From assembly GCA_965655095.1 (NCBI GenBank), contig OZ296659.1, positions 13,764,001 through 13,828,000 of the forward strand: a stretch of DNA of 64,000 nucleotides, given 5' to 3'. This document shows positions 1 to 64,000 of this stretch, one piece after another (the first letter of the stretch is position 1; each line of letters begins with the position of its first letter). The position numbers and the translations under genes are program-made. The notes beneath the pieces are model-generated. The model was not told where the DNA came from. It worked only from the letters and a program-made list of their open reading frames with translations, and did no database searches. Source of the stretch: Haplodiscus bocki (Eukaryota).

Positions 1-1689
1 TCGTGAGTAGGCCTTAAATTTTCCAGAACTTTTTTACGCCCTTTCTTCAATTTTGCCGTACATTTTCTCGTTATCTAATTTTTTTGCTTTTCCTGAATAA
101 CGCATCATTGAAACTTTCAAAAACTAACAAGAATGGACATGATGTAAGAACTTACTTTGTTAAAATGTAGGCTAAGCAATCGCCCAGCAGAGGCTTACTG
201 GCAATTTTGAGAAAGCATCTCAAATCTGGAATAATCAAGTCATTTATTGCAGCAAAATCCACACTGTCAAGAGTAATAATTCATAGATACACGTGATCGG
301 ACCGTTAAACCGAACATGGTAGAGCTATCGATAATCACGCACAGCGGTAGAGGGAATGATGACCCGGAACACTGTATTTATATTGAATTTTCTTCACTTA
401 CTTTGAGCGGTGTGTTTTTACTTATTCTTCAATCCTACTGTTGTCCGAATTCGAGCAAAGCAATGACAGAAAACCCAAATTAAACACCTAAAATTGCTTT
501 TTAAGCTTTCAATCAGATGTTTTAGCAATGAGAAGTTAATTGCCGTAGAAACTGCAATGAAAATTGGAGGATCCATCCAATCTGTCACGGAAACCGTTCA
601 CGAAGTTCAGCGGTGGCTAGGGATAGCCTAACGCGGTGGGAACGGCCCAAGTCGGCGCCGCTAGTAAGGCTCAATATACTCAAGCCTCTGATGTTTAAAA
701 AAGGTTTTTGTTCCGAGAAAATTCACTCTGAAACGGGGTTTTCAATATTTTTGACATAAAAAACATTAACTCATAGCCGATAAAAATTGTAGCAGGACCC
801 TTTCATGTTGTAAAAAATTGTGGTTTTCGAATACTTTTGGTATCGCAGAGGTATAACATATTTAAGTGTTTTCGAAATTCGTAAGTTTTTCTGCACTGGT
901 TGGTAAAACATTTTGGTATTTTCAACACCTCTCTTCTGCTGGTACTACATAGAATCACTCTTAATTTCCGTCGACTACACGGTGAAAAACATAGGAGCTA
1001 AGATAATAGCATTATAAACGAATGGCAAGGAGCAAAATTCACGAAGATTGACTGATAGTTTTGAACAGGCAGAGAATAGGATGCGAACAAAATTGATGAA
1101 TTCGAGAAAACAATTTAGATACTCTTGAAACAATTTAGAAATGAAAGAAAGTAAAGAGACGCTCATTCACTAAGTAAGAAATATAATGAAATTACAGTCT
1201 GTAACCCACCGCCCCGTATTACTTCTTTATGGCTTAGGCAAGTGCGAGGAAAAAATGGGAATGAAAAAATGGGAAAACAGAAGAGGCACTCTATTAATTA
1301 CATTTTGCATCAACAAACCGATCTACTAACCGATACTAATCTTTTTCGGAATGAAAACTTTCTATAACTCAGAAATTTTCCTGAAATAATGATGACAAAA
1401 CTGGAATTGCGGAACTTCAATTTGAAACAGAGAGGCGAAGCGGAATTTCACAACACGTTCTGACTTGTCACTTGAGATCATGGATCCCGAAAGACATTTG
1501 AAACAATGATCGGAGATGATATGTTTCAGAAATATTACCCCAGCTGTCAATTGAGAGTTTGTTTTTGAAAGTCAAATTGAGACAAAAACATGTTACAGGG
1601 TCTCATGCTCGAAAAATTGATGAGCCAGATATGTCTTTTCAGTTTACGCCATTTTGTTGCCCAAAGTCGAAGTTTACACAGAAAAAAAG

Positions 1690-2195
1690 CGACAATCAAC
1701 ACGTACCCCACCCGAAAGAGGCTGTCTTTGACAGTTTACACTAGATGATTAGACTCTCTGATGACGTCACAGAATGAGGGTTTTGCGCAGGATAAAAAAT
1801 CATAGACCGGTTTCAATGCACATTCTGCCTTTCAGAATGCGTTAAAAATTGATGTCAATTATGTCTTTCCAGATTACGGCATTCGGCTGCCAAATAATGT
1901 CTCATAAGTTTACAGTAAAAATACGAAAACAAAAAGTACCCGCCACAATGTCTTATATTTAAAATCTTGATAGGTCAAAAATAACTTTTTAGGATCCTGA
2001 CAGCCGATGTTCGTTTTTCCGATCTATGATTTAATACCTAGTAATTTTAGAACGTGAAAACCGACAATTACCTGCCTATTGTCCAAAAAGACCATTTCTG
2101 ACAATTTACACATCACAATCACTCTCTGAAGACGTCAAAAATGCAAGAGTTGGACAGGAAAGAAAACTAGGCATATCTCGCTTTCAATACACAGT
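1690..2195. repeat. Degenerate direct repeat, period ~370 bp
   Basis: gaca.tttacac...actctctga.gacgtca...tttcaat.caca occurs at ~1730-1822 and again at ~2100-2192. Confidence 0.55.
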
Positions 2196-5100
2196 TTTCT
2201 TGTCAGTCAGGAAGAAAAAGATAACAAATACATAGCTGCCAAGGCCGATAGTACTTCGGAAAAGTCATGGCACTCAGATGAAGGACTTCTGCGTATGGGA
2301 GTGCCTGTAAGAACTACCATTCATTCCGCAGAAAGTTTCAATTAAACTGAAAAACTCATCGAAAACTTCAGTTTCCGATTCACTGGGCGTTTCCGGATAC
2401 TACTGCCGATTACAGTTGAAATCTTAATGCTACTGAAACTTGACCTGCAACTTCCAGTACTTAGCCCCCGCTCCTGAACCCCTGTATCCAAGTTGGGGTA
2501 CTTTCAATCATTTTTGAACTCAAGTGATTTCATGCGCTGCTCAAGTAAGCAGTGGCAACACTCTAACCAGGATACTCCACTGGACTAAAATTGGTAACGT
2601 TTCCCCGCATCAAATTCACCCCCTCACTCTCAATACTAGCCCATACACAACACTCAAGTTGCAAAAATCTCAAAACAGGCAAAATTTCAGATTCTCCGGA
2701 TGAGTGGCTAGGAATGGCCACACCTTCCACATTTCAACTTCTTCGGCGCTTCCCAGTACTTTCCCTATTCTCCATATCCTCAACATCAAAACTGCAAAAA
2801 TCCTTATGTTTTCGATCTTTTTGCCATTGTTTTCATTCCAACTGCCAGGAAGTGATCATACCTCTGCCCAGAAAATATCAAAACCATTGAAATTCTTTCC
2901 CGAATTCAACTTTGCCAGCCACGCCCACTACCGAGTATTTCCTCTTTGACAGCAGTACACAAGTCGGAATTATTTAACTTTCACAATTTTCTGTTATCCC
3001 ACGCATTCCCACACCTTTCCCCGAATAGAAGATGTAATCTATTCCCCGCTAGACGTTCCAGGCCCATTACCAGAACTTGGCATATTCTCACAAACCTCTC
3101 TACCTGTTAGAATTCTCTAGATATTTTCAAAATTTTTCATAGCCTCCGTTCCTACAGCTTGGGAAGAGCCATGCCTTTGCCCAAATACAATTCCCGATCA
3201 AAATTGAGAACTTTTAGCCACCTCAACTTCACAGGGAATTCCAACTGCTAGTGTTTCAAGAAATATATCTTCAAAGGTAAAGAGTTTTTCAAATCTGTTC
3301 AATCTCACCGGGTCTATGCTCAATCCGTTTAGTCGCGAAATGAGGAAAATGAATTCAGAAGTTGTTTAGGTTTACCCTAGTATATGCATATCCATTGGGG
3401 AACAAAACATTTTCGAAAGTTTGTTCGAGTTGGGCGCTTTTATCGCTACTATGATAGTTCACATGGTTCTTTCTTACTCTCACGAACTTTGCTGCCTCTT
3501 GAAAAAAAACATAGGCGCTGAGGTGCTTAGCGCAAGACTCGCGAAGATGATCCTCTTGATTATATTGCTGACCACAAGCTTATGCAATGCCAGAGAGCAC
3601 GTGGCGAAATCCGGAGAGATAAAGCAGAGAACAACCAAGAGATAACAGCGAAGTTCAAGGTGACTCCCAACTTCAACAAAAGTTAGCTGAAAAGAAAAAT
3701 TGGTCATCTCAAAAGTCAGCAAAAGCCAGCCGCTGTTTAGCAAAGGCCGTCTCCAAAAGTTGCAAACTAGGTGTTAAGAAATACGAATCTGGAAACAAAA
3801 AAGCTTCCCTAAATGCCGTGTTTTCTCGATAATTTTCCTAAAAAAACTCGACTAAAAATTTTTTTGAGCAACTCGAGGTCACACGAACAGTCAGGAGATG
3901 CTAAACGTTTTTTTTAGGAGAAACACACTCCAGGTAATTTTCCAGGAGAGGAGAGTCGTAAATTATCGCACAGTGCAAAAACAATTGAAAAAAATTCTCT
4001 AAATCTAAAAATTACCTTGGCCTGACAACATTTCTACGACCGAGCGTACCCTCAAAAACTCTCGGCGTCTTCAAGCATCCCAATTTTCTTCACAAAGCCC
4101 AGTTTAAGTTTATTGTTTGTGCAACCAGATAAAAAGTTTGCGGAAGAATCGACAAAGGTTAAGGAAACCTATTTTTTAAGTTTTTCGACAAAAACATCCA
4201 GGACAAAAGTTCAGTGGAAACTTGCATCGAAACCCCTTGCTGTACAAATTGCTTAAACTTTTGCTCTATTCAACTGATATGTATCACTTTGAGGCGTGCT
4301 GAACGCGCTAAACGATATTGCACGAATTTATTTGAAAATTCATTGCAAAAAAATTCGGTCAAAATATTGTGATAAATCAAACAATTATCGGCTAAAAACT
4401 GAGCGCAACTAACACTTCATATTCCATCGCCTAACCAGCATTGGGATGTCATATATGGGATATTATGCCAGAGAAGTGCGGCAAAGTAGCACCTGCCCTC
4501 TGAAAAAATCTGAGTTTTCAATTATTTTCGCCAAAAACTCGGGCGGCGAAAAAATTCGTCCGCCCCAAATTTCGGCCCCGGTCAATTACGACGTTACCAG
4601 TGCAGCTAAGCAAAAAGCAAACGCATCCTACAAATGCGTTTATAGAAAATGAGCGACAAAGTTAAGAAACGGAGGGAGCAATGGGGCAATGTCAAATCTG
4701 TTTCGAAAAAATTCCGCTGTAGTCTATATTTCCACAACTTACTAGGGCGTAGGCCGCAGTTTATCAAATACTTTTATGCAGAAGAAGGGTGCTTTGGAGA
4801 ACTTACGGGTAAGATATCGTACTTGTGAGCAGGAAGCTGTTGACCAAATAGCCCAAATCACCTCGATTTTCAGAGAATCTTCTGCCAAACAATTATCAGA
4901 GAAAATTTAGAACGAAGTAAAAACCCACTCAATGGTACATTAGAGACTTTCCACATCATGTCTGCAAATGTCCAAATGGCAGTAAAAATCCATAAATGTG
5001 GGAAGAGATGTAGACATCAAACATTTTGTTCCGATTGAAAATGAAAGTTTTTCTTGAAAATGAAAGTTTTTCTAACTACGATTTTTCGTATGTCGGCAAC

Positions 5101-6309
5101 TATAAGATGATTGGCCCTTTTTCGAAGACTGCAAAAACAATGGCACGCAACACAGCTAAGCCAGCAATATAAGCTCAAGTAACATCAGTGACTCTAAGAT
5201 CATGTCCAAAATTCCAGGTCTGAAAAGAAAACGGACACAATCTCGCTTCAACGATATCTTCACCTTAGGCTTCGACGCTAAAAGCAACAATTTTCTTTCA
5301 ACAACTGGTTATGACAAAGTTTACCAGTAGCTACCTCGATTATATTTTTCAAAATATCAATTACTGAAATTTTTTGTGAAACCACCCAGCTTGGAATCTT
5401 TGCAGAAAAAGTTCGAAAATCGGAAGTCTTAGCTTTTGGTTCAAATGAGTTTTTACGTGATGTTACGTATTTTTCATTCGCAACTTTCGGCAGCATTGTA
5501 AAAACCGTAATTTACCAAGTACTTTCTTTGATTAAGAACTAAGTTAATTGAGCCAGTTTTGTTCAACAATTTTTTTCGACTTCCAAAAATTTTTTGGAAG
5601 AGTTCGATCCCAAATAAAATCGAGTCGCTGCCGATTCAAAATAAAAAATAAACCGTGTCTATTTCAAATAATTCGACGCTCCGCGGCATCCCCGTATTCC
5701 TGTGCCAGTCCTTGTCGATTTTTTCCTTGGAAGTGTATGGACCACTCAAGTCGAAAAGTCAATTCACCCCAAAATACTCAGGAACTAAAAAACGGGTGAA
5801 AGAAATTCTAGTAACTCACAAAATCTGTCTTCACTAAACTGTCGAAAAAATCATTCCTTCAATGCCCCATTTATTTTTAGATTCTTATGTAATTATATCG
5901 GCCGAAGATGCAGTTCTGTGATAGCGAAGCGGAACATAAGGCTGTGAAAAACATGAGACAGATGAATATCTAAAGACCTAGCGAACTTACAAGGAAATTT
6001 CAGGCAGACATTTCTTAAATTTCAGGTAGCTGACAATGGTTTGGAAAGAAAATCAGTTTTATAGTAGATAGCGACTCGCAGTTTTAGTCCTGGGGCCATC
6101 ATTTTTTTAGACCGAGGCGAATCTATGCTTCGCAATACGAGTGAACAAATCGACTAAATACAACTAATTTTTAAAGAAGCCACGGTACTACCAATACTAC
6201 TACTATGAGTGAACAAAAACACACTGAATTCTTATACATTTATATACATGTAAGAACCGCCATATCATTTCATTCGCTTCAAAATTTAAAAGAAAAGACT
6301 TGATTCTCA

Positions 6310-6480
6310 AGCGACAATGGTAGTCAGGTAAAGCATGCGACTGCGGCGCCAACGTTCCCAGGTTCGAGCCGAGGCCACATTCCCTCCTCTTTGGTCAAAA
6401 ACTAGGAACATGTGTCAGTTGCGAACGGATCGGAAAAGAATTCGAAGACTGCGATATAACACTTGCTTGCGCAAGTGTAA
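6310..6480 (+). mobile_element. tRNA-derived SINE
   Basis: Pol III A-box-like tggtagtcagg (6318) and B-box ggttcgagcc (6361). No clean acceptor stem. 3' hairpin acacttgc-ttgc-gcaagtgt (6459-6478). The 3' tail recurs at 15924-15974. Confidence 0.65.
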
Positions 6481-9128
6481 ACAACTATTGACATTCTCAA
6501 TGCATTTCACACCATTTGGCAAAAACAATTTTCTGAGCCAACCATCCTTCAGTTTCCGGAGTCGGAAAGTGCATTTTAATTCATAATCTGTCATCTAGAA
6601 GAAAATCGACTGTTCAGACAGAAATTTGCTTTTACATGTATCAAGATAAGGTATAGCATTTTTCAAATAGGACTTGTCGACTTACTTTGCAACTTTTGGC
6701 AGTTTCGAACATTCAAATATACAACTAAGCCCGCGAGGTGAAAATATATCGGCTCAGATTGAATAAAATTGAAAATATAATTTCTTGAATGAGCAGATAA
6801 GATTTGAAGAAAATTGTCAAAAATAGCAGTTTGACCTTACAGGCCACCTGCTATGAGTGCGGACTTTCAAGCCTTTGAGAGCCATTTTGATAGCGTAGAT
6901 TTTGAACGGCAAACAAAAAGTAGAAGTTGTGTCAATTAAACCCTTGATAACTTGCATGCCTTGACTATAAAATAACGAAAACTAACGTGTCCTATTTCTT
7001 TTTCATACCCTTATGTTCCATTTCTTCATCACAGTAGTATATTGTCCAGTGGCAATCTCCGTCAGTTTCACAAAAAAAATATATCACTTTTTCTCACAAA
7101 AACCCCGGACTTAAGGATACCGACTTGGCCCCGTGAACTCGCGGGAAGGGACAATTTAGATCAAATAGTTGAATTATTCTCTCATGAGAAGTTAGAGATG
7201 AAAATAAAGAAAGAGTGAAAATATTTATTTCGCTAAAAAATAAACGCAGTATTTTTATCACTTGCATTTATTGCAATGCTTAACTGCTTCCATCCATTGG
7301 CTGCGTTTGTAGCAAATTTACGAGCAATTAGACTGAAGCCAGCAGTGTAGTCAGTTAATCCGACTAGAAAGCAGAAAAAAGTCAAGATCATGTTTCTTTT
7401 ATCCCCCATGTTAACCAGGTTTCTTACTTACACCATAGCTGTTAGTGATAATTTTTTTCAATATTTGTTTCATTTGGGCTTTTTCAACAGACGTTATGAT
7501 AATACGAACAACCATAGCGAAGATTTTTCGTATAAACCTTTTTAAGTAGATTTTGTAGCTTTATTGATTAAAAATAGAGTAAAATGCGCCACATTTTCAT
7601 AATTTGCACTGCAAATTTCTTTGTATAATTCCTACGATACCGCATGTCCGATGAGAATACATCACTTCTACACGCGTTTTTAAGAATTCGACATAATTTG
7701 CCGTTCATTTTTAGTGATGTAGTAATGTCAATATCATTTGGTGGTTCTTGAAATCTCATCTCCAACCCCCTGATGCGTTTGGCGCAGGGGTATAAAACAA
7801 ACATGATACAAGGCTTGCAAAAAGATGCAAAATAAACACGGACCTGGCGCGAGATAAAACTGCATCGATCTTTTAATAATCTTCCAGTTGCTGTGAGCAG
7901 AACATACAATCGTCCAACAATATACATGCTGAAAGAACATTTTAACAACTCCCATTGACCGCCATTATAGCAGTAACTAACGCTTATTGCCATTTTGACC
8001 GATAATTAAGGGTGTTTTCGGAAACTCAATTCTTTTTTTCAATTTGCCACAAGGTAGCAATTTAACAGTCAGGCAAATAAATTACCGGTTTTTACTAAAA
8101 ATGCATTTTCTGGCCAAATTCGGATTCTTTTAGGAAAACTGATTTTTTTCCATCAACGCTAAAAATGTCTTTCGACTACATTCGATTTCTTTTTGGAAAA
8201 CCTGCTTTTATCCATCAATGGAAAATTATCCATATAAAAAGGTAGTAAGCCAAAAAAATTCGAACCATCATGATCACCGCTTTCTTTATTTGAGCAAATT
8301 TGGGTGGCTGAGAATATCCCAAGCGAGTAAACTGAGCCCCTAGTTCTACTTGAAGTGATTTAATTCACTGCAGTATGCTCTAGAAAACATTAAAATTAAT
8401 CACAAAGTAGCCACACAAAAATTCCATGGCAGTTCAAACCCCTCAATCAATAAATGCTATTTTACAGATTATTAAGAAGAAAGAGGAATAACATCAAAAG
8501 AATAGCCTAAATCTACATCGGAAAAAACGTCTAAAGACAAGCAATGCTCATACCGAATCTGAATGCATTGAACTTCAGAAGTTCTTCCGCTATCTAGACT
8601 ATTAATTACAAATGAGCAAATTTGGTAGTTTTAAAAAGCACCCGGTAATTCACTGAGGTTATTCAAAGCAGACCAATCATCTCAAATAAAATTGCACAAG
8701 TTTGGAAGGAATTACTTTTCATAAACAGTGCGTAGTCATGTTTCAAAGTTCGTGAACGTCGCCCCAAAATGTCGAAATTGCTTCTGCAACAACAAGGTTT
8801 AAGAAATAACAAACTTGGATAAAATTTCTGAAAAGCCGCCCTACATGATATAAAGAGCACGAAAATTGAAATACGTTCAAGGATTCAGTTCAATTTTTTC
8901 TGAAAAATTGGTTGACCAATTATCCAAAAGTAAGCAAAATTATACTGACGTTTGTTCGCAAAATATAGAAAAGACAAGCCATCGACTCTGATCAGTCGGT
9001 GAATGGATATGAAAAAAGAAAAATTCCCTGAGCTCGTAAAGTCTTTATTTTTGAATGAAAGACGTTGGTTGCAACAAGAGTAACAGCTCGAACTTCCAAA
9101 ATGGAAACACAAGCAGCTAGTGCAGAAG

Positions 9129-9561
9129 TTACCCGAACATGACAGTTTGGAGGGAAGCGGTTTTAATACTGTTCTCAAACAGGGCCGCTCTGTTCTGGTG
9201 ATCGCCTCGCTTGACCCAATGGCCATAAATACGAAAGGCACAGCTGTCAATCATTTTTCGAACAACTTTAGAATTGTATGGAGCTTTGCACAGAAGTTCT
9301 GGAGTAACTGGTTTTTGCTGCACTTGAAGTCTAAGTCTAACTATGCTGAGAACTAAAAAGCCAGTTGCTCGCAGTTTTTGACGGGCGTTGAAAGCCTTCG
9401 CTTCGTAATCGACTTCGCTGGGGTTGAAAGTGACAAAGAATTCGTGTTCTAAGGCTTCTGCAGCTGAGATGCGTTTCAAAGGGTCTACTTCCAACATTCT
9501 ACAAATGAGGTCTTTGGCTACGTTCGAAACATCTTCCCATTCAGGAGAATCGAAGTTGTAT
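9129..9561 (-). CDS. PHKG: Phosphorylase kinase gamma catalytic subunit, last coding exon (kinase C-lobe end and calmodulin-binding regulatory tail)
   Basis: Acceptor ttgttccag| (phase 2). Encodes YNFDSPEWEDVSNVAKDLICRMLEVDPLKRISA and the PhK-gamma tail motif IDSCAFRIYGHWVKRGDHQNRAALFEN. Stop at 9129. Confidence 0.93.
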
Positions 9562-9839
9562 CTGGAACAAAAATTCATGAAATTTGAAAAAGTTCAAAGC
9601 ATTTGAGGTAATAACAGTAGTTATTACAGTACAGAAGGTATAGCCAATAACTTAGGTTTTGCAATCATTATCTGTTCTCAAGAACGTGTTTTTTTGTACC
9701 TTTTTGAGGTATGCAGTTTTTACTTGCTTCTTTACCTACCATTAAGCCGCTCAACCCTAAATTGACTTTCCAATTCACATATTGGAATTAAAAGATGGGG
9801 TTGACTACACAATATTTATGTAATCAGGTAATCACGTAC

Positions 9840-10101
9840 CTGCCCTCCATGATCATTCGCAACATCATCATCTGTCGCTTGTGCCAGAAGGGGGGTCTGC
9901 CTGACATGAGGGTGTACATGACCACTCCACAGGCCCACATGTCAGTTGGGCGGCCGTATCCCTTGCTGTCTATGTTCATGGAACACTTTAGCACTTCTGG
10001 GGATAGATATGCTGGAGTGCCCATCAACTCTCGCAGCTCCGTGTCGTGCGAGACAAACGTCGCAAAACCAAAGTCACTGACTTTGATATTCACGTTTCCG
10101 T
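9840..10101 (-). CDS. PHKG: Phosphorylase kinase gamma, coding exon 3
   Basis: Acceptor cttgtttag| (phase 1), donor |gtacgt (phase 2). Encodes VSDFG, LRELMGTPAYLSPE, DMWACGVVMYTL and PPFWHKRQMMMLRMIMEG (PHKG-typical). Confidence 0.93.
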
Positions 10102-11479
10102 CTAAACAAGTAGAATCATTTTTGAAAACATCCCACATGCCAAAGTCAATAAAAAAAGCAACGCGATGAAGACTAAGTTAATCCTATTCAAAGGGGTTAA
10201 TGAAATTCAGCGGCTGAACAAGATAATTGTACAAAAGAGTATTTTGAACGGAACTTCAATGGTCGCGAATACAGATACTTCAATCAGACATCAAAAATCA
10301 TGACAAATTTTGGAAGTAACTTACATTAGAGATAGCTGCTCAAGCAAGCCGGAACGACTCAAGATGGCGCCGCCCGTAAAGCCTAAAGTACATGGATTTC
10401 CGCAGTGTTTTTTTTGGAAAAAAATTGTGGCTTTTCCGTCAAACAATTTGGTATATTCACTTTTTTTCAGGCGGAAATTTCGTCGCACATTACCGAAAAT
10501 TTAGTAGTGATTGTGTGGTATAATATACAATGCTTGAGAGGGTGATCAGTTCAAACATTTTTAGTTTTTCCAAAAAATTTTCGATACATAGAAAGGGTCC
10601 CACGAAAAAATTGTAGACCGAAGTTCCACATTTTTTTTCAAAAGACAAGTGTAAAGAGTATCATAAAAAATGATAGTCTTCTTGAAATTCTTTGGATTGC
10701 AAGAGCAAATAACGGCACTTTTCAATGTCTGCTTTTACAAAAAAATGGAACAATGCAAAAGGGAGTCAAAAGAGTGGCAAATTACAAAATTTTGCAATCT
10801 ACCTTTGCTATATCTTTTGGCTATACCGCGTTTAGGTACGTCTCAAAAACCCTTCACAATAGTCGGTCAGTAAAACGTCGTACACAGCGTGCGCGTCAGT
10901 ATCTTAGAAACCGCTACTATGATAGACCGTATAGTCCCTCCTATACACCCACCCAGCTTTGTTGCGTTTTGAATTTTTTTTTCACACATCGCACGAAATT
11001 CCTTATTTTGGACGAGATCCCAAATGAACAAAAAAAGCGTCAAAATATAACAAAAACCGAATAACACTGAGAGTTTCGTATAATCATCATTTTCCGAAAC
11101 GCTGAAAATAGGAAATCACTGTTTTCAATTGGAAAAGTTCATCTCGCACTGTCGAAAAAATCGCAGGGTTACCCCTTGGTATTATGAAAAACTGTGCTTT
11201 TCGAACATTTTTGGTAAATCGAAAGTGTCATCACAATTTTCGTCTCAAAATACCGAAACAATCCGCGGGGGCACCCTTTGGTGTTCTCATTTCGCATTCT
11301 CAATTTTTCTGCACAGGTCGTACGGTTAGGTATCAGAGAACAGCTTTTTCTTTATCACCTTCCTATGGAGTGTATGAAATCAATCATCATTTCCGTCGAA
11401 CACAAAGTCGAGTCCCACTCACACAGGCGAACTTTTACCTGAATGCAAAGCGCCGGCTAAAACAGAGCCGCCGATAGTT

Positions 11480-13600
11480 CTTGACTTGAAATTAAGTGTG
11501 CGAAGAACAAGTTACAATCGAAAATGAGTCTTAGGAAAATTAGTCTCAAGAAATTAGCGACAATTTAACTGAAGCGAAGGACGCCGCGGAGTGTTAGTTA
11601 CAAGTTATGAGAGCAGATAAGCTGGAAGTCCGGGCAAGTCTGGCTGAGGAAGCTGAAAAAAACCCTGACGCAGTTAGTAGAACAGGAAAATCTAAACTGG
11701 ATACCTTTTCAAGACTCTTGCACATTGCTCCAGCAGAAATTTGTTTCAGTACTTAGAAAGAAAGAACATAAAAGTTGGATGAATGATCATACACTTGAGT
11801 TGATGGAGGCACTTCGTCAGCGAAAAGAACACCATTCGACAAAATTATCGACGAGAAACTTCGCCGGGCATGTGATCTTGCTATGTGCTTAAATATGGAT
11901 CAGAAGTGCGGAGAAATCGAACAGCTACAGAGAGCCAACACCCCCTAAGAGTGCCACAAAAGAATTAAGGAAATGACGGCTAAGAAAACAGCCCGTTCCG
12001 GAGTCCTAGAAAAAAACACTGTGAGATTTTTGACAAAGATGTCAGAAAACCATGAGAGCAGTACATTGGAAAGCTACTTGCGGATTTTCAGAGAACATCT
12101 TCAGCTCACACTTTCTGACCCCCTGTCAGAACCTATATTGAAAAGTATGATCCAAGAAGCTAAAAGGAAGATGAAGAATGGCGAACCATGTGGGGCGAAT
12201 AAATTCCATGTAAACTTTTCAAATTAATGGGTGACGCAGCAGTTGAGGCGTTCACTTCGAATTTCAACATTTGGTACGAAACATATCCCTTCACAATGAC
12301 TTCAAGCGATCTATTTTCTTTCTTTTATCAAAGTCAACTGAAACAACAAAGTGCGAAGACCATCGATTGACTAGCCTAGTGATCAGGCGTTAAAAAGTTT
12401 GCTGGAAAATCTCATAAATCGAATGCAAACAACAATAAAAATGGAATCAAAGCAAACAAGTTGGGCTTCATGGGTGAAAGAGGTATAAAAATGCAACCTT
12501 CCTAATTCGTGTGTTGCGTGAACGGATGATAGAATTAATGATTGACATTTTACTGCTGTTTCTTTGATTACAGCAGGACTTTCGAGAAAGTACACCATAG
12601 CATAACGTTTGAAATTCTAGCCGATCTCGAATTGTATGATAAAGACATTCGACTCTCACAAGAGATATAATTCCAACAAGATGTAGTTGTCAGACACACG
12701 AAAAGCCTGTCAAGTCCCATACCAAGTGAAAGAGGTGTTCTTTAAGGATGTGTTATGCCGCCCGATCTGTTTAACGTGTACACCGAGGCCATTCTGAGGT
12801 CTCTGCAAGATTAGTCAGGCGTAATTGTCCATTGACACAACTTAACAGACATTCAAAATGCAGATGACAGCCCTATTGCAAGCAATGTGCGAGATCTACA
12901 GAACTTTTCGAACTGCGTGAACGAAAAATGTCATGAATTCGATATGGAAATCAACGAGAAGACAACGATAATGAGAATCTCGAAGAACAATGATGCTCCG
13001 GGCGTATGTGTTCAGCTGGATGATTTCTCTTTGAAATATGTTGGCTCCTCTAAATACTGGAGATCGATGATAATATCCGATGGTAGATGTCAGAAAGACC
13101 TGACAACCCAAGTAACAATGGCCAAAAGCGCTTGCAGTGACATAAGGGTATACTCTGAAACCTCACGATGCCTTTTAAGCTGCGGTTCAGGATACTCAAA
13201 TGTTACATCTACCCGATATTGCTCTATGGGTGTGAATAGTGGACTCTATTGTAAGATAATCAGGCCAAAATCGAGGCTACAGAAATTCTTGAGACGAATG
13301 ATGACAATCAGTTGGACAGCGAAAGTGAGAACTGAAGGTGTCCTCCGTATCACCAAACACCGATCTCCCCTCAGATAGGTGGCCAAACAACAAATCAAAA
13401 TTTTTGGACATGTGTTGAGAAAAGTGGAGAATTTAGTGATAACGGGGAAAATTAATGGCAAGAAAACATGAAAAAGATAGAGATGGAGGATGATGGACCA
13501 AATCAAAGCTTGGACTAGTCTAGAAAGAGCGAGGACGTGATCAGAAGAGCAAATTAGAGACAACTAGTGACCGCCGAAGTCAATTGATATGGCATAAGAA
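11480..13600 (+). mobile_element. Decayed RTE-clade non-LTR retrotransposon (RT region) in PHKG intron 2, antisense to the gene
   Basis: Broken RT motifs: KCEDHRLTSL, CCFFDYSRTFEKV, RGVL*GCVMPPDLFNVYTE, IQNADD (YADD), KYWRSMIISDGRC. RTE-like 3' end tgaccgcc...atatggcataagaag. Many stops and frameshifts. Confidence 0.8.
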
Positions 13601-14645
13601 GTTGGGAGAAGATAGCAGAAGTTATTGATAAGTGAAAATAGATGGAAAATAATGATGAACAAATCGTTTCACAGGAGGCAGACGTTGAATTGAGGCTGTA
13701 AGATTTTCGCAGCGACGCAGGGAGCACAGTGTGGGTCGAAAAGAAAAGTTAGGCGCTTCGTTAAAGAAAAATGGGAGAGTAGAGGCCGAGGGAAGACACA
13801 AATGGATGAGCACCGAAGGAAAGCAGCGATTTTGTTGTACAAAGGGACTTGGCAAAAGACGGGTGTATGGGTGTTAGAAAAAGACAAAGTCGATGATTCC
13901 CAAGAAACTTGTCATAACGAGGGAATGCGTGAGAGATAATTATCTAAGGAGGTAAAGTAGGAAATAGTACACAATGAACCTGACAAAGTTATTGATTTGG
14001 ACGACTTGGAAATTGTCGGACCAAAAGCCTCAGCTTTTTGAACGGAACCAAGACCATCAAGCGGATTTGATGACGAAATGTGACTGAGAACAACACATGA
14101 TTCTACGGAAATCGTGTTCATCCGCAATGTGCCAGAGGAAGTCGCAACAACTTAGAGCCCCCAGAAGACAATTATAATTTGAATGAACGGTACATACTGA
14201 GTTGAGCTTAATGTTGATATCCTGTTTATCCTATATCCTATCTCTTATCCTATTTATACAAGCCAATAGTTCCTTGTTGATTGGACAGTTAATATTATTG
14301 GACATTATTGAAAAAAAATCTTTTTAATGTAATTGAGTAATGTAGTAAAGCGCCAGCTCGCATGATGATCTGAAATAGAATTGGTGTTACAAGTTGTTGA
14401 CAGATAGTGATACACACGAGGTGCGATTTCTAATATTGTTACTTTGGCATACTACCGAAAGCGAGGATGAGATTAATACACTCTTTTGAATAAATTGTTT
14501 AACTCATCCAACCCGATAACGAGTGCACACAAATATGCTATTGAAAATATTCAGAAAAATTAATCTTCCGATATCGGGGAAATTACACTCATTAAAAAAA
14601 TGAACGTGTTTGTCTGAAAAATTTGTATGAGTGCAAATGACTGAC

Positions 14646-14883
14646 CAAGTAGGATGTTTTCGGGTTTAATGTCTCGATGGACGATGAACTTGCTGTGCAT
14701 GTGGGCAAGAACTGAGAGTAGTCTGTGCATGATCTGTCTCGTCTTCTTGCTAGAAACCGTGACCACTCTCGTCATGTAGTCAAACAGTTCTCCCTGAGGA
14801 CAAAATTCCAGCACCAGGAAAATGAACGATCTAGTCTCAAACGACTCGTGCAACAATATTACGTTCTCGTCACCACGCATCTC
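14646..14883 (-). CDS. PHKG: Phosphorylase kinase gamma, coding exon 2
   Basis: Acceptor ggtctttag| (phase 0), donor |gtcagt (phase 1). Encodes FIFLVLEFCPQGELFDYM and the catalytic loop IVHRDIKPENILL. Confidence 0.93.
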
Positions 14884-15923
14884 CTAAAGACCGGAAACAA
14901 ATGAGAGTCGACTATTGAGTCGCCTTTTGAATAAAGATTTCACAAAAACTACGTCTATTAACATCGACAGACTTTTCGTCCTCAACTGAGGACAACCATT
15001 TCTCCAGAATCAATTGAAGATTACACAATACGAAAAGGACACTCAAAAACGAAAGTTTGTTTTTATTCTTGCAATTGATTGGGCTAAGCATGATGAAAGT
15101 ACACTTCATCGATCGAACCTTTCTCCAAACTACTCGAAAAAAAAACGCCGATTTTTGGTAGATTTTTCGATTTCTCGTTGGACTGACGCGGCGAAAAAAA
15201 CGAACATTTTCACACATCATTTGTAGACTAATCATATAATAAAGTTTAGCGCGATTTTTCAAAACCAGAGCTTTTTGGAAAAAATTATTAAATTTCCCAG
15301 AAAAAGAATGCACATTATGAATGATGTACTCATACTCCAAATCAAATTTCTATGTAATTATACTCTTGAAATCAGCATCTCACTCTAGCTAGGTATAGTT
15401 TCAATAATGAATGAAAAGAAGAGGGGAGTATCAATCATTCACGAAATGACCACAAAATTGAAATTTGTACAGATTGTGTCTAAAAGTGAAGTTAGGACAG
15501 TCACGCACGTTGTTGACTGGTCCTAACACGAGAACCATGATGTCAACAAAAATGTGACCGAGCATTTTTTGACTTGATTTGTAAATTTTTTAAAGAGGCG
15601 AAACTGGGCTTAACAACACTTGCACCAGCAGAATACTAGTGAACAAACCAAACAATATGACTGATTTTTGAAGGCGCCATGATAAAACGAAACTACTGAT
15701 CAAACAATTAAAACAGAAATTTAATTAAGTCGGTTAATTCTTTACAAACTTATATACAAATGTAACAAGTACGAACAGCTATACCAGTTATCTCCCTTTA
15801 TTTTTAAAACAAGGGCGCACGCTGGAAAATAGGCCATTTGAACGATTTTTCGCAACTGCGAGAGCGCATGAACGAAATCTAGGCAACATTACAATGAAGG
15901 CACAAAAGCGACTTGTGAATGTA

Positions 15924-15974
15924 ATCGGAGAAGAAGAATCAGAAGCCTGTGGTATAACACCTGCTTGCGCAAGT
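15924..15974 (+). repeat. 3' fragment of the same SINE family as 6310-6480
   Basis: atcgga.aagaa...tataacac.tgcttgcgcaagt is shared with 6429-6476. Confidence 0.55.
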
Positions 15975-15992
15975 CAATGATCTTTCACGTAA

Positions 15993-16606
15993 GTAAGGGG
16001 CAGTACCGAGAATCGTAAGGGGCAGTACCGAGAATCTCCATATTCGTATTATAGCGTCCCTTAGCGTGGGGAGCTATTTGTTGTGGTTATTTTTGGCTAA
16101 GACTTGAATTATGCGGCTACCTTTCTAAGTAAAAATGTATTTCTTCCAGGTATAAAGAGTTGAATTTTTTGTTAAACGAGAACTCACATTTCAGATGAAG
16201 GTTTACAGCAGAATGATTACAAATATTTCCAGCAAAATTGTTTACAGCATTAAAACGATTACAAACTTATAGTTGTTCAAAAATTATTGGGAGCGATTAT
16301 AAATGTACTTCTAATCCATTAGAAATTGCCGACAAGCGGCGTGACTTGAACATTCGGTCAAACGAAAACAATTATTCAGCGCAAGCTTAGCCAATAAATG
16401 CAATATTAGAGAGTCGCGGTGATACGAGGGGGGATGATTAACATTACTGCATCAGGATTAAATGCGAAGGAAATTTAAGCACTACAAAATGGCAGGCCCG
16501 GAAATAAATGTGCACTGAGAAAAATAAATAACCGAAAAGAAATACTAAATTGACTTTTGCGTAAATAAAACGAGAAATGTTTTCTGTTTGTGTTTGTTAT
16601 ATTACA
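15993..16606 (-). repeat. Putative 3' LTR (~600 bp)
   Basis: On the minus strand it starts TGTAA at 16606, right after the purine tract aaagaaggg (16615-16607), and ends ...ccccttac. The terminal 22-mer gtaaggggcagtaccgagaatc is tandemly duplicated (15993-16036). No second LTR is present to confirm the call. Confidence 0.55.
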
Positions 16607-16677
16607 CCCTTCTTTGAAGAATGCGTCCGCGCATGATGAAAGAAGCTGAGGGGAAGGGTGGGTGAGAGAAGAAGTCA

Positions 16678-17440
16678 TTACAAGAGGTCGTCCAAGGATT
16701 CGTACAGGGGTCTGGGGTTACAGTGGCGACAAAAATGTGTTGTATCTTTACGATTGACGGCACGAATGCCGCAACAGTCGTAAATTTTACGGGTTGTGGG
16801 GTCCACTATAATGTTGTGAATGGCTACAAGTTGCCGGGAGATGTTTCGATCAACACCGGGATTACGATCTGGACTACAGAGGCGGATTAATTGATGGTAG
16901 TGCTTTTTAATATCGGCGGTGGAAGTGTGGCGGTCAGCGGCTAAAACTGTGTAAAGGAAATTTGTGGGCGTAACTTTGTCCATGTATACGATGTCAGGCA
17001 CGGTCAATTGATAAAGAAGCTGGTGTAGGAAGGGGAGAGCTTGACCGTCCGCATACAGATTAGCAACTTGGGTTCGGAGATCAGAGATCGTATCCTTTGA
17101 ATCAGCGAGGTTCCTGTCGTCGAGGCGTTTCTGGCGGGTCATTTCTTCGAGGGACCGCAGTGTGTCTTCGTAAGTTTGTTTCTGTTTTTCGAAGGCTATC
17201 TCTAGCCGATGAACCGACGCTTTTTGTGCTCCCAACTCCTTGCGAGTGTCAGCCAAAACCTGCTCAAGTGTTTCTACAGCTTCATTTTTTTTCGATGGGC
17301 GGCAAATTCAAGGTTTTCGAAGCTGTCAGTGTAGCACGAGACGGAAGTTTGAATGGGGGTTGTCATCATGCCGAAGTCTGCAATGTCTGGTAAGACAGGA
17401 GGAGGGGTGAGGGCGAGTAAAAAGGCAGTTCACAATCCAT
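16678..17440 (-). pseudogene. Accessory gene: coiled coil + DnaJ-like domain + Cys-rich tail (open frame 17256-16678; upstream part needs two frameshifts)
   Basis: LYTVLAADRHTSTADIKKHYHQLIRLCSPDRNPG...LVAIHNIIVDPTTRKIYD matches the J-domain consensus (Y.vLgv...as..eIKkaYr.la...HPDkN...i..Ay.vLsDp.kR..YD). Heptad region upstream. ATG at 17440 (MDCELPF). Confidence 0.75.
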
Positions 17441-17661
17441 CGGCTCGGTGTTGATAGCCAGAGATTGGAGATTTTTCGGGGAAGTCGCATTTGGGTGAGA
17501 AGAGACCTGATTTCTTGCTTCCCATCGCTGGAAACACCATGAGACTGTCTGATGTGGGGTTGCAGCGAAGAACACGATAAGGGGTGGGGTCGATGAGAAA
17601 CACAATAGAACCGGACTAAGAGTCAGCAGCAGAAGAAGCACTGGGCAAAGCAGAAGAGAAC

Positions 17662-17685
17662 CTGAAACAGAAAATAATTAAAACC
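17662..17685 (-). promoter_or_regulatory. Candidate splice acceptor ahead of the J-domain gene
   Basis: ggttttaattattttctgtttcag|G on the minus strand: branch-like ttaat, pyrimidine tract, CAG. Confidence 0.55.
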
Positions 17686-17738
17686 TTTTTTTGGGCAAAG
17701 TAAAAAAGACAAAAAAAAACAGTGGGCGACAAAAAAAA

Positions 17739-18139
17739 CTCGTGCCAAGCACGGAACTACAGCAGAGCTGTGAAATGCCTAATCTGGTGAAATACACACG
17801 GAACTGCAGCAGAGCTGCGGGACTCCTATCCTCGTGGGGAAAACCACGGAGAAAAAAAAGTGCGAAGTAGATGTCTCGTGAGTGAGTCACGGAAAGCGTA
17901 GCGGGGCTATGCCCTGAACTACTGGAAACCAGCGGAAACTCGTGGAAAACCACGGAAAGCCTAAAACCTCTTCAGCAGAGCTGAAGGATGAGAAGGGGAA
18001 CCTATTCTCAAGTGTTACACTCACAGTTCCAAGACTGTGGACCTAAACTTTCTCGGTGGAAAAGGCACCGGTAGGACACGTAAAAAATAAACTCGATACT
18101 AAAGTATCGGAAAACTGATCTCGGCGGCTGAGCACCGAT
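17739..18139 (-). other. Array of ~13 short stem-loops of two types with compensatory substitutions
   Basis: Type A, CT-stem-loop-stem-GA: 17739, 17784, 17831, 17875, ~17920, 17939, 18020, 18052, 18092, 18120 (the 17784, ~17920, 18052 and 18120 copies deviate). Type B, cagc-aga-gctg: 17759, 17806, 17970, plus variant tagc-ggg-gcta at 17899. Confidence 0.75.
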
Positions 18140-18164
18140 AAATGATAGACGTAGAGGTTTGAAA

Positions 18165-20463
18165 TTATGTCGCCGAGGTGTAAACATCAGTTATGTCAGG
18201 ATACAAGGGGTTCTGAGGAGGAACGCATGAGGTTATTTCTGTGTCACTTCGAGCAAGGAATTCGCGGGCCAATCCTTTGACAGCCAGGAATTCAGCATCC
18301 GTCATGCACAGGAAAGCTGTTGTTACGTCGTTATCATCGTCGTTCAGGTTAGGAACAATGTGTAGGAATCGGCCGTGCGTGCCGCGGAAGAACCGTTGTG
18401 GGTGTTTGAAGAGACGTTGCCACTGACGCCGGAAGAGCGTAAAACTGATGCTGAAAGAGAAAAGAGAAATAGTCATGGATACACATGCCAGTCAGAAAGC
18501 AGTCCGCATAGGCATGTAATCTGCTAAAGCACGACTGGTGTAAGGAGAAATTGTCGTGTAATAGTGTGAAATTGGTTGGGCCACTGTGCGAAGATCCTCG
18601 TTGGTCATTGTTTTCACGTGGGGCAAAGCTGCCAACTCCAATTGTACGCTAGAAACAATCTCTCTGCAGGCTTCACCAAATGAATACACGTTCAAATCGC
18701 CGCTGGCAGGAGGTGGGGATTAAAGACTGCAGCCAAAGAAGGTGTGAGTTTGACTGATGCAACGAACGGCTCGGGTCGGGTTTCACAAAAGTCCATATCG
18801 GGGGTAAGAACAAGATCCCCGTGATTGAAGGTGAGTGTGGACGAACAACTGGGTCGAATAAGACATGCTTGACACTGGAGGGTGGATATGGATACAGGTA
18901 AACCATCGGTGTCGTTTTTGACCTGTAAACGAGCAGTACGAGATATAACGTGATAAAGACCATCCGCTATATAGGAAGCTTGCGGGGCCTCAGGCAACAA
19001 GACAGAGTCCACTAAACAATTGCGAAGAGCTGGGATGCTGTACTCAAAAAATAGAGACGTTAGGCAAAGAAGAGTTTCATCAGTTGTGGTAGAAAAACCT
19101 TTACTGCATAATTTAATTCGATTTGTTCCAGAACATTAACTGAGGGTAGTAGCACTCAATTCAGCATACTGTGAGTTATCAGTAGCGATGGCCATGAACT
19201 CATGAGAGAAACGATAAACCGAAGCTGTCGTACCATCCTCGTTGGGTTGATGCAAAGGAATGGCGCAATAGGCATCGAAGGTGGACGATTTTGAGTTCAT
19301 CGGTATACCTAAGACAATGGAGAGGCCTTCTTGCAAAACAGTGATTTCGAGCACAATTTGGACTTCATAGTAGGTATCCTCAAAACCAACTTGAATCGCG
19401 GGTGTCAACTTCGTACCTCGGCGGATCTCTTCGGCGGTAAGGTCCTCGACGATTGCAGCAAGTTGATCGGAAGTGAGGAAATTAGGTGGAACAAATCCAG
19501 AAGAGCGAGGACACTGCGGAATACATGGAGGTCTTACATAACACAAATGAAGCACGATAAGATTTCAAATGCATAGAAGCAAGGTCCAAGTAGGACGTGT
19601 AATTGTGGACTTTGTCCACAATGATTTCGAAGTGACGCTGGATACTCATGCAATTACTCATAATGATAAACTGGGAATCGAGTTGACGAATGGCTTATCC
19701 TGTAGCATCTAAACGGGCATCGATAACGTCTCGTGAGGCTTCAACGCTCTTCTGGTATCAGCGATTTCTGTGCCCAGAAGGAAAAATTTTTCGTTATTGG
19801 CTTGTTGGACGCGATGGAGACTTTTCTCAAAGGCAGCCTGACGCTGAAGTAGATTGCGCACATTGTTCTTCAAAACGGAGTTATCACTGCATAAGCTAAA
19901 GATGGAAAGGGCTTTGCAGGCAGCATTTCGTGAAACAAGACCGGCGACACCAGAGGCTGCCATGAGTGCGGGAACAAGTCGTCGTTGTCGATGATGAGGA
20001 GTGCCAATAGAAGGAGGCTGCATTGGGGGTGGTGCAAATGAAGATGCAACACGTAAGAGTTCAGCGTAATCTTGTGCAATAGCAGAACGTTCATCCGCAA
20101 GCAGGTGGACACGATATTCAGTACTTTCTCGGAGGCCATTGGCTCGATCCAGGGAGGTGTACATAGCGATTGCGCAGGGCTCGTCAGACGCAACTGTTTC
20201 TAGAAAGGGCAAGGAGGTTAATTTGTTGTGAATGTTACTGACGAGATCAATAAGCGAATCGACTGCTGTTAAATCAACTGGTGGCAGCTTTGGAAAAGGA
20301 GAAAAGACACGAACTTTGCTTTCACTTTCTGAAGTGACGGCTTGATAGTTATAAATGAACGCAGCGCCTTTTTGGATAATTGGAGTGCCATCTGTAGGAG
20401 GACCATCGGGAACAAACTGTCTCACAGGGACATTGGATACGAGAAAAAAAACGTTAAAAACAT
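18165..20463 (-). pseudogene. env: Envelope class I fusion glycoprotein (baculovirus F / errantivirus env-like), disrupted
   Basis: Hydrophobic signal (MFLTFFF..), furin site HHRQRR, fusion peptide LVPALMAASGVAGLV, heptad repeat LKNNVRNLLQRQAAFEKSLHRVQQAN, Cys-rich ectodomain, TM LACVSMTISLFSFSISFTLF + RRQWQR, cytoplasmic tail. Split over ORFs 19709-20425, 19136-19555, 18692-19012, 18492-18695 and 18165-18476. Confidence 0.8.
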
Positions 20464-20859
20464 GTTAGAAAGCAAAATAGGAACAAAAATCGAGAAAAAA
20501 CTATGGAAAAAATTAATTCTGAATTCACGGGTGATAAAATTCAAACTAAATGCTTACAACAAGAAAAAAAATACTTCTAAAACTTCTAAATCAGAATGTC
20601 AGCTTTTTACGTTTCAAAATTTTCGGCTTTCATCTTCCCAAGTGCTTAATACCGTGCTTAACACCCTCATTTTGATATCCAACGATTGAAATCTTAAATT
20701 GATTTCTAGCACGTGTTAAAAACAGACCATGTTAGTTTTCTGCCCACTCTGCTAAAAATGGGGTAACCTTTGATTAGAAAGCAATAAACCAGTGCAAAGT
20801 ACCAGCAGAAAAACATTTATTACGATAAACTTTCTTCAATAGAATGTCTATTAGCAAAC

Positions 20860-21129
20860 CTTGAGAATGACAATTTCGCGCTTTGTTTCGTCCACAATTT
20901 TCTTGCCCTCGTCCGATCCGATATCAATAATCTTCACCGCATACTCATCACCTGTAGCTTTTTCTACACATTTTCTGACCACACTCACCAACCCCCTGCC
21001 CAACACCTCTCGGGGCTCGTAGCGGGCATAGAACTCGGCCCCGTCCTCTTCGCAGGGCAAGTCAGCACCCCCTACAACCATGGGCACACCACCGGCAGAG
21101 GTGGCGTTTGCTGATTCAATTATAGTCAT
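20860..21129 (-). CDS. PHKG: Phosphorylase kinase gamma, coding exon 1
   Basis: ATG at 21129 with an in-frame stop upstream at 21174. Encodes EFYARYEPREVLGRGLVSVVRKC and YAVKIID. Donor AAG|gtttgc (phase 0). The four exons total 1203 nt, i.e. 400 aa. Confidence 0.9.
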
Positions 21130-21787
21130 TGCTGCTGGTACCAAAGCTAAAGGATTCGCAAAGGGGTTCGTTCATTACAGCTGATTCAAACGGCGGCTGA
21201 CAAAGCAGTCCTTGGCTACAGTACATTTCATCACGACATTTTTAATCTAAAAAAAACGAAATGAATCATCTAAATACAGTACTCTTGTTAATTCGTATTC
21301 GGATATCAGTTTAATTCGCATTTGATTTCAGACAATAGTGACGGCAATCATGTATTAAGATCTCTGTGAATTCTTATTATTGCTCGTAATTCGTACAATG
21401 TCATACGGTTCCTAGCGCAACTAACTAGCATGATTCCGCTGCGTCTGCTTTTCAAATTACACCTAATCTTTTTGGGCATAAAACCTTATTGATGTTTAAG
21501 AATGCAAATATTTTTCTCGAAAGGAAACCATTTTATTACGAAATTTCGTTCAAAAATAGAGCTCACCAAACAAAAAACACCCCTTTCTTACACAAAGGAA
21601 CGTTGAATGACCTTGCCAATTTTTGCTTAGCAATTCAGCCTCTCCTTGAAAGAAAAAAGAAAACTTGAAAGACTCAAATGACTTCCTGAGATACTAATTT
21701 GAAAAGAAAATTGAATGGCCCATATGTATATTTCTCATTTCAATTTTCCCAGGCAATTATTTCAAATAAAAGACATTCAAACAAATT

Positions 21788-22757
21788 TCAAACAACAGAT
21801 GGAAAAAATTGTTCACATATTGAAGAAAAGCTCTCAAAATCAGCATCGTCCAATTGCAAACAAGGATCAACTTTCGAGCCAACAGCTGCAGTTTCCTTCT
21901 CAGTTTCCGAAACAAAGGAAGATTCTAGGACCGCAGTTTGCTTTGTTTTGAAAGTAGTTTGTGACCCAATACTTTTAGTACGTTTTCGCTTCCGATTTGA
22001 ATTTTCAGAAACATGCGAAGCAACTTCATAGATTGTTTGGGTGTAAGCATTTTGAAATTCAACGATTTTTTCCGTTTGGGAGCAAACGTCTGTTGTTTCA
22101 ACATTGGGTTCATATTGCATCAATACACTTCCAAAAGGCAGCATACTGTTTGGTTTGAACAAGCTATCCAGAACTTTGCAACTTCGCGATACCAAAGCGA
22201 CCACGTTTTGGTCATTACTGTTTCTCGCGTTCGCAAAAACATCAGCAATGATAGAAACTGGTGGCGTACATTTAGGGTTTGGGCGTAAAACCATAGATTG
22301 TAATAGCTCCAAAAGAGCGCATTTTGAAGATGAAGATACAAGAAAACTGAAATTGGGGTATTTGCTCAAAAAGTCTTTGCCTAAACCGAGCTGGCTCGGA
22401 AATGCGGCCATTGCGATAAAAGCAACTTTGTTGTAGACTTCGTGAAGAGTAGCGGGTGATATGTAATCAGAGCATTCGCAGAGTACAGTTGAGCAAAAAC
22501 CCAAAAGGTCAACAATAAAACAGTTCAAGAGGTGTTTTGAATTTGATTGGCTGGTCCGAAAAAGTTGCAACGAAACTTCAGAAGCTTGATTACCGGAAGT
22601 AGTTGAGCAACCTTGTTTCCTCTTCTTCGCTTTCGGCTGTGACTCAACTGGTTCCGTGAAGTCCTCGTGAAACAGAACAAAGCGGTGGCAGGACTTAATC
22701 GATGACAACAGCACAGAATCAAGATGTTCTTTAGAAAAACAATAACGGCTAACTTTC
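21788..22757 (-). CDS. PELP1: PELP1/Rix1-like ribosome biogenesis (rixosome) protein, coding exon 2
   Basis: Acceptor ttttttcag| is in frame with exon 1 (CG|G). CALLELLQSMVLRPNPKCTPPVSIIADVFANARNSNDQNVVALVSRSCKVLDSLFKP resembles the conserved PELP1 segment LLLALLLAPSPRCPPPL...HPRVP. Basic NLS KKRK. Confidence 0.68.
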
Positions 22758-22868
22758 CTGAAAAAAAGTTAAAATTCAAAATTAATACCAGGATTTTTTC
22801 ATGAACATACAATTTTAAAAATATCTACGAAGGAAAGAATTCAAGTTTTCTCAATTATAAAAACTAAC

Positions 22869-23917
22869 CGAATAATTGTGCGAGCTGTGTATAGAACACT
22901 TGCCAGTAAAGATACATAATCTTCATACAAGCGCATTTGGTTAAAATTCAATGAAGACAAATAGTTGGAAGCTGATTTCAAATAGCAGTCAACTGTTGCT
23001 ACCACTCCTTTCATAGCCGGTAAACAAAGAGTCCCGCATCGCTGGAGAACCACATCCAGAAGTGATACCGTATTTTTCTGGATAGACCAAAAAGGACACA
23101 CGCCGCCATCCTCAGCTGGCGCATACTGCAATAATCTTCGGCACAAATCAAAAATCATGTTGACCGGGAGATCAACTAAAAGGTCAACCTTAACGGATAC
23201 CAAATGTTTGAGTATAGAAATCAGGCATGTAACAAACCCAATAAACGCATGTTCACTCAGTTTGAGCAAATCTTCTTTCGTGCAAAACATTTTAATTTCG
23301 TTGAGTTCATTTTGTAATCCGGCATTTTCTTTGACTGACGCATCTTTGTAAATTTCATGTTTGTAGCACAAGTGATAAACCGATTCGCATAAATGTGACA
23401 CATTTGATGCATAATGCAGTCTGAAAGACGAACTGTTCAGCGCTGACCATTTTCCAGCCAGGACAATTTTAACGAACAATTTAATTTTGCTTTCCTTTAG
23501 CCTCCAAGAGACTTCGGTGACGGACAGATGTGACAAATCTTTGAGAATTATCATCAACAAGCTTGTTCTGAATGGATTAACTGCGCCAGGAAAACGATCA
23601 ACAACTATTTCAAGCAAATCAATCTCAACAGTGTAATTTTTGAGACTGAATTCGCCCAACATCTCAGATCTCCCAAACGAACTAATAAATCCTTTCAGGA
23701 AACTTGAAACAATATTAGAACAAGAAAAAGTTTCCGTGTTTGACAAAAACTTTTCTATCTCTTCGGCCATAGCTTGTTTTTCCGATATTTTTTTATTCTT
23801 TTGGTTGAAAAGCGTCTGAATAATTCTGATTACTTTCGATGTTCCCTCATTTTGGTTCTTGGAACTTTTTAAAACTGCAAGATCCATCGCGGTTGTCTCG
23901 TCTATCATCAGAACCAT
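22869..23917 (-). CDS. PELP1: PELP1/Rix1-like protein, coding exon 1 (helical-repeat N-terminus)
   Basis: Long Leu-rich helical ORF. Donor CG|gttagt at 22868. A 111-bp intron joins it in frame to exon 2 (total 672 aa). A likely 5'UTR intron lies at ~23920-23981. Confidence 0.65.
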
Positions 23918-24241
23918 CTCTAAAATATGAATTCATATTTAAAAATGCTTAATAAAATTAGCAATTTACTAAATTTCAAACCTTGAGCTTACAACACAGC
24001 ACAATGATTTGAGCGACACTACCAAAAAAGGAGTTCTAATGAACTGAAACAGAACCGCGGCCGTAGAATAAAATTAGTAAATGGAGCCATCGGTGGCTAT
24101 TCACAGATCCGAAAAAATAGCTGGATTGAAAAACTTTTCAGTATCGAAATCGGTACTGTCGGCACTTCCAAGTTGTCGGCATTGCGCGAGTTATGCGTGC
24201 CCCCGCTACGCTCGCGGACACTAACCTCCTGCCGCAGTAAC

Positions 24242-24341
24242 TGTAAAAACACTGATAATATTAATATGTATATTGTGAAACCCCACCGACAATCACTATA
24301 TCTGAAATAATACAGTATTTACATGAGGTACAAGTACAACA
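24242..24341 (-). repeat. Copia 3' LTR
   Basis: 98/100 identical to 28801-28900. Confidence 0.95.
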
Positions 24342-24589
24342 TACTGCTATTAATTTACCGTTTTTGTTGTTCATCTTTGTTGTCATCATCTTTGTTTCCA
24401 GAGATACAATAACCCGGGAAAAGGGATATCCAGTAATCCAAAGTATATAATCAAATACCCAGTAACACGCAAACCAGAATGTATAATAAAACGTTGCAAC
24501 AATAAAATAAATATCGAACCAAAACAATAAGATACTTTATCCAAGAGTAACAGGAACATAAAGAAAAGTAAGAAACTTGATCAAATTGT

Positions 24590-27500
24590 CAGACGCACGA
24601 GCTGAAAGCTTTGTTAAACAATCGGCGACCTCTTTGTCAGACGGTACCCAATAAAGTCGATTAACAGACCCAACATCAATATGAGACCGAAGACAAGGTA
24701 TCTCGACTCTCAACCCTTTGTCTTTTGGTTGAATATACGTTCTCCACTAAAGAACAACTGTCAGTATAAGCGTTAACTTTAAGCCTTTGCGTTGTTAATT
24801 CGAGAACCAATTTATGGCAAACAAGTGCTGCCTCGATTCCATTACAACAGGCAACAGTTTCTGCAAATAAAGTACTGCGAACGACTCGTCTGAGCTTCTG
24901 AGATCTCCAACTGAGTAAAGCTGGTTTACATCCAGGCTGATTAATGAATACCAGATAACCAGCTTGAGTACCCCCACAAGGAAGGTTACCAAATGACGCA
25001 TCTGTAAAACGTCAATGGAAAAATGTTCTGATAAATTGCTAAATTTCTGATAAATAAGGCATAAATCCGATGAAAACTTTAGCTTTCGTACGATTTTGTT
25101 TGCAGCTAAGAAATGACATCTTTGCCATTGACCGGCAAACGATAATAACGATGAAACAGCAAACGCAATATCAGGTCGAACCTGACAGGCAATCCATTGA
25201 AGTTTACGAAGTAAAGCACGTAAATCACGCATGTGAAATTTGTCGGCAGAAAGGAAATCGACTGAAACTTCTTTTACACCCGACAAATAGGCGGACAAAT
25301 CAAGTCGGATACAATTGTCTGTTTGAGAAATCTCAAAGCCCGAATAAGAAAAAGGAGTTTTCTGACTAGAGCGAACATCAAAAACTTCATTCAGCTTATC
25401 AATCACCTCGCACTTAAACGAGACATTTCCAGCCCATAAGAAATCATCCACATGAGTAGCTATCAAGCCGTACACGTCGCCCCGAGAATCTTTCTTGTAA
25501 AACAAACAAGGATCATACATTGACACGATACACCCGACATTCAATATTTCAGTTTTAACTCGGTCATACCAGTGACGCGCTGCGTCAACCAAACCGTAAG
25601 TACACTTCTTCAGTTTCCAAAGAACACCGACAGGAGCAAAACCAGCTGGAGGCTTGATAAAAACATCTCTCCGCAAGTCACAACCTTGTAAGAAAGCCGT
25701 ACGTATGTCCATAGTATTACACATCCACTGCATATAGGAACAAAACCAAATAAAAACTCGCAACGTGTCTTTTGCGCAAGTGGGTGAATCTTTTACGACT
25801 TGGTCTAAAGCAGGGTCTTCAAAACCCCTGAGTACCAAACGCGCTTTCTTTCGATCCGGCTTTGGGTCAGAACCCAACGACACGTCCTGAATGGTTGTCC
25901 AAGATCATCAACTTCTTCATAAACCGCTTTGGATTTCCAATTAGCTAGCTCGTCCAGTTTGGCATCTTTGTATTCATCCACAGTAGTGATGAAGCATTGA
26001 TCCGCATCAGTTGAACAACATACATCGGATCAATAAAGCGGATACATCGACATAATCAGTCTGACCAGCCAATTTTTGAGGAGACTGATAAATCACGTTC
26101 CACCAATCAGAAAACTCTCCAGTGGCTTTTCCACCTCTGCTCTTCACAACGGCAGTTATCTGTCTGCCATCAAAGTCTGGTACACGTGAAACAAATTTCA
26201 GTGTTTTCCCGATACATTCGGTTGAACTAAAGACTCCACATTTAAAGGTGTCGCTTGATCAGGCTCCGAATTAACCTGTTCATGGTCAGGCGAAGAAAGA
26301 TCAGGAATGGGCAACTGAGACTGCAAGGTAGATTCAACAACAGGCTCCTCCTCGTCGGAAGAATCACAATCAGGAGATGCAGATGCAGGGACATCCGACA
26401 ACACTTGAGAACTCGTCATTGTTTCCGCGCCTCCTGTTAAATCATCAGAGGTGGCTGTAGAATCATTACAGGAGGAACTCGAATTTGAATTGGACACTGA
26501 AAAACGCAATTTGGTACGGTGAACTTTGCACACTTTACCGCCTTGCTTAACATATACAACAGCTCCATCTTGGCCAATAACAAAACCTGGACCTTTCCAT
26601 CGATCATCTGACTCACGTTTGTAAAAAACGCGATCACCCAAAACAAATGGACCATTGTCATAACGAAAATTTGACTTCAGTGCCCGCTTAATCCCGTTAC
26701 TAATATCCGCTTCAATGAAGAACTGTCTGGCTTCGTTCAACTTGAACAATAATTTTGACACCGATTCACTAGTGGTAGTGCACTCAAGAGCCGGAGGCTG
26801 ATTAGTAAATATGGAAGGTAATCGTGGTCCGCATCCAAATGCAATCTGATACGGAGAAAACCCATCATGGTTAAGCATGCTGTTCTTAGCGAAAACAGCA
26901 GTTTTGAGTGCAGTTTCCCGGTCGTATTGATGTGAATCATCAGAGATAAGCCGGTTAAACATATCAGTGAGTACAGCGTTATGGCGCTCAACAACACCAT
27001 TTGACCACGGCGAATACGCTGCAGTAGTTTTCATGACAATATCGACATTTTCTGCGAAAGAATGAAAATCAGCGTTATCAAACTCCCCTCCGTTATCAGT
27101 CAAAACAGCTTTTGGGTAACCGAAAGATAAACACCAGTTACGGAAAAATTCGGTAATGGTGGTAGTCGGCCGTTTATTAGTAATGAACACTGCTACTGAA
27201 AAGCGACTGAAAACATCAATCATGTGAAGGTACCATAAAGAAAGACCAGAACCACTAACTTCATGTAAATGAAGTGAAACAGTGTGGTTCCATTCTTGGG
27301 CCAGCGGTAACCCCACAACAGGCCTCGGAAGATCACGGCCGAAACGCTGGCAGACATCGCAATCATTCATAACGGACTTCACTTGATCAACTGTTACAGA
27401 CACACCCGCTTTTCTCAGTAACGCGTGTAATTTTTCACTGCTACAATGAGCAAATTGTTTATGTAATTTCTCAATCTGAGAATCATCAACAACTTGAGAC

Positions 27501-28782
27501 ATTGCTAAACAACTAGCAAACACAGTTCTGTCGAAACTAAAATCAAGAAGGAGGTGTCCACTGGTGGACATAGACAGCTGTATGGGGAACTTCTCACTGG
27601 TATACAATGTTTTGTTCGCAAAATCTATCTCGAAACAAGCTTTAGTCATCGAGCCAACACTAATCAATAACGGTAGATCTCCAGGTATCACAAAAACAGT
27701 CAGCATAAACGAGGTATCCCCAAAACGAATAGGAATTGTATACTTCTTCTTAGCACAGACTCGATAACCGCCCCCATAAATGATGTAAGAATCAGATGGC
27801 TGAACAGACACTAGTTCGCGTTGCTCAGGAGAAAGTCTGTTAAGATAGTTCTCCATCCAGGTAAAACCAGAAACAGTAACTGTACAAGCAGAGCCAAGCA
27901 CACCTTTACCAAAAGATTCCTGTAACAGAGAACCTGTAACCATCGCCAAAATAATATAAGCTGTGCCATCACCAACATCAGTTTCACGAACTTTCTTCGA
28001 TTCTGCATCGGCCTCCTGAGAAACATGCGCCGATTTTTCTTTATCAGGACACGCGTTGGCCCAATGGACACGTGAACCACAAACTGCACATGTAGAAACT
28101 CGACCATCCTTGTTCAGAGGATTTGTTCCAGTTGGTCGACTTCCTTTCTTACCACTGAATTTGGTATTGGGACGTTGATAAATCTTTAACTCCCACCCTG
28201 CCCAGATGCAAACACTGGCTCCTCCTTTATAATCTGAGTAGCGTCACTTGGAACAGACACACTCGCAACGGAAGAAGAGGAAATCCTGCGTAAACTAGAT
28301 TTCATTTCTTCATAAGTCACCTGTGGAGTTGCAGATAAAGCCAATTTCTTGTCCCGCTCATCCAAATCAGAACAAGAAAGCAACTTCCAGGCCAAAACTG
28401 CAGGAGGAAGCACTAACTCGTGTTTAACTAATTTCTGGTACAAAGAATCAAATAAAGTGATATACTCAGTAATTGGCTTGTTTCCACGACGAAGTTTTTG
28501 AAACATTTCATAATCATGAAACATTTCATCGACAAGGTCTCGTCCAAATAAAGACTTTAATTTATCCAGTAACGTCTTTAAGCCTGTCTCGGCTTTCAAA
28601 TCTGCTAAAGGGATAGCTCTAGCGGCCTCGCGCTTAGCACCTGTTAATGATAAAGCTACAGCGGGAGCCTTTTTTTCTTCTGCCAAACCAGTAACGGCAT
28701 CCCACATTTCCACTTCCGTCTTCCAAGACTAATCTAAGTCGGGTCCCCATGCCGGTGGGGTTTTGTAATTGGTGTGGGACAT
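24590..28782 (-). pseudogene. Copia gag-pol polyprotein with stops and frameshifts
   Basis: ATG at 28782. Zn knuckle CAVCGSRVHWANAC. Protease motif mutated to LGSAC. Integrase LHKQFAH..CDVC, IDVFSR, TDNGGEF, VERHN. RT KARLVLRGFED, YGLVDAARHWY, HVDDF. RNase H end VADCLTK. Confidence 0.93.
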
Positions 28783-28800
28783 CTGCTGCTCCTGCTACCA
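28783..28800 (-). promoter_or_regulatory. Primer binding site complementary to the initiator tRNA-Met 3' end
   Basis: tggtagcag(gagc) directly follows the 5' LTR; animal tRNAiMet ends ...CUGCUACCA. Confidence 0.85.
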
Positions 28801-28900
28801 TGTAAAAACACTGATAATATTAATATGTATAATGTAAAACCCCACCGACAATCACTATATCTGAAATAATACAGTATTTACATGAGGTACAAGTACAACA
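28801..28900 (-). repeat. Copia 5' LTR
   Basis: Matches 24242-24341 and is flanked by the TSD GTAAC. Confidence 0.95.
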
Positions 28901-29912
28901 GTAACAATTCGATATTTGAAGTAATTGTGCAACTGCGTTATAGTAACTGGTTTGCAGATGCGCGTGCATTTAAATTGCTTAAATTCGATTGGATTCATTT
29001 TAAATCAACGCAAAAGCTAATTTATTCTTTTGAACTTGTGAACCGATACCGGACCCAACCCTATTCTCTAATATTATATTGCCTATATGTTGTGACAAAC
29101 TTATTAAATAATTTCACAGGCTTGACTCATATCCTCTTGAGGAGGGCATTGCTAGAAACGACACTGGGTGGCAAGTGGATGTAGTATCAAAGAAAGTATG
29201 AATGGTTCAGTTAACTGAATGATGTAGCCACGAGATCAAGATACTGCAAGAATAATCGTAACAAGAGGCGAAGTCGCACTGCGATGTTTTCCGTCAAAAA
29301 GAGTGCAGAAATGGTTGATCGAGCAGATAACAAGTGATTTTCCATTATTTTAGAATGCGAATGATCAACGACGTTTGAGGAACAAAGTCCTCAGGAATAT
29401 GCGCAATTTCTCTCATCACTTTCAGTGAAAAACATACCAACAAAAGAGCCTGGCGCTTCTGCACATTCAAAAGTTTCAAACAATCAACGCCAAGTTGGAA
29501 GAACAGATGCATGTATCGAAAATTAAAAAATTAGAATGAGGAAGTGTCAGTGTTTCAGTTACCCTTGTTCATCGTGCTTATGAAGGCCTTGCATTTAGTT
29601 TGACCTAGCTGGAGCGACCAAAGTGTTCCTTCAAGAGTCACCCCCTCGTACTGTCTGAGCCCGAATATTGGCAACCCCCTCTCTAATTTTTACCCTCTGA
29701 TATAGATTTTTGAATTTTTTGAAAATGCAAGAATCGTTTTGCCGTTTTTTGGACTTTGTACATATATTTGCATTTTACTTAATCCGCGACTCAGATTTTA
29801 TGCTTTTTCAACCTCAATTAAAACCGAAGCTGTTAGAAACCCAATTAAGTCGAATTTTGGGACTAATCAAGCTGACGAATCTAATATTTTTGGTTCACTC
29901 CTCTTAAGAACC

Positions 29913-30672
29913 CAGGGATTCCGCAAAAATAATTGCAAAATAAATTACCCGAAATAATTTATTTTTCCTCTTTTCCCTAAAAATTTTTTTTTTGACAAAA
30001 ACTATGGCAATTATTTATGTAAAATGGAAAATAATTTTCGATTCTTTCTCAATAATTCTGAGAAACGCAAGCAACAACTCAGTCGGATTATTTTTCTCAG
30101 AAACGCACAGTTAGCTCGGTAGTGAACGAATATCAGCCAGCTCAAACAAATACTGTCATGTCGAAAGATTTCGAAAATGGAATAGTCAAATGTATTGATG
30201 GACGTTCTTCATATATAACATTTTCCGAAAAAACAGCGCTGAAGCCGTTTGCTAAAGAAATTAATGCAGTAGATACACCATATAATCCGTCAAACTTCGC
30301 GGTTGATGTCCTGAATTCTAAAAAGCAAAAACTTGAACATGGAGCAATGGAGTGGATTCCAGAAACATCAAATATCTGCAGAAGACTTTTCAGAAGAGCA
30401 AAACTTAACTTGGGCGATTTGAGATACAGACTCACAACAATGCATCTGGAAAGCGAGCTTTTTAATACGCAAACAAACCCTACTGGGATAAAAAATTGAT
30501 GTCTGAATTTGTATGAATTCTGCTACATATACGATTGATTTTAATTGAATCATGGCGAAAAATTACTTTTTTGAAAAGCAATTATTGCAATTATTTATGG
30601 CAACCTAAGTTTGAGGGCAATTATTTATTTCTTGATGTTTCATAATGAAAAATAATTTTTGCGGAATCTCTG
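29913..30672 (+). mobile_element. Internally deleted hAT DNA transposon
   Basis: TIRs cagggattccgcaaaaa / tttttgcggaatctctg. Partial 8-bp TSD taagaacc vs taagacgt. ORF 30122-30499 ends in a hAT dimerisation-like motif WIPETSNICRRLFRRAKLNLGDLRYRLTTMHLESELF. Confidence 0.8.
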
Positions 30673-33414
30673 TAAGACGTCTTATAACTCCGAAATGTCA
30701 TAACTGCGAAATTAAGAAAAGAGGTGCATGACTCCGAATTAAATTGGCTTACCAAGAGTTTCTTTAGTATCATAATCACAACGATTAAAATAATTTATTT
30801 TGATGCGGAATTCAAGCTTAAAATAGATAAAATGAATAATTTAATTACTATAAATTGGTGCCAAAATGCGAAAATTATCGGAAGTAAATATGAAACTGAA
30901 GGGAAAATTGTCGGAAACAAATAATAATAATAATAAAAGGATTTAGGAAAAATGTCCAGGGGTTTGGTTAAGAACCCGTTCGTATGCATGTTTTTTTACT
31001 AATGCAGTGGTAGAGCGAGTTTTTTCAGTTCCTTTACAAGTGCTGCAGTCACATAATAATCGCCAGGTGCAGGGGTTGGTTTCGCTGTAGATTTGCCGGA
31101 AAAAGGCTTTGCAGACTTGGAGTTTGATTTTGTGGTTCGGGTTGAAGACAAAGTCTTCTTTGAAATAGTCGTTGAAGAGGTTGGCTAGCTGGCAGGCTTG
31201 AAACCAGAAGTCGGATTCACATTTTTCGAGTCTCATGGGTCTGGCGGCGAAGTTGCGAGTTTGTGAATTTTTTGTGCCTCCGTAGTCTTAACCTTGACAT
31301 TCAGTTCAAACAAAGAAAATCAACATGCTTCCCCTTGAGATTCAATTTTCAATTCGGAGTTATGATACTAAAATACAAATTCGGAGCTAAGAATAGCCAC
31401 CCCATCTTAAGTGTCAGTGACTTTCAATCAGACCCCACCCCCTTAAAGAAAACCCCGACTCTTCATAAGAGTCGAAGTCTAGATCTGTTGGGGTCATTTA
31501 ATTTTGTTGCAAATTATATGGTGACTTCCCATTAGCACCAAAGAAATCTTCCCTGTAATTCCAAAATGAAAACTTTTTGGCTGAGAGGATGAGTTGAAAT
31601 CACGCCATTTGTTTATTGAATGAAAAAATTAATTTAAGGTTCCACATTCAGAAATTATCTGCAGGGATTCCTCGGAAGCAGTTGAAAATCCAATCTGAAC
31701 ACAAATTGCACGGATTTATTTCCTGGATCTAGAGTTTTTAATTAACAAGTGGTGCTGTCGCACAGCGATATCTTCCGTACCGACATTGTCGGTAGAATTC
31801 AAGCTTCTACTATCTTGTTTGATTCTTTAATTTGTATATTTCTACAACAATTTGTTTATGACGAAACTGTATTACACTTGCTCAAGCAGTATAAATTCGG
31901 AGAAAAGCATTAAAAATTTGAGATTTAACATCGACAAAACAAAAAGTTGCACTTTTCGGCATTTTCAGCCTATGGTGAGAATTCAGTTGAATAGGCAGAA
32001 ATCATGAATTTAAATTGGAATATCTTTTTACAGATGAAAAGCAACCACTTATTACCCTGATGGAAGAAGTGAAGCCGAAAACTATGGGGAAATGAGAATT
32101 TGATCATAGGGATACATCAAGTTTTCATCCTTTTCAGTCATTTTTGACTTATCGGGATTCTGACCATACGAATCAATATTCATCACTTTTTATTGTCAAA
32201 GAGTACTCCTCGAGTAGAGAAGTTTTGCTTGGACCCTTGATGAAAGATTTAAAGATCGTAATTATGAAGAAAATTGACTTCTGAGACCTAGATGTTTTTA
32301 TTGATGAAATTTTTCGCACTTTCTGATGATCATGAATCGGAAACAAAGACCATGCCAACGCACCAGGAAATCATTGCTAGGCTAACGGTACGAGCTTCTG
32401 GGAAAACGTTCCATCAGCTCTTTTACGGAGCCTCGGTGCTTCACAGACTTGACATCAACATACGTTTTTGAAAACCGTTCTGGAGACAGACCATACAGTT
32501 TTGCGGAAAAATTATAAGAAACAATTTTCTGACTGCAGCTGACATAGTGTGCGACACAAAAAACTCCTTACTTCGATGCCAAATTGGTTCCTATGTCAGC
32601 GGTCGCTTATGTGATGCAGAACCAAGTTTTCACCTATCTCTCAAAAAGATATCAAATCACGATCTCAAATTTTGAACAGTTAGGAAGAAAACATTTGAAA
32701 CTTCTTCACCAAAAAAAACATATGAAATTGAAGCCTACCTGTTGGGAACAATAAAACTTTTGACAGTAACGGCCCAAGATAAGGCGAAATTGACAAAATT
32801 CAGAGATTCACATAAAACGCCGTAACCACGTTCTGTTGCCAAAAAACATAGTTAGGACGTTAAAAAAATGAAAAGAGGGATTTCCATTTCCATTGTACCG
32901 TGAAAAACTGAAAGATGTGCAAAATTTGAGGAATTTCAGTTCCAAAGCCTTTTCAGACAAGAGACGCAACGTATCAGAACGTTTACATCAGGAACCAAGC
33001 TACTATCTCTGGAAGAAAAAAATGGAAAACAGGTCTTCGTCAAAACGATTTTCTTTTCAGCAAAGTCAAACTAAGATTCCAACACAGGGTTTAAAGACTT
33101 TCAAGTTTTTTTATTGGTTCTCCTTGACTGGTGAAGTGGCGCTGGGGCGGTTGATGAACTATTCCAATCTCGCAGGCATTCCAATCTGCAACCTCGAAAA
33201 AAGTTCGAAAACATATTTCGGATTGCTAGAAAATTTATGTGAATACCGAACTGTCACAACTTGGAAGCAAAGTTGAAAATATACGAACCAGAGGCTCAAT
33301 GCTAAACCTGCAGCAACAAATTGTTGTGAAACATGGAAACCTCGTCATCACTCCTCGAACGAAAGAGATTCACAGATTTGACAAACCTGAGCTTTTAGAA
33401 AAAATTAAAAGTAT

Positions 33415-34948
33415 CAGGGGGTCGAAAAAATTAAATGGCCCTCCAATTAACTCCACCAATTAATTGATTGGCCCGAATTTTCAATTAAATAATTGATTGG
33501 TGATTTGTCCCATTAATTGCAATTTTTTGACATTGAAAACTGATAGAACTCTTTTTTCCGTATTACATCTGGCGCTGTTGGCATAACTGTGATGCATACA
33601 TTTTCATTTTTTTCCCGTGATGCATACACGTGCCTAATACATGTGTTAACCGGTCAGAGATTTATAATATACTAATTTCGTAAGAAAATTAGGACAAAGA
33701 ATTGAATAGAAATGATTATTCGCGGCATCACATTTTTACGAAGCTTGGAGTGTATTGAGGCATGTCGAAAGTTTAAGAAACGATAACTTCATAAACATAA
33801 AGGAGTTAGCGTGTCCGCCTAATGTTTCCGAATAGGGTATGTTAAATAGATTTAACCGCGCTATTTTCAGTTACTGCTTTGATGAGTACAGAAAACGCCG
33901 CAATTGTTCGTCGATAAGTCTCCACTAATTAGGAGCCTCATGGTCCTCTCTGGGAAAAAGTGAACACTCTTATGGGGAAACTTGAGAGCCCGAAATTGGC
34001 AGGTACACTCAACGCACATACAAGCTTGAAAAGCATTCCAAGAAACAAAACTCGCTAGTTGAACACCATGGATAAGGTTGAGAGGTATATTCGACTGAAG
34101 CCATTCCTGGAGTTTCTAAGTTGACATGTTTCCCACTTCGAGAGGAAACAGCGACGTTGATAAGCTTCAGCAAGAACTGCCAACATAAAGATCTGCCACT
34201 GTTGCTCTACAGGAAGAAAACGTCGATCTCGATGATGCGAGAGCTCTTTTTGACGGATTTTTATCGACATACGCAGAACCTGAAGTTGCAGAATAATTAC
34301 GCCAAGATGCAGAAATCGTACACTCAAAAGATTTCGAAAGTGCAGTCGTCCAACTATTGTCTGAACAGGAAGAAGAACTGAATGAGGACTAAAAAAAGAA
34401 TGTTACTGCCCTTCTTATCAAGGATGGCTGCCCGACGCCCGAATTTGTTAACTCTGATGAAAAAGACTTCGTTGTGAAGTGTTTAAAGAAGAGACGGATA
34501 GAGAGGGCAGCTGAACTAAAGAAGGCAAAATACCCTGATGCTCGTTTTATTCTGTCAACTTCAGACCTATTGGAAAGATTTTTCAGCAGTGCCGGCTTTG
34601 CTTATGGGGAACATCGACAAAGTTTACTTCCAGTAAGTTTCGAAATTCAATTGTTCTCGAAGTGCAACCAAAGCATCCGGGACGGAGAGACCGTGTCAAA
34701 GGTTGTTAACGAACCTGCTCAGACAGATTAACTTTTGAGAAACTACTTTTACATTTCAGCTACGTATCAGTTTGCAAGTTATTTTATAACTTTCGAAAAA
34801 CTCACTTTGTGGCTTAAACATCTTTTTAAATACCCAATAATTGCAATAAATTGCAATTATAATTGGGGAGAGACAGCAATGCCAGTTAATAATTTGATCG
34901 GGTAATTAATTGATTGGAAGCTTACCAATTCATTTTTTCGAAACGCTG
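33415..34948 (+). mobile_element. Deleted hAT DNA transposon
   Basis: Imperfect TIRs cagggggtcgaaaaaattaaatgg / ccaattcattttttcgaaacgctg. Subterminal aattgattgg repeats. C-terminal motif FILSTSDLLERFFSSAGFAYGEHRQSLLPVSFEIQLF (34474-34731). Confidence 0.75.
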
Positions 34949-36559
34949 CGAGGTAATCATTGGATCAGTTTCACCTTTTCAGAGAAATTTTGTCAAAGCA
35001 TTCTGACTTCATTTGAAACAAAAGATAAGGTGTGATACATTGGAGTTTCCGTCTCTTTTCAATATCAAAAAAAAAATTTTGTCCCTGCTGTCAAGATTTG
35101 TGCCAAAGTGTCTTTTGTTTTGCTTCTGAAAAATCTGGTCTATCTTCCGTCTGATTTTTTCAGATTTGGCAGAGACAGCAACCACGCTGCAATAAAATAA
35201 TCAAAAACAGCTAGACTTTCATGTTTCTTCTGTTATAACTCCGTTGAAAAAAGGCTGTATACTCAGAAACCGGCCAAATCGTAACAGACATTTACTTTTG
35301 ACTTTTCAAATGTTCCAATGTTCCTGAGAAAAAAAAACTTTTTTGGAGTTGCTGAGAGGATATACAACTTCAAACTGAAAAAACTGAAAAAAAAACACTC
35401 GAATTTCGAAATTTAAGTGCGGAAAAAAGTTTTCGTGAAGTAATGACATCCGAAAGAAAAACAGCTGTTGCAGAAAAACAGAGTCTGTGATTACAGCTGT
35501 GAATAAAATATAAACTTTTAACCTATGTTCGAGAATGGAAAAATCAATTTTGAAAAAATTACGTACTTTATTTTAAAGTTTCTTCTTCATGATTCTTCTG
35601 CATTACACCCAAACGAAATGTTCAGGAACCAGAATTGTCAAACTAAAGAAGGCAGGAATTTTTGTCCTACGAACTCAGGGCTTTTTCGTTACTTGCTTGC
35701 AGTACTTGCTTGCAAAACTGATAAGAAAAGTGCTAAACGTTCGAAGTTTAAAGTCTGTTCTCAGAAAAATTTTCCAAGGACGATCGTCAGGGCATACATT
35801 GGTTTTTCGAGTAAACAACAGAGTTTATCAGTTACGTTTGTTCAAAGTTGGGCAAAACGGAAAAACCCATTGCCAAAAATATGATTTCAAACTCTCAAAC
35901 TGGCTCGAAATGACCAAACAACGCTCCATTTACCTGCCTCCTTCGTAAACAAGCTGAACAAATTTTGATGGACAGCCACTGAAGTTGATCGTGTAGGACA
36001 AATTACATTGTGTGTGCAGTTTTTTCAACAAACGGCAACATGTAGATCTATATGGTGAAGCAAGTGATTTTCTTTGTGACAATTGTTTTCCAGATTTTTG
36101 GAACCCACCCGATTTTCAAAGTTTTTTCTGCAGAAAAAAATTCGAGATCTACTCAGACCAAAAACTGTACTGTTTTTGTAGAAGAAAATCATCAATACGG
36201 GTAGTATATAGTTGAGCGAGACACGCAGTTGTTGATGACCCACAAGCTTTGAGATGTCTTATAGGATCCGAGAGCCGAGTCGGGTCATCACCCTCTTCGT
36301 GATGTTTTTATTGGTTGTTGGAGAAATTTTCCAGGAGTTCACGCCGCCGGAGCTGAGTTACTTATGCAACTACCGCCTCAAATAATTAATACGCCTATGG
36401 AATTTTTTTGCGCCTGCGGATACTGCTGTGTAAAAAAGTCCATTATTGTTTTAGCAAGAAGAAGTAGAGAGTACAATCAGAGATGTCTACAAAGCTTAAA
36501 TTCCGTAATGATCGGAAAAAGGTTCCTTTAACCCCCAAAAAAGATTAAATGAAAAAAAG

Positions 36560-39020
36560 GTTTGCAATATAAGGGGTTCTGTGTGGACTCCGTTGTTCAG
36601 CATAGTTCTTTTCGGTTAAAAAATGACAAGTCCCCCCTGAGTTTGTTCGTATGTAAAGACAGAATGTTGCACTGATCGAAATCCACAATTCGTAAAATGA
36701 ACTTTCGTTTTTTCCTCAAGCACTCGTTCGTTTTTCTCCAGTGGTCTTGTGCCAGTTTCCACCAGAGTTCCTTTGTTGCGCCTTTTACTACTGAACTTGA
36801 TTTTTTCTGTATTCTGGTTGAAGCAAGGAAGTTTTACTGCATTGACAAATCCATTCAGCTCAACAAAAATTTTCTTGAAAAGTCCCGGTTTTCTTTTGTC
36901 GTATTTGATATGTTCGATGCAACATGTTCGAGGGAAAAAAGTACTGGACGATTTGGCAGAAAAAAATTTGCAAACTCTTCTTTGTGGATATTCATCCAAC
37001 TTTCTATCATTTTGGGCTTCATACAGTCTTCCAATGAATGTTCTGACAGCTAAGTAGAGATATTAGGTGTATAATTCTATCTTTTTCATCAAATTAAAGT
37101 CGCAAAACTTATCGAAAAATTGTAATAGTGCCCAACTTTGCGCAGCTTAGCATATTGTAGGACAAAAAACCAACAATGAGGGGTTCCAAATGCACTAAAA
37201 TTTGCTCAACTGCTTTAACTCCTTATAAACTATCCTAGGCGTAAATTAATTTCCCGAAAGAATTACCGTTTAGGGCTTTGTGTGCTTTTTCATCGTTCAG
37301 ACACTTTATGATTGTGTGTTGGTTCCTATCCATGAATTGATATTCGTATGACCTATTAGCAAAAAATTCATTGTCTCTGCGACGACACGAGAATGTGGAT
37401 TGTCACCACCTAGTCTTCGAGCTCCCTTGCAGAAGGAACAAAGCTGCTGAAGCGTCTCAAAAAGGTATACTTAACAGAAATTTGATGTTGGGTAAATTTT
37501 ACATTCAGGCAAAAATCAAAAAGTGGTGTATTAATCGCTCCAATTGTAACGTGGAAGCTCGATATCAGCCTTCTTCGGTGTTTAGTCAACAGTTTGTTTT
37601 CTTCAGCATAGTCTTTCATGAACTCCCAATGTCCGAGCGGGAAACTGGCGTGTTTTCAAAAGTGGTGAGAAAATGTCAAACTTTCCCTTTAGGATGCTTA
37701 AAACCTTTATACAACTTTTAAGGTTGTCAATCAGTTCGCTACTGCAAATACCGGAAAGCAATTTATTCAAATTTATACTTCATTTGAAGGGAAAAACTGA
37801 TCGGAAAGAAGTCAATCGCAACTTTTTCTCGGAGATGTCGGTTTTATTCACATTTTGACATCTGTACGTTAGAAAATTTCTTCTCTCGCAAATAAGACCG
37901 ACGTAAATTGTCCATTTCACTCCTTTTCTGTCTTTTGACAATGTCTTCCTCGGCGAGACCAGGTTGTTCTTCCTGACACTCAAAAAAGACAAAACAACCC
38001 AAAGGCTCAAAAACTGTGTTACAGTGACCAAAAAAACCATTGACCCTGAAACAATCACTTTCTTTCTGAACTCCTCTTGTAAGAAAAATCTCTGTTTTGC
38101 AGGTCAGAGCTGAGATTTGGAATTGGGTCAAAAAGAGAAGCTCGAAAGATCGTGCTCTGTTGGACTTTGGTTTGAACCGTTGTAAATCAGCTTCAAAGTC
38201 TCAGCGTGTGTTGAGTCCAGTAGGCATAGACTGACACATGGCGAATGGATAGAATTGAGTAGCAATTACACCTACGATTCATTTGCAAACTTTCGTCGAA
38301 TATTGAAATATTCTTCCACTAACCACCGCTTTCGGATTGAAAACAACTGAAGATCCTCCCACCATATATTCCCTCACTTTCTCAGCCAATATTCTTCTCC
38401 TTCTGACAAAGGTAAAAGTTGGCAGTCGTGGAGCTATGAAAACAAATGTCCAACAACTTTGGTAGGGTACAGCCTAGCTTCAACATATAATTACCCTTGT
38501 TGTGATGAAATCGGATGAATTATTTCATAGCTTCTAGGGTGGGTGCCGCATCTTTATAGTTGTACCAGCGAAAAAAGTATTTGAAAGACTGCATGTTGTC
38601 CGTATTCTAAACTTGCTGTAATTCCTAATAGTTTTCTTGACCCCTTTAACGACTTTTGAAAATGTGAAGTTTCGTAGAGCGTCTTCAGTGCTACTTTGGA
38701 GAGACTTTATCGAATGGATGGCAGTTACAGAACCGACTCAAAAGGTCGTCGTACGCGGGAAACGATTAACGCGACTGTTTATCAACACTATCGAACAATT
38801 CATAAAAGAAGAGTCCATTGGTTTTGCTTGTTTTATATGGACGAAACGAACCAAGGTTAATTGCACAACCAAGAGAAATATTGATATCCAGAAACTGAGT
38901 GTTTTCGAATTTGAAGGATACAAAATGATTTGCCTTTTCAAAGAGTGTCGGTTCAATTCCTTTTTCATTAACTAGTAGAGGTACTAAATAGGATTCTATC
39001 GAGTTCCTTCAGGTGGCGCT
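36560..39020 (-). pseudogene. Maverick/Polinton protein-primed DNA polymerase B, decayed
   Basis: Eroded motifs: MVGGSSVVF, motif A IVGVIATQFYPFAMCQSMPTG (~38215-38278), motif B KFFANRSYEYQFMDR (~37325-37370), GFFVLQYAKL, C-terminal YDKRKPGLFK...KFSSK...GFRSVQHSVFTYEQTQ. Confidence 0.78.
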
Positions 39021-41689
39021 ATATCAAGTGTCGCGAGGAGGTCAAACAACATCAATCAAGTAAAACGAAACCTCTTCAGCCGTGAAAATGTGTGTAGGAA
39101 AAGTGAAAGTTTCATAGAAAATAACAATCGCTCGACGACTCCGTGTTTCCGAAGTGTAACCAAAGAAGTGTAAACAGGCTTGCCACAGTGTGGCGTCTGT
39201 TAGTCTGAGAAACGCAATGAAGCAGTACACTTGACTCCGGGTTAGGCGAAAACTGAGAGATTTGCTCAAGGGTGTTTGATTTGTGGGATTGTCGGAAAGC
39301 TGTCTCTGAAAACACATAACTGGAGAAGTGTCTTGCTAGGTGACACGTGATCACCGCACAAAAAACTCAAGCGTAACGAGACAAAATTGTAACTGAAGAC
39401 CACATGAAACTCAAACGTGTAAAAAATGGAGGGTCGTTTCTGAAAATCAGTAATCAATAGATTGATACAGCTGGGCCAATGAAAAAAAAGTGGAATTGAC
39501 GTAAAGTTTTTACGGTTTGGCTACCTAAAGTTTATCGTTCAACACAGTTTGTTCATCAGGAAGAGTTCATATCGCTGAAAAAGTAAACACCCACTCTGTT
39601 TAAGCCATACTGTATCTGCGAAGAAAGTCCAAAGGACTTTTCAGATGAAACTTATGTCGAATCCTACTTCCATTACAGTATTCAAGGAATCTCAATTATC
39701 GAAAGTGAACTAATACGTTTGAGCAGAAGCTCTAGCAAAAAATCGTTCAACTCCAAAGTATTCAAGTTCGATTCTTTGAGATTCAAACAGCGATATTTTC
39801 TGGCAGAAGAATTAACTGTAACTAAGCAAGAACTTGCTACAGATTTGCATTGTCTAAAAGATATCCTGAACCAAGACGAAGAGGCACAGAATTTGACTAA
39901 TTTTTGCCTACCAACACGTAAAAAACCCTTTGTTGTTCTTTTCTGAAGGACACTGTCTGTTCTCATCACATCCATGATATGAGGGACTTTCCGTAGCGTT
40001 ACATTAGACTAACTTTCTGACTTGACTCAAGAACAATTTGCTCCTGTCTTTGACAAAAATGCTGTCGAACCGGAAACCAGCTTCCATTGGATGAATTTCT
40101 TTACTTACACCACTCTGAAATTCTAAACCTCTTGCAAGTCGCTTTTTATTCACTCCAGACGTTTTATAGCTGGAAGCAATTACAATGTCTGCCAAATGCG
40201 TTTAGTCTGTTCGGTTCGAATTTTTTTTGAATCAACTCCCAAACTTCTTTGGTTGCATACTAAGCCTCCTTGATTGACGTAAATTTTTATATAGAAAAAT
40301 TTTCCAGTCATCTGTTTGTCAAAACTTTTCACAATCAACACCTACATTTACCGAATGTCTACATGTCAAATCGATCTGTCTCGCAATATGAATTTCTCAG
40401 TTTCCAACGGCGAAAGGAACTGGTTGGTAGGAAATTGAGTTGATTGAGTTGCATTAAAATTGCGAATCGTTTGGGAGGAAACTGTCGAACAATCTATCGA
40501 ACTGCATTTGTCGTTGTGGAATGTTCCCGAGAGTCAAAGAATACAATTGGTGAAAAAAGCTTCAGCAGAGCAGCAACGACCATACCAAGTACATGAGATC
40601 TTGGTAGCAATGAAAGATCCCATTTGAAATTGCGAACAACAAGAAATTGTCATCAAAAATAGCTCCACGGCAGACTTAGGCGTGGCAACACTGTCCCCAA
40701 AAGCTACCAGTGGCACAGTGAGATCACCAGTCTAGCCAAACATCTTCGATTTAGCTTTTATTTGCTATGCTTTCGAATATCCTGTCATCGAAGATAACCT
40801 TGTTCCGGATCTTGAGCTGGGCAACAATGCTGAAGATGACAGCGACGATGAATTTGTCGAGAAGGGGAAGAAATAAAACGTACAGCCTGTAATGTTAACA
40901 CCAGAGCAAGAGCAGAACAACCAGGTTCCACTTTTGCACATGAAGAGATGCAAAGGCGTGATCTCTAAGAGACTTGAAAACATTTACTAATCTGTCATCA
41001 AGTCTTCCTTTGAGTAAATGATTGAGCAAAAGAGGTTCTTTGTGATTTTTCCTTAACGCCTAAATTGACTGTTAAAAGGAGATTTTTCCTTCCTCCACTT
41101 TAAAATTTGCTTAATAGTTAAAGTAGCCTGCAATAGTTTAGTTTTAGCTGGCTTCTTGTCGACGGTTCTTGCTGAGATAATCTTAAGTGGAAGAAACACA
41201 TTTTCACTAGAGAGCAAAAATGTCCTCTCCAAAATGTTGCATAAATTTTGTATGGTATCGTATCGAAGGTATTGCCTCAACGGCGGAGATTGTTAAACTT
41301 TGATTGTGCAAGAAGAAGAAGAGCCTCTTGCAAGCATAAGTAAATCTTTCTATGGAAGTGAAAGTTGTGATAAGTTCAAGGATTGATCAACCATCTTTAA
41401 CAAACTACACGCAGTGCAATAAGGCTAGTTATGTCGAATTTGGGACAATTTATAGCAAAAACATGATTTGGGAAAAAAAATTGCTGATTTTTTTGGGTAA
41501 TAAAAACAAACATGATGAAAAAGTAGACGAAAAATTAAGCCAAATAAACGAAAAAATTGAAAACATTTCACAACTTGTCACAAGATCTATAATTGACTGA
41601 ACATTGTAGAACTTTCGTTGCTAGTTTTTTATATCAACTGGTTCGTCCATAGGATACTGAGCAAAAACACTTGTCGAAAAGAAACGGAA

Positions 41690-42200
41690 CTTTACAAGTT
41701 TTTTTAATCTTGCAAAATGAAAATTCTCAATTTTGAAAAATTCATTTTGCTGAGCCTAGATTTTTAAGTTCAGAACTATGGACTTCAAATTTTGAGTTCG
41801 GAAATCTGAATTCAAATTCTAGCACATGTTCCTTAATTTAAAAAATATCCAGCTTTTTGGTAAACAATCCAACACTAGAAATCTCTAGACACTAAAAAAA
41901 TTCTACGTTTTCAAGGCTGTCAACTTTCAGCTTTGAATATAAGTTTTTGAACCTAATATTTCAAGATTGCGAAACGGAAGGTGAAATTTTGAGTTCAAAA
42001 TCTGAAATAAAAATGGAAGACACATCTTTTTGGAACCCGACAATAGGAATCTAGAATCGAAAAATTTCATATATTTCCATGCTCTCTAGCTTCAGATTCG
42101 AAAAAAATATACTGAAATTAAAAAAATGAGTTCGAAAGACTGAACCTAACGTTTTATGTTCAAAAATTTGAATTCAAATTTGAGTATACATTTACGATAA
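41690..42200. repeat. Degenerate short-unit tandem repeat
   Basis: Recurring tttgagttc..aaatctgaattcaaat-like units at ~41790, ~41990 and ~42155. Confidence 0.45.
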
Positions 42201-43099
42201 AAAATCGAACTAAAAATTATTCCTTTCAACCGGGATCTGCTACCGTCTTCAAGAAGAGAAAATTGGCAGGTTTTGATTTTGAAACAGACTAAATGCTCTC
42301 ATAACTACCATAAGCATCAAGGAATTGATCAAAAATTTTTAGGAGATCAAAATCAGTATCTGTTGCTCTTCTGACCTCTTCAACTCTCCACACAAAAACA
42401 AATGCAGTTGCTTGAACAGAAATTGACTTTTGAATCAATTTCAGCATGTGTTTCTTGAATTTCTAACGGAGGAGACATTTCTTAACAATGCTGGGCTTTT
42501 TGTCCAAGCCTTTGTTAAGCTTGTTGAAAAAAACAGCCTTCTTCACTATATTGAAAGTTTCTGCAGTTTTAAGCACAACAATTCCGGTAAAACTGTTTTT
42601 GAGAAAAGTGTAAAAACAATCCACTCAATGAAAGTTGAAGCAAAAAAATAGTTTCATAAACAGAACTTTTATATCTTTATCTGGTATCAATAAAATGTGG
42701 CAATGACAACGTTTCATAATACAAAATGTAGATTTGTGGCCAGTGACGAAATAGCCGCGAGCCACTAGGAAGCTTTCATAGTTATCTGTTGAAGGAAAAA
42801 GAGATTTTGCAAAGGCAAATTTCAAAAAAAGCTCTGTAAAACCTGTAACATGCTAGCAGCCAATGTGTTCCTTCCAAACTCAAAAAAAATGATTTTCGAA
42901 TATCGTTGATATCTCCTTTTTCAGAACAATTAGCACAAGAAAAACATCAAATCAGCTGCCGAAAACATGACGCGACAAACTCTCAGAAAACAGCTACGCG
43001 ATGGTAGCAGAAAACGTTACCACAGCAGAAACAATCTCACCAAATCTAGTAAACGAAGGAGTTGGTCTCGCAAACACTTTGTTTCTAAAGTTGCATTTT

Positions 43100-44470
43100 G
43101 ACTATGACTTCCCAAGTATTTCGGTACCAAACTTTCGTTGCTGTTTTGGGCAACCCAGGAGGCGAAGTCCCAGTTAGTGATGATGCTTTCTCATCTCCTG
43201 AACAACAGGAATACACTACCACCTCAAAAGAAGAAAACAGCGATTTTTAACTAGTTCTTTAAACTGATTTAAAAACTGATTTTAAATTTTACTTTGTTTT
43301 GAGACAGCAATACCTGGCTCTTAAACTCAATTTGGTCAAAGGACCCAGCTAAGACACGTACACAATCGAAAAAGCTGAAAAAGAATACGAAGTTGAGGAA
43401 CTAACCACAGCAGACGCTAGTGATGAATCTACAGACAATGAAAACACTGAAAAGAAACCTTTTGTTACTTATGTAAGTAACATTATGCAATCAGTTTTTT
43501 CGAACGTTGAGGTGTACATCAAGAACCAGCAAATAAACAATTACAACGGTCTCTGTGTGCATAAATCGTACAATCCAAACATTTTCAAGAGAGCAACTTC
43601 TGAAAACAAAAGAGTTTTGCGTTGCGAAGGTTTTTACTACAAAAAGACATCTGATGATGTCCAAGAAGCCCCGAAATCTGATTCTATTTCCACAACAAGA
43701 ATGAGAATGCTGAGCGGAAGTGATGGATTCTTAATGTACGGTAAAACAAAGGTTCACTAATTCTCAGCCCTGGATTTCCTAAACCCAAACCTTAAAGTTG
43801 GAATACGGTTAGTAAGAGCCAGAACAATCTTTAGCGACGACCCTAATGTTCTTCTTGGAACTGTAGACTGATCACTTTACACTCGACGTATCGCCCTGAA
43901 AGAAGATTATCACAGGAAACAGAATGGATGCTTGCGTACGCTCCTGTGGAGTACAGCTATTTGAAGACTTTGGCAAAAACATTCATAATCACAGTCCAAC
44001 AAAGTCAATTCGTTCAAGGAAACTATTTTAACAATGATCCTCCCCGGCGAATAGCAATAGCAACAATTACCCGTTCTGCATTCATATGACCTCTCACTTA
44101 AAACCCATTTGTGCTATCAACAGTTCTACGTAAGGCGAAGTAGAATACTCAGAGAAGGACAATCCTTCGTAGATTAGGGTTCCTCGGACAATCGTGGTCT
44201 ATACGTTAATATAATGAGAGCAAAGAATTTTCAAAACAACATATTGTCCACCTCCATTGATATTTTCAAAGATAATTACGTGCTTCTATTCGATTTCACG
44301 TCGATGCAAGATGCAGCTGAACACTGTCACTACCTTGAACTCCTTAAAAAGCCATTGGGACTCTAGCTGAATTTTACTCTTGCAAGTGAGCACATTAGAA
44401 AAGTTACATATTGGGAGAAAAATATCTTCAATAGCAGTCAACAAGTTTGGTGTAGTTGGAAAAAACATTC
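43100..44470 (+). pseudogene. Maverick/Polinton major capsid protein (double jelly-roll), decayed
   Basis: MQSVFSNVEVYIKNQQINNYNGLCVHKSY (ORF 43485-43760), later QSQFVQGNYFNNDPPRRIAIA, and C-terminal AVNKFGVVGKNI. Lies directly upstream of the protease. Confidence 0.65.
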
Positions 44471-44477
44471 AATAAAG

Positions 44478-44845
44478 ATAATATTGACCTTCGACAAAAA
44501 TTTGTCCGCATTCCACTCCTCATGTATCGATACATTGGTTCTGATATGTGCGATCTAGTATCAAGTTTACCCGGAGATACAATTTCGACTATCAACACGC
44601 AACCCAGCAAGATGCAGGGGGAGCATTGGATTATGGTTGCAAAAAATCACAACCACTATCAGTTTTTTTTTCTGATTCACTTGCTCGCAAATATAACAGT
44701 TTGCTGAAGAACTACTAGCAATAGATCATACCAGAGCGGCTGCAAGAAACTCCAGACGTCTGTAAATATTACACGATTTAGGCAGCTTTTCTTCTCTGCA
44801 AGTTCGGACAGGAACGAAATACCGGAGTTCATGATGTTTTTGTCT
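44478..44845 (+). pseudogene. Maverick adenain-like cysteine protease, decayed
   Basis: INTQPSKMQGEHWIMVAK (catalytic His in GEHW) and downstream LQETPDVCKYYTI (Gln/Cys region). Confidence 0.7.
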
Positions 44846-47800
44846 GTGCTAATCGTGGGACCCTTTGAGTTCTAGATGCGGTAAAAAATGACTATACTAT
44901 GAACATTTCTGTCAAATTGCCCAAATATGCTGGTTTTCCAGGTTGTTATCACAGAAAAAACAATCAAAATGTATCGAACTGCAACGGAAATGTGATAGAT
45001 GATAGATCTGCAATGTGATAGATTTTCTTCTCATTGAGTTTCTGCAGAAAGTAAAAGAATCTGTTTCTTATACGGAGAAAAAAATTAGATGTGAACAGAA
45101 GAATTTGGGCGGAAATTGGAAGTGAAAATCTTTACCTCTGAAAACTATAGTGTGGTTGTCTGAAAAGGTTTTGCTTTGTTGAAGAGATTAGTTAAAATGC
45201 GACCAATTCCTAACTATTTCACGTCCAGTAACAATTTTTTCCTCGAGACTCTATTATGCGAGTTTAGCAGGTAATGAAAAATCACTACAAACTGAATGTC
45301 GAGATGTGTCATTTTTAACACGTTTAAAAGACACAGTTTTGTTACTCAGAATCCTCCGCAAGTAGTTGGCCGCCGAAACAGAATCTGATGCAAGAGATCA
45401 AGCCAGAAGTTCATGCGAAAGCGGAAAAAAGCAGTCTGCCATTTTCGCAACATTGAGACAGTCGTTGAAGCAACCGAGAAAAGTAACTTTTTCCCTTCAA
45501 CAGTCCTCCCACAAAAAACATTTTGCAAATTGTCCCTAGATGCAAAAAGGTTTCATGGCCATTTCGTCCGGAAACCAGTTCGGAAACCGATTTCTTCAGT
45601 TAATACAAGCTTTTTCAGCCGGTCTGAAATCGGACGCAACGTAAACTAATGATACAATTTCTAAAAAAAAGACCTCCTCAATCCAAGGTTTTTCGAGTGA
45701 GAATCTAATCAATGAAGTTAACTGCGTTGTTACATTGAAAATTCTATTACAAAATTCAACAAAAACCAAACTAAGGATAGTGTTTAAAAATAAGATCAGT
45801 TTGCGAAACAAAACAGCATTTTGAGAACATGCATGAAGTTAAACTTTTCTAATGACTGCAGGAAGAAAAGCTTGTGAAATTTGAATTGAAGTATTTTGAC
45901 AGAGTTTCGACACTGCTATCTATGTTTTCGAGGGATGATCCAGGGAAAAACGAGAAATTGTTGGAAAAATTGTAGTTTTCTCCGCACCGTGAGACAAAAT
46001 TTTTCAAATTTCGCGCTTTATATTTATAGCAAGGTGTTCAAAACTGCACTTTTAAAAATCCAAAAAAAGTTTTTAGGAAAATAACTAGAAAAGAAATGAA
46101 TTTGTTGAGTTTTCTTGTAGCATGAACAACATTTTTCCTGGAATGTTTCTAAAACTGCCTTCTATTTGAGCAGAAGAACATTTTGGTGCTCAAAAACACG
46201 CAAAATTGTTGCAACTTGATTGGCAAATCAACGGAGTCTACCCAGTAAAGCGTTCATATGCGTAAAGTGATTTTTGTTGCGTCATACCCTTCACCGCGGA
46301 AAGGAACTACAATGTTGTACAACATCAGAGAAAAGTATTCACTCCAGTTTCAAAAAGAAGCTCTGCAGTCAGTCATTAAAATCGAAAAGAAATCAATAAG
46401 GAGTCAAGTGTCAGCTACCATCCACTCAATGCTTGTAACATGTCTAATTTTGGCTCAATTTCTTCCGCAGAATCATTTTTTGAATGGTGAATAAGAACTG
46501 TTCACGAGTTGAAAGGCGGAACAAAGTGAAAACTAATTCCGTAGCAAGTTCGTTTTTTTACTTCATAGGAAAATGTACCACTTCTAAATCTATGAAATCC
46601 CAGTTTTTAGTTATACTGTTGAATGGAAAACCCTTTACTCACAATTTAGATTTTGAATGTTTTTACCGAAGTGATGATTCTAAACAAAAATGGCATCGGT
46701 TGTAACATAAGAGCAGCCTTCCGAAACTCAGAGAGCTTTTTCGAAAAAGTGAAAGTGAAAAATATAAAAACAACAACTCCATCAAACAGTCCATCAATGG
46801 CAAAAACTAGCGTCAACGACAAAAAAAATGGTTGTGCAAGGCGCAACACTAAAATTGTTCCAAAGAAATTGTTATCGGCAAAAATTCGTTCTTCTCAGCT
46901 ACCAGAAAACTCAAACTCTTGATTTCAAAAGCATTTAACGTTAATGCATTGCTGAGTAGTCCAACTTGGGTCAACTATAGTCATTTTGGTAATTGTCGAG
47001 ACATTGTGGACGTCTTTGTTAGAGTAGGAAAGATTTCGTTTTCCCACACACTAAACTCGTAGTTTCTGGGAAAGCAACTAATTAGCAAAAGAAGGTTTCA
47101 GACAAAAAAGGCGACGACCATCAGCTCAAGTAGTCGTTGATTCCGAATATTTGGCAGAGCGCAAAACTTAACCACAGCAGAGCGCAGATGCCAATATTGT
47201 CCAAAGATAGGAACGTACTACACAGTCTGACCAATAAACTGGTTGTTATTGTGGATCATCCAAAGAGGAGGATTTGTGTGAATGCCCTATTGTACATTGT
47301 AGACAAACCAAAGGTTTTTTGTCCTGACGTCCCATTGTTTGCTGAAGGAGGATTCCAGAAAAAAAGTGTGATTTACAATTTGTGATCATATGTTTCTACA
47401 TGATGTCTTTACATCAGACACAACTTCTCCCAAATAACACATCGGCTCTCCGATAAAAGTTATTGCAAATACTGGCCCTGGATAATTTTCCTTTTAATTC
47501 GAGTTAAAAACAATTGAGTTATTGGACATCTGGGAAATCTCTACTTCCAGGTAATATCCGAATTGGGAGCTTCTCATCATGTACTAAGACCTCCATACAC
47601 TCCTTCCTTCCGAAAACCTACGCTTACTGTAGTCAATATGCAACAATTAGCAAACAAACGAAAACTCAGGCCAAGTTTTTGCTGTTTCTTGCCTAAATTG
47701 TGGAATATGATGTATTCTTTGGAAGAACTCCGAAAATATCAAGATTCATATAGACAAACTGAACGTTGTCGTATGCGGTTTTCGAAAGTTATGTAGTTAA

Positions 47801-49069
47801 AGTATAATCAAAATGACTTCAGAATGACAAATATCCAGAACCTCTTAGCAAAACGAGTGTTTCTATTGAGCTAGAATGACATATTTTTTAAGGGGTGTAT
47901 TAGATTGGATGAAAAGGAAAAATTTAAAGAAGTAAAATTCCCCAACAATTTTGTTTGTTTCCTGGTGGGAAATTTCTCACACTCTTGAAACTAAAATTGT
48001 GGCCGAAGCACGAAAAAGTCAAGAAAATCTTCTCACTAGCTGCAACTTTTTGTTGGGGTGTAAAATTTATTTGAGAGTGTACGACCAAAACTATCAATCT
48101 AGTGCGTTTAGTTATGGAGACTCGTACTTGGAATTTATGTTTCGGTGCTCAAAATTATGTAGATTTTATGAAAGAATGCACGACGCTACTGGCGCAGTGA
48201 CGTCATCTATTGGCCTTAAACCTAGTTCCAGCTGCAAGTTTGCTTAGTCAAGTGTCTTGGCTATTCGTATGTCGCACTGTCAAACACATTTGCTTTCCAT
48301 TTTAAACTCTATTGATTTTCAAAGCAAGTGTTTCTCGCATTCTCCAGTTTTTGAGATTGCAGAAAAACCCCGTTGAAGATATGGAAGTTCCCACCCAGGA
48401 TCAGTTTGTTCAACTACGCTGGTTTCGTCCTCCGAAAAAATACCAATCAACAAAACAAGCAATTTAGAGTTTAAAAGCAATATACTGAAATGCGTGTAAG
48501 AGTGGAGTTTAGGAAAACACCAAGTTTTCGAAAAACCTTTGCCGAGATCTAGAAGACTAATCTTTTGCGAAAGTCTCAAAAAGTGCAGAAAAAAAACAAC
48601 AGAATCCATATCAACTTGGAGAACATGGATGATCATGGTTGGTGCAAAATTAGGAAAAATGATTAACTTAAAGCAGAATGCGGAAAGCGGAGTTGTTCGA
48701 GTTACCCATAGTGACAAAAGACCGCAGTTCAATTTGCAGAGGAGAAATTATAGGTGTCTAGTAACCGGACAATTCAGCATATGAAATTGTGAAACATGTA
48801 TTATAAAGGGTTTACCTGTGTCGACGTAAAGAAAAGTTTTCGGCTTGATTTTCTTTTCGACAAGAACTCAATTTTGCGAAGGTGAGAGTACAACTAGTTG
48901 CTTGATCAACAATTAAAACTAATTTAGGCAATTTTGTCTCTGACATTATGAGTCTCAAGCGATAATCGTGCGTTGGTAAATATCGAAATTGTTAGGGTTG
49001 CTAATTGCCTTTCTGTTCCAGCTTTTTGTCCTTTTTTGTTTGTTTTTGGTTGTTTTCTCAAAACTCGTC

Positions 49070-49740
49070 CAACAGATATTTAAAATGATACAATTGTTTG
49101 TCTACAAAAGGGGGCAGTGCAGTGGGAAACACTTCACCCTCTCCAAGACTAAAGCTAAAGTTTTTCCATTGAAAAGTTGTACTTGTGTATCTTCCGTTTT
49201 ACCATCGAGGACGTAAAGGAGCAATATTTTTACAATTTTGTGAAGATAGTGTTTTCTCAAACAAAGGTTTGTCAAAGGCTTTGAACACACCTCTGAAAAC
49301 TTTGCGATGTTATGCAAAAAACACCCAAAACTTTGATTTCTTCAAGGTGTAAACATCCAAAATATCGCTTCATGAAGAAACAAAGGTACAGCTCATTTGT
49401 CAAATCTGGACAAAAATTTTGATGGCGTTTGCAATGGGAAGTTATCGTTGCTTTTGAAACCAATGGACATCTTCGTGGGTTGAAGTTTCAAAACCCGAAC
49501 CATAAATCATCTTCTGTTATAGTTAGGTTGCAACGCTGAACTCCAGAACACACACCTTGTTCTCTTCAAATCCCCCCGTGATTTGAAAGAGTTCACTGCG
49601 CCACGTACACTGTTGAGTATCAGGTTAGATATTTGACTGGTATCAAGACGCAACTACTCTTCTATACGGTATTTGTTCAATGACTTTTCGTCAGGCCAGA
49701 AAACTGTTCACGCGTTTTCTTACAAACAACAGATCATTTC
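49070..49740 (+). pseudogene. Maverick A32-like packaging ATPase, decayed
   Basis: Eroded Walker A (GQCSGKH), plus ELQNTHLVLFKSPRD (~49538) and DWYQDATTLLYG (~49635). Confidence 0.62.
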
Positions 49741-50469
49741 CCATAATTTTAGTTGCCCAACAATTGAATCAATGAAATTGTTCAGGGAAAACAGTCAAAA
49801 ACTTTTTCATCCGCAAATAATTTAACCTTTCTCGTGCAAATACCATTATCCATTGCTTCAGCCGTGTACAGAAGATTTTTTTTGGTTTTCATGCCAAAGC
49901 ATTGTGAATCTATTCAAAGGAAGGCTACAAAGCATGATACGGAATCCAACTAACTTTCAAATCAAAAACGAAAAGTTCTGGCATTCGAAGACCAGAAACA
50001 GATGATGAAACTTCCTATTCTTCGGGTCATAATGTATCTGCTTTTATGTAGAGCAGTTTCTCCTCGTTTGTGTTTCTTCAAAAAAACTTTGATTTTACAA
50101 TCAAATACGAAGCAGTAACGTCTAAACTACTAAAACTAACAAAATCCTACAGACATAAATATTTTGATTATAATGAAAACGGATGATCTTTTGGAGCGGC
50201 TCAATCCTTCAGGACAAAAACATAGTTTTGACCTCGTCTTCTGTTTCCCATTTCCCTGTTTTTTCTTGATGCTATAGGAACTGAACTTTTGCTGTCGCAC
50301 TCTGCTCCTTAACAGTAAAAATCCAGGTGCTACAGTAAATAACTTTTCCTTGACTTGATTTACTTGACGCTAGCCGTAACCTCTAACGGTTTTTCTGAAT
50401 CAAAAAACCGAAAGCAAGGAAAAAGGCAGCGAAACTTGTTTCGAAATCAGAATGGTAAAAGCTGCAGAG

Positions 50470-51150
50470 GATGGTCGGAGGGGAATTTGCTGCTTATGGG
50501 TCCGTGCGCACTGCACTGAAATCTGACAAAAAACCAGTTACAAGGACGAGACAGATTCTGCAATCAACGAATTCTCCCACAAATATTCTCTTGTCTACAA
50601 CAAATATACTGGAGGCACTTGATAGTGTCATGAAGGAAACCTGGTTGGTATTTTGGTTTGTGTTGATGAGCTTGCAGAATACAACATCGGAGTAAAGTTG
50701 TTACTTCCTTGTCGAGATTAGCTCATTAGTTTGATAAAAGTGCACAAGCCAAACGAACAAAATCACAATTGTCCAAAAAACTGCTCGTGCCCTTTTAACA
50801 GTGAACGGAACAAATTTAACCCGGATTTTTCGGGTTGACACAACCCAGAATATTTTGCGGAACGTCTGGGAACACCTTTGATTGAAGGAGTCCAAAACTT
50901 GTCTCCACCGACTGAAGCTGAAGCTGCATTGATTGAACGTACAAGGTTTTCGTTAAAAAACTTTTTTCCAGTTATTTTGAAGACTATGGACACAAGCACT
51001 TTCAAAATATGACCTTACAACCAGAGCCAATATTTGCCAATCTTTTCATCAAATCGGAAACAAAGTTCATATCTTAAAGTATGAAAGGATTAGAAGTTGG
51101 CGCGTACAAAAACTATGTTGAAAAAGTTGCAATCTCTTCATGAAAACCGG
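50470..51150 (+). pseudogene. Maverick retroviral-like (rve) integrase, decayed
   Basis: N-terminal AAYGSVRT..., then VDELAEYNIGVKLLL and EAEAALIERT (third catalytic E region), spread across frames. Confidence 0.55.
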
Positions 51151-51249
51151 CAACTTAAACAAAAAAAGTTTAGGGGTCATAATGCACATGTGAAATACAT
51201 CAGAAAAATTCATCGTCGTCATTTAGCATAGAATCAATTACAACAGAGT

Positions 51250-52000
51250 TGACCTTGATTGCATCTGCTCAACCATTTCTAGACAGTATCCGGGCCATTT
51301 ACACTCTCCGTGCTGGAGAAATGAAAATTGATGGTCAATGACTGTTTGCGTTCTTCAAAACTCCTACTCGTTAAAGTATCAAAAATATATAAAGCAGAAA
51401 TTTATGTCTTTCGATACAAAACAATGGCATTCCGTCAGTTTTTTTATATGAAACCCAGTCTCTACGCTTCTGTTACTGTTTTTGTCAACTTTTTGAACAT
51501 GTTCATTGAAAACAGACACAATCACAATGAGGCCTGTATGACAGACGAACTGTAGCGGAAAACGCAAAAACGCAAAATGTCCAAGTTTTTCTGACAATTG
51601 AACTGTCTGGCATTGCTTTGCGTTACTAACTTTCGACAAATTTTTGAAAAGAGCCCGCGCAAAGTACTTGAACTACTTTTAAGAGCAAGAAGATTTCACA
51701 GGTTGGATTTTGTCTACAACGCTTTCACACTCTTTTCATATTTACTCTAGACCAATCACGATGAGTAAAGTATTGTTGGTAAGATAAAATTCCTTTCATG
51801 CCTCGCCTGACTTCATTTCAGAGCCGATGAGTGGGGATTTTCTTACTGCAAGAAAGTTTATGTTTATGAAAATTACGGTTCATCTGATTTTACTCAAATG
51901 AGCGAAAATCCCAATGTTAGCCTTGGATTTGGTGGTTGTTCGCTTTAAACTAGACATTTTGTTGTCAAGCACGATTGTCAGAAGAAAAGCCTGGTTGCAA
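51250..52000 (+). pseudogene. Possible Maverick minor capsid (penton) remnant
   Basis: Follows the integrase. Eroded ASAQPFLDSI.. and FFYMKPSLYASVT..NMFIENRHNHNE segments. Confidence 0.4.
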
Positions 52001-52049
52001 ATACTCTTGTGGGGTACACCTTTTTGGTGACCTTAGCAAAAAAATCTAC

Positions 52050-52800
52050 CACTCCTGCTAGACAGAACCAGTTCAACCGAGGAAGCATTTTACAATGATC
52101 CAGGTCGTCGAAATGGTTTTGCAACCAAAAAAATCACTTAGTTCAGTAGATCGTTTTGTGGAAGAAGGTTCTGGTATCAACGTTTCAATCTCAGACAACA
52201 TAGGACACTCAGAGCAAACTAGCCAAATAAAGACAAAATTACTGCTCTTTTAGCATTTTTTTCACGACATTGAAAGTGACGAACTTTCAGAGTGATTTCT
52301 TCTCAATTTCTTTTGACATCTTTAGAGACTATTACGTGGCAGTGCTCCATTTGATTTCGATGAAAGAATCCAACTAAAAGTTACATTACCCAGAACTAAA
52401 AAGAAACTACTGAGAAAGCGGCTAATGTTTGTAATTTTGCTCAAACACGCTACTGAATTCTTCGTCTTGGAAGAACGTATGGTTTTGGATGCAATTGAAA
52501 AATTTGTCAAGGTGAGGAAGAGTAGTTAGATTGGATTTTGCTGCTCTCCATCAAACAATCAAACGAATTTTTCCATCAAGTATCGGTTCAGTGGTTCATT
52601 CCCCTCACATAATGTTCACACTGTCGCATGATAAATTTACTAGTGTTAACACGCAACGCAGTAGGGTGACGGTTGTTGAACAATGTAATTCGAAAAACTC
52701 CCGTTCATGACAAGTTCATTTCCCTCAAACAATAATACAAGCAGATGGTGCCAAAGACGCAACAGTCCCTTCCCACGTTTTTCATTTCTACAAGATTTAT
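52050..52800 (+). pseudogene. Second MCP C-terminal fragment plus protease fragment
   Basis: PARQNQFN..FYNDPGRR and FWYQRFNLRQ parallel 43985-44150. KYRFSGSFP and VNTQRS parallel the 44478 protease. Confidence 0.5.
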
Positions 52801-55800
52801 GGAGCGTTTCCTGCACTAACGTTCTAACAAAGGAAGATACTCGAAACACAATTTGATTGCAATTTCTCCTAGAAACAAATCTTTGTGTTTTTGTCAATCG
52901 TTCGACTGTAAACCTTGGAGATTTAGAGTTTCTGTTCAAAACTGTATAGATCAAGTGACTTTTATGTAGTTTAAAGCAATTGTTTCATGTAAGAGTCAAC
53001 ATTTGGAGGACATAAAAACACTCTTTACTTCACGGGTTAGGTTACAATTGTGTTCTTAGGCTTGTTAAATAACTGAAGCCTAGTATACTATCCAAATCAG
53101 TGAAGATTCGATACTGACGAAAGTTATAACCAGCCCGGCCGCTGACACCCTGGAATTTTTTTGGAGCTCTCTCAGGGTCAGAGTGTTTTCTTAAAACCAC
53201 CACCAGTTTTTCAAAAATTGCAGAACTCCATAACCTAAACTAGACCCTTGACATGTAGCTTGCTCTATCTTAAAAAACTACTGAAGACTTACGAATTCAC
53301 TCGAAGCCAAAAAACTGTCGGTAGCCACTCAGAATTGAGCGCAAAAAACTCGAACTTTTTGTCAGCCAATCGAGTTCGAGCCCCACCAAACCCAAAAACA
53401 CCCGCAATTTCCCGACTAGGATAACGATTTTTTCCTTCCAGTTCATGTCCTGTCGCTATAGCCTATTATCCGCAAAGTTCCCAAAGTCGTTTTTCGTCTG
53501 AACGAAGATGGTCATTGTGAGGGACAATAATCGGCCGTTTGGGTATCTTTTGCTGAACAGTCAAAAGTTTTTTGCTTACCCAACTGATGAGGGCTAAAAT
53601 TTCATCATTTGATGGTGTAAGTTTTTATCTTTCCTCACAGACTTCGGGTAAAACCAAAGTCGTGATTCACGTTTGCTTTTCGGCTTTAGACGGTTCCGTT
53701 GAGCTAGTGGTGTATCTTGCGATTAGTGACCTTTTTGGCTGTCTATTCTGATTATAAGATTTTACTCTTCTGAGGAACTTGTTGCCATTGGAAAAAATCA
53801 TGCAAGTGAGGGAGATTTGAAAGTTTCAGTTCAATCAAGGGTCTTATCTCTAACAGTGTCAAGTTATAGAATTGATTTGATTTTTATCGACGAAAGTTAG
53901 TGCGATCATTCTAAATCTGTTTTATCAAAAAGTGCACCAGTGTGTCGCAGACGGATATTAACGGTGATTTACTAGTAGTTAATCACACTCGGCTGTAGTT
54001 AAGTAAGTAGGATGTGAATTTTCAATCAAACAACAGAGGTTCAAACGCAAGAAACTTCCGCCATTCTTTGCGCTACTTTTTGACCAATTTAAATATAGCA
54101 GTTAAGCTCCCGCAAAACCAGCCTTAAGCAAAGACTGGGATTTGATAATGAGGTTGTGTTGAATGAAAGTTGGTGTGGGGCAATATAAACGATTTACATT
54201 AGAAAACGTATGTGTGCTAGATTGACGCAGTCAATCATACCTTACAGACTCCTGAAATTGTTACTATACTGAGGTACCAGCTGGCGAACTAGGGAAGTGT
54301 TACTTTGGGTGTTAATGTCCGTCTGGGACATCAGAAAATGTTCTTTGAGCCGATTCATGTGAAAAAGTCTGCGGCACAATGCTATTGTGAAGTCTGAGGG
54401 TATTTTATCCTCCAACAGGAGAAAAACTCTGTACTGTTACGGTATTGAAAATTTGATAGCCACACATTTAAAAGCTCTGCTTACTATCGATGGCTCATTA
54501 TAAGTACTCATACATCGGAAAAAGCCTGTATGGCATCAAAAACTCAATTTCTATGATGAAGCGACATAAACTGTCTCCCATGAAACAATAACTCAATTTT
54601 TAAACACAGACGTCAAAAAATTTCTGTTTAGCGTTTCAATCCATTTTTTGTTCTCTTACACTGGAAAGTCTCTGATAAGTATCAATAGGTCGAAAATTTT
54701 ACTCAGACGTCAGAGGATGTCTGTTTTTCATCAACCAGTTAATCCCCGAACTCAGGCTTGACAAAGTTTCCTTAATGTACAAATAAGCCCATATATATAC
54801 TCATGTGTCCAAAAAGGTTTGTTTGGCATCAATGATTCAGCAAGTATATTCCTGTATTGAAAACTGACTGTAATGAATCAAAAAGTTAATTTTCAAAATC
54901 AGACGTCGAAAATTGTCTGTTTTGTATTAATATATCTGTTTTTATCCAACTCATTCGCTCCAGCTCATTTGTTTTATCTTTAGTCTGGTAACTGTTTATT
55001 ATGTGTTGCAGAAGGCATGGTGCCTGTGATGAAGCTGTTCGGTGCTGCTTAGTGTCCTAACGAGCTAGTTTCACTGTTGATTTTTAGTCACAACCTACCG
55101 GTGAAGTGTTTTTTTTCAAGTTATTTCAGCGCTGTTGTTTTTGGTGTTTAGGAAGCTGCCAAGTTATGAAAATTTAAACACTTGTGATTTATTCAAATTA
55201 CATTGTGTGGTATATAATATTTAGTCATTTTCGTATCCGGGGAAACGGAAGAAAAATTCGGTAAACCTCCGTTTTTACCTCAAAAATTTTTTCGGCTAAT
55301 GAATTTGCATTAGGATCTATCTTACAACTATTGCATCACACAATTAGTACATAGACGTAGTTTCAAAGAGTTTTAGACAATTGAAAAATTCTCTCTTGCA
55401 GGCACGACCCTTGTCCTATAAGACATGATCTCCAACCGTCCCTCCCCACAGAACTGATGAGCACACACTCTCACTACTAGTAGTGTAGATGGCGTGTTTA
55501 TCTCTGCGGCAAGAGACATACTCTGGTTCAAAATTATTTCAAAATGTACTCCAGTGGAATCCAAAGTTTTGAGTTAGTACTTTTTTTGGCCATTTCTTGT
55601 ATGCGCCCATTTTTTTTTACTTTTTCCCACATTTTTAAATTTTGTAAGAAGTAATTCCCCTCATTACTGTCAGTTTTGTTTTTTTGAATGTTTTTATGCG
55701 AAAAATTCCTTTTTGAGTAACTTCTCTCGGCAGTGTGGTGTGGACAAAAAGATTTTATGCACAAGGTCTGGGGTCGTTTATCTGTCAGGCCATGTCCACA

Positions 55801-58800
55801 CATGACATTTATCCAAAGGTCCAACAATTCCCACAGTAAAATTATTAGGAGAACAGGTTTCTGATACGCTAAGCACGGGTTCGAGTTGCAGCATTTACCT
55901 CCATATTTTTTTTTGAATTATCTGATCTTGATGTTTAGATTTGTTTTTTTTTACTCCCATCAAAATGGTTATTTTACGCCATTTCATAGTCGGTGCTTTA
56001 CTAATGAGAATGTTGACTCTTGAAGATGCTTTTTTCGGTATTTTCCTTGTGTCTTCCAGATCAAAAAGACGTTTCTACTTTTTTCTCTGATTGCTTCCAC
56101 CGGCATTCTGTTTTAAAGCATGCAAATGCAGCCACTGCCATGGGCAGGCAAATACTCTCGAACACCGAGAGGTCTCCTCAAAGAGAATTTTCGGTACTCT
56201 GAGACAATCGGCAATCGAAGAAAAACCGTATTGCGATCTGTTCTACATGAAATTTTCGTCACCAGATGTTTTAAAAAACAATTGGGTTCCCCTATGAAAG
56301 TTTTTAGTACTGTGAGACAGAAAAAGTCCAATGGAACCTGATATCTCCCTTGCGCATAATTTTTTGATACCACAAACACAAACATTCAGATACACTAAAA
56401 AGACCCCGTCACGAATTTTTTCATGGAGACGAAAACTTTTCGACAATTCATGTGATACACTCTCTATGGTGATCACCAAACCATTTGAACCCGACAGACA
56501 AGCAGCCAGACAGGAAGCCCAGTTAGTTTCAGAAACACCAGAGTCATCCAAGTATACATAAAGAATCCCTCGTTAAATTTTCGATACTGTAATACCGTAG
56601 GACGGATTTTTTTGACACCTTTTGGAGAAACCCTTCTATGGCTAACCGATGCTTCGGCGCCGGAAAGACAAGTCGCATCGACTTTAACATGTTTCCAGCT
56701 TGTTTAGTTTCTGTCCATAATTTCCAGAATAACAAAGAAGAATCAATAGTGCAGCTTATTCGGTTTCCAGACTTTGTGAGGGTCACGCAAAAACTGTGTT
56801 GCAAATATTTTACCTTCTTGTACAAAACATGTGTGCGGTGTCATTGCAAATAGGTAGCTTCAACATAGAAGGCACTAAATTAATTAAGAGCTGGTTTCTT
56901 ATCTCCTGAGTTTTTTACACACGTTTTGATTTTTTTCTTCCCTCAAAAAATTTTCTTCCGATAAAATTTATGGTTTTCTGTTTTCCGGAATGATTCATTT
57001 TTTTCTGCATTTAATTTAAAAATTTTGAGTTTTTCCGATGTTCTAGGAAACTTGAAAAAATGTGGACCTTCTGATGATTTTTGACGATCCAAAAACTATT
57101 TTCATTCTGTGAAACTCACTAGTATTGCCTCTAGGATCAAACCAGGCACAGAAAACCTATGTTAATTACTTTTCTAAATAATCCAAGGTAAATTCCTCCA
57201 AAATGACCACCTGGAGTTCTTGCAGGACACAAGCGACAATTTTTCACGTATAAAAAGTCCATTTAAGTCGAATTACGGCGGTTTCAAAACCTGGAAACTC
57301 AAACAAAGATCAATTCTGCCGAAAAAGGTTAGTTTTTTTTTAAATCGGAATTAAACCATTCTTTTGTCAAAACTAGCTGCTCATTTTTAACCGTCAAGGC
57401 CTTCTTCGACTTTTGTCACCAAATAAAATGGTACTATGGTGAAAGAATTCTCTATTCCTCTTTGCCAAAGCGACCTTTTGCTAAAACTGGCAAAGCCTCT
57501 TTGTACGTATGTTCAACCTTACTTTCCAAATTAAATTTTTCATTGAAACTACCAGCTATAACCCATGCATCAAAAATCAACCGACAGTTTCCTAATTCCC
57601 ACAATGCCCCTCAACAAACATGTCTCCGATGCCGTTTCTTCCAAATGAACCTTCAAAGACAGATTTATCCTAAAAGTGCATACATGGGTGATTTTTGTCG
57701 AAACTCAAACCGATTTTTCTCCAGTAATAGCGGCTATGATTTTTCAATGAATGTCTCCGTCGACATTTTTCTGCCTATAAAAGGCTACTCGACTGTCCAT
57801 AAATGGGTGTGGTTCCTCAAAACGGAAACCTGATACGCGGAAATTGTCAATTTTGTTAAATTTGTAGGTGGCGTCTATATTAACAGACTCGACTCTCTTC
57901 CAGAATAGCTTTCTGCATTTCTTTTATCGTGGTCTCATTCAACAGTTTTTTGTGCACAGAAATTTTCTCCACGATACGTGTTCTGGAAATATCGTTGCAT
58001 CGCAAATTTTGTGGACCGATATAGCCAACATGTGTGGTTGGTCTGATTTTTTAGCTGAAAAGGAAACTTGCTTTTTCTCAAGAAGCAGCGGCACCAATTG
58101 ACTCATGAACAAGTTATCAAGTGACTTTCTTAAAACTTGCAAAAACGTACTAGAATGTCAATTATTGCGTTTGGTTGGTCTCAACACAAACTTGGTATGC
58201 AAGAAATTCCGAAAACTGCATCATTTTATTTGTCCCCATAATCAAGTTTTTTTCGATGGAGAAAAGCTGGCTGGATTTCTTACATCCAGCTCTCATTCTA
58301 CAACTTTGTTGCTGTATGGCCTAATCCAATTTCTATTAAATGGGGAAATGTTTTTGATACTAGAATGTTTACGGACCGAAAGTTCCAAAAATCAAAAATT
58401 ATGAATTTGACATACAAACTTTTTTTTCAAAACTACCGGCTGCATTTCTTCCATCAAAGTCTCGGTGGATAAGTTCATCTGTTTGAAAGGTTACTTTGTA
58501 GAAACATACCGAATCACTTCTATTTTCTTTGGCTGAAATTGATTCCATTTGTTGTGGCTCTTCTCTATGGTCAAACTCATTTTCTTTAAAAAGACTGGCT
58601 GGAATTCCACAATCAAGATCTCACAAAATAATTTCAATGATAAAGAAGGTGATTCAGAAAATTACCTCGAGTTTTTTACATTGCTTCAAGGGCCTGACTT
58701 TTTGGTACTGCATGGAGTTATTTAGGTCAGTAGTGGAATTGATTTTTCTGGAGAGCCTTTGAAAAGTTGATTAAAAACACAATTCTCGTTTTTTAAACTG

Positions 58801-58902
58801 TTTGTAAAAATTGACCAATAAATGCCTGTGCTAGCTGGATGTCCAATGGAAAAATGCCGCAGGTTATGTTTTTCTTGTCAACACCTCAAGCTTTGACTTC
58901 GC

Positions 58903-61106
58903 TACTCGGGTCGAACTTTGTTTTCATAAAAAACCGCTATTTTACGTTAAAGTGGCGTAAAAGTCGCGAACGCGGCTAGCATTTTAGCAGAACGCCGTTA
59001 GCACATTCATACCAACAAACACTACCATCAAAGCCTTTAGGGTTGCCGTTGAACGCCGTTAACGGTGTTATTCCACAAATACTGCTTCTAAAATATTAAA
59101 ACAAGTTATTTCACGTCATGAAGAATCAAAAACTCATGGTCAAGCAAAACCTATTCCACCAAGGGTTGTGAAGTTTTCAGTTTTTTGAAAGTGTGGGAAA
59201 ACCGATGAGGCTTGGAGTTTGGTCTTGAAAAAGCTTGCAATGTCAGTTCAACCGAACATTTCCTTACCAAGCAAGACTACGGAAAAGTTTAACGTGTAAA
59301 GTCTTGACCTCTCAGCACGAGTTTTTCTAAAGTTCCGACAGTTCTATTCTGATTGTTTTTCTCACAGTTTTCATGCTTTCGTTCTATTTTTGATGTTTTT
59401 GTTTTTTTGGGGTCATCGTGTTCTTTTGGGTGAATTTTGACTCAAAGATTGGAAGTTTTGATTTTTTTTCCGGTCTGGAACCTTCAAAGAAAACTCATGT
59501 TTTTAGAAAATCCTCCATCTACTTGATATTTTTCCGCAATGATGGGACTTCAATATCGAACTTGTACGCCGCAGCACTGTGAGTCTCAGTGGGAATATCC
59601 TCACTCGCCACGACTAGACAAAAAGTAAACATATAAAAACTTGACTTCTCAGCTGGAGTATCGCAAATGTTCCGACAGCTTTAGCCTGAGTGTGTTTCTT
59701 AAGTTTCCATAAAGTCTTTTCCGTTCTAGTTGCAAATTTCTTTTGAATTTTTTATTCTTCAGGCCCCTGTAATTTTGTGGGTCATTTTCTTATGCAAAAT
59801 ATCAAAATTTTGATTTTTTTTCGTGGTCTGGAAATTTCAAATCGTTTTCAAATGAAACCTTTATTCATGGAAGGACGTTCATTTTTTGTAATTTTGAACC
59901 ACAGATGGTGCATTTTTTCTGCACTTGCAAATGGTAACCTGCTAGTTTTAATTTCGAGGTTAACACAAGCCAAGACCAAAAATGTGGAACATACAAAGGC
60001 GTAAAGTCTCACTGTTTGAGTCTCGGAAATATTTCAGAAGATTTTATCGGAATGCTTTTTCAAAACTTTCTTTAGTTTAGTTCACCCTGGTGATGAGGTC
60101 TTTCTTTATTTGCTATCCCTTATGATTTCATTCTCATGTGGTTTGTTTTGCTCAGTCATGTAGCCAGTTGAAAGGTTTTTGTTTTTTTTTCGTTGCCTGG
60201 AATCTTTAAATGGTTTCTAGATGAAACCCTTGATTTTGGAAGATGAATAATTCTTTTTATTTTTTCCACAATTAAAAGTGCTTTGAATTTGCATCTGCAC
60301 GCGGTAGACCTGTGAGTGTCAATTAGCGTGTCATGAACAGCCAAGACTAGACACAAGCTGAACAATAAAGACCTAACTTCTCAGCTGGAGTGTTCCAAAC
60401 GTTCAGACAGAGTCTGAATGTTTTTCTGAAATCATCCTAAGATTTCTTTCTTTCTAGCTCCAAGGTCTCCGTTTTTTTCATATTCTTTAGGCCCTGTGTT
60501 TCAGTGGGTTGTTTCTGGTACAAATATTGAAAATTTTGATTTTTTTTGGTCTGGAATCTTCAAACGGTTTTTAGATAAACCGATGTTTATAGAAGAGCCT
60601 TCATATTTTGTAACTTTTTCTGCAATGATAGGGCTTTGAGATTGTACGTCCACCTGGTATCCCTGCGAGTGTCAGTGACCATGAGACGAGCAGCGGAGAC
60701 TACACAAAAGTTAAACATGTGAAGACTGGATTTGCTTATTCGAAGTTTCCGACAGTTATAATTCTAACAATGTTTTTTTTTCGCTCGCCGTTTTTTTTAT
60801 TTTGTTGCTCTAGTTCATACTTCTTCCTCTTTAGACGCTGTTGTTGGTTGTGAAGGTTTTCAATTGGGAAGTTGAAGCTTTTAGATGTTGATATATAATG
60901 ACGGAGAAGATGGTCATCATCCTTTTCCGGGATACCAGCGTAAAAAGTTCGCCGGCTTTTTACTGGTATAGCAACGGAATTTAACGCCGCTATTTTTCCA
61001 GTTGAACGCCGGTTTTTTCCAGTTAATAACGGCTTCTGTGGCTAATTTTTACCGCCGTTAACGCCCTTATATCGGAAAAATTTCGGGCAACATTTCGAAC
61101 CGGGTA
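58903..61106. mobile_element. Non-autonomous TIR element containing ~5 degenerate ~355-bp tandem units
   Basis: Ends TA|ctcgggtcgaactttg and caacatttcgaaccggg|TA. Subterminal aacgccgtta motifs at both ends. Unit anchor gacta..caaaag.taaaca.. at ~59276, 59612, 59974, 60345 and 60698. Confidence 0.6.
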
Positions 61107-62134
61107 CCTGTCGTCCGACACGTTGGGAAAGAAGCAATCTATGTAGCTACCAAACGTTACAAGTCTCTCCAGTCGTTCCTTAGGCAAATGTTGGCGAAAT
61201 ATCTATCTCTGCATATATTATATGAGTCGTGGTAATGGTTGCTTTGAATATTCAATTGAAACAACTGGTGCATGAACATCATGTGTTTGAAAGGGCGAGA
61301 AAATTGTTCCCACACACTGCAAAGTCAACGGCCAGCTGTTTCATTGGCAATAATGTGGCGTGTATGGCAGTGCCTGCACGTTAAAGTCTTGGCAGATTGT
61401 TCTTAATAATTAGATTATTGACATGTTGTTCAATGATTGCTGATGTGACATCGTATTCGAGTTGATCGGACACTGTTTGTCGTAATGTCTCCCTTTCTTA
61501 CGAGTCGTTGAAGCTATAAGCAGCTTCGATGGGAGTCATTTATGGTTCGTATAGGCGTCACAAATTCATTGAAGGAAACTTCTAAAATCTGGTTTAGGTA
61601 AAGATGCTCCGCAGGTTAGGTTGGGCTAATACGTATACCTAGTGTTTGGCTCGCGCGGTATTTCCCGTGTCTCATTTCCTTGCTTGTCAACATCCGGACA
61701 AACACATAAACCATATTACCGTTCTTGAGTAAGAAAACGTAATCGTACTTTCTTTCCAGCCCTGTATATATGTATACATATGTACATGGCTGGAAAGTAT
61801 ATATACGTCGATTATAAGTATATATTCGATATACATCGATTATTCTAAGTAAATATACGTATATATACGACGATTTTCTCGATATAGCAGTTCAAAATGT
61901 CACTGGTAATATTATGTAAGGAGACAAAAGTTCGATTCATTGCACAATGACATGTTGCTGTGGCATGGTGGAATCCAAAAATCAATCACACCGATTCTGA
62001 CATTCTGACAAACCAGTTTCACAATCAAAGCCTGTTTTTGGCCCATATTTTTGCGTGAGCATTATTTGACAGAGAGAAGATGTGAGAACTAAGCTCGTGC
62101 AATATTGAATTCGACGCTGCCTGACTGAGACAAG

Positions 62135-62545
62135 GTTTCTGTCGTGGCCATCTTCTGCGCCAGAGTTTTCCGTCATCTGGTTGTGGAAGATGCCTGCTTC
62201 AGGAATAGGATCACTCTGCGAGTGGTCCTCATTCGTTCCCTGGCTTGTACTTAATGCGTTCCGGGACGCCTCCGGAGCGGTTCCGGAGTGGCCCGGAAGT
62301 AGCGGGTTCATGAGAAAGTCGTCAAGTCGTGCTAGTGCGCCTAGTAGGCGGTTTTCTGTTCTGCGAAAACTGTTGCAACAACTTTTTTGGGACCCTTCCC
62401 TCAATTTCCTCAGAAACCTGAGTTATGTAGTCTTCTTGTGATCTGAGAACATTCGAGTTTTGTGCCATATTGTCTCCAGGATGTTCCTCACAATTTTTTT
62501 TTGTTCTGTGCTGCCAATTTCCTCTTGTTTCTAAGAGTTGCCATC
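62135..62545 (-). pseudogene. Broken ORF of unknown, probably transposon, origin (MATLRNKRKLAA...RTENRLLGALARLDDFLMNP)
   Basis: ATG at 62545; frameshifted continuation into ORF 61982-62404. No domain recognised. Confidence 0.35.
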
Positions 62546-62754
62546 CTCTACGGAAAAGTAATGATCAGTCGTTACTAATTGAAAATCTTTTCCTGAAGGG
62601 AAACCATTTTGGGTTTTTTAACAGTTTCCAATGATACAGCGTAGGGAATTAACAATACTGGGTATTATCGTCAGTACTACAAAATAATGATAACTCTTCT
62701 GTTTTTGTACTTTCTTTTCTCCTATTTATATCTTTTCCTGGCGGGAAACATAAA

Positions 62755-64000
62755 TGTTTACACGCCAAGTTAAGGTAAAAAATATGGAAAAGTACTTTAT
62801 AAATTAATTTAACTAAGTCAAAAATGCCGACTCTGGTGGAAAATAGACAACTTATCCATGCATCTCTTCCCTCATAGGGCGCGCCTTTTCCATCTTCCGA
62901 CAGAAAAGGGACGGAACTAATTCGTCGGAGATGGACATCAACGTGCTTATTTCCGCGCCGACATATTGTTTACAGTCTTGATATTAGGAAATTCCTTAAC
63001 TAGGAAAACAAAAAAAAACTAAAATAGAAAAAAAAGTAAAATAAGAATTACATAAATTTTTTACAAAAATGCAGTTAATCATCATCGTCTTGCTCATTTC
63101 ATCATCAATTAATCTTTTTGTCTTCTACTTTTTTAGAAATGAGAAGAGACTAGTAGCACTACTAGTTTACTCCTCGTTTCGACGAGTAGCTACTAGTGGT
63201 ATCCGTAACAGCTCCGTAGCCACTAGTAGTTTTAGTTGAATTTAAGTGAGCTGTGCTCAAATGAGAAGTGAACACGGAGTCACTCAGTGTACACCATAGC
63301 ACTGCAACACAGCATAGTTGGAATAGCTTTATTGACCTCACCAGACTAGTAACGACGGAACACGTACGGAACAAATATTCACTCCGAGAGTCTATTTTAT
63401 TGCAAACAAGTCACGCTACTTCTAGCGCTAATTTAAATTAAGTCACCGCTGTCAACTGAACTTATTGCAAACAATCACCGTATTTGTACAGAAAAGGTGG
63501 ATTTATATTTAATAACTAAAAAAAACAGATTAATATAAAAATAGCAGCTTTAAAGTTATTAATGCTCTATGAATACTTGTTTGTTCCGTAACGGTTCCGT
63601 CCTAGTCTGGATCACTTCAGTGAAGTTTTCTGTATGAAATACGTACCACTGAATTTATGTACTTGTTCTGGATACGTATGCGATACGTATTCGTATATGT
63701 ATACAAAGAATAAAAATAGTCTAAGAGTAAAAAGTTAAGAGCTTGAATAATAGTTTTAGAGTTTGAGTTTCTCCCAGAGCATTAGGGTGTCTTTTTGTCT
63801 GGTTGGGGCTGGCCGCATGCCTCGTAGGTGTGCTGAGACACTACCCCTTTTTGAGGAAAAGACATCCCTATGCTCAGTTTTCTCCTTTGTCGTGGTGGAG
63901 GGGTGGAGGGGCCGGTTTGGAGGACGGGCTTGAGGCGAACGATATTTGTCTGGGTTCATTGGAGTCAAATGTTTCGTTAGGAGAAATATCTCAGTAGACC
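62755..64000 (-). mobile_element. Possible 3' end of an LTR retroelement (ORF end at 63756, long 3' non-coding region, PPT, partial LTR)
   Basis: Purine tract gagggaagaga (62873-62863) followed by TG on the minus strand. A GC-richer ORF end lies near the window edge. Confidence 0.35.

Follow-up and report, generated by a model that had tools for sequence, protein, structure and literature searches.

Features of the locus

The window under study, a stretch of 64,000 nucleotides of Haplodiscus bocki (assembly GCA_965655095.1, contig OZ296659.1, positions 13,764,001 to 13,828,000), contains a decayed LTR element that corresponds to the 3' third of elements whose unabridged copies measure about 12.9 kb (table 1). 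The element sits within an intron of a host kinase gene, in the same orientation as that gene. Among named relatives, the one closest to the kinase exon shares 76% identity with it. A preliminary description of this DNA had proposed a colinear array of env, hairpin spacer, splice acceptor, J-domain ORF, PPT and LTR. This is a real element structure, with corrections to its boundaries. The LTR is indeed repeated, but it starts at 16601 and not at 16606. The proposed extent from 15993 was rejected, since the 22-bp tandem at 15993-16036 falls outside the LTR; the exact pattern of this tandem is found in the genome only here.

Table 1. Features of the element and its host gene (positions within the window).
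Feature	Position	Strand	Basis
Host phosphorylase-kinase-gamma-like gene	14560..21171	-	exons within ORFs 20851-21171 and 14560-14883
5'-truncated decayed Ty3/gypsy copy (env to 3' LTR)	16050..20449	-	blastn 91-92% over 4.4 kb to full copies
F-type env remnant, four frame-broken pieces	18165..20449	-	match to intact env, Pfam, PDB
Structured non-coding spacer, short repeats	17680..18160	-	folding against shuffles; stays with env backbone at J swap
Predicted splice acceptor: pyrimidine tract, AG 17663-17662, first exon base G 17661	17661..17680	-	
Accessory gene: beta-barrel, Pro-rich linker, coiled coil, J domain, Cys cluster; frameshifted	16678..17661	-	
J domain (PF00226), SPD in window copy	16777..16956	-	
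Polypurine tract	16605..16615	-	
3' LTR, ends TATA..TATA	16050..16601	-	LTR present at both ends of full copies
Predicted splice donor in LTR: exon side ends AT (16189-16188), GT 16187-16186	16183..16189	-	

The choice between Ty3/gypsy and BEL was made on full copies, which are Ty3/gypsy by their Pfam domain order and RT match. Their pol has the order PR-RT-RNase H-IN, their gag has a CCHC knuckle (Pfam), and the RT-RNase H is nearest to Ty3 among solved RTs (E = 1e-87, against 1e-39 or weaker for retroviral RTs). Paired LTRs, PBS, PPT and a short target-site duplication are all present, as in Ty3/gypsy elements. The LTR pairs are 98-100% identical in most copies (84% in one), and 4-bp duplications were found in six of the seven copies checked, the seventh lying within a tandem array. 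A BEL/Pao identity was rejected: there was no BEL/Pao-type Pfam match, gag had one CCHC match, and the RT was nearest to Ty3. The BEL-specific markers used for this exclusion are general background knowledge. Between RNase H and integrase these elements also encode a TARG1-like macrodomain, and they have small leader ORFs.

The envelope gene and the spacer

The env pieces, at 18168-20449, are 88-95% identical to an unbroken env of 778 aa from other copies. This intact protein has RQRR at 166-169 and, towards its C-terminus, a hydrophobic segment (about 667-690), and a hydrophobic, fusion-peptide-like stretch follows the RQRR in all 24 aligned envs. The furin site, fusion peptide, heptads and TM segment of an F-type errantivirus env, claimed from the window alone, were all found. 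The claimed signal peptide is mostly missing in the window copy, because its first ~12 codons are lost. The env matches Pfam Baculo_F (PF12259) above the cut-off (E = 1.8e-7) and PDB entry 9w4c, a 'fusion protein' (E = 1.3e-5). With a profile, the homology to baculovirus F is weaker (E = 0.045-0.07). The structure model is of low quality (pLDDT 51) and its fold search gave no meaningful match. We conclude that env is F-type and homologous to baculovirus F, the F fold itself being predicted from the sequence matches.

The spacer downstream of env, previously noted as a hairpin array, is more stably folded than its shuffled versions (z = -3.28; none of 100 shuffles equally stable). The spacer at the same position was structured in the eight other loci tested, with best 120-nt windows at z = -2.1 to -5.3. 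Rfam gave no match in four related loci.

A conserved J-domain gene

The ORF at 16678-17307 matches PF00226 (E = 7e-9). The full protein has about 330 aa; the window gene is frameshifted near 17295, so that its ORF of 209 aa covers no more than the C-terminal portion. Besides the J fold, models predict a small beta-barrel, a long coiled coil and a cysteine cluster. The four helices typical of the J fold of a class C J-domain protein are present in the models (VIA Z = 9.3, rmsd 1.6 over 72 residues). The barrel has a likeness to the KOW domains of Spt5, on weak structural matches (Foldseek E = 0.05-0.3; VIA Z = 7.2-7.5, which chance often yields). Searches of the ESM Atlas with the J protein returned only scores below 0.9. 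Separately, a GDSL/SGNH identity for the family-3 ORF downstream of J was not supported, as Pfam was negative and the ESM Atlas returned nothing.

The gene follows env in six of the seven families examined. In family 1, 59 of the 68 env matches have a listed J match 0.2-3.5 kb downstream, and two of the nine others proved to have J once their sequence was examined. Of 20 loci retrieved by env, 19 have J between env and the LTR; all 16 loci retrieved by distant J proteins have env upstream. The dN/dS of J is 0.09-0.24 (7 unsaturated of 12 pairs) and that of env 0.10-0.19 (4 unsaturated of 6 pairs). This is the pattern anticipated by the preliminary description, i.e. J between env and LTR in most copies with dN/dS below 1, and none of the findings that it had named as contrary (J absent elsewhere, a nested insertion or pseudogene, an unrepeated LTR) was made. 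The J ORF, with its coiled coil and J domain, is confirmed as a genuine gene, under purifying selection, of a large group of env-bearing elements in this genome.

It is hardly credible, then, that the ORF arrived by nested insertion or represents a DnaJ pseudogene taken from the host and now in decay, in either case without function for the element. The broken window copy, which reads SPD, and the best solved-structure matches of the J domain, which are cellular J domains, could suggest such an origin. However, the dN/dS of J already contradicts it, as do the fixed position in six families, the conserved acceptor and a deep split like that of env: both trees separate families 1 and 2 from families 3, 5, 6 and 7.

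Of 67 copies, 57 carry the HPD motif between helices II and III; the window copy is not one of them. Some families have diverged around it. The basic residues usual in helix II are absent from families 3, 6 and 7, whose Pfam scores do not reach the DnaJ cut-off (E = 2e-4 to 0.05, or no match). Family 4 keeps the barrel and has no J domain in any of five loci, and it has young copies, with LTRs 99.9-100% identical, that lack J; the J domain is therefore not essential in every lineage. The divergent helix II and the barrel kept without J would fit a real gene whose J domain is no longer competent for Hsp70 and acts as a helical scaffold or decoy. We find this unlikely, because HPD is retained over six families whose J proteins are only about 23-35% identical, and departures from it are scattered changes in single copies.

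Predicted splicing would create the start codon

The J gene has no conserved start codon. The acceptor reported earlier, a predicted AG, is conserved across copies, and its first exon base is G in 22 of the 23 matched family-1 loci; the lone subfamily with A at this base has its own in-frame ATG directly after. In the LTR, a donor ending in AT before the GT occurs in 27 of 30 family-1 loci (the other three were not matched by the pattern) and in 24 of 25 loci of families 2, 3, 5, 6 and 7, as opposed to none of five in family 4, which lacks the J domain. The J-bearing LTRs have eight visibly different donor contexts, all ending in AT before GT against a background of 18/206 (8.7%), though these are not independent draws, since the LTR types are related by descent. 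A donor ending in AT joined to an acceptor beginning with G would build an ATG. The J protein is thus likely translated from a spliced RNA whose predicted junction would create the start codon. We looked for a leader exon with its own ATG and did not find one. Trans-spliced leaders ending in AUG are known from flatworms; such a leader would be out of frame here. In four sequencing runs whose kind is unrecorded, no donor-acceptor junction is among the matches listed, which speaks neither for nor against splicing.

Exchange of alleles and the role of the J protein

J alleles so divergent that dS is saturated occur on backbones with up to 99-100% identity in env and spacer. The exchanged alleles are 56-70% identical to each other, and the spacer remains with env. 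Such swapping is consistent with a client in the host, and equally with a sequence-tolerant client in the element.

We infer a role as Hsp70 co-chaperone from the modelled J fold and the conserved HPD. Our preferred reading, to which we give about an even chance, is that the window holds a decayed copy of an env-bearing Ty3/gypsy lineage with a J gene, likely expressed from a spliced RNA, whose product is predicted to recruit host Hsp70 to a target that is probably of the host. The steps can be laid out as follows. The AT of the LTR donor would very probably join the G of the acceptor to form the ATG. The product would presumably be a soluble class C J-domain protein, oligomerising through its coiled coil of about 105 residues. 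Helix II and HPD would, with good probability, stimulate Hsc70, while the N-terminal SH3-like barrel (KOW/Tudor-like) would select the client. Hsc70 would then remodel or dismantle this client, by analogy with the action of the SV40 T-antigen J domain on Rb-E2F. A host RNA-processing or silencing complex seems a likelier client than a strictly cognate part of the element, a judgement that we hold with middling confidence.

The structured spacer raises another explanation, since splicing of the J message would remove it. The protein could be a regulator like Rev or CERV, made from fully spliced RNA, whose barrel and Cys cluster bind the spacer of intron-retaining RNAs, with Hsp70 assembling or releasing an export or packaging particle. 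The likeness of the barrel to KOW domains would suit this role, as would the precedent of CERV of Caenorhabditis elegans Cer1, which the available part of its source describes as a 3' ORF that is spliced, depends on its cysteines and is required for the export of gRNA (PMC10309623). However, the spacer stays with env while divergent J alleles swap, which argues against a tight RNA-protein pair, and we regard this regulator as rather unlikely.

In three subfamily pairs, the swapped block begins at the J acceptor and takes in most of the LTR. This would be expected if the protein were a transactivator of its own LTR, analogous to the Tas/Tat transactivators, with the J domain as a helper. Yet J1a and J1c were each found with either LTR type: type 1a is common to both, and J1a also occurs with 1b. 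J and LTR types therefore recombine independently, and we hold a transactivator to be quite improbable.

Descriptions of env-bearing Ty3/gypsy elements give them three genes, to which a conserved J gene adds another. If the co-chaperone reading is true, this gene would let the element steer the host Hsp70 chaperone, and its protein is a testable handle on the use of Hsp70 by retroelements. It also bears on the question whether accessory-gene systems comparable to those of complex retroviruses arose in invertebrate elements. We tentatively raise the possibility of invertebrate complex retroviruses with several accessory genes, a splice-built start as expression switch, and exchangeable Hsp70-adaptor alleles that dismantle a host anti-transposon complex. 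If true, such an attack would be an undescribed counter-defence strategy of retroelements.

Comparison with known systems

Our literature search, with most subscription journals and Repbase outside its scope, turned up no description of a J-domain gene in an LTR element. Among the closest known systems, errantiviruses (Chary & Hayashi, PMC13524379) share the gag-pol-env organization, an F-type env with furin site and fusion peptide, and many near-identical young copies; compared with their description in the available text, the present elements add the J gene after env, the small leader ORFs and the TARG1-like macrodomain. The available portion of that main text has no mention of DnaJ, J-domain, macro, accessory or splice. 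The ORF3 cargo of bdelloid rotifer LTR elements (GDSL esterase, DEDDy exonuclease; PMC5408684) likewise consists of modular, exchangeable ORFs, situated towards the 3' end in Ty3/gypsy elements. This cargo replaces env and the available text mentions no DnaJ, whereas the present J gene is additional to env. Cer1 CERV (PMC10309623), likened here by description only, is also a spliced accessory ORF before the 3' LTR with conserved cysteines; in the part of the source available, no J domain is mentioned and Cer1 is without a recognisable env.

Element-encoded J domains in the literature examined, part of it available as partial text, are those of DNA viruses only, and the accessible part of PMC13254874 names no retroelement. 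It is with these viral proteins that the present one shares its general design. In polyomavirus T antigens and phage JDPs (as given in that part of PMC13254874), and in baculovirus BJDP and giant-virus DnaJ (BFVD; weak fold matches, E = 1e-3 or worse), a J domain is joined to targeting parts of the protein's own.

The J gene is part of the element

The accessory gene with a DnaJ (J) domain belongs to the element. The preliminary description had placed it between env and the LTR, and a J match is indeed listed just downstream in 59 of the 68 env matches of family 1. Three of the nine env matches lacking a listed J were fetched, and the gene was present in two and absent in one. Using env to fetch loci, down to about 52% env identity among the matches listed, gave 19 of 20 with the gene, and using distant J proteins gave 16 loci, each with env upstream. 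The HPD motif is kept in 57 of 67 copies from six families, loci whose choice by similarity biases them towards well-kept copies. The refuting case in which other copies lack the J ORF does not hold.

The predicted dN/dS below 1 was recovered for J (Nei-Gojobori, 0.09-0.24 in the seven unsaturated of 12 pairs); one further pair, near saturation, gives 0.12 and four gave no estimate. Pairs from the window's own family (dN 0.23-0.40) have dS at or near saturation and are not among the unsaturated ones. For env, the same method gives 0.10-0.19 in four unsaturated of six pairs. Families 1 and 2 separate from 3, 5, 6 and 7 in the J tree and in the env tree alike (rooted at the midpoint; long branches flagged). 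A seventh, family 4 (env about 45% identical), has only the N-terminal barrel of the J protein in 5/5 loci and lacks the J domain, with RING-like ORFs in its position in one copy.

A profile search retrieved more full-length relatives. The family probably extends to other genomes, because one of these relatives has no match in the H. bocki genome at E 1e-10 and two others match at best at 48-52%. Separately, an env protein (P0021) and a J protein (P0421) from NCBI each list a 3,477-base contig and may be neighbours in another organism.

Full copies are recent Ty3/gypsy elements

Searching the genome for the J ORF gave at least 151 matches, from 150 scored out of 1056 candidates. Ten full copies, each read as two overlapping stretches, all have the order LTR, leader ORFs, gag (CCHC), pol, env (778 aa), spacer, J ORF and LTR; the one measured spans 12,864 bp. 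Pol is ordered protease, RT, RNase H, integrase, the nearest relative of RT-RNase H is Ty3, most LTR pairs share 98-100% identity, the PBS begins TGGTGACA, and 4-bp target duplications surround six of seven copies checked. The elements are therefore Ty3/gypsy, which answers the earlier question of Ty3/gypsy versus BEL, and were recently active. Their LTRs end in TATA..TATA or TATA..TAAA, not TG..CA (L031/L032, L051/L071 and L079/L075, stretches of element copies). Some copies form tandem arrays, an LTR being followed directly by the next PBS and leader (L047:9130-10000); near 106.13-106.16 Mb of G000 C3, env matches recur at about 12.2-kb intervals in such an array.

The furin site and fusion peptide reported earlier are conserved in env, which matches Pfam Baculo_F and a solved structure, 'fusion protein'; support is weaker by profile search than by single sequence, and the AlphaFold model is of too poor quality to bear on the fold.

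The window copy

The window copy lies in sense orientation within an intron of a protein-kinase gene, one downstream exon of which has phosphorylase kinase gamma as best named relative. Its 4.4 kb match other genomic copies at 91-92%. The copy is dead, being 5'-truncated and having SPD as its J motif. The perfect 22-bp tandem duplication beside the LTR end was rejected as part of the element, since it occurs at no other genome locus and lies outside.

Features of the window (bare positions) and of other element copies (L-numbered stretches, own coordinates)
Feature	Position	Strand	Detail
Window copy, matching stretch	16050-20449	minus	
Env remnant	5'-most part of copy	minus	four frame-broken pieces
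Spacer	3' of env remnant	minus	about 480 nt
Acceptor-like site	17663-17661	minus	predicted
Accessory ORF		minus	frameshifted; final 209 codons include DnaJ domain (E 7e-9)
Polypurine tract, then LTR	LTR 16601-16050	minus	
22-bp duplication	15993-16036		outside element
Apparent host gene	21788-23932	minus	long ORFs of 326 aa and 363 aa; neither matches Pfam
Separate decayed Copia-type element	24676-28728	minus	RVT_2, rve
Macrodomain in pol	L047:1950-2402		PDB E 2e-23
Leader ORFs, PBS-gag interval	L048:6583-7561; L071:7589-8561; L075:6352-7807		families 1-3
ORF 3' of J	L059:8768-9382; L097:7617-8405		families 3 and 7
ORFs after env	L085:5614-7737		family 4

Exchange of J alleles and a predicted split start codon

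Subfamilies 1a and 1b of family 1 are 99-100% identical in gag, the spacer, the end of env and those parts of pol that were compared, versus only 37-76% over the stretch that runs from the J acceptor to include most of the LTR; families 3 and 5 show the break at the same place. Allele J1c occurs with LTR type 1a and J1a with either type (20 further copies and four earlier). The exchange of J alleles is therefore not tied to the backbone, to the spacer or to the LTR. The spacer, described earlier as structured, folds better than shuffled sequence in the window, as do matching regions at eight other loci; it has no Rfam match.

The J ORF has no conserved start codon. Depending on family, the first Met past the acceptor is codon 12-14, 40-45 or 76-88, in many cases within or beyond the barrel. 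The splice acceptor claimed before this ORF recurs as a predicted site in all six J families (pyrimidine tract and YAG, same phase, then G). Every J-bearing LTR type carries, 140-257 nt from the end of the LTR, a predicted GTNAG donor with an exon side ending in AT; such donors occur in 24/25 loci of families 2, 3, 5, 6 and 7 and in 27/30 family-1 loci (three unmatched), within eight different contexts. As background, AT precedes 18 of 206 GTNAG-type sites in the window. Splicing from LTR donor to J acceptor would thus build an ATG start. In subfamily 1b, the acceptor is followed by A and then directly by an in-frame ATG; family-4 donors have an exon side not ending in AT.

Further ORFs

Between its RNase H and its integrase, pol holds a TARG1/OARD1-like macrodomain, with a weak Macro match in family 4 too; it may counter ADP-ribosylation. 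The three to four small conserved leader ORFs, which have no significant Pfam matches, encode a CxxC/His protein, a protein of about 105 aa that is duplicated in family 3, and a short membrane protein, which in families 2 and 3 carries a PPxY-like motif. The post-J ORF (about 200 aa, basic tail) is 56-66% identical between families, with no Pfam or Atlas match. Besides a stand-alone barrel ORF, the family-4 copy has two RING-like ORFs (weak Pfam matches, E 3e-4 and 0.03); in this family env is in frame with pol, one stop codon between.

J protein architecture and possible role

In the predicted model (mean pLDDT 71), residues ~10-62 form a small beta-barrel. After it come a linker that is disordered and rich in proline, a helix of about 105 residues, a clear J fold and, at the C terminus, a cysteine cluster conserved across alignments; no transmembrane segment was found. 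The coiled-coil and J-domain ORF of the preliminary description is borne out for the J domain and, in the model, for a long helix. The barrel resembles Spt5 KOW and Tudor domains, but only weakly. The usual basic residues of helix II are gone in families 3, 6 and 7, although HPD is retained.

Env-bearing Ty3/gypsy elements are widespread and already known (PMC13524379, whose main text mentions no J domains or accessory genes; its seven supplements, in which cells over 400 characters may hide sequences, match neither any of four taxon terms nor an env motif). Rotifer elements are known to carry other kinds of extra ORF (PMC5408684). Literature searches found no J-domain LTR element.

In established J-domain biochemistry, Hsp70 is stimulated by helix II-HPD-helix III, and the choice of client lies with the remaining domains (PMC10410713). 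We favour a J protein that would recruit Hsc70 to whatever client its barrel holds. The main rival is a CERV/Rev-like role, in which the J protein would act in the export of unspliced RNA (PMC10309623). Under Hsc70 recruitment, the client could belong to the element or the host; the balance tilts towards the host, because divergent J alleles swap freely on one backbone. The analogue would then be SV40 T antigen, which has a host client (PMC13254874).

Follow-up and report, generated by a model that had tools for sequence, protein, structure and literature searches.

A J-domain protein is the fourth gene of env-bearing Ty3/gypsy elements in Haplodiscus bocki and may act as an adaptor for host Hsp70

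We analysed a window of 64,000 nucleotides from Haplodiscus bocki (contig OZ296659.1, positions 13,764,001 to 13,828,000), and window coordinates below count from its first letter. On the minus strand, positions 16050–20445 hold a 5'-truncated, env-bearing LTR element of the Ty3/gypsy type that aligns with five full sister copies across about 4,440 columns at 91.5–92.3% identity. The element consists here of env, a further gene that we call ORF4, and the 3' LTR (16050–16601, minus strand), which is 89–90% identical to both LTRs of sister copies. gag, pol and the 5' LTR are absent from the window, and the 5' halves of the sisters align to it at the LTR only. The env gene is broken into four pieces in two frames (18168–20449, minus strand) that are 88–95% identical to the sister env. 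The whole element lies in an intron of a host protein kinase gene (9129–21129, minus strand), recognised by consecutive parts of PF00069 on four exon-bearing frames (20851–21129, 14560–14880, 9824–10138 and 9129–9578); we take this gene to resemble phosphorylase kinase gamma. Just beyond the LTR end is a perfect 22-bp tandem duplication (15993–16036). Elsewhere in the window, positions 24242–28900 (minus strand) hold a Ty1/copia-type element with 100-nt direct repeats that are 98% identical and integrase and RVT_2 frames inside. The minus strand also has two frames, 207 and 358 aa long, that lack a Pfam match (21788–22411 and 22841–23917) and are possibly exons of a neighbouring host gene.

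ORF4 is present in the window as a set of pieces, all on the minus strand. Its 3' piece is a 209-codon open frame (16678–17307) that is 91% identical to sister ORF4 over 198 aa and contains the coiled coil, the J domain and a Cys-containing tail. The J domain (16777–16956) matches PF00226 with an E value of 5.9e-9 and 36.3 bits against a cut-off of 27.8, and a structure model of a sister protein also has the J fold. A J domain had been claimed from the letters of this DNA alone, in what we call the sequence-only reading, and the profile search bears that claim out. The same reading had the J domain fused to a coiled coil, and there is indeed one long helix, predicted to form a coiled coil, ahead of it at 17026–17283. 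Its treatment of 16678–17440 as one unit holds for 16678–17307, which is open, but the rest crosses frame breaks and the gene begins near 17660. The upstream parts of ORF4 occupy three other frames (17274–17429, 17366–17677 and 17430–17615). They include a Pro-rich linker piece (17274–17429), where the copy is broken and leaves the frame of the J piece, and an SH3-like (KOW/Tudor-type) barrel (17490–17612), also out of frame with the J piece. The barrel, which we recognised through the sister model, forms the ORF4 N terminus; it lies upstream of the span first noted and had been overlooked. A likely splice acceptor, a pyrimidine tract with CAG followed by G, heads the gene (17662–17700). At the other end, the tail YDCCG...HFCRHC (16720–16782; general form Y-x-(C/H)-C-G ... 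C-x-x-C) is present as described earlier, but YDCCG is not separate from the J domain: it overlaps the normal end of helix IV and aligns with YDKYG of DNAJC5. The window copy is 5'-truncated, frameshifted in ORF4 and broken in env, and it is about 8% diverged from its sisters.

What does a complete element look like? Full sister elements are about 12.9 kb long and have LTR pairs of 554–593 bp. We consider them young because the LTR pairs are 95–100% identical and because target-site duplications were found in seven of eight tested elements (4 bp in six). Sister copies have a gag that includes a zinc knuckle and a pol whose domains follow the Ty3/gypsy order (PR-RT-RH-INT), then env, ORF4 and the 3' LTR, an arrangement that identifies them as Ty3/gypsy LTR retrotransposons and of which the window has the 3' part only. 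As in errantiviruses, env follows pol and is homologous to F-type glycoproteins; the 778-aa sister protein matches PF12259 (Baculo_F) with an E value of 4.5e-7 and 29.3 bits (cut-off 24.1). ORF4 is the fourth gene of these env-bearing Ty3/gypsy elements and lies between env and the 3' LTR.

The elements also show features that are separate from ORF4. A Macro-like domain lies between RNase H and integrase in Pol (L098:4992–9761, L096:5094–9833 and L039:6334–9999), with PF01661 scores of 22.5, 20.0 and 15.3 bits that exceed the cut-off of 22 in one lineage. Our literature search for a Macro-like domain in such Pol proteins found nothing. Most lineage A copies have a 63-bp tandem repeat within pol (L031:8777–8987 and equivalents). 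The usual LTR ends are TG...CA, and the LTRs of lineage A (L031–L040) start with TATAAC and end with GCTATA. Lineage C encodes a fifth ORF after ORF4 (205–213 aa; L094:1837–2475 and L095:1941–2555) that is 66–67% identical between alleles and has no Pfam match; its start may resemble an SGNH/GDSL fold. Finally, L033/L034 and L049/L050 have paired LTRs and no long env frame and keep ORF4, which in L049 is without the barrel.

The ORF4 protein is ordered as a KOW/Tudor-like barrel, a Pro-rich linker, a coiled coil, a J domain and a Cys tail. We modelled a natural 329-aa sister protein from a 20-row alignment (mean pLDDT 74.2; pTM 0.36, at which domain packing is unreliable). This model replaced a poor 8-row model (pLDDT 59.6), with which Foldseek found no match at E 0.001. 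The barrel (residues 2–61, pLDDT 79–89) aligns with Spt5 (Z 7.8), NusG (Z 7.6) and the PHF19 Tudor domain (Z 7.3), and UBE2O and Tbtudor also fall within 7.2–7.8; these scores are tied and all below 8, and may reflect merely a common arrangement. By sequence profile, the best barrel match is to a small barrel protein at E 0.4, with a weak Tudor_RapA match (E 0.19) in one of eight barrels. Tudor readers have an aromatic cage for methylated residues; of the aromatic residues here, a Tyr and a Phe do not vary among the eight barrels, and a Trp is common. Following the linker, which is disordered in the model, a 93-residue helix (115–207; pLDDT above 90 over 131–200) has Z-scores of 7–7.7 to known coiled coils. 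The J domain superposes on Ydj1 with Z 9.2 and rmsd 2.1 over 74 residues. Its nearest solved relative by sequence profile is the J domain of DNAJC5 (E 4.3e-14), and the best viral fold matches are J proteins of phages and giant viruses (E 7e-4). Sister ORF4s score 46.1 and 52.7 bits against PF00226, and of the class A/B parts (G/F region, CxxCxGxG repeats and beta-sandwich) there is no sign, PF00684 and PF01556 being absent from 4 ORF4 proteins and 8 distant ones. Judged by profile, fold, HPD motif and the lack of these parts, ORF4 is a class C J-domain protein. The tail is poorly resolved, with model confidence dropping from about 65 to 46, and it matches no Pfam zinc family; zinc binding by its cysteines is plausible.

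ORF4 extends well beyond the lineage of the window copy. Four further env lineages, in which env is 47–52% identical to that of the window, each carry ORF4 behind env. HPD is present in 42 of their 44 loci (19/20, 8/8, 7/8 and 8/8), and the other two were unread. Across ten ORF4 representatives with 20–69% identity, HPD is invariant and is the only invariant tripeptide across lineages, and its His and Asp are invariant throughout the 20-row alignment. The tail is also strongly conserved: its Tyr, second Cys, Gly, Arg and both CxxC cysteines are invariant in all ten representatives, and the first Cys is replaced by His in one lineage. Many ORF4 copies in the genome are broken. In all seven pairs compared, synonymous sites are saturated, with pS of 0.74–0.90 (which leaves dS incomputable for most ORF4 pairs), versus pN of 0.22–0.35. 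These values indicate that ORF4 is old and under purifying selection. The J domain is less typical in lineages C–F, in which helix II is without the KK.YR.L basic run of DNAJC5. This basic run contacts Hsp70. PF00226 often falls below the cut-off in these lineages (18.2, 18.3 and 24.8 bits; others 31–41), and one lineage C–F frame has no Pfam J match at E 0.01.

The start of ORF4 is conserved at the DNA level. All nine representatives compared have a pyrimidine tract and YAG followed by G or A, in the same phase, at the head of ORF4; lineage B was omitted from this comparison, as its sampled copy is without that region. In eight of the nine, the first in-frame Met is 41–112 residues downstream, inside or after the first domain. 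Together, the conserved acceptor and the late Met make it likely that ORF4 is produced from a spliced transcript. In contigs of four runs, the kind of which is unrecorded, none of the 15 joints listed (there are 68 more) is a GT..AG joint that uses the acceptor, a result that is uninformative either way.

A second property of ORF4 is its divergence between elements that are otherwise nearly the same. In all four lineages with two sampled versions, env and ORF4 differ sharply in identity (env/ORF4 100/56, 99/68, 95/62 and 97/67%); the ORF4 allele pairs nevertheless cluster by env lineage. Versions A and A2 are 99.0% identical in their 5' halves over 6,165 bases, and their 3' halves are 98.5% identical up to a point within the barrel, past which just 99 LTR-end bases and one 72-base patch align. 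This pattern shows that old ORF4-plus-LTR cassettes are exchanged on one backbone. ORF4 exists as deep alleles that are swapped among near-identical backbones. The barrel appears to be the most conserved part between alleles (72–89%, a figure that breakpoints within ORF4 may inflate), and the J domain outside HPD is among the least conserved (46–67%). The swaps could be driven by the LTR rather than by the protein.

Do all of these elements need the J domain? In lineage G, with env 44% identical to that of the window, none of 20 loci has a J match within 1.5 kb of env, and HPD[KR] is absent from three 6-kb stretches. Lineage G has no J match, yet one of its LTR pairs is 99.85% identical; some active elements therefore do without the J domain, which is dispensable for at least one active lineage. 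Lineage G retains the barrel (tblastn E 2e-11), which runs directly into a CCG...C tail. This short ORF is open over 122–138 aa at three loci and in one longer stretch, is broken in others, and has no usable match in the protein atlas. It belongs to a cluster of small ORFs after env (L092:330–749, 938–1315, 1465–1944 and 2088–2453) composed of two RING-like ORFs, one unassigned ORF and the barrel-plus-tail ORF. The RING-like ORFs lie upstream of the barrel-plus-tail ORF, and their best match (PF14570, E 3.1e-4) is below the cut-off.

The window copy reads CSPDRNPG, as the sequence-only reading stated, with SPD in place of HPD (16867–16875, minus strand) and Ser codon AGT at 16873–16875. That reading took the protein for a decoy or modulator, in other words a selected pseudo-J protein that blocks or modulates Hsp70 as Pam16-like proteins do. 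Pseudo-J proteins exist (PMC13254874), and the change from His to Ser requires two adjacent base differences, which were argued to be more than decay could produce. However, the consensus of the copies is HPD. A 20-base pattern matched the 1.5-Gb genome once in its Ser version, in the window itself, versus 28 times in its His version and never in reversed controls. A protein search of the genome gave at least 151 matches (150 of 1,056 candidates were scored), and HPD stands in 25 of the 29 best sister loci and HPN, HLD and HPH in one each, with one unread (L028). His is kept in 28 of 28 readable sister loci, and the remaining deviations from HPD are singletons, just as SPD is. Nor does the double change require a special explanation. 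Between the window and one sister there are 293 mismatches in 4,440 columns, some of which lie side by side in 18 doublets, 2 triplets and a single run of four; this makes 25 adjacent pairs, where independent changes would yield about 19. Adjacent double differences are near chance level, so the doublet at the Ser codon needs no selection. Moreover, the copy with SPD is frameshifted upstream, its env is broken and its 5' half is gone. The likeness to Pam16/Tim16-type pseudo-J proteins lies in the absence of HPD in the window copy alone: in Pam16 the loss of HPD is a conserved family trait, whereas here a replacement is found in 1 copy and HPD in 28. SPD is a single change confined to one broken copy and is no trait of the family; the copy counts refute the decoy idea, and a selected decoy is close to inconceivable.

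We therefore turn to the family for the function of the protein. We propose that the window holds a broken copy of a fourth gene whose sisters keep HPD, and that the protein likely serves as an adaptor, delivering host Hsp70 to a target; we give this reading a probability of about 0.65. HPD is needed for stimulation of Hsp70, and some viruses make class C J proteins of their own in order to use Hsp70 (PMC13254874, PMC3486835). The connection to host Hsp70 drawn by the sequence-only reading stands. The genome contains cytosolic Hsp70 genes ending in EEVD. An HPD motif that stays invariant under purifying selection probably reflects retained co-chaperone activity, and the order of the domains suits an adaptor. 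In our proposal, spliced RNA would supply the start of ORF4, the coiled coil would oligomerise the protein and space its ends, and the barrel, with or without the Cys tail, would select the client. The J domain would then trigger ATP hydrolysis by Hsp70 on that client, as in SV40 T antigen. The adaptor reading is weakened by the atypical helix II and the often low Pfam scores of lineages C–F, by the J-less lineage G, by barrel Z-scores below 8 and by the unreliable domain packing of the model.

What is the client likely to be? Our guess puts a complex of the host that acts in silencing or restriction slightly ahead of the Gag/Pol particle of the element itself, because one active lineage can dispense with the gene and because its alleles are deep and swapped. 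Hsp70 and Hsp90 have parts in the loading of small RNAs and in the effects of heat shock on the piRNA pathway (PMC11125864), and these roles make a silencing complex a candidate client. Taken further, ORF4 might be a modular counter-defence adaptor, in which the barrel binds a factor that the host uses for silencing or restriction, and an exchangeable effector then eliminates that factor. In most lineages the effector would be remodelling by Hsp70, engaged through the J domain, and where the J domain was lost it would be RING-type ubiquitin ligases, and the ORF4 alleles on identical gag-pol-env backbones would be the record of an arms race. We hold this extended version only tentatively, as a possibility with the odds against it.

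As the main rival reading, an active co-chaperone might instead serve the element's own cycle through Pol folding or through assembly or uncoating of the Gag particle. HPD conservation and selection fit such a role equally well, the SV40 J domain serves capsid morphogenesis among other roles (PMC3486835), and the env-less copies L033/L034 and L049/L050 retain ORF4 or its J half, so that ORF4 is not tied to env. However, ORF4 alleles that are 56% identical sit on gag-pol that is 99% identical, which gives no sign of co-adaptation, and lineage G is active without a J domain; a role confined to the element's own cycle is doubtful in our view. HPD could also be kept for a role other than activating Hsp70, such as competing with host J proteins or acting as a scaffold, with the barrel and the Cys tail as the working core. 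Such a role would suit the unusual helix II and weak Pfam matches of lineages C–F, the low conservation of the J domain outside HPD between alleles, and the open barrel-plus-tail ORF of lineage G, which has neither coil nor J domain. We nevertheless regard it as rather unlikely, because the sole tripeptide that is invariant across lineages comprises the very residues required for Hsp70 stimulation. Could ORF4 simply be a captured host DNAJ gene that rides along as a functionless passenger? The many broken copies would agree with this, but frames stay open despite saturated synonymous divergence, ORF4 allele pairs cluster by env lineage, the splice acceptor is conserved, and no cellular protein with the ORF4 domain order occurs among the best 150 profile matches. 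A passenger gene is therefore highly improbable.

How does ORF4 compare with known proteins? We searched 1.84 billion representatives, among which proteins that do not belong to the ORF4 family match through the J domain only, and all matches beyond this genome that have the full architecture are ENA or Logan proteins. In the protein atlas, the window piece matched unnamed clusters only (0.76–0.77). A 498-aa prediction from Macrostomum lignano (P0227) has two J domains joined with gypsy integrase pieces; it could have arisen by insertion into a host DNAJ gene or by independent capture. In polyomavirus T antigen, the virus encodes a class C J domain linked to further domains and uses it to steer host Hsp70, as we propose for ORF4. 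T antigen, however, belongs to a DNA virus and has its J domain at the N terminus of a replication protein, whereas ORF4 is a stand-alone ORF of a retroelement with a C-terminal J domain that follows a barrel and a coiled coil; we saw no sequence link between the two. Rki of phage RB43 (057w) and the J proteins of giant viruses (PMC3486835) are like ORF4 in being encoded by mobile elements, but only the J domain aligns and none has the order of barrel, coil and Cys tail.

Among retroelements, the closest comparison is with the metazoan errantiviruses with F-type env of Chary and Hayashi (PMC13524379). They share with the present elements the LTR-gag-pol-env order, the order of pol (protease, RT, RNase H and integrase), the F-type env and the presence of many near-identical copies. 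What sets the present elements apart is the J-domain-bearing fourth ORF, together with a Macro-like domain in Pol. DnaJ, J domain, chaperone and macro are absent from the main text of PMC13524379, and DnaJ from its 7 supplements. LTR retrotransposons of bdelloids likewise carry 3' accessory ORFs that are family-specific and exchanged as modules, but those extra ORFs encode enzymes (GDSL esterase and DEDDy exonuclease) in the env position, whereas ORF4 encodes a J protein (PMC5408684). DnaJ does not occur in PMC5408684 or in a short review of accessory domains (PMC6338049). A search of the open full-text literature, judged mostly by title and abstract start, found no retroelement-encoded J protein.

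Virus-encoded J proteins have been described from polyomaviruses, phages and giant viruses, and we found none for LTR retroelements. If our reading is true, a simple retrotransposon can possess accessory genes in the manner of retroviruses and steer host Hsp70 with them. It would thereby become possible to test a standing question, namely whether the retrotransposons of animals encode active means of countering silencing by the host, and the natural contrasts are already in this genome: ORF4 alleles on identical backbones and a lineage without the J domain.

Follow-up and report, generated by a model that had tools for sequence, protein, structure and literature searches.

An env-Bearing Ty3/Gypsy Element with a J-Domain Gene

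The window analyzed here, by which we mean the whole stretch of 64,000 nucleotides, carries at positions 16050–20445 the 3′ part of an env-bearing Ty3/Gypsy LTR element, which lies on the minus strand, as do all features of this element described below. This copy is a decayed relic, in which both env and the J-domain gene are broken, and which ends near the start of env, without gag, pol, or a 5′ LTR. In the sense direction, it comprises an env gene (18165–20445) for an F-type fusion protein with a furin site, interrupted in this copy by several stops and frameshifts, an array of hairpins (17739–18139), and a J-domain accessory gene (16678–17661) encoding an SH3-like barrel, a Pro/Ser-rich linker, a coiled coil, a J-domain, and a Cys-rich tail, followed by a polypurine tract (16602–16615) that adjoins the 3′ LTR (16050–16601, about 554 nt). 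Within the J gene, the region coding for the predicted SH3-like β-barrel spans 17474–17639 (coordinates assigned by homology to other copies), and the J-domain coding region spans 16777–16956 (Pfam DnaJ, E 7e-9); the window gene has a frameshift in its 5′ third and an altered J motif. It is preceded by a predicted 3′ splice site (17662–17674), a pyrimidine tract with its AG at 17663–17662, and the LTR appears to hold, at 16182–16191, a copy of the predicted 5′ splice site AT/GTGAGT (the slash marking the splice point). The LTR has TATA at both ends, not TG..CA.

Longer copies of 12.4–12.9 kb, bounded by 554-nt LTRs (97–99% alike in most pairs) and 4-nt target duplications, contain in order gag with two CCHC knuckles, pol, F-type env, the array, the J-domain frame, and the 3′ LTR. 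The order within pol is PR-RT-RNase H-integrase, as in Gypsy elements, and the two LTRs, target-site duplication, primer-binding site, and polypurine tract identify these copies as errantiviruses in the wide sense. The F-type assignment of env is based on a basic cleavage (furin) site ahead of a hydrophobic stretch and on a profile match to the fusion protein of PDB entry 9w4d (E 7e-8); the Baculo_F profile matches 2 of 16 aligned env homologues and not the family's own env. Matches of env to haemagglutinin HA2 were discounted as weak coiled-coil matches. When the array DNA was searched against its own genome, a match was found at all 40 places scored, among 195 candidates. Three more groups of elements, families B, C, and D, were found by an env search, and the window element is assigned to family A.

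The window element sits inside an intron of a phosphorylase-kinase-gamma-like gene (9129–21171, minus strand), in the same orientation as its host, so that exonisation of its acceptor and of the donor in its LTR is possible. Positions 24242–28900 of the window contain another LTR element, of the Ty1/copia type (RVT_2, with integrase before RT), with 100-nt terminal repeats that are 98% alike.

Flanked Hairpins between env and the J Gene

The array is made up of about a dozen small hairpins (7–13), separate from one another and strung along U/C-rich linkers between the env stop and the J-gene acceptor, and it is kept in 67 family copies. The first-pass annotation had listed seven CT-stem-GA strings on the plus strand, and these are indeed found at 17739, 17831, 17875, 17939, 18020, 18052, and 18092. 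Reading the unit on that strand is, however, not borne out, since the element is transcribed from the minus strand, where the unit becomes C[stem]AG, or more fully C[stem-loop]AG. In all, positions 17730–18140 contain ten perfect stems of at least 5 bp, at 17741–17753, 17759–17771, 17806–17818, 17833–17848, 17877–17891, 17941–17954, 17970–17986, 18022–18039, 18054–18070, and 18094–18109, and all ten have, on the plus strand, CT before and G after them, with exact CT..GA flanks in eight. The separate second type of hairpin that had been proposed dissolves on this count, as the hairpins at 17759, 17806, and 17970 carry the same flanks and are of the same type; only the hairpin at 17899 (17896–17914) lacks them, and one of its U-A pairs is U-G in 14 of 28 aligned copies. 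Three further units complete the picture: one at 17919–17935, with a sense-strand G-U closing pair, which is replaced in one subfamily by another C[stem]AG hairpin; one at 17784–17802, decayed in the window copy and paired in most other copies; and the first unit behind env (18120–18139, about 30 nt from the stop), which is also decayed here.

In 1000 dinucleotide shuffles of the array region, the mean number of hairpins was 1.46, of which 0.043 had CT..G and 0.015 had CT..GA flanks; the maxima were 6, 2, and 1, respectively, and the observed values were reached in none of the 1000. The flank-constrained hairpins thus exceed chance in the shuffle control that had been proposed for them, whereas hairpin density by itself is unexceptional, with other AT-rich 411-nt tiles of the window reaching 17. 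Both strands of the 64 kb together contain 15 CT-stem-GA hairpins, and 8 of these 15 fall inside the array. It is therefore the flank rule, and not hairpin density, by which the array stands out. Counts of single units have to be read with care: the commonest unit gives 545 matches genome-wide versus 382 for the reversed control, which is uninformative by itself, and six C[stem]AG units occur by chance in 7.3 kb of one J-less element, such that only clusters of units count.

Folding and Strand

Rfam covariance models gave no match at E 5 in window positions 15500–21000, nor at E 1 in five loci. Each strand folds better than its shuffles (z of −3.3 for the minus and −4.8 for the plus strand). 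In six of nine regions, the better fold is that of the antisense strand, and folding energy is not decisive for the strand. Internal pairs that are G-U on the sense strand, and fixed there, are found in 3 of 3 cases in family C, 5 of 8 in family D, and 14 of 28 in one A subfamily, and pairs that are A-C on the sense strand in 4 of 8 cases in family B and 2 of 3 in family C. A UUCG loop, which is a stable loop, closes a unit in one A subfamily. We favor the sense RNA mainly because of the position of the array relative to the splice sites discussed below.

Variation among Copies

The 67 copies aligned comprise 30 from a search with the DNA of the array and 37 of the 40 from a search with the J protein; the three left out (L079, L080, and L087) are missing all or most of the array. 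Alleles common to at least four copies occur in 23 of 124 stem columns, as compared with 116 of 214 columns in linkers and 32 of 55 in loops, while rare alleles per cell are near equal in the three classes (0.027 in stems, 0.025 in linkers, and 0.018 in loops). The Fisher values for the depletion of shared alleles in stems (7e-11 and 4e-7) overstate the effect, because neither columns nor copies are independent. Depletion of shared alleles together with equal rare alleles fits selection on the stems during replication, followed by neutral decay of the inserted copies, as judged from the alignment.

At three units, the A of the AG is replaced by C across whole subfamilies (14, 22, and 5 of the 67 copies), with the 5′ C and the following G unchanged. 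As this exchange occurs while the C and G stay, it suggests that these two form a C-G pair beneath a bulged base at the foot of each unit.

The stems had been described as covarying, and this holds between units and between families, where stems differ while pairing is kept, but not between copies at one position: among 28 copies, 5 of 67 pairs show a double change, as compared with 3.0 ± 1.6 in shuffles, 75 of 500 of which are as high, and in family B none of 83 pairs does so. Several A units are clear duplicates of one another, one subfamily is missing a block of units, and the double changes are single-copy events.

In 9 of 15 copies picked because they looked deleted, most or part of env is gone and the array is kept, with three types of deletion junction, each in two or three copies, and at least 250 nt of array are present in 35 of the 40 J-selected loci. 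This retention is weak support, since env is a five times larger target and single-copy deletions of the array exist. Separately, eight copies (L023, L025, L026, L028–L030, L077, and L078) are recombinants in which J-gene types have been swapped at about the acceptor, with the array unchanged, and LTR middles have likewise been swapped.

Predicted Splicing and Leader Units

Most J frames have no start codon of their own, and open instead at a pyrimidine tract and AG. All 30 close copies and all 20 copies of families B–D keep this acceptor in one and the same phase, and it is present in 31 of the 40 J-selected copies. In five LTR types, a matching donor, AT/GTNAGT, precedes the end of the LTR by 140–191 nt. 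Each of the 18 family-A LTR matches that span the site has it (with the last base altered in one), as do a second A-type LTR in which the sequence around it differs (six copies) and families B, C, and D, while the pattern was not found in three J-less elements. The AT of the donor and the first G of the exon give an in-frame ATG, and the subfamily in which the exon begins with A has an ATG of its own there. We thus predict from these sites that the J mRNA is spliced from the LTR donor to the J acceptor, with AT + G making the start codon. In four sequencing runs that behave as DNA, no donor-to-acceptor joint is present among the matches listed, which speaks neither for nor against this splice.

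In families A–D, the array lies between the env stop and the J acceptor, that is, inside the predicted intron. As four J families keep the donor and an in-frame acceptor, the J mRNA is predicted to lose the array on splicing, while genomic and env RNA would keep it. For env itself, one family-A copy starts directly behind an AG, and a pattern search for an env acceptor found none in six other upstream pieces, so that env splicing rests on this one copy and on precedent; springer-type Drosophila elements (the springer subclade) splice env from an AU dinucleotide, according to the available part of PMC12992720.

The C[stem]AG unit is not restricted to the array. The leader of family A contains three such units 145–300 nt behind the primer site, a number reached in 0 of 150 shuffles, and that of family B contains two (reached in 2 of 150), such that the two families have two to three units each at 145–490 nt behind the primer site, and the motif is present near both ends of the predicted intron in these families. 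The leaders of families C and D have no hairpins of either array type. We also observe a C[stem]AG hairpin of 8–9 bp inside pol, ahead of the RT core (L039, about position 5360), in three of five A copies scanned, which may be a further site.

Sister Families and a Second Hairpin Code

Family B is about 60% identical to family A in env and 31–33% in J, and it serves as an independent test, because the C[stem]AG pattern was defined on the window. Each of the two B regions tested has seven C[stem]AG units, for shuffle means of 0.04 and 0.02, and the median over eight B copies is six units. The B stems are unrelated to those of A and carry the same flanks, with blastn similarity between A and B limited to the acceptor. 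Over the six A and B regions tested, the flank rule gives 7–10 units each, with shuffle means of at most 0.12.

Families C and D (52–57% identical in env and 23–27% in J) have no C[stem]AG units. They have, at the same place, four to five hairpins with G-UNUC-C loops, for shuffle means of at most 0.02, a pattern that was set only after the C and D families had been seen. The hairpin row has thus been built anew, independently, in the sister families. Among more distant env families, a J or barrel match was found in 0 of 18 loci, and the distant J-less families have no array in the 10 loci for which hairpins were listed.

By hairpin code, A thus pairs with B, and C with D, a split that is also found in the RT tree. 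The coexistence of two hairpin codes in one genome points to a reader encoded by the element, as the first-pass annotation had offered as a possibility, and we consider such a reader probable; the IRES that it had listed among possible functions is unlikely, as discussed below. The barrel follows this grouping, with identities of 66% between C and D, 40% between A and B, 22–23% between A and C/D, and 33–34% between B and C/D, while the NC knuckles are grouped differently from the hairpin code (B-D 83%, A-B 55%). A comparison of these groupings leans toward J over NC as the reader, for four families with one split. We note that B is only slightly nearer to A than to C/D in its barrel. Whether an array is present or not does not tell J and Gag apart in this regard, because the J clade also has a distinct Gag, with two knuckles as compared with one in the J-less relatives, and array versus no array is therefore a single confounded contrast.

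The J Protein

In the AlphaFold model, a barrel of four to five strands forms the N-terminal part of the J protein, and behind it come a linker that is disordered, a helix some 100 residues long, the J-domain, and conserved cysteines. The J proteins of families A and B score above the Pfam DnaJ cutoff, and those of C and D below it. Across 18 aligned proteins, the H and P of the HPD motif are nearly invariant and the D is invariant, the window copy having an altered motif.

The barrel is SH3-like, with KOW (Spt5/NusG), UBE2O, Tudor, PWWP, and chromo domains as its best matches, all of them tied and weak (Foldseek E of 0.017 at best, Z of 7.2 at best). The alignment with NusG gives a Z of 7.1 (rmsd 2.1, 52 aligned residues), and that with Spt5 a Z of 7.0 (rmsd 3.0, 58 aligned), scores that are level with those for UBE2O, Tudor, and chromo folds. 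As the fold matches are tied and weak, binding of RNA by the predicted barrel is no more than a possibility. Fold searches with the J protein return J-domains and SH3-like barrels, and no Rev or CERV-like chain is present among the matches listed. Sequence matches of the barrel profile to designed Pizza proteins in the PDB were dropped, having no passing stretch, and an ESM Atlas search gave no usable match. Searches for J homologues gave 43 and 82 matches, all in ENA records; a metagenome scan returned one DnaJ locus, which is unrelated.

Possible Function of the Array

Taken together, the flank rule, the pattern across 67 copies, and the sister families bear out the earlier suggestion of a multivalent cis element between env and the J-domain gene, and show it to be under selection and defined by its structure. 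We are highly confident that the array is real, selected, and structure-coded, and consider it likely that it acts as RNA. Among the functions listed at first pass, control of splicing or export fits the layout best, as far as can be judged from the arrangement of genes and predicted splice sites.

The reading that we put forward, tentatively and at a little under even chances, is one akin to Rev, in which the J protein would bind the hairpins and hold back splicing or drive export. Joining of the LTR donor to the acceptor that follows the array would create the ATG, and would remove the primer site, the leader, gag, pol, env, and every hairpin. The J protein, with its predicted SH3-like barrel, long coiled coil, and HPD-bearing J-domain, would thus be made from a fully spliced mRNA. 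Its barrel would bind the foot of each hairpin, formed by the 5′ C and, on the 3′ side, the bulged base and the G, and oligomers formed through the coiled coil would load onto the array and the two to three similar leader units. On an array loaded in this way, nearby splice sites would be held back, or the intron-bearing genomic and env RNA would be exported, with the J-domain recruiting Hsp70 to build or strip the complex. The element would thereby change over, in the manner of Rev, from making J mRNA to making genomic and env RNA.

A packaging or dimerisation signal read by Gag, with leader units and array marking genomic RNA for encapsidation, is an unlikely alternative. The region behind the primer site is the classic place of packaging signals, and the A and B leader units lie there in numbers that shuffles seldom reach; the array is kept in env-deleted copies; and the J clade has its own two-knuckle Gag. 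However, the hairpin code departs from the NC knuckles, which are most alike between families with different codes (B and D) and less so between families that share one (A and B), for the four families compared; env mRNA would carry the array too; and the leader units are absent in C and D, with the main array set behind env.

Host proteins could instead read the hairpins and U/C-rich linkers, for which we see a similarly low likelihood. They might do so in CTE-like export, in an RSE-like shield of the long env 3′ UTR from nonsense-mediated decay, or in damping of the J acceptor, with Py-C[hairpin]AG units imitating 3′ splice sites. This would suit a first unit so close behind the env stop, the pyrimidine-rich linkers, and the many units that resemble YYYCAG once the hairpin is looped out, and host-read elements of such kinds have been described (PMC10309623, in the part available). 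Yet a single host should impose a single code, and A/B differ from C/D; at some units, entire subfamilies have C in place of the A of the AG; and Rfam gives no match.

That the array acts at the DNA level, as single-stranded hairpins in reverse transcription or as palindromic protein sites of an enhancer or insulator, appears quite improbable. Perfect inverted repeats are present on both strands, the antisense often folds equally well or better, and one CGTG/CACG stem recurs at least five times in family A, but the arms are unrelated between A and B and the hairpin spacers span 2 to 9 nt, which is ill suited to a double-stranded DNA site, and the position of the array follows the splice sites. 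An IRES or translational element for the J frame has very little in its favor beyond a structured intergenic region upstream of that frame and the IRESs of Drosophila gypsy (PMC4276936, in the part available), because most J frames have no initial ATG and open at an acceptor that is conserved, as is the donor matching it; the hairpins are, moreover, short and unconnected. Finally, a neutral origin by tandem duplication and reverse-transcriptase template switching, to which the duplicate A units, the block loss in one subfamily, and the single-copy double changes would conform, is largely refuted and hardly credible given stems depleted of shared alleles, the same flank rule on unrelated stems in B and in leaders, and arrays at this spot only.

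Relation to Known Systems

If J-protein binding to the hairpins is taken as the working model, the nearest counterpart is the CERV protein of Cer1, an LTR retrotransposon of Caenorhabditis elegans, an accessory protein from a spliced mRNA that is needed to export unspliced genomic RNA and that, like the J protein, has coiled-coil and Cys-rich parts (PMC10309623, in the part available). CERV differs in having H, M, and G-protein-like domains, with no J-domain or SH3-like barrel mentioned in that part (PMC10309623). The main text of that paper makes no mention of a stem-loop, response element, or cis-acting element, whereas in the present case a candidate RNA target is visible, being known from sequence alone.

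The layout also resembles HIV-1 Rev/RRE, and is here predicted, in that unspliced and partly spliced RNA retain the element, which is missing from the fully spliced mRNA of the regulator, with multimeric loading (PMC10309623, in the part available). The candidate regulator is unrelated to Rev in its build, and carries an Hsp70 co-chaperone domain. The HIV-1 RRE is one branched structure within env, in contrast to the row found here, in which 7–13 small and separate hairpins follow env and the code is specific to the family.

The CTE and SPRE are located near the env 3′ end. Together with the RSV stability element, the CTE of MPMV and the SPRE are likewise retroelement cis RNA elements that raise export, stability, or expression, but they are recognised by host factors or consist of sequence motifs (PMC10309623 and PMC8579622, in the parts available), whereas here the code varies between families of one genome. 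Errantiviruses with an F-type env are likewise gag-pol-env Ty3/Gypsy elements (PMC13524379, in the part available), to which the present elements add a fourth, J-domain gene and the array; a subgenomic exon spliced from an AU dinucleotide, as in the springer subclade, is predicted here for the J gene. DnaJ is absent from the main text and seven supplementary files of that paper. A term search of PMC5408684 found no J-domain gene or such array, and we found no description of either in an LTR element in the literature covered, bioRxiv supplements being beyond that coverage. PMC8616336 was set aside, as the J protein that it deals with is one of the host.

The retention and export of unspliced RNA by LTR retrotransposons outside vertebrates is a largely open field, in which CERV is the sole invertebrate Rev-like protein that we found in print, its RNA target being undescribed in the available part of PMC10309623. 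Here, a candidate regulator and a candidate target adjoin in four families with two hairpin codes, and binding and cross-family specificity can therefore be put to the test on short RNAs and a domain of 60 residues. Through a J-domain gene in an LTR element, Hsp70 would become linked to the control of retroelement RNA. The broader proposition, that an invertebrate errantivirus clade independently evolved the regulation of a complex retrovirus, with a splice-born J protein, a family code read by the barrel, oligomerisation on the array, and recruitment of Hsp70, is one that we regard as possible but on balance doubtful. If it were true, the sister families would provide orthogonal protein-hairpin pairs, as natural counterparts of the MS2/PP7 tags.

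Further Features of the Elements

Some other features of these elements were observed in passing. Between RNase H and integrase, the pol region of one copy (L039:4782–9998) contains a macrodomain-like insert (Pfam Macro, E 0.032), the motif of which is present in families A, C, and D, while the same pattern finds none in B. Family D has a fifth frame of about 205 residues with a basic C-terminus behind the J gene (L103:2491–3105; also L104, L105, L106, L107, and L110), for which Pfam gives no match. J-less env families (L116, L119, L121, L128, and L112) have other accessory frames of 220–330 residues behind env, which are deleted in many copies, and the two of these tested have no Pfam match.

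A small hairpin with a loop ending in GGA (16621–16634 in the window; also L091–L128) lies just ahead of the polypurine tract, and is present in J-less relatives too. It was matched in 16 of 20 B–D loci and 18 of 18 J-less env loci, and in the copies inspected it is found just before the polypurine tract or the LTR start, with stems that differ between groups, making it a possible plus-strand priming or packaging element.
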